From NCBI GenBank assembly GCA_963788655.1, contig CAWBHS010000078.1, forward strand, positions 73,583 to 137,582: 64,000 bases of DNA, in the 5' to 3' direction. The stretch comes from an uncultured Verrucomicrobiae bacterium. GTDB lineage: Bacteria; Verrucomicrobiota; Verrucomicrobiia; Limisphaerales; JAFGQR01. The notes beneath the pieces were generated by a model. That model was not told the origin of the DNA. It saw only the letters and a program-made list of their open reading frames with translations, and made no database searches. Shown here piece by piece: positions 1 through 64,000 of this stretch (within the stretch, counting starts at the first letter, position 1; every line of letters starts with the position of its first letter). The position numbers and the translations under genes are program-made.

Positions 1-879
1 GTGCGTCTCGCCGCGGTGCGAGCCCTGTGCAATTGGCAAACCGCCGCGCCGCTCGATGATCTGGCCGCCGTGGCCGTGGAATCCAGCGAGGCGCAAGTCA
101 AAGCCCTGGCCTTGCGCGGCGTGGCCCGCATGGCGACCTTGGCTAAGGACCGTCCCGACGAAGCGGCATCGGCCATCAAGCGCGTTCTGCCGGTGGCGAA
201 CAACGTCAATGAGCGGAAAGCTTTGCTGGCGGCATTGGGCAGTGTCGCCAGTGTCATTGCCCTCGAAACCGGAGAGTCACAGTTGGCCCAACCGGAAACC
301 ACCAACGAAGCCGCCACCGCCATTCTGCAGGTGGCAGAAGTCATTTACCCATGGTATCGCGCTGAAGTGCAAAAAGCGGTCGGGCGTGTCAAAGCTGCCA
401 GCACGAGTCCGGTGATCCTTCAGCGGGCGGATGCGCTGGCGGCCAAACTAAAAGCTCCGGCCAACCTGGCTTTAGGTGGCATCGCAACTAGCCCCGACGA
501 CTTAGAAAAAGACGGCGATGCCAGCGGCGACCAGGCGGCAATTGATGGCGATCTCAAGACCTATTGGGACGAGGCGAACGGCCAGAAATTGTATCGCTTA
601 CGGGTGCAACTGCGGCGGCCTTCCACGGTGGGACGGTTGCGGATTGTTGGCTGGCAGCATCAGAGCTATGCGGCGCGGGATTTCGAGGTATTGTGCGACG
701 ACCAAGTGGTCAAGACCGTGAAGAACGCTCGCTATGAGCAGAACGTGCTGAACGTTGAATTTCCGTCAGTAAAGTGCTCCACCGTGGAATTGAAGATCAC
801 CGGTTACTACGGACAAAGTCCCGCCGTTCGTGAACTGGAGATTTATGGGCCGACCGCCAGCGGTTCCGCGGACAAATAG
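1..879 (+). CDS. HEAT-repeat protein with C-terminal discoidin/F5-8 type C domain (5' partial)
   Basis: Ala/Leu-rich helical repeats (VRLAAVRALCNW...ERKALLAALG) followed by ANLALGG...AIDGDLKTYW...VRELEIYG, a discoidin pattern. Runs off the window start. Confidence 0.7.
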   Translation: MRLAAVRALCNWQTAAPLDDLAAVAVESSEAQVKALALRGVARMATLAKDRPDEAASAIKRVLPVANNVNERKALLAALGSVASVIALETGESQLAQPETTNEAATAILQVAEVIYPWYRAEVQKAVGRVKAASTSPVILQRADALAAKLKAPANLALGGIATSPDDLEKDGDASGDQAAIDGDLKTYWDEANGQKLYRLRVQLRRPSTVGRLRIVGWQHQSYAARDFEVLCDDQVVKTVKNARYEQNVLNVEFPSVKCSTVELKITGYYGQSPAVRELEIYGPTASGSADK

Positions 880-913
880 TGTAATGGAACAACGCAACTG
901 AACCAATTGAACG

Positions 914-2446
914 ATGAAAACGAATTACCAACTTCGAAACCAAACGCTCGCCGTTGATCCATTACCCGATGATGCTTTTGACATGGGGAGCACGCCCGCC
1001 TCGGGCGCTGCCAACCGGCGCCCTCGCCGGTTGGCTCAGGAACGTCCAGGCCCGCCATACGGTGAAGGTTTTTATCATACCAAAGACTGGTTGGCGAGGC
1101 GCCAACCAGTGCGCCCGGGGCGGGCGCGCTCCCCAGTTGCACCGGGGCAAATTGAACTTTTTACCACTTCCCGGCGCGCCTTTCTCAAGCGGTCCTTGTT
1201 GGCTGCGGGGGCAACGCTCGCGGTGCCGGCTTTGGTGCCGTCATCCGTTCTCAGCGCAAACGCACCCAGCAACCGGGTGAACCTCGGCCACATTGGCGTG
1301 GGCGGGCAGGGGAGTGCCTTGCTGGGCGGCTTTCTCGGCTTGCCGCAGGGACAAAGTATCGCCATCTGTGATCCGATCAAAGACCGCCGCGAAGGAGCGG
1401 CCCGGCGGGTCGAGCAGGCTTACGCCAAGCAGCGTGACCGCGGCGATTTTTCAGGCTGCCAAACGTACAATGATTTTCGTGACCTGCTGGCGCGCGACGA
1501 CATCGACGCGGTGGTGGTGGCCACGCCGGATCATTGGCACGTGCCGATTGCGTTGGCGGCGGTGCGCGCCGGCAAGGATGTTTATGTCGAAAAACCGCTT
1601 GGCCTCACCATGGAACAGGACCAGGCGTTGCGGGAAGCGGTTCACCGTTACGGTGCGATTTTCCAATACGGCACCCAGCAACGCTCGTTCAGCCGGCATT
1701 GCGGGTTTGCCTGTGAGTTGGTTCGCAACGGATACCTTGGCGATCTGAAGGCTATTCATGTCGTGGCCCCCAACGGCGTGACCGGCGGGAAAGCCGTTCC
1801 GCAACCCGTGCCCGCGGGACTGGATTACGACCTTTGGCTGGGGCCCGCTCCGGTAACGCCTTACACCCATGACCGCGTGTTGGGCGTTGGCCGCTGGCAC
1901 ATTTACGATTACGCACTGGGCTTCATCGCGGGCTGGGGCGCGCACCCATTGGATATTGCGCATTGGGGCTATCCGCACATTCCTGTGGAATACGAAGGGA
2001 CGGGGCTTATTCCCACAGAGGGATTGTTCGACACAATTGTGAATTGGGACGTGCGTGGCCGATACGCCAGTGGCATTGAGTTCACGCTGAAACACGGAGG
2101 CGACATGACCACCTTTGTCGGCACCGAAGGCTGGATCGCCGCTTCGCGCGGTGGCATCTCGGCGCAACCGGAGTCATTGCTGAAAGTGAAGATCAAGCCC
2201 GGCGAATTGCATCTCTTGCAGGACACGCACCATTACCACGATTTCCTGACCGGCGTGCTGACCCGCAAACCGCCCGTCAGCAACATCGATTCCGCCGTCC
2301 AATCCGACTTCATGAGTCATCTCGGCGACATCTGCATTCGCACCGGGCGGACCATCCGCTGGGATCCGGAAAAGGAAACTATCATGGGCGATGACGCCGC
2401 CGCGCGCATGATGCGTCGTGCGATGCGGGCCCCATGGAGAATTTAA
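914..2446 (+). CDS. Gfo/Idh/MocA family oxidoreductase with Tat signal
   Basis: SRRAFLK Tat motif, GHIGVGGQG Rossmann motif, VVVATPDHWH, DVYVEKP. N-terminal extension contains a palindromic repeat. Confidence 0.9.
   Translation: MKTNYQLRNQTLAVDPLPDDAFDMGSTPASGAANRRPRRLAQERPGPPYGEGFYHTKDWLARRQPVRPGRARSPVAPGQIELFTTSRRAFLKRSLLAAGATLAVPALVPSSVLSANAPSNRVNLGHIGVGGQGSALLGGFLGLPQGQSIAICDPIKDRREGAARRVEQAYAKQRDRGDFSGCQTYNDFRDLLARDDIDAVVVATPDHWHVPIALAAVRAGKDVYVEKPLGLTMEQDQALREAVHRYGAIFQYGTQQRSFSRHCGFACELVRNGYLGDLKAIHVVAPNGVTGGKAVPQPVPAGLDYDLWLGPAPVTPYTHDRVLGVGRWHIYDYALGFIAGWGAHPLDIAHWGYPHIPVEYEGTGLIPTEGLFDTIVNWDVRGRYASGIEFTLKHGGDMTTFVGTEGWIAASRGGISAQPESLLKVKIKPGELHLLQDTHHYHDFLTGVLTRKPPVSNIDSAVQSDFMSHLGDICIRTGRTIRWDPEKETIMGDDAAARMMRRAMRAPWRI
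984..1135. repeat. REP-like palindromic element, family A, copy 1 (inside CDS)
   Basis: Arms TGGGGAGCACGCCCGCCTCGGGCGC and GCGCCCGGGGCGGGCGCGCTCCCCA with internal hairpins CCAACCGGCG-CCCT-CGCCGGTTGG and TGGTTGGCG-AGG-CGCCAACCA. A second copy lies at 25127-25275. Confidence 0.85.
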
Positions 2447-2519
2447 AGCGGACCTTTCTTTTTTCAGTACTTGCATTGCGGTCCTGGCTTGTGGCAATTT
2501 CCCCGCCGGTTTCGTTGAT

Positions 2520-2595
<76 letters not shown>

Positions 2596-2710
2596 GCTTT
2601 TCAACCCTCACTGCCTAAAGGACTCACGGGATTTTTTTCTGTTCCTTAATTGGTTGTTTTTAGCTCCCCAAGAATCTGTTTATCCCCTTTCGGTCTCTTC
2701 TTTCAGGTTT

Positions 2711-3077
2711 TCAACCGTGGTTACGCCCCTTTGGCTTTGGCTTCTTCGGCCTTGGCCGCGTCGCTGGCGTTTCCAACCTTGGCGGCGAGCTGATCCAAAT
2801 CTCGATTGATTGCCCCCAACTGGCCTTGCATGGTCGCGACGAGTTCAACCTTTTGCGCACAGGCACAGTGCTGCATTGCTTGCGCGGCCTCTTTGGCTTC
2901 CTGTGTGACCTCGTCGAACTGCGGCACCGTGGCTTCTCCGGTTTTGGTCGCCGAAAATTGCGCCGCCGGTTTACCGCCCACCGCGAAGGCGGTGACGGCT
3001 CGGCCTGACTCCGTTCCAACTGCCAGCAAGATGCCGGCAGCACGTTCCCCTGTCCTGCCGGGCAATTGGGTGGTCAC
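2711..3077 (-). pseudogene. Degenerate coiled-coil protein remnant next to the IS left end
   Basis: Amphipathic heptads (EAKEAAQAMQ...QLGAINRDLDQLAAKV) with no clean start and an abrupt end. Confidence 0.35.
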
Positions 3078-3085
3078 TTCCTATA

Positions 3086-3171
3086 GCGCTCAGAAAAATG
3101 GAGTCGGGTCTGGTGAGATAAGTGGAGCCACCGGCTGAGCGGCAGCGAGCCGAGTTCTTCTTTCCAAGGAG
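3086..3171 (+). repeat. Left inverted repeat of the IS21-like element
   Basis: GCGCTCAGAAAAATGGAGTCGGG...TTTCCAAGGAG is the reverse complement of 7977-8062 at 83/86 positions. It contains two AGAWAARTGGAGYC sub-repeats 24 bp apart (3092, 3116). Confidence 0.92.
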
Positions 3172-3381
3172 GCGATCGGGGCTTGGCTGCCCGGTTCCGG
3201 TGCTCCAACAAAAATCCCCGTCCCACCTTCTCGACACACCCGTGCCGATCCGGTAGGACGAGGACATTCATAATAGCGTTAGCATCCTAAGCGAGAGTTT
3301 CGCTTTTTTGCAATAACGATCGCGGAGCATTTTGAGTTTACTCCAGACTGGTATCGCGGGGCGAAAATCCGGCGGCTGATC

Positions 3382-3903
3382 TTGGATTACTACCAAGTCC
3401 TGCGATCGATATTGCGAAGGCAGCCTCATCGGCGACGGTGCCTGACCCGCTGTCGGCACTGCCGCATCTTTTTTCTCACCGATCCGCGCAATACCGGGCG
3501 CAAGGATATGCCCCGAGGCAAGCGCAAGGACTTGGCCTGTCCCTTGGGTTGCCGTGAAGCCCACCGGAAGCACCAGTCCACATCACGCAGTGTTGCCTAC
3601 TACCGGACAAAAGAAGGGCGAAGAAAGAAACGGGACCTGAACCAACGCCGCCCGGCGGCTTGCCGCCGCCCAGCGCCCGCGCCGCCGCCCAACGCCCCGA
3701 ACGCACCGGCCCAGGCCGCCCGCGCACCGTGGCCGGAGCCGGTGGTGGAGCATGTCCGGAGGGTCGTCAGCTGGATCGAACACCGGCACATCCGCCGAGC
3801 GGAGATCCTGCAGGTGCTGGCGAAAGTTTTGAGACAACAGGGCATAGGCCGGCGACGCCGGATCGATCACACTGTGGCCTGGCTCAATGAACATCCGCCT
3901 TAA
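3382..3903 (+). CDS. Basic Cys-rich (putative zinc-ribbon) protein in the IS21-like element
   Basis: CLTRCRHCRIFF and CPLGC motifs, Arg/Lys-rich. The frame stays open upstream to about 3283, so the start is uncertain. Confidence 0.6.
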   Translation: MDYYQVLRSILRRQPHRRRCLTRCRHCRIFFLTDPRNTGRKDMPRGKRKDLACPLGCREAHRKHQSTSRSVAYYRTKEGRRKKRDLNQRRPAACRRPAPAPPPNAPNAPAQAARAPWPEPVVEHVRRVVSWIEHRHIRRAEILQVLAKVLRQQGIGRRRRIDHTVAWLNEHPP

Positions 3904-3914
3904 AGACATCCGGT

Positions 3915-4994
3915 ATGGCGCACGAGGTTGAACTGTCCGACTTGGACCTGCGGTACGAGGACTATCGCCTCAAACAGGCGGCGGTTGAAGCTCGGCTATT
4001 GACCTCGATTGCCCAACGCGGCATCGAGGAACCCCTGGAAGGCGTCGAGGTCGACCAAACCCAGGTTCTGCTCAATGGATTCAAGCGGTATCGCTGTGCC
4101 CGCAAGCTGCGCCTGAACACCGTGCCGTATACCTCCCTCGGCGCCGACGAGGTGAGCGGCATTCTGGGTTTGTTGCGCACGGCCAAGAACAAAAGCCTGA
4201 ACATTCTGGAGCAAGCCCGCTTCATCGACGAACTCAAAAACGTGCGTCACCTGAGTGTGGCGGAGATCGCCACGGAACTCTCGGTCAGCAAAGCCTGGGT
4301 CAGTATGCGCCTGGGATTACTGGGAGAGATGAGCCCCAAGGTACGTCAGCAGCTCTTCAGCGGTGCGTTTCCGGTTTATCCCTACATGTACCTTCTGCGT
4401 CAGTTCATGCGTATGAACGGTGTCAAGAAGCAGGAGATCGAGCAGTTCGTCCTGGCCGTCAGCGGCAAAGATCTGAGCGTACGGGACATTACGCAATTAG
4501 CTCACGGCTGCTTTCGGGGACCCGCGTCCTTCCGCGAAGAGATTCTCAAGGGCAACGTGGCCCTGCCGTTGCGACAGATGAACCAGGTTCCTCTCGATCC
4601 GGAAGGATGCAACGAGTTCGAGCGGGTTTTGCTGAGCGACCTGGAAGTTCTCCAGAAGTACATGCAGCGCGTCATGGGCAAGAGCCAGGACCAACGCCTC
4701 CAGAGCCGGGTGTTCCATTCCCAGTCGCATCTTTTAACCGGAGGGATTTTGAGCCGCGGCACGGCCTTCCTCCAAACCTTGAGACAACTCCATGATCGAA
4801 ACGGACAAGCGCAAGGCGGTTTACCTACTCCACCAGGAAGGCATGAGCCAGCGGGAGATCGCCCGCCGGCTGGGCCTGGGCCGCAACACGGTGCGACGGA
4901 TCATCCAGCAGCAGGGCCAGGTGGTGCACGCCATCCGCAAGGACAAGCAAACGATCGACCCGGATCTGCTCCGGCGCCTGCACCTGGAGTGTGA
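3915..4994 (+). CDS. ParB/Srx N-terminal domain plus HTH protein
   Basis: LLTSIAQRGIEEPL and LLNGFKRYRCA (ParB box I/II-like), followed by HTH LSVAEIATELSVSKAWVSMRL. The 3' end overlaps istA. Confidence 0.85.
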   Translation: MAHEVELSDLDLRYEDYRLKQAAVEARLLTSIAQRGIEEPLEGVEVDQTQVLLNGFKRYRCARKLRLNTVPYTSLGADEVSGILGLLRTAKNKSLNILEQARFIDELKNVRHLSVAEIATELSVSKAWVSMRLGLLGEMSPKVRQQLFSGAFPVYPYMYLLRQFMRMNGVKKQEIEQFVLAVSGKDLSVRDITQLAHGCFRGPASFREEILKGNVALPLRQMNQVPLDPEGCNEFERVLLSDLEVLQKYMQRVMGKSQDQRLQSRVFHSQSHLLTGGILSRGTAFLQTLRQLHDRNGQAQGGLPTPPGRHEPAGDRPPAGPGPQHGATDHPAAGPGGARHPQGQANDRPGSAPAPAPGV

Positions 4995-6313
4995 GGGCCG
5001 CGTTCAACGCATGCACGAGAAGCTGGTGGAGGAGGAAGGGCTCGCCGTGAAGTATTCCACGCTGACCCGCCGGGTGCGGGAGTTGGGCTTGGGCGAACCG
5101 CCCCAGGTCCGTTGCCATCGCGTGCCCGATGAACCGGGCTTGGAGATGCAGCATGACACCAGCGTTTATCGCGTCGAGCTGGGCGCGCAACGCGTCAAGC
5201 TCGTCGCCAGTCTGATCTACCTGCGCTACTCCAAACGACGCTACTTGAAGTTCTACCGCCACTTCGACCGCTTCCACATGAAGTGCTTCTTGCATGAAGC
5301 CTTGATGTGGTGGGGCTACGCGGCTCGCCAGTGCATCATCGACAACACCAACCTGGCGCGACTGCGAGGCACCGGCCGCAACGCGGTCATGGTCCCGGAG
5401 ATGGCGGTCTTCGGTAAGCAGTACCGGCTTCGAGTTCTGCTGCCACGAGCTCGGGCACAGTAATCGAAAGGCGGGGGAAGAGCGCAGCTTTTGGACGGTG
5501 GAAACCAACTTCCTGCCTGGCCGCAGCTTTGCGAGCTTGGAGGACCTCAACCAGCAGGCCTTCGCCTGGTCGACCGAGCGCATGGAGCACCGCCCCCAAA
5601 CCAAGGCGGCCATCATTCCCGCCAAAGCCTTCGAGCATGAACGCACCTTTCTGCTCCCGCTGGCGCCCCATTTGCCACCGCCCTACAAGGTCCTGCAACG
5701 GGGAACCGATGAATACGGCTACCTCAGCTTCGACGCCAATTACTATTGGGTGCCGGGCACCGATCGCGCTGACGTCACGGTGCTGCGCTACGCCGATCGG
5801 TTGAAAATCTACAAGCAACGGGAATGTCTGGCCGAATATGGGTTGCCGCCCGACGGGGTCCGCAATGAGCGGTTTAGCCCGGAGGGACTGCCGCCGCCCC
5901 CCCACCATCCCAAGAACCGCCGCCAGCCCACCCAGGAGGAGGAAAAGCGCCTGCGGGCTATCGGAGCACCGGTCAGCGCCTACCTGGATTGGGTCCTCCC
6001 CCGCAAAGGTCCGGGGCGCCATCGTTTTTTAAGAAGCCTGCTGGCGTTGAGCCGGAAAATGTCTCCGGAGTTATTCCGGCAAAGCGTCGAGCGCGCGGCC
6101 CAATTCCGGATCGAGGAGATCTCCACCCTCGAGCGCATCGCCTTCTTGTATCTGCAGCAAGGGACGGGCGTGCTGCCGGTGCCCCAAGTCGATGAGCAGT
6201 TCACGGAGCGCGAGGCCTACTTGGAAGGCTCGCTGACCGAAGCCCCTGATTTATCCATTTATCAAGATCCTCCCCAAGACGATCCACCCCCACCACGCTC
6301 TGGACATGAATGA
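4792..6313 (+). CDS. istA: IS21 family DDE transposase IstA (one +1 frameshift at ~5424)
   Basis: N-terminal HTH GMSQREIARRLGLGRNTVRR, MQHDT, IIDNT. Removing one C at 5424/5425 gives QYGFEFCCHELGHSNRKAGEERSFWTVETNF and joins ORFs 4792..5463 and 5498..6313. Confidence 0.88.
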
Positions 6314-7073
6314 CGAACTGACGCAACCACTAAAATATCTGCGCTTGAAAGGGCTGCTGGCCCACTGGGATGAGTATCTCCAGTTGGCGGCCCAAAAGAA
6401 CTTCTCCCACGATCACCTCCTCCGGCACGTGGTGCAGGAAGAATACCGGACCAAGCGGGAGAACGCCCGCCAGTTCCGCCTCCGCAAGGCCGCCATCCCC
6501 GAACCGCTGGTCATCGAAACCTACCCCTTCGCCCGGCAGCCCAAACTGAACAAGAAGAAACTGATGGCGCTGTATGACTCCCTGAACTTCATGCGGAACC
6601 ACCAGAACATCCTCTGGCTGGGCCGCACCGGGTGCGGCAAGACCGGATTGGCCACCAGCTTTTTGATCCACGCCATCAATCACGGCTACAACGGACGCTT
6701 CGTCTCCTTCGCTGAACTCATCACCGAGCTGTTCCAATCGGTCGCCGACCACTCCGAACGCAAAGTCATGCGCAAATACCTGGCGTGGGATCCCTTGTTG
6801 GTCGACGAGATCGGCTACATTCCCATCGAACCCGTCCAAGCGGGGCTCTTTTTCGATCTGATGCAGCGGCGGCACAAGAAAAAGACCACTCTCATCACCT
6901 CCAATCTGGGCTTCAGCGACTGGGGTTCCTTTCTCAAAAACGACCACCTCACCGCCGCGCTCATCGACCGCCTGACCGAAACCAGCCATGTCTTCAACAT
7001 GAGGCAATGCAACGGCATCCGTGACCGCCTCAGTTCGGACGATGAACTTCCCGCCGATCCGCCACAGGGCTGA
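6306..7073 (+). CDS. istB: IS21 helper ATPase IstB
   Basis: Walker A GRTGCGKT, Walker B LLVDEIGY, LITSN, ALIDRL. Confidence 0.95.
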   Translation: MNDELTQPLKYLRLKGLLAHWDEYLQLAAQKNFSHDHLLRHVVQEEYRTKRENARQFRLRKAAIPEPLVIETYPFARQPKLNKKKLMALYDSLNFMRNHQNILWLGRTGCGKTGLATSFLIHAINHGYNGRFVSFAELITELFQSVADHSERKVMRKYLAWDPLLVDEIGYIPIEPVQAGLFFDLMQRRHKKKTTLITSNLGFSDWGSFLKNDHLTAALIDRLTETSHVFNMRQCNGIRDRLSSDDELPADPPQG

Positions 7074-7911
7074 CCCACTGCGGGCCATCCCGTTGACCGC
7101 GGTGCTGCGGGCCTGGGGTGCTCAACCCGATGCCTCGGACCAGCGCAAGTGGCACACGCCTCAGGGTGTCCTTTCGGTCAATGGCGCCAAATTCATCAAC
7201 TGGAGCCGCGGCGGGGGCGGCGGCGGCGCCATCGATCTGGTCATCCATTTGAACCGTTGCGGCTTCCGGCAAGCCCTGGACTGGCTGGCCGGCCATTTCC
7301 CCTCACCCCCAGCTCAGACCGACCTGGGCTTGGCCCAACCCCAGTTCCAACTGCCCGTCCCGGATCCCGCCCAACTCGCCCGCGTCCGCCACTATTTGCT
7401 CCAGCAGCGCCGGCTGCTACCCGACCTCATTGACCCGCTCATTCAAGCCGGTTCCCTTTACGCCGATCACCGAGCCAATGCCGTCTTCCTACTGCAGGGA
7501 GCTAACGACACTCCGGTCGGCGCCGAACTCCGGGGAACGACGGCCCAGTCCTGGCGGGGCATGGCTCCCGGATCCAAAAAGGATTGGGGCTTCTTCTCTA
7601 TCCCTCGGGTCCCGTTTCCTCCCCAAGCCAATACGGGGCCAGGCGGCATCCTGCTGTGTGAATCGGCCATCGACGCCCTCAGCGGCCGCATCCTTCATCC
7701 GCAACTGGCGTGCGTCTCGACCGCGGGTGCTCGGCCCAATCCCCGCTGGCTTGGCCCGCTCCTGGCACAAAGTCGCACCGTCTATTGCGGCTTCGACACC
7801 GACACGACCGGTCAGACCATGGCCCAGGCCATGATCGCCCTGCATCCGGCGGTCCAGCGCTTGGCGCCGTCGGACCACGATTGGAACGACGTTCTCGGTT
7901 TGCAGCCGTAG
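7021..7911 (+). CDS. Toprim (primase-like, DUF3991-type) protein
   Basis: GGGAIDLVIHL...FRQALDWL (resembles the primase Zn-finger C-half), Toprim motifs LLCESAIDALS and GFDTDTTG, terminal DWND. Start may be the ATG at 7042. Confidence 0.8.
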   Translation: MTASVRTMNFPPIRHRADPLRAIPLTAVLRAWGAQPDASDQRKWHTPQGVLSVNGAKFINWSRGGGGGGAIDLVIHLNRCGFRQALDWLAGHFPSPPAQTDLGLAQPQFQLPVPDPAQLARVRHYLLQQRRLLPDLIDPLIQAGSLYADHRANAVFLLQGANDTPVGAELRGTTAQSWRGMAPGSKKDWGFFSIPRVPFPPQANTGPGGILLCESAIDALSGRILHPQLACVSTAGARPNPRWLGPLLAQSRTVYCGFDTDTTGQTMAQAMIALHPAVQRLAPSDHDWNDVLGLQP

Positions 7912-7976
7912 CCCTCGCCGCTTCCGCTTCCTCCTTCGCTCCACTACTCGGAAACTGTTCTACTCGGAAAGCATGG

Positions 7977-8062
7977 CTCCTTGGAAAGAAGAACTCGGCT
8001 CGCTGCCGCTCAGCCGGTGGCTCCACTTATCTCACCAGACCCGGCTCCATTTTGCTAAGCGC
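7977..8062 (-). repeat. Right inverted repeat of the IS21-like element
   Basis: Reverse complement of 3086-3171. Confidence 0.92.
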
Positions 8063-8092
8063 CGTCGAACCCCGCCGGATGAGCATGATGCC

Positions 8093-8188
8093 GCCGAACA
8101 AGATCACTGGACCGAACGCGGGCCGGCCACGGCGGTTGGCAATTCGGATGTCACTGGCCGCCCGCGTCGGTCAGTTCTGACGTTCACC
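8093..8188 (+). other. Integron attC-like recombination site (orphan)
   Basis: GCCGAAC ... GTTCACC core boxes. ACTGGACCGAACGCGGG pairs with CCCGCGTCGGTCAGT leaving two extrahelical bases. Inner CGGCCA/TGGCCG stem. Confidence 0.75.
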
Positions 8189-8190
8189 AG

Positions 8191-8475
8191 TCAAGCGTTG
8201 GTGCGGGTGTCGGTGATGAGGCCGCAGATGACGGCGGCGACGGTAATCATGAGTTCGCAGTCGTTGTAGTGGTCGTCGCGGGCGATCTGTTTCCAGATGT
8301 ATTTGAAGCGGCCACGGGGGGCGGTGACTTCTTCGCGGCGGACGGCGGAGAGTTGTTGGAGGTAGTCGCGGGTGACGGCCTGGGGGATGGTCCATTCGCC
8401 GACGAGGCCGGTGGTAAAGTTGGCCATCAGGTCGCGCGTGGCGGGGTTGGCCCAGTTGCACGAATCCCAGGGCAT
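8191..8475 (-). pseudogene. C-terminal fragment of a phage terminase large subunit (GpA-like endonuclease end)
   Basis: DYLQQLSAVRR...WKQIARDDHYNDCELM resembles the GpA QLTAE...W-K-R-RNEALDC C-terminus. No ATPase domain upstream. Confidence 0.55.
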
Positions 8476-8500
8476 CGCCAGGGGGTTGGCGCGGCAGCGT

Positions 8501-8575
8501 CTTGGCGTGCGGTAGTCCTCTGCCGCTATCGAAAGACAGGGGCGCGTGCAAATGCGGCAGAGGACACAGCAGCTA
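8501..8575. repeat. Degenerate REP-like palindrome
   Basis: GTCCTCTGCCGC ... GCGGCAGAGGAC inverted arms. Confidence 0.55.
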
Positions 8576-8616
8576 AACGCAACTTTCTGAACCGGTGCTC
8601 CGCCGCCGCTGCTTGG

Positions 8617-8752
8617 TGTTGCACAGAATTATTGTCTGCTGTATCGCCGAGTGGCGCTCGGCAGGACATGCATGGTTACGGCAGTACTAGGAACTGCCAA
8701 CGCCCGGCGGACGGCAAGGCCGCGATACAGCCGATTGAAAATCTGCGCTACA
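8617..8752. repeat. REP-like palindrome, family D (GTAG type)
   Basis: TGTTGCACAGAATT...CTGTATCGC and GCGATACAG...AATCTGCGCTACA imperfect inverted arms. Confidence 0.7.
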
Positions 8753-8900
8753 CTTGGCGGCGGTCCCCATTGGCCCGTTCAACGGCGAAGATGCGTGTAA
8801 GGCACAGGGCGGGCCGGACGCTCTCCAATCGCTGGCCTGACTGACAACCTACGGTGCCGGAACAGGCGCTGTTTGCCTACCGTCACCGTGGGAAGTTGCC

Positions 8901-11066
8901 TTATCTCACTTCGTGACGGATTTGGAACTGCCCGCTATCTCTTCGGACCAAATGGCTGATCTTCGCATCGACAGCGACGCCCGCCACCATCGTCTTCATA
9001 CCGGCAGGATTCGCCACCAGGATCTGCTCGCCATGCGCCGTCTTGATGCGTACGGCCGCGACACCAATTTGCTTACCCGACGAGGTGTTCGGCAGTTCCA
9101 CCGGTTCGGCGGTCAATCCCAGCGGTTCGTCTGGCGATGCCAAGGAAACGTTCCACAAATAGGTCGTTTCGTTGGTTTTGCGGCGGGCAATGACCAACGG
9201 GACGCGGTCTTCGGTGTGATGCCCAACGCCGGTACCAATAAGGAAGGTGGTCGGCTGCCCGGACGCCATCGCCCAGCGCACTGACGGGCCGTCACGGTTC
9301 CCGAAAACGAGTTGAAGTCCACGCTCCGTACCGAGGGATTTCACATCTCGCAAATACGAGTATCCGGGCTTCTTCGGCAGTTCGAATGCCTGGGCGCCTT
9401 CTGGCGATTGCGCCAGCTTTCCCAAGTTATGATACGCGAGATCAAAGGTGTGTTCCTTGTCGGCGGTAATCTGATCCAGGAAGACCAACAGTTTGTCGTT
9501 TATCAGCGCCACCGTGCGCGTGAATCGGACTCCAGGATAAATCTTCCCCGCGTCAGCCATCACGGCGCTGAAGCCGTCCGCGGCAAGGAACGCTTCGCAC
9601 TTGCCCGCGGCAGCTTTTTGCGAGGATTCGTCCATCGTGAGCGTGTTGTGGGCAATCGTGGTGCGATACCAACCACGCTGAATGGGCACCCCATAATTGG
9701 CCGTGCCCGGATCGGGCGCCAGAATTTGCCCGCGCCCATACAACACAAACCCCAGTTTGTCCGGGTGACCGTGACCGCCGCCGTGGGGACCGTAATCGAG
9801 ACAAAACCATGTCGCCTGCTTGCCGTCACCCGCCGCCAAAATGGCATAACCCGAAGCCGGAAAATTGCGACTGAACGGTACAAAACTGGGGGCCGGTCCC
9901 TGGATGGGAACGCCGTGCAACAAGGCCGCATCGGTCTGGCGACTGCCGCGGTCGAGCACCAACCGGTAACGCTCGTCGTGATACCGTGCATAGGCCGTTT
10001 CATAAAGACCGGCACTGCGGGTCAGCGAAACTTCATGCGAGTCATTGAACGCCGGCAATTCCAAGTCCGGCATGGCCATGGCCAACGGCGCGTCAAACAT
10101 GCCTTTGAATTCCGGGCCGTACAAATTGATGCCGCAATGGAAGGCGCCTTCGGTCAGATGCGTCACCGCCGACACGGTGTAGAAGTGGTAGCCCCAGGCG
10201 CCTTCGTACCACGCGCCGTCGGGTGTGATCCCTTTGGCCATCTGGTTCAAGTAACCGGAGGGACCGTTCAGCGCTTCGTCCACGAGTTTCATGTCGCCGA
10301 TGAGCAACCCTGTCAATCCGACGGCGGAATTCTTCCAGCATTGGATATTGTGAATGCCCAGCTTGTGGCGGCGAATGACGTCCGTGGCGGGATAAAGCAA
10401 TCCTTCCTTCACTTGTTGTTGCTCCGCGGCCGATAGCGTGTCCCAAAAACAATCCGCTCCCTCGACCACGTCAATCAACCAGGTGGACTCGTCGAGGGTT
10501 TGCGGTCCAACTTTGCCGCCGCCGGTCTTGGCCTCGCCCTTGGTGTTGTGCAACGGGTAGCTTTGGTATTGGGCCGCATAAGCCAGCAGGATTTCCCGGC
10601 CCTTGGCGGCGTAGCGCGCGTCGTGGGTCAGTTGATAAACAATTCCCAGCACTCGAATGGCCTCGGACAGGCGGTCGTGTTGGACACTGATGACCACGTC
10701 GTCATACGGGTAGCCGGTGAACACTTCGCCGTCCACTGGACACACATGGCGAGTGGGGCTTTCAGTGCGCAGGCGTGCGCCATGTTTCGGGCACGAGTAG
10801 TAGTGATACCATTGCCCGCCGCGATCCGGCAGAGTTACTTCGCGTTTGCGCCAGCCGTCCGCCTTGGCTTTGAGCGAGGCGAACCGGGCTTTGGCCCACG
10901 GCTGAGCCGCGATGCGTTCCTGGATGGCCGGAAGATCTTTGGCGGTGAATAACAGCCGTGGATGCGGCGGCAACTCGGCCGGGAGTTGGACGGCCCCGGA
11001 CAACATCATCGGCGTCAAGATGGCGGCAAGCGTGCCCAATCCATTCAACATTGAAAAACTGATCAT
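8901..11066 (-). CDS. Heparinase II/III family, PL17-like oligo-alginate lyase-type polysaccharide lyase
   Basis: HPRLLF, QTLDES, HNIQCW, EGAWGYHFY, DYGPHGGGHGHPDKL, TIAHNT; N-terminal signal-like segment. Confidence 0.85.
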   Translation of the reverse strand: MISFSMLNGLGTLAAILTPMMLSGAVQLPAELPPHPRLLFTAKDLPAIQERIAAQPWAKARFASLKAKADGWRKREVTLPDRGGQWYHYYSCPKHGARLRTESPTRHVCPVDGEVFTGYPYDDVVISVQHDRLSEAIRVLGIVYQLTHDARYAAKGREILLAYAAQYQSYPLHNTKGEAKTGGGKVGPQTLDESTWLIDVVEGADCFWDTLSAAEQQQVKEGLLYPATDVIRRHKLGIHNIQCWKNSAVGLTGLLIGDMKLVDEALNGPSGYLNQMAKGITPDGAWYEGAWGYHFYTVSAVTHLTEGAFHCGINLYGPEFKGMFDAPLAMAMPDLELPAFNDSHEVSLTRSAGLYETAYARYHDERYRLVLDRGSRQTDAALLHGVPIQGPAPSFVPFSRNFPASGYAILAAGDGKQATWFCLDYGPHGGGHGHPDKLGFVLYGRGQILAPDPGTANYGVPIQRGWYRTTIAHNTLTMDESSQKAAAGKCEAFLAADGFSAVMADAGKIYPGVRFTRTVALINDKLLVFLDQITADKEHTFDLAYHNLGKLAQSPEGAQAFELPKKPGYSYLRDVKSLGTERGLQLVFGNRDGPSVRWAMASGQPTTFLIGTGVGHHTEDRVPLVIARRKTNETTYLWNVSLASPDEPLGLTAEPVELPNTSSGKQIGVAAVRIKTAHGEQILVANPAGMKTMVAGVAVDAKISHLVRRDSGQFQIRHEVR

Positions 11067-11139
11067 AGATAAATGGACCGGATTGGGGAATGAAAATTCA
11101 AACGTTGTCTTTCACTCGCTGACCGTTATTGTCCTCCTC

Positions 11140-11922
11140 ATGAAACTGGTGCCACTCTTCGCTGTCGTTCTGTTCAGCCTCACGTCTTCTTCGATTTCCT
11201 TTGCCCAATCGGCATCGTCCAAAGACCGACTTCCACCGCTGCCTGATGGCCAGCAGTGGAAGCTTATCTGGCATGACGAATTCGACGGCGCCAAACTGGA
11301 CGAAACGAAATGGAACCGCCTGGGCGATTGGAAACGCCGGGATGGCTATTGGGTCAAGGACGACGCCTACCTCAGCGGCCAAGGCACCCTGCTGCTGCGC
11401 ACGCGGAAGGACGGCGACCGTTACACGTGCGGGGCCATCAGAACCCAGGGAAAGTTCGAGCACGCCTTTGGCTATTACGTCGCGCGCTGCAAAATGCCGA
11501 AGGAACCGGGGCATTGGCCGGCATTCTGGATGATGTGTCCGGGCGTCGGCAAAGTGGGCAACGGGGGCCGCGACGGCACGGAGATCGACGTTGTGGAGAT
11601 TCCCTGGCGCACCGGCAAAGTCACCTTCAACCTGCATTGGGATGGTTACGGCAAGGACCACCGGTCGGCCGGCACGAACACAACCATCGCCGCGTTAACC
11701 GAAGGCTTCCATGATTACGCGCTGCTCTGGACCCCGGAGGAATATTGCGTCTATGTGGACGGACAAGAAGTTTGGCGCACGAAAGCCGGCGGAGTCTCGC
11801 AGGTGCCGGAATACCTCAAGCTGACGGAGGAAATTGGCAAATGGGGCGGCGACATCACCAAAGCCCGACTGCCGGATTATTTCGAAGTCGATTACGTGCG
11901 GGTTTATGAAATGGTCCCGTAA
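11140..11922 (+). CDS. Glycoside hydrolase family 16
   Basis: Signal peptide MKLVPLFAVVLF, WKLIWHDEFDG, WPAFWM, catalytic EIDVVE, FEVDYVRVY. Confidence 0.9.
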   Translation: MKLVPLFAVVLFSLTSSSISFAQSASSKDRLPPLPDGQQWKLIWHDEFDGAKLDETKWNRLGDWKRRDGYWVKDDAYLSGQGTLLLRTRKDGDRYTCGAIRTQGKFEHAFGYYVARCKMPKEPGHWPAFWMMCPGVGKVGNGGRDGTEIDVVEIPWRTGKVTFNLHWDGYGKDHRSAGTNTTIAALTEGFHDYALLWTPEEYCVYVDGQEVWRTKAGGVSQVPEYLKLTEEIGKWGGDITKARLPDYFEVDYVRVYEMVP

Positions 11923-11966
11923 GGGACGAGAAATCGTTGGAACGAATTGAAGAGCGTTGTAGGAAA

Positions 11967-12227
11967 TTAACGACGATAAATCTCACGCCGATGTCCAAGC
12001 GTAACCAGCAAAAGCTCATTTCGCTCCACATTGAAAACGTAAATGATGCGGTAGTCCCCGATGCGCAAGCGAAACTCCGAACGGCCCTGCAATCGATGGT
12101 GGGGAAAATCTTCTAATCTGCGCCCCAGCTCCCGAATCCGATTTTCGATGTGGTATTGCACCGACGATGGCAGACCGAAGAAAATCGAATCAAACTCTTG
12201 GGAGTAAATTTCCGTAGCTTGGCTCAC
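11967..12227 (-). CDS. RelE/ParE family toxin
   Basis: 86 aa, FRLRIGDYRIIY...LGHRREIY. Confidence 0.9.
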   Translation of the reverse strand: MSQATEIYSQEFDSIFFGLPSSVQYHIENRIRELGRRLEDFPHHRLQGRSEFRLRIGDYRIIYVFNVERNELLLVTLGHRREIYRR

Positions 12228-12235
12228 TGAGGACG

Positions 12236-12421
12236 TCAGTTTCGGTGAACGCGCACCCGCCCCTCGCGCAAATCAGCTTGGCCACGTTCGATGCTGGCGA
12301 CGAATTCAGGGGTGAGTTCGGCCTCATCTTCGAGATAATCCGCAAGCCAATCCTGAAGTTTTACGGCTTCCTCCGGCGGCAACTTCCGGACCTCGGCTTC
12401 GATTGCTTCAAGCTTACTCAT
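12236..12421 (-). CDS. Putative antitoxin (addiction module)
   Basis: Small acidic protein MSKLEAIEAEVRKL...IERGQADLREGRV directly upstream of relE. Confidence 0.75.
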   Translation of the reverse strand: MSKLEAIEAEVRKLPPEEAVKLQDWLADYLEDEAELTPEFVASIERGQADLREGRVRVHRN

Positions 12422-12466
12422 TAGCGAACTATATTTGGACGAGATCGCTGGCGTCAAGACTCGCCT

Positions 12467-13583
12467 TCAGGACTGAACCCTGCCATCAGGCAACAAGGGC
12501 AACCGCACCGGCTTCCTCGTCCGGTAGCACCGTTGGATCGCGAAAACGACTTCGTGCGTCTGGATGGCGTCTTCAAGATTGCAGTGCGACTCCACGTCGC
12601 GTTGCAGGCATTGCACGAAGTGGTCCATCTGCGCTTGAAACGGATGATGGGAAACGTCGCTGGAATCCGGCGGCAATCGCTGAGAGAACCTTCCAGCTCT
12701 TCTGCCGGGGAAATTGGTGCGACCAAATCTGGTTGTCGATCACGGTGCCACGGTCGCCAAAGATCCGGATCGGGAAGCGATAAGGCATGACGCAGTCAAA
12801 ATTGACGCTGACCTTGCCCAGCACGCCGTTGGCAAATTTGACGAAAGCCATTTCCAGGCCGTCGTATTCCATCGGCGGCGTCCCATCGATGAACGTGTTG
12901 GTGAGCGGATTGTATTCGCGGTTGATTCCCTGGCGATAGCCTCCGGCCACGGCAAACACCTCGACGGGTTGCGCCGTTTCAAACTCTCCCGTAGCCGCGA
13001 ACCAACGCAGCGCATCAATGGCATGACAGCCGGCCACCAGCATGGCGCTGACTCCATTCTTCCGGGTGCAAGTGTCCGCCCATCCCGACCACCAACTGCC
13101 GTTGTGGCTCAGATAGTCGGCTTCGACACAGTAGGGTTGGCCGAAGGCGCCGGCGGCCAGCAGGGACTTGAGTTTGCGAAAGAGCGGATTCCAACGCAGA
13201 ACAAAACTCACCACCGTTTTCACGCCGGCTCGACGAACAGCGTCACGCATTCGGCGCAGCTCGACCAGAGAGATCCCCACCGGCTTCTCAATCACCAGGT
13301 GCTTGCCGGCTGCCGCTGCGGCGAGAACATTTGCGCAATGCACGTGCTGCGGCGTGCAGATCGAAACAATATCCACCCCCGGATGCCGCAGTGCTTGCGC
13401 CAGGTCGCCGTACGTTGACGCGTCGGGCAGGCCGGCTTCACGAGCCAACCGCCGGGCACTGGATTTGCGACGGCTGGAAACGGCTACAATCCGCGTGGCG
13501 GGATTGTTTTGAAACGCGGCGAGGTGTTGGCCAGCCACCCAACCGGCGCCGTGGATCAATACGCCAAAAATCGATTTTCTCAT
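12467..13583 (-). CDS. Gfo/Idh/MocA oxidoreductase (frameshift near 12670)
   Basis: IHGAGWVA, SICTPQHVH, LVIEKP, GCHAID. The C-terminus (HPFQAQMDHFVQC...) continues in ORF 12467..12676. Confidence 0.85.
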
Positions 13584-14599
13584 GAGGGCAATCTCAACAT
13601 GGCGTCCAGGTTTTCAAAAGGTGTTTCCATTGCCAAGGTGCAACCGGAACTCAACACAAACCGCCGATGGCCGGTCGCCGAAATCTGCGCGATGGCTTCT
13701 CTGGAGGCTGCGGTTACGGCTTGAAGTGTGCCTTGAGCCAATAATCCAACTGGATCCAGATTTCCCCAGATGGCGATGTCCGGTCCGATCACGCGGCCGG
13801 CTTCGGTCAAATCGACTTGCCAATCCAATTCCAACACGTCGGCGCCAGAGGAAGCCATGTCCTCCAGCAGCGGGGTGGTATCGCCACAAATGTGCAAGGA
13901 GACGGGCTTGCCCGTGGCGGCCTGGAGATCCGCGATGACGCGTTGCTCAAAAGGCAACGCTTTTTGGCGATAGGACTGCGGCCCGATCAGTCCCGCCGGT
14001 GAATCCCCGCCGCTCAGCAAGTCGGCGCCGGCCGCCGCCAAGGCTTTCCCGTAAGCTACGGCATACTCTGCTGATCGCACCATCAGCGCTTGCACCAACG
14101 GCGGATCGTCCGTGAGTTTCAACATGAGTTCCTGGATACCCATCAGCGCAGCCGCCAGGGAGAATGGGTATTGGTCGAAACAGGCGACGATAAAGACTTC
14201 ACTCCCCAGCTCCCGGACAAGGTGCGACAAGGCTTCAAGCATCAGCGGGTAACGTCCCTGCCGAGTGACGTCGGGTGGCGGGAGGCGGTCAATGTCCGAA
14301 GGCCGTTGCACCACGGGCGGCCCAAGACCGCCAAACGGCTGGTTGTCACTGGTCGCCCCGACGCGGGCGCCCACGGCTTCGGCGCTGACCCACGTGTCCG
14401 CAGACAACCAAACCGCATCCGGCCGGAACCGTTCGTAGTATCGCAGGACGCAATCGGCGAGTGTCCGAGCGTTGGTGGAATACTCCCGCAACGTTTTCCC
14501 AGCCACGCGCGCACAAAAATGAACGGCCAATGGGCCGGTGGCAACACGCGGGATCCCCTGCCCTTGCAACGCGGCACTGACCAATTGCCTCGAGTTCAT
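13580..14599 (-). CDS. Uroporphyrinogen decarboxylase superfamily (MtaA/CmuA-like) protein
   Basis: PFSLAA, LHICG, IWGNLDP, FVLSSGC motifs of the URO-D/MT2 family. Confidence 0.85.
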   Translation of the reverse strand: MNSRQLVSAALQGQGIPRVATGPLAVHFCARVAGKTLREYSTNARTLADCVLRYYERFRPDAVWLSADTWVSAEAVGARVGATSDNQPFGGLGPPVVQRPSDIDRLPPPDVTRQGRYPLMLEALSHLVRELGSEVFIVACFDQYPFSLAAALMGIQELMLKLTDDPPLVQALMVRSAEYAVAYGKALAAAGADLLSGGDSPAGLIGPQSYRQKALPFEQRVIADLQAATGKPVSLHICGDTTPLLEDMASSGADVLELDWQVDLTEAGRVIGPDIAIWGNLDPVGLLAQGTLQAVTAASREAIAQISATGHRRFVLSSGCTLAMETPFENLDAMLRLPS

Positions 14600-16090
14600 G
14601 GAAGAGACATCGCTCGATCAACTGGCCTGGGTTGTTCTGGGGCGCGGTTCCAGGTTCGTTCGATTTCTTCCAAGCTTCGTCCCTTGGTTTCGGGCACGAA
14701 CTTCCAAAAGAACACGGTAGCCACCAGACAAATCCCCGCCGCGGTCAGAAAACTGGCGTGCATGCCCAACGCGGCCGCATACCAAGGGGAAAAGCAACGC
14801 GCTGGCGGTGTTGGTGCTCCAATTGGCAAAGGTGGCGATGGAAACCGCCCGGCCGCGGACACGATTCGGAAAGATCTCGGGCGTCAATACCCAGATCACG
14901 GCGCAGATTGACAACGCGATACACGCCATATAGACGCAGATACTGATCCCGATCCAGAGCCCAACTGTCTTGGAGACAACGACGGCCTCGCCGGCCCCTT
15001 GAACGCCCGTAAGAAACAGGGCGCCGATCACTCCCAGCGCCACGGTGACCACGGCCATCCCACCAATCAACAACGGCCGCCGTCCCCAGCGGTCAATCAC
15101 GAGCAAGGCCAGGATCGTGAATATCAAATTGATGAGTCCAAACCCCACCTGGCTCAACAATGCCGCCAAGTCCTGAAAGCCCGCCGCCATGAGGATTTTC
15201 GGGCCGTAATAGACGACGATGTTGACGCCGGACAATTGCCCAAACACGGAAAGCATCACGCCCACCAACAAGGCTGTGCGCAGACCGGGACGCAGCAGTT
15301 CCCGAATGGAACCTTCCTCGCGAGCCAGCGCGGCTTTGATCTCCGCAGCTTCCCGTTGGGCGACCTCCGGTCCACTGATGCGCGTGAGAATGTCGAGTCC
15401 CTCCTGCGAGCGTTCGGCTTTGATCAGCCAGCGCGGGCTTTCCGGCACGAGAAAGAGCAGCAGGAAGAACAAGACGCACGGCACCATTTCCGCGCCAAAC
15501 ATACCGCGCCAGTACTCACTGACGAACACCCGATGCAACCCCCCGCCGTCGCCGAACGCCCCGGCATGGTTCTGGGCAAACCATAGAATCAGCCAGTTGG
15601 ACAAATACGCCGCCAGAATGCCGATCACAATCGACAGTTGGTAGAACGCCACCAACCGCCCGCGCAATGACGGCGGCGCGAATTCAGTGATGTACATGGG
15701 GGCCAGCACCGAAGCCATACCCACCCCCACCCCGCCAATGATGCGCGCCACAATCAGTAGTTCGAAACTGGGCGGAATGGCGGAACCCAGCGCTGAGACA
15801 AAGAAGAAGACCGCCGAGACGATCAATAGCGGTTTGCGTCCGAAACGGTCTCCCAGAAATCCCGCAATGGCAGCGCCGACAATGCAGCCGACCAGCGCCG
15901 AACTGGTGAACCAGCCTTCCATCAAAGTGGTCAAGGCATACTGCTGTTTCACTCGCTCCACCGTGCCGGAGATGACTGCAGTATCAAAACCGAAGAGCAA
16001 ACCGCCGAGGGAAGCGACCAAACAAACCAACGGCAGGTACCAGCCACGGTGTCCGGCGGTCGCAATGGCCGGCGTGACAGATCGTGGCAT
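14596..16090 (-). CDS. Sugar porter MFS transporter (frameshift near 14790)
   Basis: GGLLFGFDTAVISG, DRFGRK, PESPRWL, QLSGVN, PEIFP. The PETKGRSLEEI tail is in ORF 14596..14862. Confidence 0.92.
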
Positions 16091-16104
16091 GTAATTGGAT
16101 CGAC

Positions 16105-17310
16105 TCACGGCTTCCGGTCCTTTCCGCCCTCCGCGGCGATTTGCTCTTCGAGCCGTTGCCAGCAATACCATTGCATGCGTGGCAGGTGAAACGGGCCTTT
16201 CCACATGTTCCCTTTAAGCCGCGTCGAAACGCTGCCGTCCCGGTGCAGATAGCCAAACCACTCGCCGTGCAACGGATCGGGAAAATGCGCGTAAGCCCAA
16301 TCGTGAACTGCCTGGTGCCAGCGAGCGTATTTGGCGTCCCCGGTCAGTTGCCAGGCAAGCAAGGTGCCGATAATGGCCTCGTTGTGCGGCCACCAGAATT
16401 TCATGTCATGCCAGTACTCGGTGGCTGGCCGGCCTTTGGCGTCAGCGTAGTACAGAATCCCGCCATGCTGCCGGTCCCAACCCAATTCGAACGACCAATC
16501 GAAAATAGTCGTACCCAGCTTCACCAGACGAGGATCGCCTTGGCGTTGGCGCGCTTCTTCGAGGATGAACCAACCAACTTCCATCGCATGCCCCGGGCAA
16601 ATCATGCGTCCCTCGAACGTATCCAGGAACTCTCCCTGTCCGCCGACCGTTTCCAGCAAGCAATGGAATTCCGGTTTCAGGAAATCGCGTTCTACCTCGC
16701 GGAGACATTGGTCGATCACCTCGGCGCAAAGCGGATCGTCGGTCGCCTTGCGGAGTTCCTGCGCGGTCGCCAGCAGAATCATGGGCATGGCCAATCCCTT
16801 GAGGGCGCGGGTTTCTGGGATGACTTTGGGCGGACACAAGCCCGGCGTGGAATGGTAACGCAGCACCAGCCGGAACAAATCAAGCGCTTGTTCGATGTAG
16901 CGCGTCTCCCCCGTAGCGCGTCCGTAGGCGGCCAGCGCAATGATGGCGAACGCTTCGGAAAACAAGTAGCGTCGTTTGCGCAACGGTTTTCCTTCGCAGG
17001 TCGTCCAAAAGAACATGCGCCCATCCGTATCGAAACAATGCCGGTTGATGAAGTCGATACCGGTTCGGGCGCCTTCGAGCCATTCGGCGCGTCGTTCCAC
17101 CGTGAGATAAAGAGTAGCCAACATCCAGGCAAAGCGGCCTTGGAACCAGACGGCCTTGTCCGTGCTTAGAATCGTGCCGTCCTGATCGAGCGCGGTGAAG
17201 TATCCCCCCTGGTCGTGGTCGATGGCGTGTGCCATCCAAAACGGCAGGGTGTCGCGCAGCAATCCGTCGCGGTAGATGGCCCGCAAGGAAATGAGACGTT
17301 GGAAAGTCAT
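16105..17310 (-). CDS. AGE family N-acylglucosamine 2-epimerase
   Basis: DKAVWFQGR, PGHAME, KFWWPHNE, GEWFGYL, KGPFHLPR. Confidence 0.92.
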   Translation of the reverse strand: MTFQRLISLRAIYRDGLLRDTLPFWMAHAIDHDQGGYFTALDQDGTILSTDKAVWFQGRFAWMLATLYLTVERRAEWLEGARTGIDFINRHCFDTDGRMFFWTTCEGKPLRKRRYLFSEAFAIIALAAYGRATGETRYIEQALDLFRLVLRYHSTPGLCPPKVIPETRALKGLAMPMILLATAQELRKATDDPLCAEVIDQCLREVERDFLKPEFHCLLETVGGQGEFLDTFEGRMICPGHAMEVGWFILEEARQRQGDPRLVKLGTTIFDWSFELGWDRQHGGILYYADAKGRPATEYWHDMKFWWPHNEAIIGTLLAWQLTGDAKYARWHQAVHDWAYAHFPDPLHGEWFGYLHRDGSVSTRLKGNMWKGPFHLPRMQWYCWQRLEEQIAAEGGKDRKP

Positions 17311-17389
17311 GGAAAATGGATTTGAAATGCTGGATTGTGCCTGGTTGTGGGGGTGACCTGCGGTAGGGATGGTGCCATTGCATTGGATG

Positions 17390-17537
17390 TCGCGCAGCGT
17401 TTGGAGTGCGTGAAGCTTTCTCCCGCTTTCGGTGGGCGGACGGGGTCAATTACTCCAGGCGGCGGCTTTGGCATTAGGGCACAACTGTTTCCTGCGAAAG
17501 CGCCGGCAAGCCGGGCGCACTCCAAACGCCGGCGCGA
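17390..17537. repeat. REP-like palindrome, family B, copy 1
   Basis: GCGTTTGGAGTGCG ... CGCACTCCAAACGC arms, also found at 19009 and 28151. Confidence 0.85.
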
Positions 17538-17668
17538 AGAATGACGAGTCCTTCCCCAATCGATGCCGACAAGAAAATGAATGTCCTGGTCAGACTGCAT
17601 CGGGCACTCCGCTTTGAGGCTCTTGCAGTTGCTGGCTTGAAAAACACCTTGGGAGTGGTCCTTTAACA

Positions 17669-18958
17669 TTACTTGGTTTCCTTCAGGTATCCGGTCGCTT
17701 CAAGAATCGAACGCCATTTGGCCGCCGTGCGGTCGAGCGCCGTCCGGGGCGTCAAATGGCCGGCGATGGTTTCCGCAATTTGGGTGTCAAGATAGTCGCA
17801 GAGTTCTTGCGAAGGCGGGATGCGGAACCGCGGTTCACTGTGCTCCAATCCTTTGAGCAGTTGCGGCAGATAAAACATCCGTGCCCGGCAGGCGGCATCC
17901 TGGTAGGTGGAAAGGCGCGGCGATCCTTTTCCGTATTGCAGAAACAACCGGCAGGTGTTGGTGGGATTGAGCTGGAACTGAATCCACTGAAAGGCCGCCT
18001 CCGGGTCGGGGCAGGCGCGATTGATGCCCAACGACCAGGCGCTCAGTTGCGGTTTCCCGCCGGGAATGACCGCCGCCGCAATTTGGCCGGAAACCTTGCA
18101 CAAATTGGTGTCCTGCATCTGCGCCCAAATCAGCGTGGGCCAGGTCAGATACATCGCGCCCTTCCCCTGGAGAAACAACGCGTTGGCCTCCTCGATCCCG
18201 AGCCGCTGCGAATGGGGCGGTGCGTAGCGGAACATCTCGACAAATAGTTTCAAGCTGCGCACGCCCGCTTCCGAATTCAGCGTCGGCTGCCACCGATCAT
18301 CGACCAGGCGCCCCCCCAGGCCGAAGAGAATGCCCGACCATACAGTGAAGTTCTGTTCCTTCAGGCCCATGATGACGTTGCCGTGCAGCGATTCCGTGTT
18401 CAGAAAACGGGCGATCTCCAGGTATTCATCCCACGTGCGGGGCGGCTCGAGTTGACGGCCCGTTTGGCGTTGGAACTCCTCCGCGCGGGCGGCGAATATA
18501 TCGGTTCGATAGAGCAGCGTGATCACGTCGCATGCCAGCGGCAAGGCCCTGGTGTGTCCTTGCCATTCCCCGGCGTTTTGGCGAACGGCGGAAATGAAAT
18601 CGGATGTCTTCACATCATGGCCGGCAAGGAAATCGTCCAACGGACGCAAGTGCGGCATGATTTCGCCGTCCCATTGCTGGGCGACCTGCATCACGTCGTA
18701 TAAGTCCGTGTCGTTCGCCAGGTCCGTGATTTCCTTCTCCCGCAGCGTAAGGTACGGGGCGGATACCACCTTGACGCGGATACCCGTTTGATGCTCGAAC
18801 TCCGTTGCTAGAGCTTGAGCCGCTTCGGCATAGATGCCGTTCATGTGGAAGGAAGTAATTTCGCGCTCCGGAACGGACAGCTGGCGTCCGCACCCGATAA
18901 GCAGCAACGAGCAAGCAAGTAACAACGCTGCCAAGTTTGGCTGGCGAATCAAAAACAT
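17669..18958 (-). CDS. Sugar ABC-type solute-binding lipoprotein
   Basis: Lipobox LLIGC, LLYRTDIF, PPRTWDEY, LFLQGKGAM. Confidence 0.88.
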   Translation of the reverse strand: MFLIRQPNLAALLLACSLLLIGCGRQLSVPEREITSFHMNGIYAEAAQALATEFEHQTGIRVKVVSAPYLTLREKEITDLANDTDLYDVMQVAQQWDGEIMPHLRPLDDFLAGHDVKTSDFISAVRQNAGEWQGHTRALPLACDVITLLYRTDIFAARAEEFQRQTGRQLEPPRTWDEYLEIARFLNTESLHGNVIMGLKEQNFTVWSGILFGLGGRLVDDRWQPTLNSEAGVRSLKLFVEMFRYAPPHSQRLGIEEANALFLQGKGAMYLTWPTLIWAQMQDTNLCKVSGQIAAAVIPGGKPQLSAWSLGINRACPDPEAAFQWIQFQLNPTNTCRLFLQYGKGSPRLSTYQDAACRARMFYLPQLLKGLEHSEPRFRIPPSQELCDYLDTQIAETIAGHLTPRTALDRTAAKWRSILEATGYLKETK

Positions 18959-19008
18959 CGTGGCAGCAAAGAAATGGTCAACATTGTGGTTGCTTTGATT
19001 TTAGCGTT

Positions 19009-19166
19009 CACCGTCGCGCAGCGTTTGGAGTGCGCGGAGCTTGCTCCCGCTTTCGTTTGATCCCACATGTTCCCAAAACCAACTCCACGTCCGCACACAT
19101 TGCCCGCCATGCTCCAGGCGAAAGCGCCGGCAAGCCAGGCGCACTCCAAACGCTGGCGCGACGGTG
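19009..19166. repeat. REP-like palindrome, family B, copy 2
   Basis: CACCGTCGCGCAGCGTTTGGAGTGCG ... CGCACTCCAAACGCTGGCGCGACGGTG. Confidence 0.88.
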
Positions 19167-19182
19167 GCACACCATTCCAATT

Positions 19183-19214
19183 GGGGCGGCAAGCGCTTAA
19201 AGCGCTTCCGCCCC
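19183..19214 (-). terminator. Hairpin downstream of the LamG gene
   Basis: GGGGCGG(C)AAGCGCT-TAA-AGCGCTTCCGCCCC stem-loop 40 bp after the stop codon. No clear U tract. Confidence 0.35.
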
Positions 19215-19253
19215 AGCCTTGGCAGATTCTTCCAGTGACGCAACCAAGAAACC

Positions 19254-22200
19254 TTACGGCTGATTGCGCAGCCGGTAATAGCCGGTGCCCGGGCCCGGCA
19301 GCGTAAGGTTCACCGGACTGGCGTCGCCGCCGTCCACGTCGGTCCAGCCATCCGGGTTGGTAACGTCATCATTTTCTTGGAGCACATAACCCGCACCAAC
19401 CCACGAGATGGTCACCTGATCCGCCGAGCGCTCGATCGTCAACGAAGGCGGCGGATTCGTTGCCACCAGTAGATGACGCGTCATCAGCTCGTTGGCTTTG
19501 GCGGTAACCGCAGCTTCGTCTGGCAGATCGCTCAAGTCGTAAACGGCCAATTCATCAAGGCGCCCCTGGAAACCGTTTGCGTGGGCGGTGTTGGCGGCGC
19601 CGACGACCAGCAAGCTGCTGACCGTGATGCCCCGCGAAAAGGTGTCGCGGACATTGCCGGAAGCCACCCCATCCAACCAGCATTCCAGGCGATCCGCCAC
19701 CCCGTTGATGCCATCGCCGTAAAACACCCACATCACATGGTGCCAGTTACTGTCGTTGAAGGTGGGACCCGCGTCGCTGCGACCCGCAGCCCCACCAAAG
19801 GTTTCCAATTGGTCCGGCTTGAAGTCATAAATAAACGCGGGCGAATTGTCGGGGGCGCCGCCGAAGTTTATCAGATAATTCTGGCGATCTCCGTCATCAG
19901 GCGTGTTCGGTCCCAGGGGCTGCATCCAGAATTCGACGGCCCAAGGGCCTTCCAGTTCGCCCTTGGAAGTCGAAAGCTCGGCAGCCTCGAAGAAATTGCC
20001 ACCGTTGAAATTGGCCGCCAATCCCAGTTGGAGACCGCTGCCAATGACGCTGTGTTCCACGCGTCCGGCCCCATTCGGCACGAGCTCATTCTGAGCATTC
20101 ACCGGAGGTGGCAGCGTAATGGGTGCGAGTTGGAGCGCATTGCCATCGACCTCGTCGAAATTCCAATAAAGGACGGGAGAATCCGCCAACACCGTTTCGG
20201 CGTAACTTAGACCGCCACTGGTCATGGCCGAATTTCGATGGCTGGCCACCATGGCGCTAACTTGCGTTTCGACTTCCTGCTCGGTGACCAGACCGGAGAG
20301 GTCATAAACGGCAAGTTCGTCGAGACGCCCTTCGAATCCGTTCGCCCCATCCGTTGTCGCGGCGCCGACCAGCAGGAGGCTGTTCACGGTAACGCCTGCC
20401 GAATAAGTGTCGCGAACATTGCCGGAAACCACCCCGTCCAACCAGCATTCCAAGCGATTCGCCACCCCCACGGTACCATCACCGTAGAATACCCACATCA
20501 CATGGTGCCAATTGCCGTCGTTGTAGGTCGGGCCCGCCATTGCTCCGACCGGCGGCACCGCCAAAGACTTCCAGTTCATCCGGTTTGAAGTCGTAAATGA
20601 ACGCCGGCGTGTTGTTCGGCGAACCGCCAAAGTTGATCAGGTAATCCGCCCGATTATCGGTGTTCGGTCCCCTTCGCCTGCATCCAGAACTCGACCGCCC
20701 ACGGCGCGCCCACCATGACTCGGCCAGTGCGAAGGGCATTGGCTTGGTAAAAGTTGGCTCCGTTGAAGTCGGCCGCGTTGCCCAGTTTATCCAGGCCGCT
20801 GCCAATCGCGCTGTGACTCACCCGTCCGGCGCCAGCCATCGGAACCAAGTCGTTCTCCGAGGTTACTTGCGGCTGGCCCAGCGTAGCCTGTTGCACGGCG
20901 TTCCCGACATACTCATCAAAGGACCAGTACAGGAATGGATCATCGCGCAGCACTTCAAACGCATAACCAGTCTGGGCGGGCGGTTCGGCTGGTTCAGGGA
21001 CGGTCAGGATCGCATCGTCGCTTTGCTGCACGGCCGCACCGGACGTCAAGCGGACGCTGTACGAACTGGTGCCGATGTCGGCAACCTGTAAGATGTGGGG
21101 TGGTGAAAGAGGGATCGGTGGCCCCGGCAATGGCCAGTCCATTCTTCAACCACTGGTAGTGCAGAGACTCCGGCGGCGCGTTCAAGACGTTGGCCACCAC
21201 GCCGAACGAAGCCGTCGTATGAATCTCCGCCGTGGTATCCGCCGGTTGTTGCGTAATCACAATCTCAATATTCCCGGGATCGCCAAAACCCGCAGCGTAA
21301 TGCGTTGGTGCCATGTCCGAAACCTTGGCCAGCACGTCCGCTTCGGTGCCCAAACCGCTCAGATCGTAAACGGCCAATTCGTCCAGGCGGCCTTCGAAAC
21401 CACCAGCACCGGTGTCCAGTGCGGCGCCAAACAGCAGGCTGTTGTTCAGGATGAGAGAACGGGAAAAGTTGTTTCGAACATCGGGCACTACCGCGCCATC
21501 GATATAGGCATCGACGCGGTCAGCCACGCCGTTGGTGCCATCCCCGTAATAGACCCAGAACACATGGTGCCATTGCGTGTCAGACACATGGGGCCCACTA
21601 CCCGTCCGCCCAAAAACCTGGGCATACATTTCCAGTTCCTCCGGATTGTAATCATAAATGAAGGCGGTGGCGTTGCCGTCGAAGTTGGCGATGTAATCCT
21701 GGCGATCGCCTGCGCCGAGAGTATTGTCGCCCTGGACCTGCATCCAGAACTCCACCGCCCACGGCGGCCCCAGCGAAGAGCGGCCACTATCAAGTTTCAT
21801 CGCCTGGAAGAAGTTGGTGCCGCTCAACTCAGCCGCACCTCCGAGTTCCAAACCGCTGCCAATCGCGCTGTGTTCCGACCCGCATCGCGTCAAACGTTGC
21901 CACCAAATCATTGTTCGCATTGTCCGGCGGCGGAAGGACCACCGGTGCTAACTGGTGCGCGTTGCCATTCGCTTCATCGAAGTTCCAGTAAAGCATCGGT
22001 TCATCCAGGAGTACCACGTCCGAATAGGTGTTGCCGGTGTCAAAGCTACCTTCAAAATAATGATCGACTGCCATTTGTCCCGCCTTCGCCGCCACGGCGG
22101 TTTCATCGGCCAAGCCGCTGAGATCATAGACTGCCACTTCGTCCAAGCGACCTTCAAAGCCATTCGAACCATCCGGCTTGGCCGCCCCAATGCGGACCAC

Positions 22201-22888
22201 GGTCGCGTTAAGCCGCTTGCCAAAGCCGTTGGAGATGTTGTCGCCCACTTGCGTTCCGTCCACATAGGCGTCCACACGCGCGGCAACGCCATCGACCCCG
22301 TTGCCGTAATAGACCAATAGCACGTGGTGCCAGTCCGAATCGGTGATGGCCGGCCCGAGCGTTCCCGTGCGACCGCCGGTGCCCCCGAACAGTTCGAGCA
22401 CGTCCGCATTGAAGTCGTAAATGACCGCCGGCGAGTTGTCGAGGTGTGCCGGCACGGAACCAAAATTGATCAGGTAATCCTGGCGATCGTCGCTGCCGAT
22501 CGTATTCGGACCCTGCGCTTGCATCCAAAACTCAATCGCATACGCGCCCTCCAGGCTGGTTTTCGGCAACAGCAGACTGCCATTCTCAAAGGAGTTGGCG
22601 CCGTTCAAATCCGCGGCGTTACCGAGCTTGGGTAGGCCGCCGATGTCCGCTTGACTGACGCGGGTCGCGCCCCCGACCGGGACCAGGTCGTTTTCGGTGG
22701 TCACCGTCGGCGTGGTCAGGGGCATTTGTTGGACGGCATTGCCCGAAGCCTCGTCGAAGTTCCAATAGAGCATCGGGCTGTCGTTGCTGACGACGGTTGA
22801 GTAATACGTTTGCGCGGGGGCCACGCGGGGAAGGCTGAACGCCAGCAAGCCGGCGGCCGCCAGGAGGGAGTGTACTTTGGATTTTCAT
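19254..22888 (-). CDS. Secreted protein with four LamG/ConA-like modules, an Ig domain and a C-terminal YYR domain (about five frameshifts)
   Basis: Repeated YWNFDE..GNA / WAVEFWMQ / WHHV / GRLDELAVYDLS modules across ORFs 21829..22848, 20994..21920, 20654..21142, 20479..20805 and 19254..20630; Ig motif ITQQP...YQWLKNG. Confidence 0.8.
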
Positions 22889-23130
22889 GATTCGAACGGG
22901 TCTTTGGTTTTACATACGACTGACTGACCGCTGCTGCCTCCTACCTTTGTCACCCACGCCGAGACGATGTAACGGCTCGAGACGGCGGGATGGCTCGGGC
23001 ACGGAAGCACTCCGCCAGCGGAATTAGGCATAAACATTATCACCATTCAACCGCGCGGCGCTATGACGCATTCGCGTCATCTTGGCCGTGTCCATTCGGT
23101 AGCTGGAGCAGCGATGACGCGATTCGGCAC

Positions 23131-23265
23131 GGTAGGACAGGCGTCTCGCCTGTCTCGAATCGCCAAGTGCATCCTCACCTTTTGAGGACTTGGAGCGACT
23201 TCCCACGCCGCGGTGCAAATCGATCGTTGGTAGTCGTTCGAGACAGGCGGGACGCCTGTCCTACT
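23131..23265. repeat. REP-like palindrome, family C (GTAG type)
   Basis: GGTAGGACAGGCGTCTCGCCTGTCTCGAA ... TTCGAGACAGGCGGGACGCCTGTCCTACT. Confidence 0.85.
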
Positions 23266-23278
23266 GAATTGTCACGGA

Positions 23279-25359
23279 TTAGGGAGCCGTTGATTTGGTT
23301 TCGGGATTCACCATGATTTCATCGATGAATAGCCATGCTTTCGCGCCGGCGGCTCGGTGCCAGTCAGGAATGGTGCCGACGTTCGTGGCGCGAATTTGCA
23401 CGAACCGGGCGCGAAGATTCAGATTCGTCGCGGTCAGTGCGCGGACCAATGGCCCTTCTTTGCGCAATGGCACGTCGCTATCGACCTTCTGAACTACCCG
23501 CATGGAATCGAGATGGTCTCCCACTGCAAACTCGACGCGGGTCGGCAGGAAAATACCGGCGGGCACGAATTGTAAAAAGCGCGCTTGTAACTCGGTGATC
23601 CGGATCGGGTGTCCGAAGTCTAGCGTCGCCGTCATATCCTGGCCTTCGAAACCAAGCCAAGCCGGCGAACGATAGTCGTCACCGCCCGTTGCGCCGTCCG
23701 TCAAACTGGCTGGGCCGTGCCGGCCAGGGTAGCGGGGCGAAGGCGGTTGCGCCAAGGTCACGGACGCTCCCCGGCCGGCGTGATGCGCTTTCAACGCTGC
23801 TTCACCTCCTGCCAGGAACCGTCGGTAATCCTCATACAGTTTGACCGACGGCGCGTCGCCCGGCTGGCGCGACATCTCGGGAGCGCTCATTAGACCGGGA
23901 AACTCGTAGTGCAGGATTTTCTCGAAATTTGAAAACCGCGTGAAATCACTGACCAATCCCGCGATAGGACGCGGGTGCAATTCGACGCCGTTGCGAAACA
24001 CAAAGCTCTCCAAGTCCATCCACAGATGACACCCCGCCTGGTCGCACCACGACTGCATCCGCGAGGCCGCCTCTTCCCCGGTCAGATCGCCGGCGGGCAT
24101 GCGATGGAAACCGAATGGACAGATAATGTCCAAGTTCGGCAACAGCTCGCGATACGCTGCTTCCGCACCGCGCAAATGAAAACAATTCGGCGCCAGCATG
24201 ACTGGTTTATCTGGAGCCAATCGATGCACGTGCGCCGTGAATTGCCGAAAGAATTCGACGATCTCCCGCCGTTCCTCGGCACTGCCCAAGCTCCCGTCTT
24301 TCTCCTCGCTGACATACCAGCCATAAAACGAGGGATGATGTCCGTAACGTTCCCAGAGTTCGTCGGCCACCTGCTGGTGCCAGCGGAGCGAACCTGGGCC
24401 GTAGTCAAAAAACGCATACATGCCCACGCCGGGCAGCACATGCATTCCCCATCGGTCGGCTTCGGAGAGAATCGCCTCCAACGGGTCCGCCGAAGCAATG
24501 GGCATGCGGCCGGGGAAGAGTTTGAAGGGTAATAAGCCCGGCCGTGATAACCCCGCGTTTCGATTTGGTGCCGACCGCGATGGGTGAAGTTTTGAAACAT
24601 CATCGTGATCACCAGGATGTCCTGGTCCACCGCATGCATGGCCCGCACCAATTCGGGCCATTGCTGATCGGTCATTCGCGCCAACTCCGCATTGAAGGGC
24701 TTTCCTTCCGCTTCATCATGATGATAAAGGTCCACCCAGGCGCCGCCCAAACGGCGAGGGGACCGAATGGTCGAAGGCAGAATTTTCACCAGTCGTTCGG
24801 TGCGCAGTGTCTGCTCGTCAGCTTTCGCAACCATGATCAAGCGGTGTTGCCCACCCTTGCCCTTGGTTGGCCAACGGAACTTCTTCCCGCTGACACTTTG
24901 GGGTGAAACTTCGATGTCTTCACGATGCAAGGCTGCCTCAGGCTTCTCCTCGTCGAGATAGACGGTCACGGCAAATGTTTTCACTGAATTGCCGTCATTC
25001 CGCACTGCGGTCCGGACATCGAGCACGATTTGCTCGGTCACCGGCGAAGGTGGAATCAACGTCAAGGAGACTCGGGGTGGCTCAGCCGCGCCAGCATCGG
25101 CTAAGCCGTGTTCATGCAATTTTGTTTGGGGAGCGCGTCCGCCTCGGGCGCTACCAACCGGCGCCCTCGCCGGTTGGCCTCGCGCCTGTGCAGTCACTGA
25201 ATAGTAAGTCACTTGGGATGATCGAAAGTGGTTGGCGAGGCGCCAACCACGGCGCCCGGGGCGAGCGCGCTCCCCCTTTGACTGAATTGATACGGCTAAG
25301 GCAATAATGGACAACACTGCCCCCAGAAGAGCAGCACGGGGGAGACGAGTAACGTTCAT
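23279..25359 (-). CDS. DUF4434-like TIM-barrel putative glycoside hydrolase with C-terminal F5/8C-like domain (frameshift near 24525)
   Basis: DPLEAILSEAD..GMHVLPG, YGHHPSFYGWYVSEE, HLWMDLESF. ORFs 24082..25359 and 23279..24661 join at AYYPS/KLFPGRM. ATGA coupling to the upstream gene. Confidence 0.7.
25127..25275. repeat. REP-like palindrome, family A, copy 2 (inside CDS)
   Basis: Arms nearly identical to 984-1135, with a different central spacer. Confidence 0.85.
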
Positions 25360-28067
25360 TTTCGCTCGGGATTCACCAGGATTTCGTCCGCAAAAAGCCA
25401 GGCTCTTCGGCCGGCAGACGAATGCCAGGCAGGTATCTTGTTCATGTTGGCGGCGCGGACCTGCACGTAGCGGGCGCGCACGTTGAGATTCTTGGCGACC
25501 AACAACTCACGAAATGGGCCTGGCTGCTTTTCGTCTGCCGATGGGTTGATGGTTTGAAGAAGTGTCAAGGACTTGGAATTGTCGCCGGCCAGGAATTCCA
25601 CTTTGCGCGGCAGGAAGATTCCCAGGCGAACATTTTGCAGGAAGCTGGCGCGCAATTCCTTTACCTCGATCGGCGCCCCGAGATCAATGGTAGCCAACAG
25701 GTCGTCCGCATGAAAACCGAGCCAGGCCGGATCCTGGTGGTCCATTTGTCCGAGGATGCCGTCCGTCAGCGTGGCCGGGCCTTCGCCGGGATACATTTCC
25801 GAAGGATCGTGGGCCAGCGTGACGGGTTTGCCAACCGCCGCGTGCTTAACCTGCTGCTCGACTTGCGCTGCCAGAACGGAATCAGGAATCATCTCCGGCC
25901 GCAAGCGCGCCAGGTGGCGGCCAATCCGGCTGCCGGCGGTCAGTTCCCAAAACGACGTTTTCATTTGGCGTAGCGCGAGCACGGATGCGATCCAACCCTG
26001 CGTCCAACCGCTTTCGATGGACCACGCGCCCCAGCCCGCATCGGAGTTGCTCGCCCAATAGTCCCACAACCGAAAGTCGAAGGCGCGGAACCATCCCCCG
26101 TCCAGTTCCGGGTGACGTTCAGAGCGGACTTGGATGCGACAGAGAAAATGCGCGAGGCGCTCTTCGGCTTTCGCGTAGAACGGATCACCCGTGGCGGCTG
26201 CGGCTTCGTGCAAGCCGAGGAAGGCGAAATTGGAGGTGTAAAGCAGATCGCAAACGGGATCGCCGTTCTCCTGCAAAAGCGGCGCTTCCCCACTGCCGTA
26301 CGCAGCGTTCGAAGCGGGCGGGCGGCATTGCCCATGCCCCAATTCGCCGATTTCTTCGCGGATGGCGCCGCTGGCATCCTGCAAAGCCAACAGGTCTTCG
26401 GCCACGCGCCGCAGCCAACTGCGGTGCTCGGCCGTATCTTCCAGTCGGATGAGCCACGACAAACAAAGCAACATGCGCGCGCGTTCCTGCTGCAGTCCGT
26501 TGGTCCAGCGCCAGCGGTTCGGGTAGGCGGTCATGGTCAGGCGAATAGCCGACTTGGCGCGTTGGAGGAACAAGTCGAAACCGGTCTTCTGATACGCCCA
26601 GAGGTAGCACGCCCAGAGGTAACTTTCGTAATGCGGGGCGTAGTTCGTAATGCGCCGGTGAAAGTAGTATTCCCAACCATTCTGCGTGAGTTGGGGAACG
26701 TCGATGCGGTCGCCGCGAAAACCGAGCGGACCCGTGGTGCGCAAGTTGGCCAGCAGACAACGCAACATTGCTTCGTCCCAACGATCTTCGCCGAGCAGAG
26801 CGGAGGCGGCCATGGTGCCGAGCAGCAAGCGGGCGTTGTCATCGCCGTAATTGGCCACCAGCCAGGACGGCGTGCCGACGCCCCAGGCGATCAATCCGTA
26901 GGCGCCGTTCTTCGGATCGCCGCGTTCGCCTTTGCGCGCCGGGGAGGTGAAATAGTAGAAGTCGAGCAGGTTGTGAGCGATGTCCGAGTATTGACGATTG
27001 TCCAGCACGTTGCCGCCGAACGCGAAAGCCATCGCGGACTCGGCGTTGCAGTCTCCGCGGATCGAGACGCTTTGTTGTTGGCTCCCATCAGGCTGGATGC
27101 GCGAGAAGAAGCCTTCCAGGAGGCCCAGCGAACCATCGCCAATTGGCGCCTCGGGAGGCGGCACCGGCGCCGTTCCCGCCGAAGCGCGACGCGCAATTTC
27201 ATTGGTCCGCCAGGGGGCGAGCAATAGACGGGATTTCACAAACCAGGCGACGCCACGCCGCAAAGCACTTGCTTCGGTGTTGCTGGGTTGCAATTCGTTT
27301 TGAGCCATTGCCGGTCCGACGGTCGGCTTCCAATGCAGGTCAACTTGGCTTTGCGGCGCCAGCCATTTGAAGATAGAGAGCCAAACGGTTTGCCACGGAG
27401 CCACCGGTTCGAAACGGGCGGTGACGGCTTGACTGAGTTTGGTGGAGGCAACCAGCACCGCACCATGGCCGTCACCCGGTGGCAATTCGAACAGCAGCGG
27501 GAACACCTGTTTGGGTAACCCATAAGGCGCGTGGTCATAGCCGGCCACACGAGCCAGAACCAGATGCGACGAGGACGTGGTCACCGGCAGAAAGGTGCAA
27601 TTTTGCGGAGACAGGATGCGCATTGGGGGCAACGCCGCCCCAAACAGGTCCGAGGTGACAACCCCGCGCTCCAGACCCGCCACTCGCGGCTTGCCCACCG
27701 AGATGCCCGGCAGGAATGCGGGAAACTCAACGTAAAGACGGAGCTTTTTCTTCGCCGCCTGGGTTAAAAGATCGGCGTTGAGTGGTGTGGTTTGGTTCGG
27801 ATAACCATCGGCCAGCAGCAGCAGTCCTGAACCTTCAGTTGCCGCAGCCACGACGGCATCGCTGGTGTCGTAACGCGGCGGCGCCTGGCCAATTTCGGCG
27901 CTCACCGCGCGATAGATGTCGTTGTCCGCACGACAGGCGAAATATAGGTCAGGTGAATTGGCGGCCTGGAGGGAGGTGTTGTAAAACAGAGGATGGCGAT
28001 AGTGATCAACCGAAGAAGGATCGAGCGGACATTCGGACAAATTGACGAGAAGGTGAATCGGATTCAT
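25356..28067 (-). CDS. Uncharacterised large protein, probable alpha/alpha-barrel glycosidase-like domain plus F5/8C-like C-terminus
   Basis: Long ORF with aromatic/acidic helical core (YGDDNAR, DLLYT, WSIESGWT). C-terminal domain is similar to that of the downstream gene. Confidence 0.65.
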   Translation of the reverse strand: MNPIHLLVNLSECPLDPSSVDHYRHPLFYNTSLQAANSPDLYFACRADNDIYRAVSAEIGQAPPRYDTSDAVVAAATEGSGLLLLADGYPNQTTPLNADLLTQAAKKKLRLYVEFPAFLPGISVGKPRVAGLERGVVTSDLFGAALPPMRILSPQNCTFLPVTTSSSHLVLARVAGYDHAPYGLPKQVFPLLFELPPGDGHGAVLVASTKLSQAVTARFEPVAPWQTVWLSIFKWLAPQSQVDLHWKPTVGPAMAQNELQPSNTEASALRRGVAWFVKSRLLLAPWRTNEIARRASAGTAPVPPPEAPIGDGSLGLLEGFFSRIQPDGSQQQSVSIRGDCNAESAMAFAFGGNVLDNRQYSDIAHNLLDFYYFTSPARKGERGDPKNGAYGLIAWGVGTPSWLVANYGDDNARLLLGTMAASALLGEDRWDEAMLRCLLANLRTTGPLGFRGDRIDVPQLTQNGWEYYFHRRITNYAPHYESYLWACYLWAYQKTGFDLFLQRAKSAIRLTMTAYPNRWRWTNGLQQERARMLLCLSWLIRLEDTAEHRSWLRRVAEDLLALQDASGAIREEIGELGHGQCRPPASNAAYGSGEAPLLQENGDPVCDLLYTSNFAFLGLHEAAAATGDPFYAKAEERLAHFLCRIQVRSERHPELDGGWFRAFDFRLWDYWASNSDAGWGAWSIESGWTQGWIASVLALRQMKTSFWELTAGSRIGRHLARLRPEMIPDSVLAAQVEQQVKHAAVGKPVTLAHDPSEMYPGEGPATLTDGILGQMDHQDPAWLGFHADDLLATIDLGAPIEVKELRASFLQNVRLGIFLPRKVEFLAGDNSKSLTLLQTINPSADEKQPGPFRELLVAKNLNVRARYVQVRAANMNKIPAWHSSAGRRAWLFADEILVNPERK

Positions 28068-28150
28068 AGGAATAAGGGCTTTAAGCAATTGATTAATTGG
28101 AAAAAAGTTAGTCACTTGGCAATGCGTTAAATGAAGAGATCATTGGTACA

Positions 28151-28295
28151 TCGCGAAGCGTTTGGAGTGCGCGGAGCTTGCTCCCGCTTTCGTTTGACAC
28201 AGGACGTCCCCTGACCAACACGCCGTCGGTAGCTTTCGACCGCCTCTCCATTCGAAAGCGCCGGCAAGCCGGACGCACTCCAAACGCTGGCGCGA
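28151..28295. repeat. REP-like palindrome, family B, copy 3
   Basis: Shares GCGTTTGGAGTGCGCGGAGCTTGCTCCCGCTTTCGTTTGA with copy 2. Confidence 0.88.
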
Positions 28296-28347
28296 ACTCG
28301 CAATGGCGCCGAACCTCATCAAGCGTCCTTCGTCATTGCGGGGCAAT

Positions 28348-31300
28348 TCATTGCGGAGCAGGAATGACCAGACGATAAAAGCGGTTGGTGTTTCCAAATT
28401 CGTCGGTGGCCTCGAAGACGCGATTGGTTGTCTGCGCGGGAACATTGGTGAGCGATTGCCAGGTGCCGTCCAATGAATTCGCCGCCTCCACAACATAGTT
28501 CCGGTTCGAGACAGCAATGAAGGTGAGCACCGCGCTCCCACCCACGGTCAGCGTGTCAATTTCGAGGTAGCTCAAGGCGTTGGTCGGATTCGTGCCCGCG
28601 ATGTATTCCGCGCGGTTGTTCATGCCGTCCCCGTCCGTGTCGTTGCTGGCATCATTGACGGTGTTGGTGTTGAAGCCGTATTGCGCTTCCCAGACATCCG
28701 GCAAATGGTCGCCGTCGAAATCCGCGAGCACAGTGAGGCTGAACAGCGGGACAAACGTCAGACCCGCGGGATTGGTGATGAAGACGGTAAAGCTGCCGGC
28801 GTCGGTTGGCTGCACATTCGTCAGAGTCAGAACGCATTCGTTGCTTTCCACGTTGATGGTTGCCACGGTCGTCGTTCCGCGCCGCCAGCGATACTCGATT
28901 GGCACGGAAGCGTCGGAGTTCAATACCACTCGCAAGCGGACGTCGTCTCCCTGGAGCACAGTCTGACTTTGCGGGTGTTCCAGAACAACCGGCTTGATCA
29001 AAACCGTCAAGCGGGCCGCCTGACTGATGACGGTGCCGTTGTCGTCGCTCACTTGCACGCTATACCAACCGCTGTCACTGGACCCCAGGCTGTCCACAGT
29101 AAGATCACTGCCAGTGGCGCCGGGGATATCCACTCCATTGAACCGCCACTGATAGGTCAGCGGCCCGGTGCCCAACGCGAAAACGGAGAACGTAACGCTG
29201 CCGCCAGGATTGGCGGATTGGTCGGCAGGTTGCGTGTAGATGACCGGCCCGCGAGTTACTTCAAGCGTTGCCGACACGCTCAGCACTGCACCAGCACCAT
29301 TGAAAACGAGGACCGCGTAATTGCCAGCCTGATTCGGTTTGACTTGCGGCAACGTAAGTGTGGCATTGGTTTCCCTCAACAAGGGCAGGCTGTTGAGTTG
29401 CCATTGGTATTGCAAAGGAGGCGCACCGGTCGCTTCCACGGTGAGGGTTGCAGTGCCGTAAGCGGCTACACTTTGGTTGCTTGGATTCGTCACAATCGCC
29501 GGTGCGTTCCCGGCGGGTATTGCCATGCCGGGTGTCGGCGCCGCTGCCACCCAGTTGGTGGGGTCGCTGCCAAAGGACGTGAGCGAGCGACGGTGCAAGG
29601 AAAGTCCGTTACCATCCGTGGTAGTCGGCCAGGGAGCGGTATCTTGATAGGAAACCGCTTCGACGAGGACAAAAGGAACATTGGTGCCGAGGGAGGATTG
29701 AGGCTTCTCCAATTCAATGGTTTCCCCGGCGTTGTCGAGCCGTCCCTTCCACGGGCCGAGGATCAACGTGTTGGTATCCAAACCGTAGGCGGCGCGAAAC
29801 AATTCGAGTGCCTGCGTATCCACCGCCGGGTCGAAACCGACGACGAGCAGGGAGTTGCTGGGAGCGAGGATCATATTCGGTGGGAAATCAAAATCCACTG
29901 CCTGGTTCAAACGCCAGGTGTTGGGCGGTGCCGCGGGATCAAACAACGGCACATTGGTGGAAGTGATGTTGTGAACTTCAACATATTCGAATTGATCCTC
30001 TGACAACTCGGTGGCGACCAGGTAATCCAAGGTCTGGCCAATCGGGGAATGCAGTTTCAATTGTTCCGCTGCCACCGGATGATACATGATCTCCGAAATG
30101 ACTACCGGTCCGACGCGGGGCGGGGCATTGCTGCCGGGCAGGGTGGGAACGCTTTGGGCCACGAAAAACTCGTCACTCTGGCTGTTGAGGTAGTGGCCAA
30201 AGGAAACATCCCGATCCGCCGCCCCGAAGCGGTATCCCTGCACATAACCGGTGAGATTGGACGCACCCGCGCCGGAAAAGAGCCAGACTTCATCGCCATC
30301 CGATCCCAACGCGAAGCCAGTGCCGCCAGGATTGAAATCCATTTCGGTGAACAACTGGTAACCGCCGGGATCGATCACTGTCGAATCAGGAATGCGAAAC
30401 TTCCGTGGCGTGTTAAGGTCGTCGCTGAGAAACCAACCGCCGACGTCCACGCTCTCCGAAGTGGGATTGAATAACTCGACGGCGTCAAGATTCGGAGGTG
30501 TCGAAGCGGTCATGACTTCGTTGATCAAAATGGGCGGGATGCCGGGCGAGGCGGACTCAGCCGTTCCCGGCGAACCGTCCGGGCTGCCGCTGGGGCGCCA
30601 ATTCGTTCGGTTATTCCAGGCGTCCGGCTCGGCCTGCTCATTCACGACGACCAGGGAAAAGCCTTCGCCGTCGGTCGCGGGATACCAATTGTCATTGTAG
30701 CTGAAGTCGAGAATTTCCTCTCCGCTGCCATCAAGCAGTTGCAGCCGTTCGCCATTGTTGTCCAAGGTTCCGGTGTATTGGCCGGCGACCGGCAATCCCG
30801 CGCCATAACGCTCATTGAAGGCGTCCGGATTCTTCACCACGAGCACCCGGGCCCCCGGCGCAAGACTGGTTACGGCACTGCCGGTGAAATCAAACTCAAG
30901 GCCGTCGGCGAGCCGCAAGCCGCTGAGGTCAAGAGTGGTGTCGGTCGAGATGTTGCGCAGTTCGAGGTATTCAAATTCCTCCGCGCTGTTGGTGTTCCCC
31001 ACGAGCGGTGAGGGATGGTACATAATTTCAGTGACGCGCAAGAACTGCTGGGCCGGACTCGGGTCGGCCGGGTAATTCGTCGTGGTCAGCAAGCGCCCCA
31101 ATCCGTCGTACAATTCCAGCGTCTCACCGCGCGCGGAAAGCTGGCCCTGGAAGTTGCCTTGCACAAAGAGGCCTTCGTCTCCTTTCGGACTGACGGCGCG
31201 ATTGCGAAAGGCGCGCACGTTTCTCGCCACGTATAAACTTCCGCCCGCCGGAATCACGGTGCCGGGCTTAAACGTGAAATCCACGCCCCCCTTCACTGTC

Positions 31301-34300
31301 CAGCCGGAAATGTCCACAGCGTTACTCTCGGGATTGAGGATTTGGAAGAATTCCTCGTCCTGATTTCCGGAGACGGGATTGGCTTCGATGGTGCCAAATG
31401 GCAACGCCGGGCTATCGATTTGCGCCAAGGGAATCCCGGCGTTGTTGGGATAATCCGGAGTCAACACGCTGTGGTTGGTGAACAAATGCGTGCGCCGTCC
31501 CGGCAGATAGATGTTCTTAATCAAGTCCAGCGCCTGGGCCAGGGTCTGGTTGGCGCCCCAGATCGGCCACTTGGCCTTGTCGAGCGCCGCGTCCGGAGCC
31601 AGGGCGGTCTTCCAGTATTCGATGCGCGAATCGAAATAACGCTGGTTGGCAGGGGTGTCCGAGGTGTTCAAATATTGGTCCATGAGAGTCCGCAGCCGTC
31701 GCAGAAACATTTCGCGAAATGCCGGCGTGCTGGTGATCACGTCAATGAGGCGGTTCCACAACGCCGGGTTGCGATAATCCGGCATCGCCTGCGTGGCATA
31801 AAACGGATGGGAGGCGCCGTTGGGTAATCCTGAGTGGTCTGGATTTCGTCCACGCTGTTGTTCACTTGTCCGAGCGACAGGTCCATGTCCCACGGCAACA
31901 TGCACCATTCGCCCGAGCCGGGCGTGTCGCGGTAGGGATAGAAGTTCGTCACCTGCCGGTCGCCATCCTGGATGACAACGCACACCGCCATGTAGTTCAC
32001 CTGGCAAGGCAAATCGACGTTATCGAACACAAACCGCGTCAGCGCGTCACCGCTTTGGCCCAATCCCTGCGTGAAGGCGATGATGTCGGAAAAATCCGTG
32101 TCGTCAGGTTCCTTTTTCTCAAAGCCGGTTTCAACGGGTTTATACCCTCCTTGCGCCTGCACCGTGAACCCGTTCAAATCCGCTTTGTAAAGGGCACCGT
32201 CCGGATTCAGCCCATTGCGGCGCAAGTAGTCCTTGTCGGGAATTTCGACGAAGATGGCCACCGAGAAAAAGGCGTTGTTGCGCCGGACGTGCAACGGAAA
32301 CGCGACCGAGTAGGGCACGCCGGCATCGCGGAACAAATCCCAACAAAGCACCTGCCGGACATACGCCTTGTCGCGCCACGTGGTGTTGAGCGCAAACTGC
32401 TTCACGCGGGGGTAACCTTCGGCGTAACGAAAATCATGCGCTGCATTGAAATTGAATTCGTACGGATTCTTGTCAAGGCTGGCCGCCGTGCGCCCGCGCA
32501 AATGCACGTTGACGTTGTCGTAAAATTCACCGTTGAAAAAGACCGAAGCAGCCGTGCCCACTCGGGTGCGCGCCGCCAACTCGGTGCCGGGGGGTAGAAA
32601 CCATTCGAGGATCGGAACGGCGCTGGTGACGGCCGGGTTCAACGCCACAGTTCCGAAGTACTGCGGCGACGCGTTAGTCACGACAAAAGCCGGTGCTCGA
32701 CCAATCGCCGTGGATGCGTCTTCCGCCAGCACCGCCCACCGGATCATTTGACCATCCAAGAAAGAGCTGCCAGGGATGGCCGCAGAATAGACACCATCTG
32801 CCGCAATGGCATCCGGGGCCACGCCGTTGTCAAACATCGGCACGCTCAGTTCGGGATCGTACATTACGCGGTAAATGAGCTGCACATTGGTGACCGAAGC
32901 CAGTGTTGGCGCCACCCGGGCGCTAATGACAAGGTCCTGGCCGGGCGCGGGCCGGGGCAGATTTTCGGGCACGTCGGTTACCCGCGGCCCCAGTCGCCGT
33001 AGCACCTCCCCGTTGGGCAGGCCGGGAGTCGGTGTCAGCAGGTACCCGGTGTCCGTGCTGGCTTTCTGTGCCGTGAGTTCCGCACTCAATAGAAAATCCG
33101 CATCGCTGGCGGCGGTGTTGAGCCCTTGCACCGCCAGCACGTTGGTGCCCGTCACCAGCAAGCCCGCAAAGGCGCTCAGGTCGAAAGTTTGGAACGCGTT
33201 GGCTTCCCGCGCCGGGCGATTGGTGATCGCCGTTGCATCGAAGGCCACGGTTTCCGGCGCGTTGGCCAAGGTGATGCGCATGCCATTCAACCAGGCCACA
33301 AAGGCATCGTCATACTTCATGCGCAACGTCAGGCGGTTAATTCCCTCTGCATCGTTGATGACGAATTCCTTCCGCACATACAACGAGCTGGACTGGTCGG
33401 CCAATTGCCCTTGGAGATCGGTGGCGAAGGCAGACCCAAAATTAGTGGTGATCGCCGCTTGATAATGACTCGAGGAAATCGACGCGAGTTTCGCCGTCAT
33501 GGCGTTGGCGTCCGGCAGTACCCGCAGATCGTAAACCGCGACTTCATCCATTTGTCCATGCACGTTTTGCACGGCGGAGCCCACGGTGCCGCCAACAGCA
33601 ATGGCTCCACCGCCGAAGGGAAGTGGATTGGGAAAATCGTTGGTCTGCGCGCTCACGAGCACTCCATCGATGTAAATGTCATTGCGATTGGCCAGTCCTT
33701 CACCTGCCGCGCTGCCGTAGTAACCGAAAACCAAGTGGTGCCAGCCGGGATCCGTCAGGCTCGGGCCGTCGGCACCGGTCCGACCGCCGGCACCGAAAAT
33801 TTCGAGGGCGGTGCCGTTGTATCCCTGGATCAAGCCGGGCGAGTTACTGACTCTGGCCGTGGTGGAGGCAGCGATGAAATAGGTTTGCTTGTTGGGATCG
33901 AGGGGCTTGCAGCCAAAACTCAACCGCCCACGGCCCGATAATGTCGCTGCCAATCGAAACACTGTCCGCGTAAAAGCGAGTTCCCGTGATCCCATCAAGA
34001 ACCGCGGCAGAGCCCAACGGCAAAGTCGAGTGAGCAGCGCGGGAAGCCCCGCCTTGCGGGGTCAAAGCATCCTGCACAATGTCTGGACTGGCCTGGTTCA
34101 GGGCAACGCCCGAGGGTTCGTCGAAATTCCAGTAATAGAGCGGTTCATCGGCCAGCACCACATCCGCATAAGACCGAAAGGCGCCACCACGGTCGAAGCC
34201 CATCGGGGCTGGCGCGTTGGACCACGGGGAATCATCGAATCCAGGTTGCGTCCAAACGCCATCGACGCTGTTGTTGGTGGGAACGTAGTAACGCAGTGCC

Positions 34301-34806
34301 ATTCCTTCCGTAACCAACTCCATGGTGGCCTCGACCGCGAGACCACGACCATAGCTGATGTCCAAACCTTGCGGTGGAAACTGCGGGGCGTACTCACTGG
34401 CCACGGTGAAGTCCGGCCGGGTGAGCGCCAGGTATTCACCGTCGCCACTGAGCTTGAAGTTGGTGTGCAACTCCTGGCCCGCCACGGCCCGATCCTTGCC
34501 GGACGCAAACACGACAAGATACTGGCCGGCCGCCAGGGGGGTGTCGGGAAAGGTCCATTTCGCCGGCTGTGTCGCATTGTCGGTCAGGTGCCAGCCGAGC
34601 AGATTGACCGCGTTCGTCGAGTCGTTGAGGATTTCAATCCAATCCGAAGAATCTCCATTTTCATCCCGGAGGGTGGATTGATTCAATGCCGCGAATTCAC
34701 TGATGATCGGGCCGGTGGCCTCGGCGCCCCAAAGGGCTGAGGAGCAGATCAACGTGAGCGCGAAGCACCAGCATCTCCAAGATTTGGTATTCTGGTGAGC
34801 CATCAT
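28348..34806 (-). CDS. Giant lamin-tail-domain / LamG / CotH kinase / Ig protein (frameshifts near 33915 and 31820)
   Basis: LTD motifs (IISEF..DWIEI, VTEIMYHP..EYLEL), CotH motifs (VHLRG, QDGDRQVTNFY, LPWDMDLS), three Ig repeats, DTDGDGM..EY.AGTNP, terminal RFYR. Pieces 33844..34875, 31737..33998 and 28348..32007. Confidence 0.82.
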
Positions 34807-34986
34807 GGGCAGGAACGCATTCGTGTCGATGCAGCTCCGTGTCAGCGGGGGCACGTCAGTTTCGGGAAACAGCATAACGTGTGCATAATGGACGATTCGG
34901 CAACATTTCTCAATGACGTGTTCACGTCACCGCGCCAATGCGCTTCGGGCTTGTTCGGTTTTATCAGCCAACGGATAATCCAAAAC

Positions 34987-35640
34987 GTGAAAAGCGCAGT
35001 CGAAAGAACGAGCGTCTGGCTGGTCGAGGACCACGAGGACGCCCGGCGCATGGTGGCGCGGGTGATCAGCCGTTCGGCCCACATGCACTGTTCGCACACC
35101 TTTGCCACCTGCGAGGCCGCGCTGGCCGCCCTGGAACACGAACCCGCGCCCCAGGTAATCCTACTCGACGTGGGGCTGCCGGGCATGAACGGCATCGAAG
35201 GGGTGCCTGCCATTAAACAACTTGCACCGGATACTTACGTCATCATGCTCACGGTGTACGACGATCACGAAAAGGTCTTCAACGCGATTTGCGCCGGCGC
35301 TTCTGGTTATCTGCTCAAGACGGCCGACCAGGAGGCCATTCTTCAGGCGATCGAAGAGGTGCTTCACGGCGGGGCGCCCATGAATCCCCGCGTGGCCCGG
35401 CTGGTATTGGACATGTTCACGCGGCTGGCGATTCCGCCCAAACACGACTACGGGCTCTCGGGGCGGGAAAAAGAGATTCTCGAATTCATGGTGCGCGGGC
35501 TGATCAAAAAGGAAATCGCCGACCAATTGAACCTCAGCTATCACACCGTGGATAATCACTTGCGCAACATCTACACCAAACTGCACGTCCACACCCGCGG
35601 CGGCGCCGTGGCCAAGGCGCTGCAGGAACGACTGCTCTAG
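34987..35640 (+). CDS. NarL/LuxR family response regulator
   Basis: LVEDH, LLDVGLPGMNG, GASGYLLK, LSGREKEIL, NIYTKLHV. Confidence 0.95.
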   Translation: MKSAVERTSVWLVEDHEDARRMVARVISRSAHMHCSHTFATCEAALAALEHEPAPQVILLDVGLPGMNGIEGVPAIKQLAPDTYVIMLTVYDDHEKVFNAICAGASGYLLKTADQEAILQAIEEVLHGGAPMNPRVARLVLDMFTRLAIPPKHDYGLSGREKEILEFMVRGLIKKEIADQLNLSYHTVDNHLRNIYTKLHVHTRGGAVAKALQERLL

Positions 35641-35671
35641 CCGGTTCACCATAGCGACTGCACTTTTGAAC

Positions 35672-36469
35672 ATGGGCCAGAAAGCAAACGATCAGCCATG
35701 CCAGCGCAGTCAGGATGGAGAGAGCATTGCGGAGAAAGCCACCATCAGGCTCACCCCCGAACAGGCACGATTTTTTGAAGCAACCGGTTACCTCCAAATC
35801 AACGAATTGCTCTCGGCCGAGGCCGTCGATTACTTCCGCCGGATCTACGATGATTTCCTGAGCGGGAGAATCGCTACCGGCGCTCAACGCTCGGACCTGA
35901 GCGGACGGGGCGGCAACCAGGAACTCATTACGCAAATCATGCGGCCTTCAAAATTAATGTCCTCCCTGGAGAATTCGATTCTGCACCAAAAAGCCGGCGT
36001 CATTGCCCGCCAACTCATGGGCGAAGACATGGTCATGGACTTCGACATGCTCATTGACAAAGCGCCGCATACGAACGCCCCGACGCCCTGGCATCAGGAT
36101 GAAGCCTACTGGATCGACATGCCGGACAAACGGGCAGTTTCCTGTTGGGTTGCTCTCGATCGCGCGACCGTGGCGAACGGTTGCATGTGGTTCGTACCCG
36201 GTTCGCACCTTCAGGCGTTGCGGTCCCACGTCCAAACCGGCCAAGGGGGAGCGCTTCAATGTGGGGCCACGGAACGCGAAGCAGCGGCGGTGGAGTTGCA
36301 CGCCGGCAGTTGCACATTCCACCACGGCCGGACTGCGCACTACTCGCGAGGCAACTCCACAAATAATCACCGACGAGCCTTCATCGTGAACTTTCGTCCG
36401 GCCACGATGGTGGAATTCGAACGGAAGCGCGGATTTGATCATCTGGGAAAACGGGCGGTCAGGCAGTAA
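35672..36469 (+). CDS. Phytanoyl-CoA dioxygenase (PhyH) family Fe/2OG oxygenase
   Basis: PWHQDEAYW, WVALD, NGCMWFVPGSH, FHHGRTAH. Confidence 0.92.
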   Translation: MGQKANDQPCQRSQDGESIAEKATIRLTPEQARFFEATGYLQINELLSAEAVDYFRRIYDDFLSGRIATGAQRSDLSGRGGNQELITQIMRPSKLMSSLENSILHQKAGVIARQLMGEDMVMDFDMLIDKAPHTNAPTPWHQDEAYWIDMPDKRAVSCWVALDRATVANGCMWFVPGSHLQALRSHVQTGQGGALQCGATEREAAAVELHAGSCTFHHGRTAHYSRGNSTNNHRRAFIVNFRPATMVEFERKRGFDHLGKRAVRQ

Positions 36470-36575
36470 GCGGCTGGCACGCACTTTTCACATCCACAAT
36501 AAGGTGTTGGTTTCACGCGGAATCTGGGGTTGCCAGTCCCCCCCTAACGCGGCATGGTAGCGGTGGTTCGACAGT

Positions 36576-37163
36576 ATGAGCATGTCATGTGTGCAACGAA
36601 AAGTGCTGGTGGTAGTTTTCATCACAGCGGTAGTGCTGATCGGCGCGTCGGCTATCTTGCCACTTTTGGCACGGACATACAGTTGCGGGGGAAATACGGC
36701 AGCGTTGGCAGCGTGTCGCAGTGTACTCGTATGCCTGGAGTTGATCAGTGCCGAGCGCAGTGACAAGCCTGTTTCGGTGACATCCCTCAGCACCTCAGAG
36801 CGCGATTACTTTAGACAGATCGCCGGTTTGAGTTGGCTCCCAGGCTCCAGAGTTCTTGTAACGACTTCTGCGGTCAGCATCGCTGCTGAGCGTCTGAGCA
36901 ACATCGTTGCAGTCTGCGATCACTCATTCAACAACGTCCCTCGTCACTTTTTTGGTAAGGCACCGCTTACTCACGCCGTAGCGTACGCAAATGGTCGAAC
37001 TGGATTACTTCTGCCGGAGGAGTTTCAGCGATTAGATTTGAGCCAGTTCACTGACGTTGCAACAATTCCTGAAAAGAAAGCTGAACCAAACGATTCACCC
37101 AATGACAGCCCCGCAACGTCAGTTGGAAATTCGGACAGTTTTGGAGGGGACCGTCATCGGTGA
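36576..37163 (+). CDS. Hypothetical membrane-anchored protein, probable integron gene cassette ORF
   Basis: N-terminal TM segment. GTTCGAC ends 3 nt before the ATG, and the 3' end overlaps an attC-like site. Confidence 0.6.
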   Translation: MSMSCVQRKVLVVVFITAVVLIGASAILPLLARTYSCGGNTAALAACRSVLVCLELISAERSDKPVSVTSLSTSERDYFRQIAGLSWLPGSRVLVTTSAVSIAAERLSNIVAVCDHSFNNVPRHFFGKAPLTHAVAYANGRTGLLLPEEFQRLDLSQFTDVATIPEKKAEPNDSPNDSPATSVGNSDSFGGDRHR

Positions 37164-37177
37164 TTTTGGCGCTGTGA
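37080..37177 (+). other. Degenerate attC-like site
   Basis: GCTGAAC, then TCACCCAATGACAGCCCC pairing imperfectly with GGGGACCGTCATCGGTGA. The central GTTGGAAATTCGGA matches GTTGGCAATTCGGA of the 8093 site. The right GTT box is mutated to GCT. Confidence 0.55.
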
Positions 37178-37395
37178 GCTATACGGGCAAAGTAAAAAAT
37201 GGCGTGGTGGTGCTGCCACCCGGAGTCACGCTCCCCGAAGGGACAGAGGTGAAGGTGGAGCCGCTCGAACTGCTGCCCGAAAATGATCCGTATATTCAAG
37301 CGGTGCTTCGCCTTGCCAAACCCCGCCCTCATTGGCCAAAAGATTACGCCCTGAACCACGGCCATTACGTCAGTGGCGAACCCATGAAACCGTGA
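37174..37395 (+). CDS. Putative antitoxin (AF2212/DUF104-like)
   Basis: YTGKVKNGVVVLPPGVTLPEGTEVKVEP ... PKDYALNHGHY. Confidence 0.65.
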   Translation: MSYTGKVKNGVVVLPPGVTLPEGTEVKVEPLELLPENDPYIQAVLRLAKPRPHWPKDYALNHGHYVSGEPMKP

Positions 37396-37433
37396 ATCCG
37401 GTCCCCGCCGACACCTTCTCTTACTTGCTTTAG
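37392..37433 (+). pseudogene. N-terminal stub of a PIN/VapC toxin
   Basis: GTGA-coupled 13-codon frame MNPVPADTFSYLL resembles the VFADT PIN start. It ends immediately before the kinase stop codon. Confidence 0.4.
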
Positions 37434-37434
37434 A

Positions 37435-40416
37435 TCACATCGGCAGGCTGACCACAACCGTAGTGCCTTGGCGCGGTGCCGTTTCAAACTCCACTGAGCC
37501 CGCCATTTTTTCAGCCCGGCGTCGCAAATTCTTCAAGCCATTGCCACTCGGAACCGCACTCGGATCGAAACCAACGCCATCGTCGCGGATAATCAGTCGC
37601 CACCGCGTGTCGTGTTCCTCGACCGCCACTTCCACCCGTGTGGCGCGGGCGTGCTTGGCGATGTTGGTCACGGTTTCCTTGTAAATCAGAAACACGTTCT
37701 GCCGAAAATCGAGCGGGAGTTGCCGCGACAGGTTGACGCCTTCGCTCCGCAGTTGGAAGGTCACTCCCCGCAGCATGGTCCCGGCGAAATCCTTCATCCG
37801 CATCACCAAATCCTGGACGGTATCGAATGCGGGATTGATCAACCACACAATGTCCCGGACGGCGTTGGCGGTTTGGGTGGCAATGCGATGGATCTCCCGC
37901 ACATCCCCCCGCTCCTCCTCCCCCATCGTTCCGTATTTGTGCAACATCTGGCTGAGCAGCGTGATACTCCAGACACTCGAACCGATCTCATCGTGCAAGT
38001 CGCTCGCAATGCGCAATCTTAACCGCTCGATTTCGCGCTGGCGGCTGCGGCGCAATTGCACCAGACCACCTATGGCGCCCGCCACCGCCACCGCCACCGC
38101 CACTTTGAACCACACCGTCTGCCACCAGAACGGCTCCACGATCAGCGCCATACGGGCGCCGGTTTCGTTCCAGACACCATCGTTATTGCAACCCAGCACC
38201 TCGAAGTGATACTGGCCCGGCGACAATTTGGTGTAGCGCGCCATGCGGCTGCTGCCGACGTCAATCCAATCGTTATCAAATCCTTTCAAGCGACAGCGGA
38301 AACGAACCTTCTCCGGCGCGGTAAGGCTCAACGCCGTGTACTGGAACTGAACCTTCTCTTTGCCCGGCCGCACCCGAAGCGGTTCCGCCAGCGGCACCGC
38401 TTCGTTTTCCACCAGCGCCTGTTCCAAGACCACGGACGGCGGGACATTGTTCCATTGCAACTTATCGGGGTCGATCCATACCAGTCCCCGGCTGGTGGGA
38501 AACCACAGCCGACCGGTGTCTCCGCGGATGCGCGTCACTTGGACACCTTGCCGGCACTGCAACTCAGCCAGGCCGTCCCACGGGCCGTAAGGCACTGCAT
38601 CCACAAACGGCGTCCGGCCTTCGGCATAGTCGTGCAATTGTTGTTTGCGGAGCCGGTATAGACCGTGGTTCGAGCCGACCCACAGGTTGCCATGGTTGTC
38701 ATCCTGCACCTGAAAAATCGAGTCCTCCGGGATGCCGTCTTTGGTGGTAAACGAGGTAAGCTGTCCCTGCTTGATCCGGGCCAAGCCACCCGCTGTCCCG
38801 GCCCACAGCACGCCCTCCGGATCCGCGTGCAGCGCCTGCACGACGTTATGGGGCAAACCATTGCTGGTCGTATAGGCGAGGAAGGTTCCATTCGACAAAC
38901 CGAACAAGCCATCCCCCGTGGTGCCGATCCATAAAATGCCGTCCGAGCCGGCGGTGATTTGGCTGGCGAAATTGCCGGTGAATCCCCACGGCGTGTTGAA
39001 TCGTTTCACCTGGCCGGCCTGCAAATAATTCAGACCGCCATTGCGCGTTCCCACCCAGATTCCTCCCTGGTCATCGGCACAAAGCGCTTCAATGGCGCTG
39101 TCGGACAATCCTTCCCGTTGACTCCAGCGCTGCAACCGTTCGTTCCGCCAACAAAACAATCCCTCGCCCAAGGTGCCAATCCACAAGCCGGTCTGCGCGT
39201 CTTCGGCCAGCGTGCGCACAAAAGCTCCTTCGGGAAACTGCGGGTGCCGAAACGTTTGCCATTTCCCGGCGTGCCAGCCATGGATTCCGCCGGCGCCGAA
39301 GGCCAACCAAAGCGCGCCCGCGTTATTCTCCACCAGCGCCGTCACCTCTTGGGAAGACTGTTCGGCGGGCAGGTTGAGCAAGTGCAGTTGGCGTCGTTTC
39401 AACCGGAGCAAGCCATCCCCCGCCGTACCAATCCAGACATTACCCTCGCGATCTTCACTCAAGGCGGTGATCGCCGCGGGTCGGCGGGTCACTTCCTGCA
39501 CCACGTTTTCTTCGGCCATTGCCGTCAGCCGACAAGCCTTGCCATCCGCGGTGCCAAACCAGATCTCGTTCGCGCTCGGCTCCAAGAGGGACGAGACGTC
39601 TCCGGAGTAAACGCACACTGCCGCATTGGTGGCTGCCTTCGGATCAATGCGCCAAAGGCCTGCTTCATCCGCCAGCCATAGTCGGCCTTGCGGATCTTGT
39701 TGAACTGAATTGACGCGGTTCCGCGGCAAATCGACTTGCGGCTGAAAGAATCCAAACCGGCCCTGACGCGTTGCCGCCAAACCCCGACCAGTACCGAAGA
39801 CCACCTGCCCGCGGCGCAGTAACCGAATGCTCGCCACCCGGTCATCGGGCAACCCATCGATTTGGAAGAACGAGACAAACCGAGTTTGGTCCCACCGGTT
39901 GAGACCGGACTGCGTCCCCACCCACAGTCGGCCGTCGTGATCTTCGCCGATGGACATTACGGGCGCCGCCGATAATCCCTCCCGGCTCGTGTACGGAGTG
40001 AACTGGCCGTGATCGTACCGCACCACGCCGACCTCGGCGCCAATCCACAAACCGCCGCGTTGATCCTGGTACAGGCTGAGAATCTGGTTACTCTTCAACT
40101 CCGGGGTGTCCACGGTGCGAAACGTTTTGAAGCGGAGGCCGTCAAACCGGGCCAGTCCGTTCGAGGTTCCAATCCATAAATACCCATCGCGCGTCTGCAA
40201 CACGCTCGTGACGGCGTTGTTCGGCAGTCCGTTGTCGGATCGCCAAGTATCGATCAAGTATTCGTCCAGCGCTGCGGAATTGGCACTCCCGGCGGCGACC
40301 ATCCCGGCGGCAAGCAACCAGGAGACAGTGCGTGGTGGCAGGTGATGGAGCAACGTTTGCCGACGCATGCGCCCATTGTAGCTGGCGCGCGGCCATTTGA
40401 AACGAAAACTCTTCAA
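37435..40416 (-). CDS. Sensor histidine kinase with Reg_prop beta-propellers, Y_Y_Y domain and NarX/UhpB-type kinase
   Basis: Repeated GLPxxxV...D..G.LWIGT, YTKLSPGQYHFEV..CNNDGVW, TM segment, RIASDLHDEIGS, DDGVGF, GNGLKNL. Start may be 40368. Confidence 0.93.
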   Translation of the reverse strand: MKSFRFKWPRASYNGRMRRQTLLHHLPPRTVSWLLAAGMVAAGSANSAALDEYLIDTWRSDNGLPNNAVTSVLQTRDGYLWIGTSNGLARFDGLRFKTFRTVDTPELKSNQILSLYQDQRGGLWIGAEVGVVRYDHGQFTPYTSREGLSAAPVMSIGEDHDGRLWVGTQSGLNRWDQTRFVSFFQIDGLPDDRVASIRLLRRGQVVFGTGRGLAATRQGRFGFFQPQVDLPRNRVNSVQQDPQGRLWLADEAGLWRIDPKAATNAAVCVYSGDVSSLLEPSANEIWFGTADGKACRLTAMAEENVVQEVTRRPAAITALSEDREGNVWIGTAGDGLLRLKRRQLHLLNLPAEQSSQEVTALVENNAGALWLAFGAGGIHGWHAGKWQTFRHPQFPEGAFVRTLAEDAQTGLWIGTLGEGLFCWRNERLQRWSQREGLSDSAIEALCADDQGGIWVGTRNGGLNYLQAGQVKRFNTPWGFTGNFASQITAGSDGILWIGTTGDGLFGLSNGTFLAYTTSNGLPHNVVQALHADPEGVLWAGTAGGLARIKQGQLTSFTTKDGIPEDSIFQVQDDNHGNLWVGSNHGLYRLRKQQLHDYAEGRTPFVDAVPYGPWDGLAELQCRQGVQVTRIRGDTGRLWFPTSRGLVWIDPDKLQWNNVPPSVVLEQALVENEAVPLAEPLRVRPGKEKVQFQYTALSLTAPEKVRFRCRLKGFDNDWIDVGSSRMARYTKLSPGQYHFEVLGCNNDGVWNETGARMALIVEPFWWQTVWFKVAVAVAVAGAIGGLVQLRRSRQREIERLRLRIASDLHDEIGSSVWSITLLSQMLHKYGTMGEEERGDVREIHRIATQTANAVRDIVWLINPAFDTVQDLVMRMKDFAGTMLRGVTFQLRSEGVNLSRQLPLDFRQNVFLIYKETVTNIAKHARATRVEVAVEEHDTRWRLIIRDDGVGFDPSAVPSGNGLKNLRRRAEKMAGSVEFETAPRQGTTVVVSLPM

Positions 40417-40531
40417 GCCGGGTTCATAATGGACATTGGGGAAGAAGGTGAAGTTCCAATCAAATGCCCCCCGTGATTCAGATGCGGATTTCTATTTGCA
40501 GAAAGGGCCTTTTTGAAAGACTTTATGCGCA

Positions 40532-43500
40532 ATGCCCAACCACCCATGCGCTGGACTTATTGTTTTGTTGACCTGCGTGTTGACTGCCCAAGGCGGCTTG
40601 TTGTTTAACAACGGTAGTTCCTGGAAATACTTCATTGGCACGCAGGAAGCCTCGACCCCGGATACTTCCGCCTGGCGGGCCATTGACTTCAACGACGACA
40701 ACTGGTCGAGCGGAGCCGCCCCGGTGGGGTATGGCGAGCCGGATATCCAAACCGTGTTGCCCAGCAGTGCCGCGGGCAATTACTTGAGCGCCTTTTTCCG
40801 GAAGACGTTTGTGGTAGCCGACCCGGCCGACGTCTCCAGTCTCGAACTCGTGATCCGCTTTGACGATGGCATCGTGGTCTGGATCAACGGGGTCGAGATT
40901 GGCCGGGACAATGTTCCTGCCGGAAACCTGGCCTTCAATGCCACGGCCTCGACGGCGCGGGAACCGGAAGTCAGAACCATCACCGTGATCGACAACCTAT
41001 CCACCCTGCTGCGGACCGGGGTGAATGTCATTGCCGTCCAAGTGTTCAATGGCAATTCCACGAGCAGCGATTTGTTGCTGGACGCCGCATTGACCAGCAC
41101 GGAGCCCGATCCGATTCCCCCCACCGTCCTGAGCTTCAATCCGACGTTCGGAGTGGTCAATGACCTCTCGCAGGTCACCGTAACGTTCAGCGAGAATGTG
41201 GCCGGCGTGGATGCCGGCGATTTACGATTGAACGGTATTCCGGCCATCGCCCTCACACCAGTGGCGGACTACCGCTACCGTTTCACTTTCGAACCGCCGG
41301 CGCATGGGACCGTCACGTTGTCGTGGAACAGTGCTCATGGGATTACCGATTATGGCATCCCGCCAAATGCGTTTAATGCCATGGCCCCGGGGACAACCGG
41401 GCAATACACGTTTGTGGATAATCTGCCGCCCTTCGTGGAAATCCTGGTTCCGCCGGCCGGCCAGACCGTACGTGATCTTTCTCAAATCGAAGCGTTCTTC
41501 AGCGAAGCCGTTACGGGCGTGGACGCCGATGATTTGCAAATCAACGGCAGCGCGGCGACCAATGTGATTCCCTTGTTGCCCAATCAGTATCTGTTCCAGT
41601 TTCCCCAACCGCCCACCGGCCTGGTGCAAGTGGCCTGGATTACTGGTCATGGAATTCAGGATCTGGCCGCTCCCGCCAACGCCTTCGCGGGCGGCAATTG
41701 GATTTACACCTTGGATCCCAAGGCCGCACCGGAAGTGGTGCTGATCACAGAATTTTCCGCCACCGGAAATACCACCCTCCCGGATGAAGACGGGGAGTAT
41801 CCGGATTGGATCGAGATCCACAATGCCGGCAATGTCAGCGTGAATTTGAACGGTTGGTATCTCACCGATGACGACCATGATTTGACGCAATGGCGTTTTC
41901 CCGCAACGACCCTGAATCCGGGCGCGTACCTCGTGGTCTTCGCTTCCGGCAAAGATCGCACGGTCAGCGGCCGGGAACTTCACACGAATTTCCAACTCGA
42001 TGGCAATGGCGAGTATCTGGCGTTGGTCCGCCCGGACGGCCGCACGATTGCTCACGACTTTGAGCCCGCCTATCCGGCCCAGCTCTCCGGGCTTTCGTAT
42101 GGCGTAACGTTTCAGGTGCAAACCAACACCCTGCTGACCAGCGGTAACGCGGCCAATTGGCACGTGCCAATTTCCGCGGACGATCTGCCGGCCAACTGGA
42201 CGGCGCCGGACTTTGACGATGCGGCCTGGGACCACGGTCAATCCGGCATCGGCTTCTACCGGGGCAGTCCCATCAACAACTACGCATCCCTCATCGCAAC
42301 CGACCTGGAGTCGCCGATGTTTGGTGTCAATGCTTCGGCGTTTATCCGCCTGCCGTTCTATTTTAATGCCGAGGAAACGCCGGTCATCGATGAACTCACG
42401 CTGCGGATCAAGTATGACGACGGCTTCATCGCTTACTTGAACGGCGTGGAGGTCGCGCGCCGTAACGCTCCCGCGGTGGCTTCCTGGAACGCGGCGGCTA
42501 CGGCCGAACATGCCTCCCTGCCAGCGGTGCAATTCGAAGACCTCGACATCACCCCGTTGGTGGGCCTGGTTCGCAATGGGCCAAACGTCCTGAGCCTTCA
42601 CGGTCTGAACCTGGCTGCCAGCGACGATGATTTCCTGATGCTGCCGGAATTGGTGGCGCGCGCGGTGGATGTGACACAATACCGTTACTTCCCCAGTGCC
42701 TCCCCCGGCGCCGCCAATGTAAATTCCTTCCTCGGTTTGGTGGCGGACACCAAGTTCAATCCGGATCGCGGGTTTTACGATACCCCGATGTTGGTGACGG
42801 TTTCCAACGCCACTCCCGGAGTGGAAATTCGTTACACGCTCGACGGCACCCTGCCGACGGAGACACACGGCAGCCTTTACACCGGCGCCATACCGGTCAA
42901 TCGAACCACGACCTTGCGCGCCGCGGCTTTCAAGCCGGGCTGGAAGCCGTCCAACGTTGATAGCCATACCTACATTTTCCTGAAAGACGTGGTGCAGCAG
43001 ACGCAAGCCACGACGCTGGCGGCAGGCTTTCCGTCCACCTGGGGCGGCACGTCACCGGATTACGGGCTCGACCCGGATGTGGTCGGCCAGGGTAATGACC
43101 GGTATGATGGCAAATACACCGCCTCAATCAGCAATGACCTGCGCAGCATCCCCACGATGTCCATTGTGATGAACATCGATGACATGTTTGGCGCGAATGG
43201 GATTTACACCCATTCGACCTCGAGCGGCGTGGCCTGGGAGCGGCCGGCTTCGGTGGAGTTTATTTATCCGGACGGCACGAAAGGTTTCCAGGAGAACTGC
43301 GGCATTCGCACCCAGGGAGGCGCCTTCCGCAATCACAGCTTGACCCTCAAGCACTCCTTGCGGCTCTTGTTCAAGAACATCTATGGCACTTCGAAACTGA
43401 ACTTCCCGTTGTTCGGGAACGACGCCAGTGACAGCCTGGACAGTGTCGTGTTGCGCGCCAACTCGAACGACGGCTGGCAATGGGATGCGGCGGGGTCGAG

Positions 43501-46500
43501 GCCGCTATATATCCGGGATTCGTTTGCGCGGCACACCATGCTGGACTTTGGTTCAGTCGCGTCCGGCGACACGTTTGTTCATCTTTACATCAATGGGGTG
43601 TATTGGGGCCTCTACAATCCGGTGGAGCGCCCGGACCATTCGTTCTCCGCCACCTACTACGGCGGGGCCAAGGAGAATTGGGACTTCATCAACACTGGCG
43701 GGGCCAACAACGGCGATTTGAACGCCTGGAACACGATGCTCAACCTGGCCAACCAAGGTCTAGCTTCGACGGCCAGCTATGAGCGCATCCAAGGCAACAA
43801 TCCCGACGGCACCCCTAATCCGGCGTATCCCAACTACCTCGACGTGGACAGCATGATCGATTACATGGTCGTGAACCTTTATGGGGGCAATACCGATTGG
43901 CCGCACAACAATTGGGTGGTGGGACGCGACCGCACCGATGCCAGCACGGGATTCAAATTCTATCTGTGGGACACGGAATGGATCATGGACCTCAATTCCA
44001 GTCTGAATCAGGATCTCACGGGTGCGAGCGCCGGAGTGGCCCAACCGTATGCTGCGTGCCGGAACAATGCGGAATTTCGCCTGCACTTTGCTGACCGCTT
44101 ACACCGGTGGTTCTTCAACAGGGGCCCGCTTTATGTTGATCCGGAACATCCGCAATGGGATCCCGCATTTCCCGAACACAACCAGCCGGCGGCGCGTTTC
44201 AACCTGCTGGCAGACTTTATTGATCGCGCGATTGTGGCTGAGTCCGCGCGTTGGGGTGACCAGCACGCCGCGACTCCCTACACCCGGGATGAACATTGGG
44301 AACAGGAGCGCGAGTATTTATTGAACAACTATTTTCCCTACCGATCCGCGATTGTCCTGAACCAGTTTCGCAACGCCGGATTGTATCCCGCCGAAGCCGC
44401 GCCAGAATTTAATCAACCGGGCGGCACCGTGCCCGCCGGTTTCCAGTTGGAAATGACGCACACCAATGCCAGCGGGACGATCTATTTCACCCTGGACGGT
44501 TCCGATCCGCGCCTGGCAGGCGGTGCGCTGGCACCTTCCGCAGTACCCTACAGCGGGCCACTGACGATTGACGGGAACGTGCATGTGCGCGCGCGTACTC
44601 GAGTGGGCTCAAACTGGAGCGCGCTGTGCGAAGCCACGTTCAGCACCGGACACGACTTCGAGGGACTGGTCGTTACCGAGCTGATGTACAATCCACCCAA
44701 CGTCGGCCCGGTGGACGGCGATGAATACGAGTTCCTGGAGTTGAAGAACGTTGGCTCCCGGCAACTGGATTTGAGCGGATTGTATTTTTCGGCGGGCATT
44801 ACGTTTGCCTTTACCAACGGCACGCGCCTGGCTCCGGGGCAGTTCCTGGTGCTCGTGCGTAATCCCGAGCAGTTCCAGGCCAAGTATCCCGGCGTCGCCT
44901 TACAGGGCGTTTACAGCGGCCGGTTGGATAACGGTGGCGAAAAGCTGCGCTTGTCCCACAGCATCGCCGGAGACGTGCTCTCGTTGACGTACAACGACAA
45001 ACTGCCGTGGGCGATGACTCCGGATGGGCACGGCTTTTCGCTGGTCCCCGTCGCTCCCAACGTCACGTCGAACCTCGACCAGCCGTCCCATTGGCGCGCC
45101 AGCGCCGCGATCGGCGGCTCGCCCGGAGCCGATGATCCCGCGCCCGGTATTGCGGGAATTGTCATCAACGAAATCATGACGCATCCCACTGCCGGCTTGG
45201 ATTTCATCGAGCTGTTCAATCCCACTGCCAGCCCCGTGGACCTGACGGGTTGGTATCTGTCGGACGATGCCCGTTTTCCAATGAAATATCGAATTCCGGA
45301 CGACACGTGGATTGAGGGCGGCGCCTTCGTGGTGTTCGATGAAACCGAATTCAATCCCGCTCCGGGCATTGATCCCAGCTTCTCGCTGAGTTCGGCCGGC
45401 GAAGAGGTGCATTTGTTTTCGGGCAATGCCGGCGGCGAATTGACGGGTTACGATCACGGATTCGAATTTGGCGCGGCGTTGCCGGATGTTTCCTTCGGAC
45501 GCTACGTGAATCGTGCCGGCGAAGAAAAATTTCCCGCGCAGCTTGGCCCCACACCCCGGGAGGCGAATGCTGGACCGCGTATTGGTCCCGTGGTCATCAG
45601 CGAAATTATGTATCGTCCGCCGGACTTGCTCACCGGCGACAACAGTCGGGACGAGTTTGTTGAGTTGCTCAACATTTCCTCCGCTCCAGTCGCATTGTTT
45701 GATCCGTTGACGCCCACCAACACTTGGCGGCTGGCGGGCGGCGTGGACTATGACTTTCCGACCAACCGCACCCTGGCGCCCGGCGAATACTTGCTGCTGG
45801 TGAATTTTGATCCGCTGTTGGAGCCGACGGTGTTGACTGCCTTTCGGGCGCAATATGGGGTTGCTTTCAACGTGCAGATCTTCGGATCGTATGCCGGCAA
45901 GCTCGATAATTCCGGGGAAACCGTCTCGCTGAAATTACCCACGCGATTGGTCACGGGAGAAGTGGTTTACGCGGTGGTGGATCAAGTGGCGTATCGCGAC
46001 TCCGATCCCTGGCCGAGCGGCGCCGATGGCTATGGCCTGTCCCTGCAACGACTCGATCCGGCAGCGTACGGGGACGATCCGCTCAACTGGGCAGCCTCAA
46101 TTCCGACCGCCGCGTCGCCGACGGTGTTGGCCGGCGATTCCCCGATCATCACTGGTCAGCCGCCGAGCCAAGTGACCCCCAACGGCGATGACGTGGAACT
46201 GGCCGTCACCGCAACCGGCAGTCCACCGTTACGCTACCAATGGCGCGCTAACGGTGACACTCTCCCGGGAGAAACCAATTCGGCGCTGCACCTCCACAAT
46301 GTCCAACAATCCCAAGCCGGCGATTATCGCGTGCTGGTTTACAACTATGCGGGATCCATCCTCAGCGCCCCGGCCATCCTTACGGTGTTGCGGCCGCCGC
46401 AAATTATTGCCCACCCCGTGCCGGGCACCACGGCCTGGCCAGGCACCAATGTCAGTTTTACCGTGGTCGCCAGCAGTCCAAATTTCATCACCTATCAATG

Positions 46501-47308
46501 GCGTCATAACGGGACGGACCTTCCGGGCGCCACCCATGCGACCCTCGACCTGACCGACGTTCAATGGGCCGATGATGGGGCCTACACCGCGGCGGTGAGC
46601 GATAGCGGTGGCACGGTGATCAGTGAACCAGCGATGCTTTATGTGCTGATCAAACCGGTAATTGTGCAACCGCCGCTGACCCAAACGGTGGTCGAAGGCG
46701 GGAACGTGACGTTCAGTGCTTCGATCTCCGGCAATCCGCCACCGTACCTCTTCCAATGGCGTTATGGTTCTCGCATCCTGACCAATTTCATTCTGAATGG
46801 AACCACCTGTTTCTTCACGTTGACCAATGTCCAACCTGACCAGGACGACACGTTCTATCGCCTCGCCATTACCAATGCGGCGTCGTCGGCCATCACCGGC
46901 GTCCATTACGAGTGGAACCTGACCGTCCTGCCGGACGCCGATCATGACGGGTTGCCGGATGCGTTTGAAGCCGCCCAGGGGCATCCCGACAATTCCATGG
47001 TGGGCGAGCAGGACGACGATGGTGATGGGATGACCAACCGGGAGGAATACCAGGCGGGCACGGACGGGCAGGATCCGGACAGTTACCTCCGGGTTGAGCC
47101 GCCCGCCACCACCGGCTCGGCCACGCTGAGTTTTGGCGCCGTGTCCAATCGCACCTACAGCGTGGAATACACGGACTCTTTGACGGGCGGTGCGTGGGTA
47201 AAGCTGGAGGACATTTCCGCCGCCACCTCCAACCACGTGGCGCATGTGTCCGACCCGGCTACCGTTCCCAACCGTTACTATCGCGTGGTCACACCCCGAC
47301 AACCCTGA
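40532..47308 (+). CDS. Giant lamin-tail-domain / CotH kinase / Ig protein (2258 aa, intact)
   Basis: Signal peptide, two galactose-binding-like domains (DDG...NGVE), Ig-like domains, four LTDs, chitobiase C-terminal-like YTLDG, CotH motifs (KHSLRL, YWGLYNPVER, NTDWPHNNW, LWDTE), terminal RYYR. Confidence 0.9.
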   Translation: MPNHPCAGLIVLLTCVLTAQGGLLFNNGSSWKYFIGTQEASTPDTSAWRAIDFNDDNWSSGAAPVGYGEPDIQTVLPSSAAGNYLSAFFRKTFVVADPADVSSLELVIRFDDGIVVWINGVEIGRDNVPAGNLAFNATASTAREPEVRTITVIDNLSTLLRTGVNVIAVQVFNGNSTSSDLLLDAALTSTEPDPIPPTVLSFNPTFGVVNDLSQVTVTFSENVAGVDAGDLRLNGIPAIALTPVADYRYRFTFEPPAHGTVTLSWNSAHGITDYGIPPNAFNAMAPGTTGQYTFVDNLPPFVEILVPPAGQTVRDLSQIEAFFSEAVTGVDADDLQINGSAATNVIPLLPNQYLFQFPQPPTGLVQVAWITGHGIQDLAAPANAFAGGNWIYTLDPKAAPEVVLITEFSATGNTTLPDEDGEYPDWIEIHNAGNVSVNLNGWYLTDDDHDLTQWRFPATTLNPGAYLVVFASGKDRTVSGRELHTNFQLDGNGEYLALVRPDGRTIAHDFEPAYPAQLSGLSYGVTFQVQTNTLLTSGNAANWHVPISADDLPANWTAPDFDDAAWDHGQSGIGFYRGSPINNYASLIATDLESPMFGVNASAFIRLPFYFNAEETPVIDELTLRIKYDDGFIAYLNGVEVARRNAPAVASWNAAATAEHASLPAVQFEDLDITPLVGLVRNGPNVLSLHGLNLAASDDDFLMLPELVARAVDVTQYRYFPSASPGAANVNSFLGLVADTKFNPDRGFYDTPMLVTVSNATPGVEIRYTLDGTLPTETHGSLYTGAIPVNRTTTLRAAAFKPGWKPSNVDSHTYIFLKDVVQQTQATTLAAGFPSTWGGTSPDYGLDPDVVGQGNDRYDGKYTASISNDLRSIPTMSIVMNIDDMFGANGIYTHSTSSGVAWERPASVEFIYPDGTKGFQENCGIRTQGGAFRNHSLTLKHSLRLLFKNIYGTSKLNFPLFGNDASDSLDSVVLRANSNDGWQWDAAGSRPLYIRDSFARHTMLDFGSVASGDTFVHLYINGVYWGLYNPVERPDHSFSATYYGGAKENWDFINTGGANNGDLNAWNTMLNLANQGLASTASYERIQGNNPDGTPNPAYPNYLDVDSMIDYMVVNLYGGNTDWPHNNWVVGRDRTDASTGFKFYLWDTEWIMDLNSSLNQDLTGASAGVAQPYAACRNNAEFRLHFADRLHRWFFNRGPLYVDPEHPQWDPAFPEHNQPAARFNLLADFIDRAIVAESARWGDQHAATPYTRDEHWEQEREYLLNNYFPYRSAIVLNQFRNAGLYPAEAAPEFNQPGGTVPAGFQLEMTHTNASGTIYFTLDGSDPRLAGGALAPSAVPYSGPLTIDGNVHVRARTRVGSNWSALCEATFSTGHDFEGLVVTELMYNPPNVGPVDGDEYEFLELKNVGSRQLDLSGLYFSAGITFAFTNGTRLAPGQFLVLVRNPEQFQAKYPGVALQGVYSGRLDNGGEKLRLSHSIAGDVLSLTYNDKLPWAMTPDGHGFSLVPVAPNVTSNLDQPSHWRASAAIGGSPGADDPAPGIAGIVINEIMTHPTAGLDFIELFNPTASPVDLTGWYLSDDARFPMKYRIPDDTWIEGGAFVVFDETEFNPAPGIDPSFSLSSAGEEVHLFSGNAGGELTGYDHGFEFGAALPDVSFGRYVNRAGEEKFPAQLGPTPREANAGPRIGPVVISEIMYRPPDLLTGDNSRDEFVELLNISSAPVALFDPLTPTNTWRLAGGVDYDFPTNRTLAPGEYLLLVNFDPLLEPTVLTAFRAQYGVAFNVQIFGSYAGKLDNSGETVSLKLPTRLVTGEVVYAVVDQVAYRDSDPWPSGADGYGLSLQRLDPAAYGDDPLNWAASIPTAASPTVLAGDSPIITGQPPSQVTPNGDDVELAVTATGSPPLRYQWRANGDTLPGETNSALHLHNVQQSQAGDYRVLVYNYAGSILSAPAILTVLRPPQIIAHPVPGTTAWPGTNVSFTVVASSPNFITYQWRHNGTDLPGATHATLDLTDVQWADDGAYTAAVSDSGGTVISEPAMLYVLIKPVIVQPPLTQTVVEGGNVTFSASISGNPPPYLFQWRYGSRILTNFILNGTTCFFTLTNVQPDQDDTFYRLAITNAASSAITGVHYEWNLTVLPDADHDGLPDAFEAAQGHPDNSMVGEQDDDGDGMTNREEYQAGTDGQDPDSYLRVEPPATTGSATLSFGAVSNRTYSVEYTDSLTGGAWVKLEDISAATSNHVAHVSDPATVPNRYYRVVTPRQP

Positions 47309-47367
47309 TGACTCGGTAATTCAGAATACTGCCATCACAGAGGCCGAACAACTGATCATAGTGTACT

Positions 47368-50300
47368 TCATGGCAGGTTCACCTCGATGCGGTAGTATTG
47401 TGCTGCACCCTCTTCGACATCACTCAAGGTCAATACCCCCCCGTTACCGGGGATGGCTTCCTGGCCGGGAACAACTGTCCAGTTTGGGGGCTGAAGCGTC
47501 GTGGTGCGCAGCAGAGTGTAGGTGCGGTGGATTGAACTGGGGAAGGAGATCATTGCTGGGGAATGCTTGGTGATAGATACAATCTGGAAACGGGAGTCAG
47601 CATTAGTCGGATCGGTGTCCGCCAGCCATTCCTCGAAGGTGTTGAACGGATCGAGGTCGGGATTGGCCCAGACCACTTGAGGATCGGCAGCATCCAGTCC
47701 GTGCCCCGTGAGCCAATCCGGAGGAATCAGCGCCTGGGCATTGAATTCATAAGCCCCCATGTCGAAAGCGGCGACGCCGTCCCCGTCGCCATCGAGCGGA
47801 CGCGGGTTGCCGTCGAGGTCGGTGGTGAGGTGGGCGCTGAGATCCGTGCCGGCGTCAATGCCGGGTGAGCCGTAGCGCAGGCGGAGGTCGCTCCAGCCGT
47901 TGGTGTTCACAAAAAGCGGGGCGTTGGTGATGTTGCCGACGCCGCGGGATGGTAGCGGCGTGGCACAGGAATAGTTGTAGGTGATGGGCAAGGTGTCGTC
48001 GCCGCCGTAGTTGGCGCCATCCGGTGCAGCATTGAAATAGGCGATGCAATAGTTCAGCGTACAGCCATACGCTCCGCCGCCATAGGTACCGTAATTGCCT
48101 GTCAGCGTGCAGTGGGAGAGGGTGGCTCCGTTGACCCCGCCGCCCCACAGAGCGGCCGAGTTGCCCGCCACTACACAGTTAAAGAGCTCGCCTTTGTACA
48201 CGCCGCCACCCGACTTTGCGGCCGAGTTGCCGGTCACGGCGCAATTGAAGAGTGTGGCCAACAAGACCCCGCCGCCGGATCCTTCAGTTGAATTGTCCGT
48301 TATCGTGCAGTTGTAGTACGTGCCATTCCGAGTCCCGCCCCCACCATCGTAAGCTGAATTAGCGATGATCAGACAGTTCGTCAAAATGGCGGATGCGTCG
48401 CACAAGGCGCCCCCACCGCCTCCCGAAGACGCGTAGCCGTTGGTCAGGGTGAATCCGCTCAACCGGGCATTCGCGCCCAGAGAAACGCAGCGAATGGAGC
48501 CGAGACCGTCAATGACCGTGAGCGCCGGTCCGTTGACACTTCGCACGGTGATCGCTTTGGCAATGGCGACCCGATTGTTCCCTGTTTCGCCCGTGGCATA
48601 AATACCATTGGTGACGAACACGGTGTCTCCGTTGCGGGCAGCGTCCACCGCCTTCTGGATGGAATGCGCCGCGGCATCCCACGTGGCATACGGCGGCGCG
48701 GGATTGGGGCTATCCAACCAGACGTAGAGGTTGGCAGGAACGTGGAGGGTGGTGAATGTCTGATCCGGGCCGACCGCCACCCCAACACGATTGGAGACCA
48801 TTAATCGACAATGATACTCCGTGTCAGGCGACAATCCGGTGACGGGAGTTCGGACGGTGACCGTAGTCCCCATGCTGGCGAGTCGAACCGGAACAGTTCG
48901 CTGGGAATAGTCGAGGGTGGTCCCCCATTCGAACCAGACGTAGCAATCGGCGGCATTGGCGTGGGCGGTGCCATTGAGTTTGGCGCTGAACGGAGTGAGT
49001 TCCGTGGCCGGCAGGGTTTGGACCAGGGCGACCTCGGGAGTTCTAAACAAGAAGTCCTGGCTCATCGACACCATGCCCAGGGTGTTGGAGGTCACCAAGC
49101 GGTAGTGGTAGGTGGTGGCGGGGGCCAAACCGCTGATCTCGGTGCGGACGATGGCGGAAGGGTAGGTGGCATCGAGCTCGGCGGTTACCGTCTGATTTCC
49201 ATAATTGGCGGTGAGGCCCCACTCAAACCAGGCCTTGGTATCCACGCCATTCGGTTCCACGGTGGCCTGCACCCGGACGCGATCCGCCGTCAACACCGTT
49301 GCCGACGGCCATCCAGCAAGGTCCTGAGGCACGAACTCATAAGCACCCATGTCCACGGTGCCGCCGAGAATGCGTGGATTGCCGTCCAGGTCGGTGCTGG
49401 AGGCAACGAAATCATTATTCCCGGCGTCAATGCCCGGAGAATTATAGCGCAGACGGAGGTCGCTCCAGCGGTTCGTGTTTACGAAAAGCGGGGCGTTGGT
49501 GATGTTGCCCACGCCGTTCGTCGGCAGTGGGGTGCTACAGGAGTGGTCCAGACTGATGGTCTTATACGTGTCGCTGTGGTAATTTTCACCCGTTGGTGAC
49601 GAGTTGAAATAAACCAGGCAGTTGTAGAAGGTTCCCCCAAATGCCCCTCCCCCGCTTTCAACGGCAGAGTTGCCGGTCAACGTGCAGTTGTAATAGATGC
49701 CCCTCCCCACGCCGCCCCCTTTGAAAGCGGAGTTCCCTTGGAACACGCAACCGACGAAGGTGGACGGGGACGATCCATTCCAAACGGCACCACCCCAACC
49801 TATGGTTTCCCCAGACACATCAAAAAAAGCTGCCGAGTTCCCCTTGAACGAGCAATTGGTGAATGTCGCATACGAGGTCGCATACGAGGAGTAGCTGCCG
49901 ACCGCACCACCCGAAGCCGCGGAATTGCCCTCAAACGAGCAATGGCTGACGGAGGGTGACGAGGAATCCTTATTGTATAGCGCTCCACCCTCCTGCCCGG
50001 TCGAATTACTGATGAAGGAGCAGTGGGCGATGGCGGGTGAAGATTGACCAGCATTATAGATCGCACCGCCGTAGCTGGATTGGCCAGTCTCTTGGTTGCT
50101 GGCATGCCGCCGTCTTTCCGTTGCTGAGTTCCCGATAAAGGTGCAGTGAGACAACGAGGGCGAGGATCGGATCCAGTTGCACATCGCCCCACCAAAGTTG
50201 GTCGCGGAATTGCCCACAAAGAGACAGTTGGTGAAAAAGGGTGAGGTGTTCTCATGGTAGATCGCCCCGCCGCTATAATATGCTGAGTTATTACGAAACG

Positions 50301-51574
50301 TGCAGTTGCTGAACGAATGCACAGCGGTCGGGCCAGGGAGGTTGCCCACGGCGTAAATCGCGCCGCCACGGAAGGCGGAATTACCTTCAAAGGAGCAGTC
50401 GGTGAGGGAGGGAAAGGATCGTTCGTTCCGAATTGCGCCCCCGGATTCTTGACCGAAATTATCCAGAAAACGGCAGTTGACGAGAGTGGGCGAGGAATCG
50501 TAATTGGCGATCGCTCCACCTCGACCTGTCCTATTGCCTTCAAAGGAGCAATTGACGAGGGTCGGAGCTGCGGACTGGCAGATCAAACCTGCTCCAGTGC
50601 CATACAGAAATACCATCAAACCATATCCGGCTGTGACAGTGAACCCATCCAGAATGGCATTCGTGCCGACGGATGCGTTTGCGGTCAGGACATGGCGGGC
50701 GTTGTCCTCGTTGTTGGTGAAATCGGGGCCATCGTTCTGAAGCAGATCGCCGGACAGAATGGTGGGGTATGCGACGTAATCACGTACGGCAAACGTGCCG
50801 TCTCCTCCGCCGGTCGGGAATCCCCCATAAAGCGCGACGCCATCGATGAGGTTGAATACGGAATCGGGGTCATCGGGCGTGGACGTTCCGCCTTCATCAG
50901 GGTAATAGGTGCCCTGGGCGACCCAGATTTCATCGCCGGAGGTGGCGACAGAAAGGGCATCCTGCAGGTTGGTGGAAGCCGTGGCCCAGGAGGCGCCGTC
51001 GTTCGGCGCCAAGCCGAAAGGATCAACGAAACGAGTGGCGGCGGCTGCCGGCCAGGCGATAAAGAGGGCGATTACTGCGGCAGCGAAAATCCGCAGTCTG
51101 AGACCCCATTGTCGAACCGTAGCAGCCGACGTGAGGAGGCTCTGAGTAAACGCGGAAGATGGCTGGATGGGGTCACAGGACCTCGGATGGAGGTAAGGCG
51201 TGGCCGCCGGGCGCGCCGCGGGTGACTGAGTCGGACGGGTCTCGGTGGTTCGTTCGGTTGGCCCGGCGGTCCAACCCTACCACAGACAGGTTGTTCAATG
51301 GGCGGGGCGTTGACAGGGCACGACCGCCGGGCGCGCCGGTAGCGAGCGGCTGGATTCGCCCCAATAATGAGCGGGTAGGGACGTGTTCCACCGCGTCCGA
51401 TTTATCTCGACGGCTCGGCCGAATATCCGGAAGCGGTTGCTGAATAAATACGTGCGCGTCAGGATCTCCCTGATTTCGTATTTGGATGGGCGAACCTGCT
51501 CTGGTGAAGCATGGGACGGAGTGGAATCCGCCCCTACCGTTTAATGGCAGGCTTTGATTTCGGGTTGTTTTCAT
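47368..51574 (-). CDS. Secreted right-handed beta-helix / choice-of-anchor-Q-like protein with FnIII-like repeats
   Basis: NxAxxGGAI repeats, SPGIDAG...DLDGNPR...DMGAYE twice, WFEWG repeats, terminal QYYR. The frame extends upstream of 51012 into a signal peptide. A probable MKTTRNQ start at 51574 needs one frameshift near 51175. Confidence 0.8.
51119..51145. repeat. REP half-element, family G
   Basis: GTAGCAGCCGACGTGAGGAGGCTCTGA is identical at 60462-60488. Confidence 0.75.
51192..51339. repeat. REP-like palindrome, family F, plus an extra arm
   Basis: GGTAAGGCGTGGCCGCCGGGCGCGCCG ... CGGTTGGCCCGGCGGTCCAACCCTACC. A third arm AGGGCACGACCGCCGGGCGCGCCG lies at ~51316. Confidence 0.65.
51374..51538. 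repeat. REP-like palindrome, family E (GTAG type)
   Basis: GGTAGGGACGTGTTCCACCGCGTCC ... GGACGGAGTGGAATCCGCCCCTACC. Confidence 0.75.
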
Positions 51575-51615
51575 GATTTTGGACATCTTGAGGTGACTTC
51601 GATTCTTTAGGGGCA

Positions 51616-52788
51616 TCATTCCGGGCGGAAGCGGTAGTAACGTGACGGTTGGTCCGCCGCTTCAGGATCGGTGAATTGGGCTGTGCCCTCGGCATTGCAG
51701 ATGAGGTTGGTGATCGTGGTCCAGTCTGGGATTGCCAGATTCGAGCAGGCTTCGATGGCCACGGGAATATCGTTTGTGCCCACGAAGGTGAAACCGAAAT
51801 GGCCCGCGTGAACGCCAAACGTGCCGTCATTGGTCACGATGTGCGGGTTCCAGAGCACCGCCGGACGACCGGCAAACTCCGAGGTCCAACCCGCGGTACC
51901 CGGTAGATAATAGAGCGTGGCTCCTGAAGAGGAGCTAGGTCAAAAGAACGTATCAATCCCCAGGCTCGGAGCGTCTCCCAAGAAATAGACCCGTCGGTCG
52001 CCGCTAAAGGCGCCGAAGGCATAATCCTGGAGATGGGTGACGCTGGCTGGAACCGTGATGCTATCCAATCTGGTGAGGAATAGAATGCGCCGATGCCGAT
52101 GGTGGTGACACCGTTAGGAACAGCATAATGCTTTCCCAGTTTTCCCGCCGGGGCATTGAACGAGCGTTGTTTGGTCCATGTTGAACAGCACTCCATCCAG
52201 ACTGCTGTAAGCGGTGTTGCCGGCGGCCACGGTGATGTTGGTCAAAGAATCGCAGTCAGCAAATGCTCCTGTGTCGATGAAGGTGACACTGGCTGGAATG
52301 ACCACGTTCGTCAAACTGAAGCAGCCGAAAAATGCGTGCTAGCCTATGGAGGTCACGCCATTTCCGAGGGTGAGGCTTTTCATTCCATCGCAGGTAAAGA
52401 ATGCATGATCGCCGATTGAGATGACGCTATCCGGGATCGTGACGCTAGTCACAGAAGTCTCGTAATAAAACGCCTCGTCCGCAATGCGAGTCACCGGGAG
52501 GCCCTCCAGCGTATCTGGGATGACCACGCCTCCGCCCGATCCTGTGTAACCCGTGATAGTTCGTGACCTTGGCGCCGTCGTTGGTGTAGAGGAGTATCAA
52601 AGTGCGCGGAGCGGCCATCGGCACGTCAAGGCCAGCAGCAGGAGTAGCAACAGGCATGGAATCCCTGCGGAGCGCGCGAGTCGGAGTGCGGTAGATAGCC
52701 CAGGCAGCTTGGCGACCGGGGCGGTGGTGGTGGATTTGATTCCCATGTTTAGAAACGTCAGTGCTTTGGATGTATTTGGTGTTTTCAT
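51616..52788 (-). pseudogene. BspA-type (LRR_5) leucine-rich repeat surface protein, disrupted
   Basis: Fragments IPDSVISIGDHAF, IPASVTFIDTGAF, SLDGVLFN. Several frameshifts and an in-frame TAG at ~52340. The C-terminus is nearly identical to that of 60646. Confidence 0.7.
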
Positions 52789-52831
52789 AATTCGTTCTTC
52801 GTTGATTCATCGATTTTCCGTCTCATCTATC

Positions 52832-52862
52832 CAATGCGCCGCTTTCCCAGGGTTTGGGCCAA
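52832..52862 (-). promoter_or_regulatory. Putative ECF-sigma promoter GGCCCAAA-N14-CGCATT
   Basis: 25/31 identical to 60532-60562. Both lie just upstream of MKT- starts on the minus strand. Confidence 0.5.
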
Positions 52863-52910
52863 AGAAAATGAAAAAGTTCTGCCGAGGCGGAAGGCTATGA
52901 AGGACTGGGA

Positions 52911-52929
52911 CTTAGGCTGCGAGCCTAAG
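52911..52929 (-). terminator. Hairpin after the kinase gene
   Basis: CTTAGGCT-GCG-AGCCTAAG about 24 bp past the stop codon. Confidence 0.35.
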
Positions 52930-52952
52930 GATACACCGGCAGAAACCGGCAG

Positions 52953-55900
52953 TTAATTATCGACGTCGTCTCCCTTGATCAACGCCTTGGCCTCGGCGTG
53001 AAGGAGCCAGAAGAAGACACCGTCCTGGTTGATGAGAACATCTTCGGTGAGTTGGCCTGCCGGCGGCGGCGAGGCCATGAGCGATTCGCCAGTCTGGAAG
53101 CTTTTGCGGGCTTCATCCGTCCGCCCCAATTGCTGGATCGCCATGGCTTGAATCATCAACGACGGACCTTTGATCAGCGGATCGGAAGCGGTCACGGGCT
53201 GGGCCAGTATTTCCAGCGCTCCGGCGTAGTCCTGCTCCCGGTAACGAGCCAAGCCCAGGTTCATCGGGATCCATTCCCGGAATTCGCCATCCTTCCCGAT
53301 CCCCCACGCGCGCTCGTCCAATGAGACCGCCAGCTTCAGCAGGCTCGGATTGGAACCACGAATCAAATAGGCCTTGGCGGCACGCTCAATGGTGGCGTCA
53401 TTGCTGTTTGTGGCATAGTCGAGCACCTTCCGGCAGAACGCTTCGTATTCATTGGTCTGGCCGGTCCAGGCCAGGGCAAACGCCAATTGCATCGAACTGA
53501 GGGTGTTCTCCGGAGACCATTGAGCAAGCTGTCGCTTGAGAAACTCCCCCGGCAGAAATGTCGAAGACGCAACATTTGTATCTGACAAAACAGTGTCGGC
53601 TTCTGTCGCGGCTTTTTCCGTCTGGCCGGTCGCCTGGTAAAACTCTGCCAAACGTTGGAGCGCTTCCTTCAGGCGTCGTTGGCGAACATTGGCAGGTATC
53701 TGTTCTTCGCGCTGTATCATGCCTTCGTAGCCGGAGAGCAACAGCGGCGCGGCTTCCGCATATTTTTTTTGGCCCAACAAACTGCCGCCCAGCATGGATT
53801 GCGCATTGCAGGTGCGCCAGTCGTCAGGCATCAGCTTTTCGCGCAAGCGCAGACACTCCCGCGCCGGGGATTCGGCTTCGGCAAACTTGACCGCCTGGAG
53901 CAACGCAAGAACGTTCTCCGCCAGTGCGCCGGCGTCACGATACGGGATGGAGGATTCGTAAAGTGACAGGCACTGCGCGTAATATTGGTCGGCGTTTCCC
54001 GCGGACAAAAGCTGGATGACCTCTTTTTCGGTCGCGACGGCTTGGTCGAATTGTCCCGCTTCGGCGTAAGCCGCCGCCAACGTGTCCAAGTAAGCGACGT
54101 TCGTGCGCCCGGTGGTTGCGACGGCCTTTTCAGCGTCAATCACGGCGGTCGAGCCGTTGCGCAATTCCGTAAATGGAGAGGTTGCCAACGTCCAGGCCAC
54201 CGCATTGAGCGACGACGCATTGAGATGCTGAAGCGCCAGCAGTTTCTCGCGGAGTTTGTTCGCTTCCGCAGAATCACTCTGCTGCACCAGCGATTGAATG
54301 CGGTCCAGGTAAAGTCGGGCGAGCAGGTCAGGGTCGCTGGAATTCCGGGTTTCCAATTGCTCGTAAAAGGTGGCCGCTTTCCGACGACATTCCGCCGCCT
54401 CATTCGTCCGGTCTGCCGCCGACATTTCATCCGCCAGTTCCAGATAGAAACCGGGAAATTGCGGAACCGCCCGCATCGCCACATTCACCGGATCGTTCCC
54501 GCTGTTTGGCGAAAGCGGCTGGGATCCCAGCCGCTCCAGGAACATCGGTTCCAGCTTCTCCAGTTGGCTGGCCGAGGAAAACAGATTGGTCAATGCCCGG
54601 GCGGAGCGCGCCGCAGTCAACGTGGCGAGCACGGCTTGCAGTTGGTTGCCATACCAGATCTGGTCGGGAGAAATCCGTTTTCGCATAATCGCAACGGCAT
54701 GTTTGGCTGCGTCCAGTGCTTCCTCGTATTTGGATTGAGGCAATAACGCGTAAGTGAGAACATAGTAAACCCAGGCCGTTTGGATGTAGTCTGCGCCAAA
54801 CTGCCGGTTATTGTTGGCGATGGTTTCAGAGGCAATTCTTTCGGCTTCGGCGTAGTTTCCCTCGTCAGCCTTCGCGTTAATCAGTCCGATATTCATCGCG
54901 GCCAGTTCCCAGTAGTTTGACCCGGGTGTCTGGCGCGCCTGGGCCTTCGCCTCGGTGACAAGCTCTTCGATGTGATTCCGCTTTCCCTTCTTATCCAAGA
55001 CCATTTGCAGCGCCCAAAGCGCGTGAATGACCGGATAGCCCTTGATTCCGCGCTCCTGGTAAATGGCCAGCGCCCGGCGGAGATTTGCTGCGCATTCTTC
55101 CAGTTCGGCGGCGCTCGCATTGATACTGGGTGTCTCGGCATAATTCACCAGCGCCCCGGCGAATTCGGCGCTATTCGTACCATGGGCCGTCGTTTGCAAT
55201 TCCAGAGCACGAGCCAGTTGAGCCTTGGCTTTGGGGCCTTCCTGCATGTTCCAGTAAGCCTTGCCGAGGGTGGTGTGCAGCCCGGCGGCCACCTCCGGGT
55301 CATCGGCAAACTGGGCGTCAATCTTCCTGGCAAAATCATCCAACATCTCACGCACCGTGTAGTCGGGACTCTTGGAGGAATCGGGATTGGCCGTGGCCAG
55401 CATCTGCTGCAAGAAGGCCGTCACCCGATTGGCGCGTTGCTGCTCGACGATCGCCCCCTGCTCGGCCCGCGTCGCCCGCACCGCCTGCCAGGTGCTGACC
55501 AGCACACCGGCCAGGAGAACCATGATGATGGCCGCCGTCGCCGCAAAGCCGACTTTGTGCCGCCGAACCGTCTTCTGAAACTCATACAGCCGGCTCGGTG
55601 GCCGGGCCACCACCGGTTCGTTGTTCAGGTAGCGCTTCAAGTCCGCCGCCAGACCATTGGCCGTCTCGTAACGCCGCGTGCGGTCCTTCTCCAGCGCCTT
55701 CATCACGATCCAGTCCAGGTCCGTGGCGATTGACGGAGTGACGGAGTTGACGACTGCGGATTGCGGTGATTCGACCTTTGACGCGTGCTTCCGCCAACGT
55801 TCGGCTGAGTCGGTGCTGGGCGCGTCCGGTTCCTTCTCCCGGATGATCCGCCGCATTTCGTCCAGACCGGCGCTCAGCAGTTCCTTCGTCGTCAAACGGC

Positions 55901-56837
55901 GGGCTGCCGGTCAGCAGTTCATAGAGCAACACGCCCAGGCTGTAGATGTCGCTGCGCGTGTCCATGTCCAGCCCGCTCAACTCGCCTGTTCCGGGCTCAT
56001 GTAGGCCGGCGTGCCGATGAATTGCTGGAACTGGGTGAACACCGTCTTTTCCGTCAGCGGCTGCTGCGTCGCCTTGGCGATCCCGAAATCAATCACCTTG
56101 GGCACCGGCTGCCGTCGCCGTGCAGCGTGACCAGGATGTTCGACGGCTTGATGTCGCGATGGATGATGCCCTTCTGATGCGCGTGCTGGACGGCGGAACA
56201 AACCTGGATGAACAGCTTCAGCCGCGCTTCGCAGATCGAGTTGTTGTTCGTCGCAGAACTTGGTGATGGGAATGCCCTTGACCAGTTCCATCACGAAGTA
56301 GGGCCGGCCGGAGGAGATCGGTCAGTTTCAGATTTGACGATCTCAACTTGCGGCACGTGAGGCCCATCGTTCCCGCATCGTAAATCTGGGCGATGTTCGG
56401 ATGATCCATCAGCGCCAGCGCCTGGCGTTCGGCCTCGAACCGGCCGATCACCTGTTTGGTGTCCATGCCCAGCTTGATGATCTTGAGCGCCACCCGCCGT
56501 TTGACCGGCTCCAGCTGCTCGGCCATATAGACCACGCCGAAGCCGCCTTCGCCGATTTGTTCGAGCAGCTTGTAACGTCCGATCACCGTGCCCGGGCCTT
56601 CCGGCAATGGGCACCGCCGGCGAGATCGAACGGCGTCTGCTCGGGCGTTCGGGCAGAAAGTCCGGCGCGGTTTCACTGGCCTTGAGCAGGGCATGGATGC
56701 GTTGGACCAAGGCCTCATCGCCAGCGCAGGCCTCGCGCGATGAACGCCGCCCGCTCCTCCGGCGACTCGATGTCCAGCGCCGCTCAAAGATTTCTTTTTC
56801 GCGATTGGGTTCGGCATTGCTCTGGGACCATCATCAT
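52953..56837 (-). CDS. Hanks-type Ser/Thr kinase with TM segment and TPR repeats (several frameshifts in the kinase domain)
   Basis: [58 protein letters not shown] and [11 protein letters not shown] spread over several ORFs. TPR-rich C-terminal region. Confidence 0.85.
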
Positions 56838-56901
56838 GATGGCTGCACTGGGTTCAGGCAACTGTTCTTGGTGGTTGGGTCAACCAAGTTGAAGATTCTT
56901 T

Positions 56902-59900
56902 TCAAGGCACATTAACCTCCACCCGATAGAATTGTCCCGCGCTTTCTTCCGCATCGGTCAAGGTAAGGATACCGCCGTTGCCTGGGATGGCTTGCGCGCC
57001 GGGAACAGAAGTCCAGTCTGGAGGATGAAGCGTCGTGGTGCGCAGCAGGGTGTAGGTGCGGTTGGTTGAACTCGGGAAAGGAGATCATCGCCGGGGAGCC
57101 TTTGGTGATGTCTTCAATATGGAAGAAGGACAACGCGTTGGTCGGATCGGTGTCGGCCAGCCATTCCTGGAAGGTGGTGAACGGATCGAGGTCCGGATTG
57201 CCAGAAACGACTTGAGGATCGGCGGCATCCAGACCGTGGCTGGTGAACCAATCCGGAGGAATCATCGAACGGGCATCGAACTCGTAGGCGCCCATGTCGA
57301 AGGCGGCGACGCCATCGCCGTCGCCATCGAGCGGACGCGGGTTGCCGTCGAGGTCGGTGGTGAGGATGGCGCTGAGATCGGTGCCGGCGTCAATGCCGGG
57401 TGAGCCGTAGCGGAGACGGAGGTCGCTCCAGCCGTTGGTGTTCACGAACAGCGGGGCGTTGGTGATGTTGCCCACGCCGTTGGTGGGCAGTGGGGTGGTG
57501 CAGGAGAAATCAAACTCGGTTTGGCTGAATTGGTCGTAATTCGCCCCGGTTGGCGCCTTGTTGTAATAGACGATACAGTTTTGCAGAACCCCTCCAAAGA
57601 CACCACCGCCATAAAGGTCAGATGAGTTGCCGACGAGGGTGCAGTTGTTCGCAGTGCACCAGGATAGTCCGCCTCCAGCGGTTGCTGTTGAATTACTCAC
57701 GATGATGCAGTTGTCGAGTATGTTGGAGTAGGATCCGCCGCCACTGACTTGAGCAATATTCCCTATCAGAAGACAATCCCGAAGCGTACCCCCTGAGGCC
57801 CCGCCGCCAACGTTGGCCGTGTTTCCGGAGAGCAGGCACTGATTCAGCGTGGATTGCCTGGCCGCACCGCCCTCCGGGGCCGAGTTCTCCGTCAAGGTGC
57901 AGTTGAAGAGGACCGTGTCGAATACTGCGCCACCGCCACCCGTTGCGGTATTGCCGGTCAACGTGCAGTTGTAAAGCCTGCCTCCATGCACGCCGCCGCC
58001 CCAAGCCGCTGAGTTGCCCGTAATGATGCAATTGGTTACTACCGCGGAACTGAAGCAAGTGGCGCCACCGCCGCGCCAGACCGTCGCCCCATTGCTCGTC
58101 CCATTGGTCAGGGTGAACCCATTCAAAACCGAGTTGGACCCCAGATTGACGCACCGCACGGATTGGCCGCCATCAATCACGGTCACTTCCGGCCCGTTGA
58201 CACTGTGCACGGTGATCGACTGCCTAGTGAGGATGCGGTTCGCCCCCGTTCCTCCCGTATCATAAACACCGTTGGTGACCACGACCGTGTCCATGGGCTT
58301 GGCCACATCGAGGGCGTTCTGGATGTTTGTCGCGGCCGTAGCCCAAGTGGCATAGGGCGGGATGGGATTCGGGTTATCCGCCCAGACGTAAAGGGTGGTG
58401 GGGATATGGAGGGTGGTGAAGGTCTGGTCCTCGCCGGCGATCACGCCCAGGTGGTTGGAAACCATCAATTGATAGTGATACTCCGTGTCCAACGTCAATC
58501 CAGTGACGGGTGCCTGGAAGGTTTCAGCGGTGCCCAGGCTGGCCAAGGGGACGGGAACGGTTTGGTGGTCGTATTCGGTCGTAGTGCCCCACGCAAACCA
58601 GGCATAACTGTCGGCGACATGGGCGCGCGCGGTGCCATTCAACTGGGCGCTGGTGGGAGTGATTGCCGAGGCCGGCAGGGTCTGGACCACCCCCAGCACG
58701 GGAGTCCCAAATCCAAGGTCCTGCCCCATCGTCACGACGCCCAATACGTTGGAAGTCACCAACCGGTAGTGATACGCGGTGGCGGGCGTCAGGCCAGTGA
58801 TTTCGGCGTGGACGGTGGCAGTCGTCTGGGTGGAGCCAATGTTGGTAGGCAGGGTCTGGTTTCCATAGTTCGGGGTCAGCCCCCATTCAAACCAGGCCAG
58901 GGTCTCAACGCCGTTGGGGATCACGACGGCCTGCATGAGAACGTGTTCCGCCGTTAATACCTCCACCCACGGCAATCCGGCAATGCCCCGGGGCACGAAT
59001 TCATAAGCGCCGATGTCAACGCGACCGTTCAGAACGCGGGGAAAACCCTCCCCGCGCTGATCGGTGTCTGGCGGACCGGTGAAGGCCGGATCCCCGGCGT
59101 CAATGGCCGGACTGCCGGGCAGCAGGGCGTGCGTGCGCGTCGGGCCGCCGTTGTAATCCAGCGGACCGAGCAACAGGTTCGTCACCGTGGTGGCAAAGGC
59201 CGCCGCGCTGTCATCATCCGAAAGGTTGTAGCCGCTGTTGGTGACGATGCCGTCGAAGTATGCGAAGTTCGTCCCCGTGGCACCATTGGCCAGCAGTGAA
59301 TTCTCTATCTGCAGCGTCCCCCAGCCGTTCCCGACTCCGAGCTGTGAATGCCCACTCACAGTGCTGCTCTGAATTGTCATCATGTGGCATTCAGGTGAGT
59401 CAGCAGACGGAGCTTGGTTGATGATGCCGTAATCCCCATTCCCGCTCACCGTGCTGTTCTGAACTGTCAGCATGCACGGTCGCCGTAAGATCGATCTGAG
59501 TAATTGCAGATACCACGCCGAGTGGGCTTCAGACGTCCAGTTGTTGCTCACCGTGCTGTTTTGGATAGTTGCCGTGGCTCTGCCGTCGTAGCCCATATTC
59601 ATTATTCCGGCACCCAGCTCGCCCGACGTGTTCTCGCTCACACTGCTGTCCAGCACGGTCATTGTCGAACCACCCTCAGTGACGCCGTAATTGCAAATTC
59701 CGCCACCCCATTGGGCGTAATTGCCAATCAACCGGCTCTGCCGGACGATCACCGTCGCGGAACCGTCCGGGCAACCCCCATCGAACCCATCGGCGGCGCC
59801 ATTGAAAATGCCGCCGCCCCTAGAATAGTTACTGGAATCGTCGCGAGACCCGGCCGTGTTGTTGATCAATGTGCAGTGCTCTACCACCAGCATCGCATCG

Positions 59901-60511
59901 TTGAAATAGCCGTCATTGTAGATGCCACCTCCCCGAATGCTGGCCACATTTCCGGTCAAGCTGCTGTTCTGAATCGTCAGCGTGCCCGAGTTGTAAATGC
60001 CGCCGCCGTAATGGGCGGAATTTCCGCTGAGGGTAACATTGCTGACCGTGAGGGTGCCAATATTGTAAATGCCTCCTCCATATCCATTGTCGGAGGCACC
60101 GTTGGTGATGGTCAACCCGGCGATGACGTTTGTTGAGCAAAAGCTGCCAAAAGAAAACACCGAATCGTGCCCGCCCCCATCAATGGTCAGTTGGTCCGGG
60201 CCAGGCCCGAGGATGGAAACATTATTGTAGGCGTTGAGGTAGGATTCGAGCCGGATGGTCGAGCCGTTGAGCGCCGCACCAAACACGATGGTGTCCGGGA
60301 CGCCATTGGTGTCGGCCATCTCAAGCGCCTCGCGCAGCGTGCCCGGCCCGGAGTCGGCGCTGTTGGTCACGGTAAAAGTGGCTGCCGAGGCGCACAATAC
60401 GGTGAGAAAGGTCATGATGCACGCCGCCCCAAGCAGCGATCCTATGCGCCTTGAGACCAATGTAGCAGCCGACGTGAGGAGGCTCTGATTTCCAAAATGT
60501 TTCGTTTTCAT
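56902..60511 (-). CDS. Secreted choice-of-anchor-Q-like beta-helix protein, paralog of 47368..51574 (+1 frameshift near 57075)
   Basis: ATFTVTNSADSGPGTLREA, NGGPTRTHALLPGSPAIDAG, DQRG. The corrected C-terminus is ...LTDAEESAGQFYRVEVNVP with stop at 56902. Confidence 0.85.
60462..60488. repeat. REP half-element, family G (inside CDS, encodes QSLLTSAAT)
   Basis: Identical to 51119-51145. Confidence 0.75.
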
Positions 60512-60531
60512 AATTATGCTCTTTCACTTTT

Positions 60532-60562
60532 CAATGCGTCGCTTTTGTCCGGTTTGGGCCAA
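60532..60562 (-). promoter_or_regulatory. Putative ECF-sigma promoter GGCCCAAA-N14-CGCATT
   Basis: Second copy of the motif, 20 bp upstream of the 60511 start. Confidence 0.5.
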
Positions 60563-60578
60563 CAAGTTAAAAAGAATC

Positions 60579-60624
60579 AAATCCCGACAGGCACACACAG
60601 TTGGATTCAAGCCTGTCGGGATTT
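60579..60624 (-). terminator. Stem-loop / putative terminator after the LRR gene
   Basis: 14-bp stem AAATCCCGACAGGC / GCCTGTCGGGATTT, followed by T-rich sequence on the minus strand. Confidence 0.5.
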
Positions 60625-60645
60625 TGTTCCCGCACTCACGGGAAA

Positions 60646-63600
60646 TCACTCCGGCCGGAAGCGGTAGATGCGAGTTGAGTGATCTGCCGCTTCGGGATCG
60701 ATAAACTGGACTGTCCCATCAGCGCCACAGGTCAGGTTGGTGATCGTGCTCCAGTCTGGATTCGCCAAATCCGAACAGGCTTCGATGGCCACTGGAATAT
60801 CGTTTGTGCCCACGAAGGTGAAACCGAAGTGGCCCGCGTGAACGCCAAACAGGCCGTCGTCGGTCACGACGTGTGGATTCCAGAGCACCACCGGGCGACC
60901 AACAAATGACGGAGCCACATATGCAGTGTCAGCCGGAACATATAACGTTGCTGGGGAGGATTCGAATGAGTCGGCAGCCGCTGATCCCGGCGGCGCCCCT
61001 TCCAGATAGACTCGTCGAAGATTGGTGCAGCCGCTGAATGCCCTGTTTCCGATATAGTTGATGGTGTCCGGGAGGACCACGCTGGTCAGGCCCGCGGAGT
61101 CGGCGAACGCGCCATGGTCCAGATGGGTGACACCATCGGGAATGACGAATGGGCCGATCCTGCCCGCAGGGTAGACCAACACCGCGGTTCGACTCTTGTT
61201 GTAGAGAACGCCAGCGCTGCTGCTGTAGGCGGGGTTGGCCATGTCGACCTCGTAGGCCGTCAACGCCGAGCAGCCATTGAACGCCCCCGTTCCGATCTGG
61301 GTGACTCCCCTCGAGATGAACACGGTTGTCAGGGCCGAGCAGCCGTCGAACGCAGACGATGGGATTGCAGTGACTCCATCAGGAATGACCAAGCTGGTCA
61401 GGCCCGAGCACCTGGCGAACGCGGAGCGTTCCAGGTCGGTGACGGTGTCGGGAATCACGAAGGGGCCGTTCCTCGCAGCGGGGTATGCCATCAGGGTCGT
61501 TTGATTCTTGTCATAGAGGACACCGGCGCTGCTGCTGTAGGTCGGGTTTCCCAAGCCGACCTCGTAAGCGGTTACGGCCGTGCAGCCCCCAAACACTCCC
61601 GTCCCGATAGAATTGACTCCGTCCGGTATAACCACGCGGGTCAGGCCCTCACAGCCGTAGAATGCCCCTTCCAGGATCCAGCTAACGCTTTCGGGGATGA
61701 TCACGCTGGTTAGGCTTATGCAGCCGGCGAACGCACGGGCACCGATCGAGGCGAGTCCCTCGGAAAGCACAACCGCATGCAGTCCGCTGCATCCCTGGAA
61801 TGCCCCGCTGGGGATGTCAGTGACACCGGGAGGGACCACGATTCTGGTGAGCGCCGTGCAGCCGTAGAAGGCGTTCTCGCCGATCGAGACGACGTTCTTC
61901 GGAATGGGCAGGTCCGCGAGCGCGGCGCAGGTGAGGAACGCGTAGTTGCCGATGGAGGTGACGCTGTCCGGCAAGGAAACCCGCTCCAGCTCCTGGCAGT
62001 TGGAGAAGAGGCTGTCGGCGACCTGGGTCAATCCGGGCGGTAGAGCCACCTCGCGTAGCGAGTCGCAGGATCGAAATGCGCCCTCTCCAATCACGGTGAT
62101 GCTTTCGGGAATCGTTATTGCCGTCAGGTTCCGGCAGTTCCCGAACGCGCCCGGACCAACTGCGGTGAAGCCTAGCGGAATCTCGAACGCGCCGACCTTG
62201 CCCTCTGGACAGCGGACGACGGTCTGTGTCGCCTGGCTCAGGAGAATCCCGTCCTGCGAGCTGAACCCGAGGTTTCCGGGATCGACGAGAATCGCGGTGA
62301 GATTGGTGCTGCCGTAGAATGCATCAGGAGCAATGCTACTGACACCGGCCGGGATGGTGATGTTCGGGAGGCTGGGGCAGCCCGCCAACGCGCCTTGCTC
62401 GATCCGGGTGAGTTGGTCGGGCAGGTCCACCCTGGTGAGACTGTCGCAATCGGCGAATCGCATAACGGCCGATTGATGTGACAGTGTAGGGTAACGTGAT
62501 GCTCACGATCTCGTCCGCCCCTAAAAACGCCCGATCTCCAATCCGGGTCACGGGATGGCCTCCGATCTCGGAGGGGATCATCACATCGCCGCCCAGTCCG
62601 TCCACGAATCCCGTGATCTCAACCGTGCCATCGACGAGGCGATAGGTGATTGGAGGACCAGCCGGGCCAAATCCATAGACGATCCATCCAAATGCGGCGT
62701 CGCCCCACGCCTGGATCGTCGTGGAAATCCGCAGGGAAGTTGCTGGCTCGAAAGGAAGTGGTTGCAGCGGGCGATAGATATACGATTGCGGCCCTTGGGA
62801 AAAGTTGTCCGGGTCGTCCGTATCAATCAGCAGGGTGCCGAGCAGTTCATCATCCGCACCGAAGATGCGGGTGGTGACCAGGATGCGCCCGCCCTCTTGC
62901 GTTGAGAGGACCACTTCGGTTCCCACCTCTCCGAGAGACTGGAAGCCGTCCGGCTCGACCCGGAATTCATGAGCAATCGCGTGGCCGCTCACGGCAGAGT
63001 TCGTCGAAAGCAGCCAGGCCTCGCGTCTGAACTCCCACCAGTATGGTAGTTCGGTCAACACCGCCACTCCTGCCAGCCGGGGGTAACGCTCGGCGAATTC
63101 GTCGGAAACCTCGGGACGGTTCCCCCAGGCATCCGGCCCGACGCCGATGTGGATCGACTCAGGCGGAGCGATCGTGGCTCCGTCGGGCAGATCGGGATCC
63201 GGAGTGGCGGAGAGGGCAAAGCTGGAAAACCGGAGATTCTCCAGTGTCCTGGGTTCGTCTGCCAACTGATCGACCGGCGTCCACTCGATGTCGACTGGAC
63301 TATAACTCGGCTGGATCAGCGCAGCCTCCTCCTGCGTCAGGCCCGAGGTCAGAACCCACTTCACTAACGGGCCTTCACTCACATCCGTCACATAGACTAG
63401 ATTGTTGGCCTGGACAATCGCGTCCACGGCTTGACTGGCTCCTGATCTGAGCATGAGGTAGCCCACCGCACAGGCCGTGTTCCGGCGATCAACAAAGATG
63501 GGGACGGCCCGGCCGGAAACCACGTCGTTGACCGGAAAGAGCCCACGCGCCTGGTACTCGCGCAAGACTGCCATGTTCCGCTCCCGCTCTGCGGCAAGGC

Positions 63601-63988
63601 GTTGCTGCCAGGCTTCTCGTTTTCCGCCGCCCATGAAACGCCTTGCGAGCCTCCAAACGGGCCAACGCCGTGCGGAGGCTCGGTTCGGTATCGCGTCGCA
63701 AGATGCGCAAGACATCGTCGAAGTGCGCCTGAAGCGGGGGGCGGGTCCGTGCCCCAAGGCTGTGTCGTCCGGTCCCGCAGCAGATAGGCACTCTGCAAAT
63801 TCTCGCCATCCGGGTGGGTGCTGTAATGAACTGACAGCAATGGATTCCCTTGCCCCGTTGAGGCCAGGGTCACGAGCAGTGCGACCGAGGTTAGTAGCGA
63901 AAAAGCCAACCCGCTGAGGCTTCCTGAATGTGCGTCCGCAACCGGTGTTCTGAAGTCCGGCGCCGTTGGTCGTTTGGTCTGTCTTCAT
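60646..63988 (-). CDS. Secreted protein: uncharacterised Cys-containing N-terminal domain plus BspA/LRR_5 repeats (frameshifts near 62460 and in 63630-63910)
   Basis: Many IPxxVTxIGxxAFxxC repeats. N-terminal YQARGLFPVN...PIFVD...TACAVGYLM...EEAALIQPSY. The signal-like segment is in ORF 63397..63909. Confidence 0.78.
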
Positions 63989-64000
63989 CGTTACTTTAGT

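Follow-up and report, generated by a model that had tools for sequence, protein, structure and literature searches.

Canonical IS21 elements are about 2-2.6 kb in size, carry the conserved terminal dinucleotides TG...CA and generate target-site duplications of 4-8 bp. Transposons of the Tn7, Tn5053 and Mu type combine a DDE transposase and an AAA+ regulator with dedicated accessory proteins. Canonical IS21 needs IstA and IstB alone, the organization of the prototype being given in PMC10122671.

Within the 64,000-nucleotide stretch of DNA analyzed here (the window), a repeat search returned an 86-nt inverted repeat with arms at 3086-3171 and 7977-8062, which are 97% complementary and separated by 4805 nt. 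The initial annotation had described 86-bp inverted repeats around five co-oriented genes for Cys-rich, ParB-like, IstA, IstB and Toprim proteins, and the repeat search and ORF calls agree with this layout. The features of the locus are as follows.

3081..8067, + strand: whole transposon, ~4987 bp (outer 5 nt on each side placed by analogy with relatives)
3086..3171, + strand: left terminal inverted repeat, with two ~20-nt direct repeats and one inner TTCCAAGGAG motif at 3162-3171
3215..3264, + strand: conserved stem-loop in the leader (alignment of 12 loci)
3382..3903, + strand: gene 1, Cys-rich protein of 173 aa (ORF call)
3915..4994, + strand: gene 2, ParB/Noc/KorB-like protein with a ParB N-domain, HTH and helical C-domain
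4792..6313, + strand: gene 3, istA, DDE transposase (split ORFs 4792-5463 and 5498-6313)
6306..7073, + strand: gene 4, istB, AAA+ helper ATPase (PF01695, 1e-50), overlapping istA by 8 nt
7042..7911, + strand: gene 5, DnaG/T7-gp4-type primase-like protein of 289 aa with DUF3991 and Toprim_2 (start at 7021 or 7042)
7944..7986, - strand: three subterminal TTCC(A/G)AG(G/T)AG copies, at 7944, 7960 and 7977
7977..8062, - strand: right terminal inverted repeat (repeat search)

Judged by its agreement with the conserved termini of the element family, the 86-nt inverted repeat is far beyond chance. By analogy with relatives, which are 4.8-5.1 kb long, share the same bounds and are flanked by target duplications of 6-8 bp, the true termini would lie 5 nt beyond the repeat, at about 3081-8067. 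The family termini start CTATAG/CG..., most relatives reading CTATAG.../CG..., and the outermost 5-8 nt of the relatives' ends showed no symmetry. Two ~20-nt direct repeats are present at each end, both in the window copy and in relatives, and those of the left arm are presumed to be IstA sites. The repeats in the element ends are direct, and no conserved palindrome was found there. The sequence TTCC(A/G)AG(G/T)AG has five matches across the 64-kb window, where 0.35 would be expected, and all five fall inside the transposon, one of them within istA (6217-6226); the right ends of relatives bear 1-5 copies.

The initial annotation had counted IstA among five ORFs. The gene is indeed present, but it is in two halves, broken by a +1 frameshift that the annotation overlooked: one extra base at 5424 is missing from all covering near-identical contigs of runs X1, X3 and X9, three other data sets in which such contigs occur. 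IstA is a single ORF in 64 of the 70 loci where this could be judged. Furthermore, the window copy is flanked by gtcacttc and aaccccgc and has no target-site duplication. Given the frameshifted istA and the lack of a target duplication, this copy is uninformative on activity. It is a member, probably disabled, of a widespread ~5-kb family of IS21-like transposons.

An intact IstA homologue matched NF033546 at 1e-39 over model positions 3-294 of 294 (136.8 bits; cut-off 160), and IstB matched NF038214 at 3.1e-56 (190.7 bits; cut-off 200). When solved structures were searched with the IstA profile, IS5376 IstA was returned at 4.7e-23 over residues 1-334, which comprise the HTH, catalytic and beta-barrel parts; TnsB and MuA were not returned at E<=0.01. 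The catalytic residues D122, D184 and E232 are invariant. Together, these comparisons show that the DDE triad is kept in IstA and that IstB is of the usual IS21 helper type.

The distribution of the five genes was followed in relatives of the element. Primase homologues numbered 4968 at E<=1e-3 among 8000 scored, many of them on contigs of ~5 kb. Relative loci from species-representative genomes numbered 416, of which 80 were retained. The full set of five genes was recovered from 37 of the 40 informative loci (those with enough upstream DNA), complete copies being drawn from at least eight named phyla. Gene order was permuted in none, the three apparent failures of order being ORF fusions or contig ends. 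One genome holds three copies that are 99.9-99.98% identical over 4954 nt, with unrelated flanks and duplications of 6-7 bp, and further copy pairs share 99.1-99.3% identity. Target duplications of 6-8 bp were observed at L014 (8 bp), L033, L037, L039, L047, L052, L054, L055 and L056. The five-gene unit is thus shown to be mobile as a whole and to generate target duplications of 6-8 bp.

The gene junctions also recur. ParB and IstA overlap by 23 nt in 40 of 63 loci, IstA and IstB by 8 nt in 52 of 72, and IstB and the primase by 4 nt in 29 loci. The distance matrices of the four large proteins are correlated, with Mantel r values of 0.71-0.84 for 39 main-clade loci, and the phylogenies, which the initial annotation had proposed to compare, are largely congruent. 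Three divergent lineages (L040, L067 and L085), whose IstA is only 27-33% identical to that of the main clade, retain each of the five gene types. Given that their primases are 42-73% identical to main-clade primases, the primase module has either been exchanged or evolves by different rules. In L098, found by its IstA (34% identity), four gene types are kept and a 142-aa ORF of no known family replaces the primase, so that the primase is not essential in every lineage. The primase module is a cassette, though a selected one.

In a survey of 72,556 plasmids, one close IstA was found, on pHRM2a (52.9% identity), together with the neighbor genes of the element; the other plasmid IstA records listed reach at most 28% identity with ~70% of IstA covered, and all 643 are under 60%. 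Among 401 genomes from the window's phylum, IstA identity exceeded 32% in G000 and G299 alone. None of 11 canonical IS21 loci carried the ParB or primase gene, and no relatives were found in 2.9 million viral contigs. Close IstA homologues do carry the extra genes as neighbors, a check that the initial annotation had suggested. Its view that tight overlaps mark the extra genes as core machinery is upheld in part. Comparative data show that the three genes are part of the element rather than passengers: they are present in 37 of 40 loci, share coupled junctions, co-diverge, move in whole-unit copies with target duplications and persist in lineages with ~30% IstA identity. The overlap argument itself adds little, because the ParB/istA overlap of ~200 nt is peculiar to a few copies; at 203 nt in the window copy, it reflects loss of a stop codon, a variant that 4 of 63 loci show. 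No description of a five-gene element with a primase was found in the literature, ISfinder entries lying outside that search, and the family is widespread and apparently undescribed so far.

The Toprim protein encoded by gene 5 had been annotated as primase-like, and its modeled fold (pLDDT 91) agrees. The domain order is a Cys-less zinc-binding-domain fold, DUF3991 and Toprim. Residues 97-289 aligned with the T7 gp4 primase (1nui) with a Z score of 15.5 (rmsd 3.3, 176 residues) and with DnaG RNA-polymerase domains at Z 11-13.4, and residues 3-88 aligned with the DnaG zinc-binding domain (1d0q) at Z 8.1. By contrast, other Toprim enzymes reached Z<=6.7 and matched the Toprim part alone. Solved primases were not detected by a profile search, which returned small Toprim proteins alone at E 0.6-0.8. 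E207, D211, D252, D254 and D280 are invariant in 41 sequences, as is D283 in 14. Within the zinc-binding-domain part, H38 is near-invariant, and the invariant and near-invariant residues listed include no Cys zinc ligands. The protein has neither a helicase nor a helicase-binding domain. Its predicted structure is that of a complete DnaG/T7-gp4-type primase whose zinc-binding domain lacks Cys. Its nearest relatives outside the family are plasmid mobilization proteins, 33-35% identical over 96-99% of the element protein; the plasmid relatives comprise 137 records, 73 of them mobilizable and 39 conjugative, and some are fused to MobV relaxases. This relationship is as compatible with priming for transfer as with priming for transposition.

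The window ORF of gene 2 gave weak HTH_ParB/KorB matches. The family profile matched Spo0J (6sdk) at 6.4e-17 over positions 9-197, in keeping with the annotation as ParB-like, and the model (pLDDT 89.9) gave Foldseek matches to Noc, ParB and KorB at ~1e-7. The product has 359 aa here as compared with ~299 aa in relatives, owing to loss of the stop codon that normally lies at about 4815. CTP binding by ParB involves box II (GxxRxxA) and box III (ENLQR). A box II-like G-F-K-R-x-R-x-A is present, in which G55 and R58 are invariant and F56, K57, R60 and A62 near-invariant. The stretch aligned to ENLQRE is unconserved, and behavior as a CTP clamp is therefore doubtful. No ParA-like gene occurs in the five-gene unit. 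With one occurrence in 72,556 plasmids (tblastn), the ParB-like family is essentially confined to these elements. The gene 1 product resembles a small zinc-finger protein: a CxxC...CPxGC motif, with four invariant or near-invariant Cys, is followed by a basic region, and a variable linker rich in Pro leads to a C-terminal domain that is conserved. It matched no family in Pfam, NCBIfam or the PDB, and its atlas neighbors share no Pfam family.

Upstream of gene 1, the leader stem-loop comprises 10 pairs, with 90% of cells paired and compensatory changes at seven pairs in the 12-locus alignment. This pairing was reached by none of 500 shuffles, and slid controls were 31-37% paired; the single-sequence fold has a z of -0.92, and no match was found in Rfam. 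A hairpin and T-run follow at about 3299-3320, as does a conserved TTGCAA box.

We infer that the primase primes transposition-coupled DNA synthesis and that the ParB-like and Cys-rich proteins bind element DNA. In the following model, to which we give roughly even odds of being correct, a mobile operon of Cys4, ParB-like, IstA, IstB and DnaG-type primase genes would couple IS21-type transposition to its own priming. From its binding sites in the paired repeats at the termini, IstA would, together with IstB, cleave the 3' ends and transfer the strands in the manner of IS21. The element primase would then synthesize RNA primers on the strand-transfer intermediate, where DNA is single-stranded or forked, such that the element could be copied, or gaps filled, without the host restart primosome. 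The ParB-like and Cys4 proteins would bind element DNA, for which the leader and the subterminal TTCCAAGTAG-type repeats, asymmetric between the ends, are candidate sites. In this way they would govern expression of the operon and/or the pairing of ends, the choice of target or immunity. A bolder proposal, which we advance tentatively and consider less probable than not, is that the family represents a large, unrecognized class of "self-priming" DDE transposons, in which an IS21-type IstA/IstB core has lastingly taken up a plasmid-type DnaG primase, a ParB-derived clamp and a Cys4 adaptor. Here, the primase would start synthesis on the transposition intermediate, possibly with the leader hairpin as a single-strand initiation site, and clamp and adaptor would read the subterminal repeats, setting end identity, immunity or target choice. 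If true, self-priming would free replicative transposition from host restart primosomes and so permit spread across many phyla.

Other readings of the extra genes were considered. In a transposon-plasmid hybrid, an excised circle would be replicated from a hairpin recognized by the primase and, before reinsertion, be maintained or partitioned through the ParB-like protein. The full-length identity of 33-35% between the primase and its closest outside relatives, which are plasmid proteins, is consistent with such behavior, as are the ParB fold of the gene 2 product and the many homologues on ~5 kb contigs, and the covarying stem-loop near the left end could act as a single-strand initiation site. 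However, the unit holds no ParA, Rep initiator or helicase, ParB box III is lost, and the 5-kb contigs end at the terminal repeats, unpermuted. No convincing end-to-end junction was returned by a regex search of all loci or by exact matching against 241 million metagenome records; the junction scan gave five stretches, with an end-AC-end arrangement in L097 alone, where just 12 nt represent the second end and element genes are absent. We regard the hybrid as unlikely, and the circular copy-out, partition of circles and ParB-guided targeting envisaged in the initial annotation are not supported: the unit has no ParA or Rep gene, and these searches gave no convincing junction. Relatives of the primase that are fused to MobV relaxases or reside on mobilizable and conjugative plasmids, and the distribution of the family over many phyla, would suit a transfer or establishment module in which the primase and ParB-like protein act upon single-stranded entry by conjugation or transformation, priming the complementary strand like plasmid primases. 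Nevertheless, the 5-kb unit has no relaxase or recognizable transfer origin, translational coupling ties the genes to istA and istB, and relatives found number zero in 2.9 million viral contigs and one in 72,556 plasmids. Such a role seems quite improbable.

The Toprim protein might instead be a nuclease that permits full excision in an IS21-type reaction, by TnsA-like 5'-end cutting or by flap processing. Toprim domains do occur in nucleases, the matches listed include RNase M5, OLD-type proteins, JetD and topoisomerases, and the zinc ligands are gone. We judge this a slim prospect, given that the whole primase architecture is retained (zinc-binding-domain fold, RNA-polymerase-domain N-subdomain and Toprim), that Z scores are 11-15.5 to primases over ~175-183 residues versus at most 6.7 to other Toprim enzymes over ~85-112 residues, and that invariant residues extend beyond Toprim, e.g. 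V159, G160, A161, E162, R164 and G165. Least probable of all, and in our estimation very nearly discounted, is that the extra genes are cargo, that is, host-beneficial or defense-related passengers with no role in mobility. IstA and IstB suffice in canonical IS21 (prototype organization in PMC10122671), and the primase module is exchangeable and replaced in one lineage. Against this stand the fixed order, overlapping junctions and co-diverging proteins, a layout conserved in 37 of 40 loci and at ~30% IstA identity, and a ParB-like family nearly limited to these elements (1 of 72,556 plasmids).

The operon model with its own priming can be set against known systems protein by protein. The element primase resembles the DnaG and T7 gp4 primases in its zinc-binding-domain and RNA-polymerase-domain folds and its acidic Toprim residues, but differs from them in lacking Cys zinc ligands and a helicase or helicase-binding domain. 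It shares DUF3991 and Toprim_2 with the plasmid "DUF3991 and TOPRIM domain" proteins and the MobV relaxase-Toprim fusions, the function of these proteins being hardly studied; whereas they, in many cases as relaxase fusions, are encoded on mobilizable or conjugative plasmids, the element protein is encoded by the last gene of a transposon operon. The ParB-like protein shares with the ParB, Noc and KorB clamps an N-terminal ParB/Srx domain, an HTH and the box II-like G, R and A residues, but it has no conserved box III, a different C-terminal helical domain and no ParA partner.

With IS21 and IS5376, the element has in common an IstA homologous over the HTH, catalytic and beta-barrel parts, in which the D, D, E triad is kept, an IstB that matches PF01695, and the istA/istB overlap. 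Target duplications are likewise short, at 6-8 bp in the present family. Each end of the element carries two tandem repeats, comparable to L1/L2 and R1/R2 of IS21 (PMC10122671). The element departs from the IS21 prototype in having five genes rather than two within 4.8-5.1 kb and in bearing additional asymmetric subterminal repeats at its ends. Its IstA, given a length of ~500 aa, has a C-terminal extension, and the canonical IstAs listed are at most 32% identical to it. IstA and IstB score under the cut-offs of the curated IS21 models NF033546 and NF038214, and the pHRM2a copy is not named IS21 by RefSeq. The element is without the TnsA, resolvase or phage functions of Tn7, Tn5053 and Mu-type transposons, its proteins gave no Pfam match to TniQ, and to our knowledge neither a primase nor a ParB occurs in those systems. 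It nonetheless follows the same logic, in which element-encoded subunits for DNA binding or processing extend a DDE/AAA+ core and the number of sites differs between the two ends.

The element belongs to a bona fide family of IS21-related transposons whose mobile unit comprises five genes, encoding a Cys-rich (Cys4) protein, a ParB-like protein, IstA, IstB and a primase-like protein. Here, a repeat search of the window reported a single long inverted repeat, and the long ORFs of interest between its arms are all on the + strand, as follows:

3086-3171 and 7977-8062, inverted repeat arms, 86 nt, 97% complementary
3382-3903, + strand, Cys-rich protein of 173 aa with no Pfam or NCBIfam family
3915-4994, + strand, ParB-like protein with weak HTH_ParB and KorB matches (Noc/ParB at 4.7e-7)
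4792-5463 and 5498-6313, + strand, IstA N-half and C-half as two ORFs
6306-7073, + strand, IstB (PF01695 at 1e-50)
7021/7042-7911, + strand, protein with the Pfam domains DUF3991 and Toprim_2

The primase-like protein returned 4968 homologues at E<=1e-3 from 8000 candidates scored, many of them encoded on contigs of ~5 kb. With one genome scanned per species, 416 loci were found to encode a relative; gene content was established for the best 80 of the 416 by applying family profiles to six-frame ORFs, and the 40 loci whose primase gene is preceded by at least 3900 nt of sequence were taken as informative. The complete five-gene set was observed in 37 of these 40. The exceptions were a deletion fusing IstA to the primase (L075), a locus in which the Cys gene was not detected (L082) and a 5'-truncated copy (L084), the last with a "primase" ORF of 1002 aa in which no further domains were found and which may be an artefact. 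The three apparent violations of gene order were traced to two ORF fusions (ParB-IstA in L047 and IstA-primase in L075) and, in L090, to open frames that overlap where the contig stops. The initial annotation had raised the possibility that the order Cys-rich/ParB/IstA/IstB/Toprim is conserved among relatives, and this is borne out. Both fusions are in frame, at 3834-6038 of L047 and, with istB lost, at 5780-7801 of L075.

By record title, complete copies occur in Verrucomicrobiota, Acidobacteriota, Planctomycetota, Pseudomonadota, Thermodesulfobacteriota, Chloroflexota and two candidate phyla, these records being bins whose taxon titles are open to mis-binning. The genes are tightly packed. 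The ParB stop overlaps the istA start by 23 nt in 40 of 63 loci, with stop-loss variants of 89-95, 167 or 203 nt, the longest in four loci including the window; istA and istB overlap by 8 nt in 52 of 72 loci, and istB and the primase gene by 4 nt in 29 loci. In the window's own genome, relatives with identical gene order and 66-68% nucleotide identity lie at the ends of three other contigs; these make up a second subfamily of the five-gene element, located at the end of contig C60 and the starts of C65 and C66 (L009-L011), each copy with its own istA frameshifts.

Movement of the unit was evident from near-identical copies. Three copies in one Acidobacteriaceae bin (L054-L056) are 99.88-99.98% identical over 4954-4955 nt and have unrelated flanks, a fourth copy in the same bin is cut off by a contig end, and two other genomes contain copy pairs at 99.1-99.3% identity. 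In near-identical copies the identity stops exactly at the family termini, with 6-7 nt repeated in the flanks; duplications of 8 bp (L014) and 7-9 bp (L033, L037, L039, L047 and L052) were also observed. The termini start with CTATAG/CG..., followed by two ~20-nt direct repeats of a GCTCAGATAAATTGACC-like site, and the window copy is consistent with them if its ends are placed at 3081 and 8067. A target duplication was not found in the flanks of the window copy. Many of the 5-kb metagenome contigs likewise have none, as would be expected if the assembler had joined flanks from different copies. The motif TTCC(A/G)AG(G/T)AG matched five times in 64 kb against 0.35 expected, always within the element: one match lies at the left repeat's inner edge, three lie inside the right end and one falls in istA. 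Right ends of relatives contain 1-5 copies.

Reading of the DNA at 5400-5500 indicated that a +1 shift joins the two IstA halves of the window copy, and a single-ORF IstA is present in 64 of 70 loci. No sequencing run contained half of the query words, and contigs from four public runs were compared with the element; position 5424 was covered by one contig each from X1, X3 and the RNA library X9, every one of which has one base fewer there (over 542 nt, the X1 piece differs in 4 further places). Given that all covering contigs lack the extra base, the frameshift is private to the window copy or an assembly error, rather than programmed. The copy in the window is probably inactive. Contigs from X9, a sediment metatranscriptome, match parts of 3000-8150, with 56 of 83 pieces at 90-95% identity; relatives are thus present in the RNA library, which is no proof of transcription. 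A tRNA-Phe gene lies at 2520-2595, 485 nt left of the element, and to the right of the element, at 8191-8475, a short fragment weakly matches the C-terminal end of a GpA-type terminase (PF20454, with an E of 0.0017 that falls short of the cut-off). The element may be located in a decayed prophage or an island at a tRNA gene.

Searches were also seeded on IstA in place of the primase. Among 72,556 plasmids 643 records matched, and only pHRM2a of Desulforapulum autotrophicum (52.9% identity) covered at least 80% of IstA; among those listed, the other plasmid matches are at most 28% identical at ~70% coverage. The pHRM2a element, the sole copy found in a cultured organism, is annotated in RefSeq as follows:

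NC_012109.1 3561-7781, hypothetical protein (Cys), "ParB", "helix-turn-helix protein" (IstA), "ATP-binding protein" (IstB) and "CHC2 zinc finger" (primase gene, truncated to 179 aa)

This annotation does not recognise the element as IS21, leaves the transposase unnamed and describes the ParB-like gene as chromosome partitioning protein ParB. In the accessible text of PMC2702500, three Par-family maintenance proteins are counted for pHRM2a and their genes are not named.

IstA matches at E<=1e-10 were present in 37 of 401 genomes of the window's phylum, with identity above 32% only in the window's own genome (58-67%) and in G299 (34%). Neighbouring genes were compared for G299 and 11 of the best canonical IstA matches, seven of the 11 with several kb of flank. 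G299 encodes Cys, ParB, IstA and IstB. Retention of the accessory neighbours by close IstA homologues, as the initial annotation had envisaged, was therefore seen for pHRM2a and, with Cys and ParB and no primase, for G299. In the fifth position, that of the primase, G299 has a 142-aa ORF (L098, contig C342, 397-825, - strand) with a sub-threshold HTH_36 match (E 0.0088). A ParB or primase match was found in none of the 11 canonical elements. In two canonical-type elements, with IstA 24-26% identical and ParB and primase absent, istA is directly preceded by a homologue of the Cys4 N-terminal module (L105 5878-6477 and L107 2772-3563, both - strand); pairwise comparisons gave 41% identity (E 6e-10) and 28% (E 1e-6). 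Three-gene forms of IS21 therefore exist, with the Cys4 gene as the most widely shared accessory. Among 2.9 million viral contigs, 30 pattern matches were obtained, none of them a relative.

Co-divergence was assessed from pairwise distances, uncorrected for shared ancestry, at 42 non-redundant loci, each encoding intact versions of the four large proteins. ParB, IstA and IstB distances are tightly correlated (r 0.94-0.96), whereas those of the primase correlate with the other three at r 0.53-0.58 because of three deeply divergent loci (L040, L067 and L085), without which all six protein pairs reach r 0.71-0.84 (39 loci). On the comparison of protein trees suggested in the initial annotation, the phylogenies are largely congruent. 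The divergent loci carry the same five gene types, Cys4 gene first, and their identity to the main clade is 15-28% for ParB, 27-33% for IstA, 27-41% for IstB and 42-73% for the primase. Given such primase identity beside that of IstA, the primase gene has either been exchanged between lineages or is under much stronger constraint; under exchange and constraint alike, it is retained by both of two old lineages.

The "ParB" label of the second gene is upheld by a profile match to Spo0J/ParB (6e-17, positions 9-197) and by matches of the predicted fold (pLDDT 89.9) to Noc, ParB and KorB. The G, K/R, R and A of a box II-like motif are kept, and conservation is lacking where the family aligns to ENLQRE. 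At E<=1e-30 the family numbers 697 representatives of 50%-identity clusters, with one of 72,556 plasmids positive by tblastn. The Cys-rich protein consists of CxxC...CPxGC, a basic stretch, a variable linker and a conserved C-terminal domain; no family was found in Pfam or NCBIfam, the best E value among solved structures was 0.18, and its Atlas neighbours share no common Pfam family.

The AlphaFold model of the primase-like protein (pLDDT 91) gave Aquifex primase (8e-9), E. coli DnaG cores and T7 gp4 primase as best Foldseek matches. In VIA-align, residues 97-289 superposed on the T7 primase fragment with Z 15.5 (rmsd 3.3, 176 residues), the model on DnaG RNA-polymerase domains with Z 11-13.4, and residues 3-88 on the DnaG zinc-binding domain with Z 8.1 (84 residues); topoisomerases, RNase M5 and RecR reached Z<=6.7, chiefly over the Toprim part. 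The modelled fold of the whole protein therefore favours the earlier "Toprim/primase-like" label. Across 41 sequences E207, D211, D252, D254 and D280 never vary, and D283 is invariant in 14; V159, G160, A161, E162, R164 and G165 of the N-subdomain are invariant too, and no Cys is among the conserved residues of the zinc-binding-domain part. The closest plasmid relatives outside the family (33-35% identical, full length) are of two kinds: MobV relaxase fusions, from Paracoccus and cyanobacteria, and "DUF3991 and TOPRIM" proteins encoded by small plasmids of Pseudomonas and Xanthomonas.

A conserved stem-loop at 3215-3264, in the leader that separates the left repeat from gene 1, has 10 pairs, with 90% of cells paired across 12 loci and compensatory changes in 7 pairs. 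Its score was reached by 0 of 500 shuffles, and slid controls were 31-37% paired. Downstream are a hairpin and T-run (stem to T-run, 3215-3320) and then a conserved TTGCAA box. Given that the single-sequence fold was no better than shuffles (z -0.92), it is covariation only that argues for the stem. Rfam gave no match at E<=1 over 3000-8150, and no sigma-70 promoter or terminator was detected when 3000-3450 was scanned. The leader may be an insulator against outside transcription, a 5'-UTR element or a DNA hairpin used by the primase.

Abutted ends were sought by a junction regular expression over 84 loci, which gave chance-like matches only (L049 proved on inspection to be an ordinary right end), and by an exact scan of 241 million metagenome contig records for two abutted consensus termini. 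The scan returned five stretches, four of which are unrelated palindromes. The other (L097, JABUBL010031101.1 1-60) lies at a contig start and comprises 12 nt of inverted terminus, AC and a full left-end repeat; it resembles an IS21-type abutted junction, and no element genes follow.

The favoured role of the element-encoded primase is that it would prime DNA synthesis on the strand-transfer intermediate, given that the protein is modelled as a complete primase, that its gene comes last in the transposase operon, to which it is coupled, and that the unit lacks the replication initiator, helicase and ParA an episome needs. Maintenance of the element as a circle or episome would fit the conserved leader hairpin and a primase of plasmid ancestry, but in view of the absence of all three functions from the unit it is considered unlikely. 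The same ancestry and hairpin would also suit a role for the primase in transfer, which is judged somewhat less probable still.

The family would offer a direct experimental handle on how strand-transfer intermediates pass to DNA synthesis, an old open point, and would give ParB-type proteins a further function besides partition. The elements place ParB and primase genes in chromosomes and metagenome bins, where they are taken for markers of plasmids or partition. An IS21-type element carrying ParB or a primase was not found described in the full-text literature (ISfinder and TnCentral were outside the scope of this search); a BREX paper matching "ista" refers to iSTAND domains, not IstA. The five-gene element is named neither in the literature found nor by RefSeq in its pHRM2a annotation. 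IS21 serves as a structural model for control of a DDE transposase by an AAA+ ATPase and is regarded as a system of two genes; a version widespread in nature seems to require three more proteins, a primase among them. At its ends, the paired ~20-nt direct repeats of the family resemble the L1/L2 and R1/R2 organisation of IS21 members, as outlined in the accessible text of PMC10122671.
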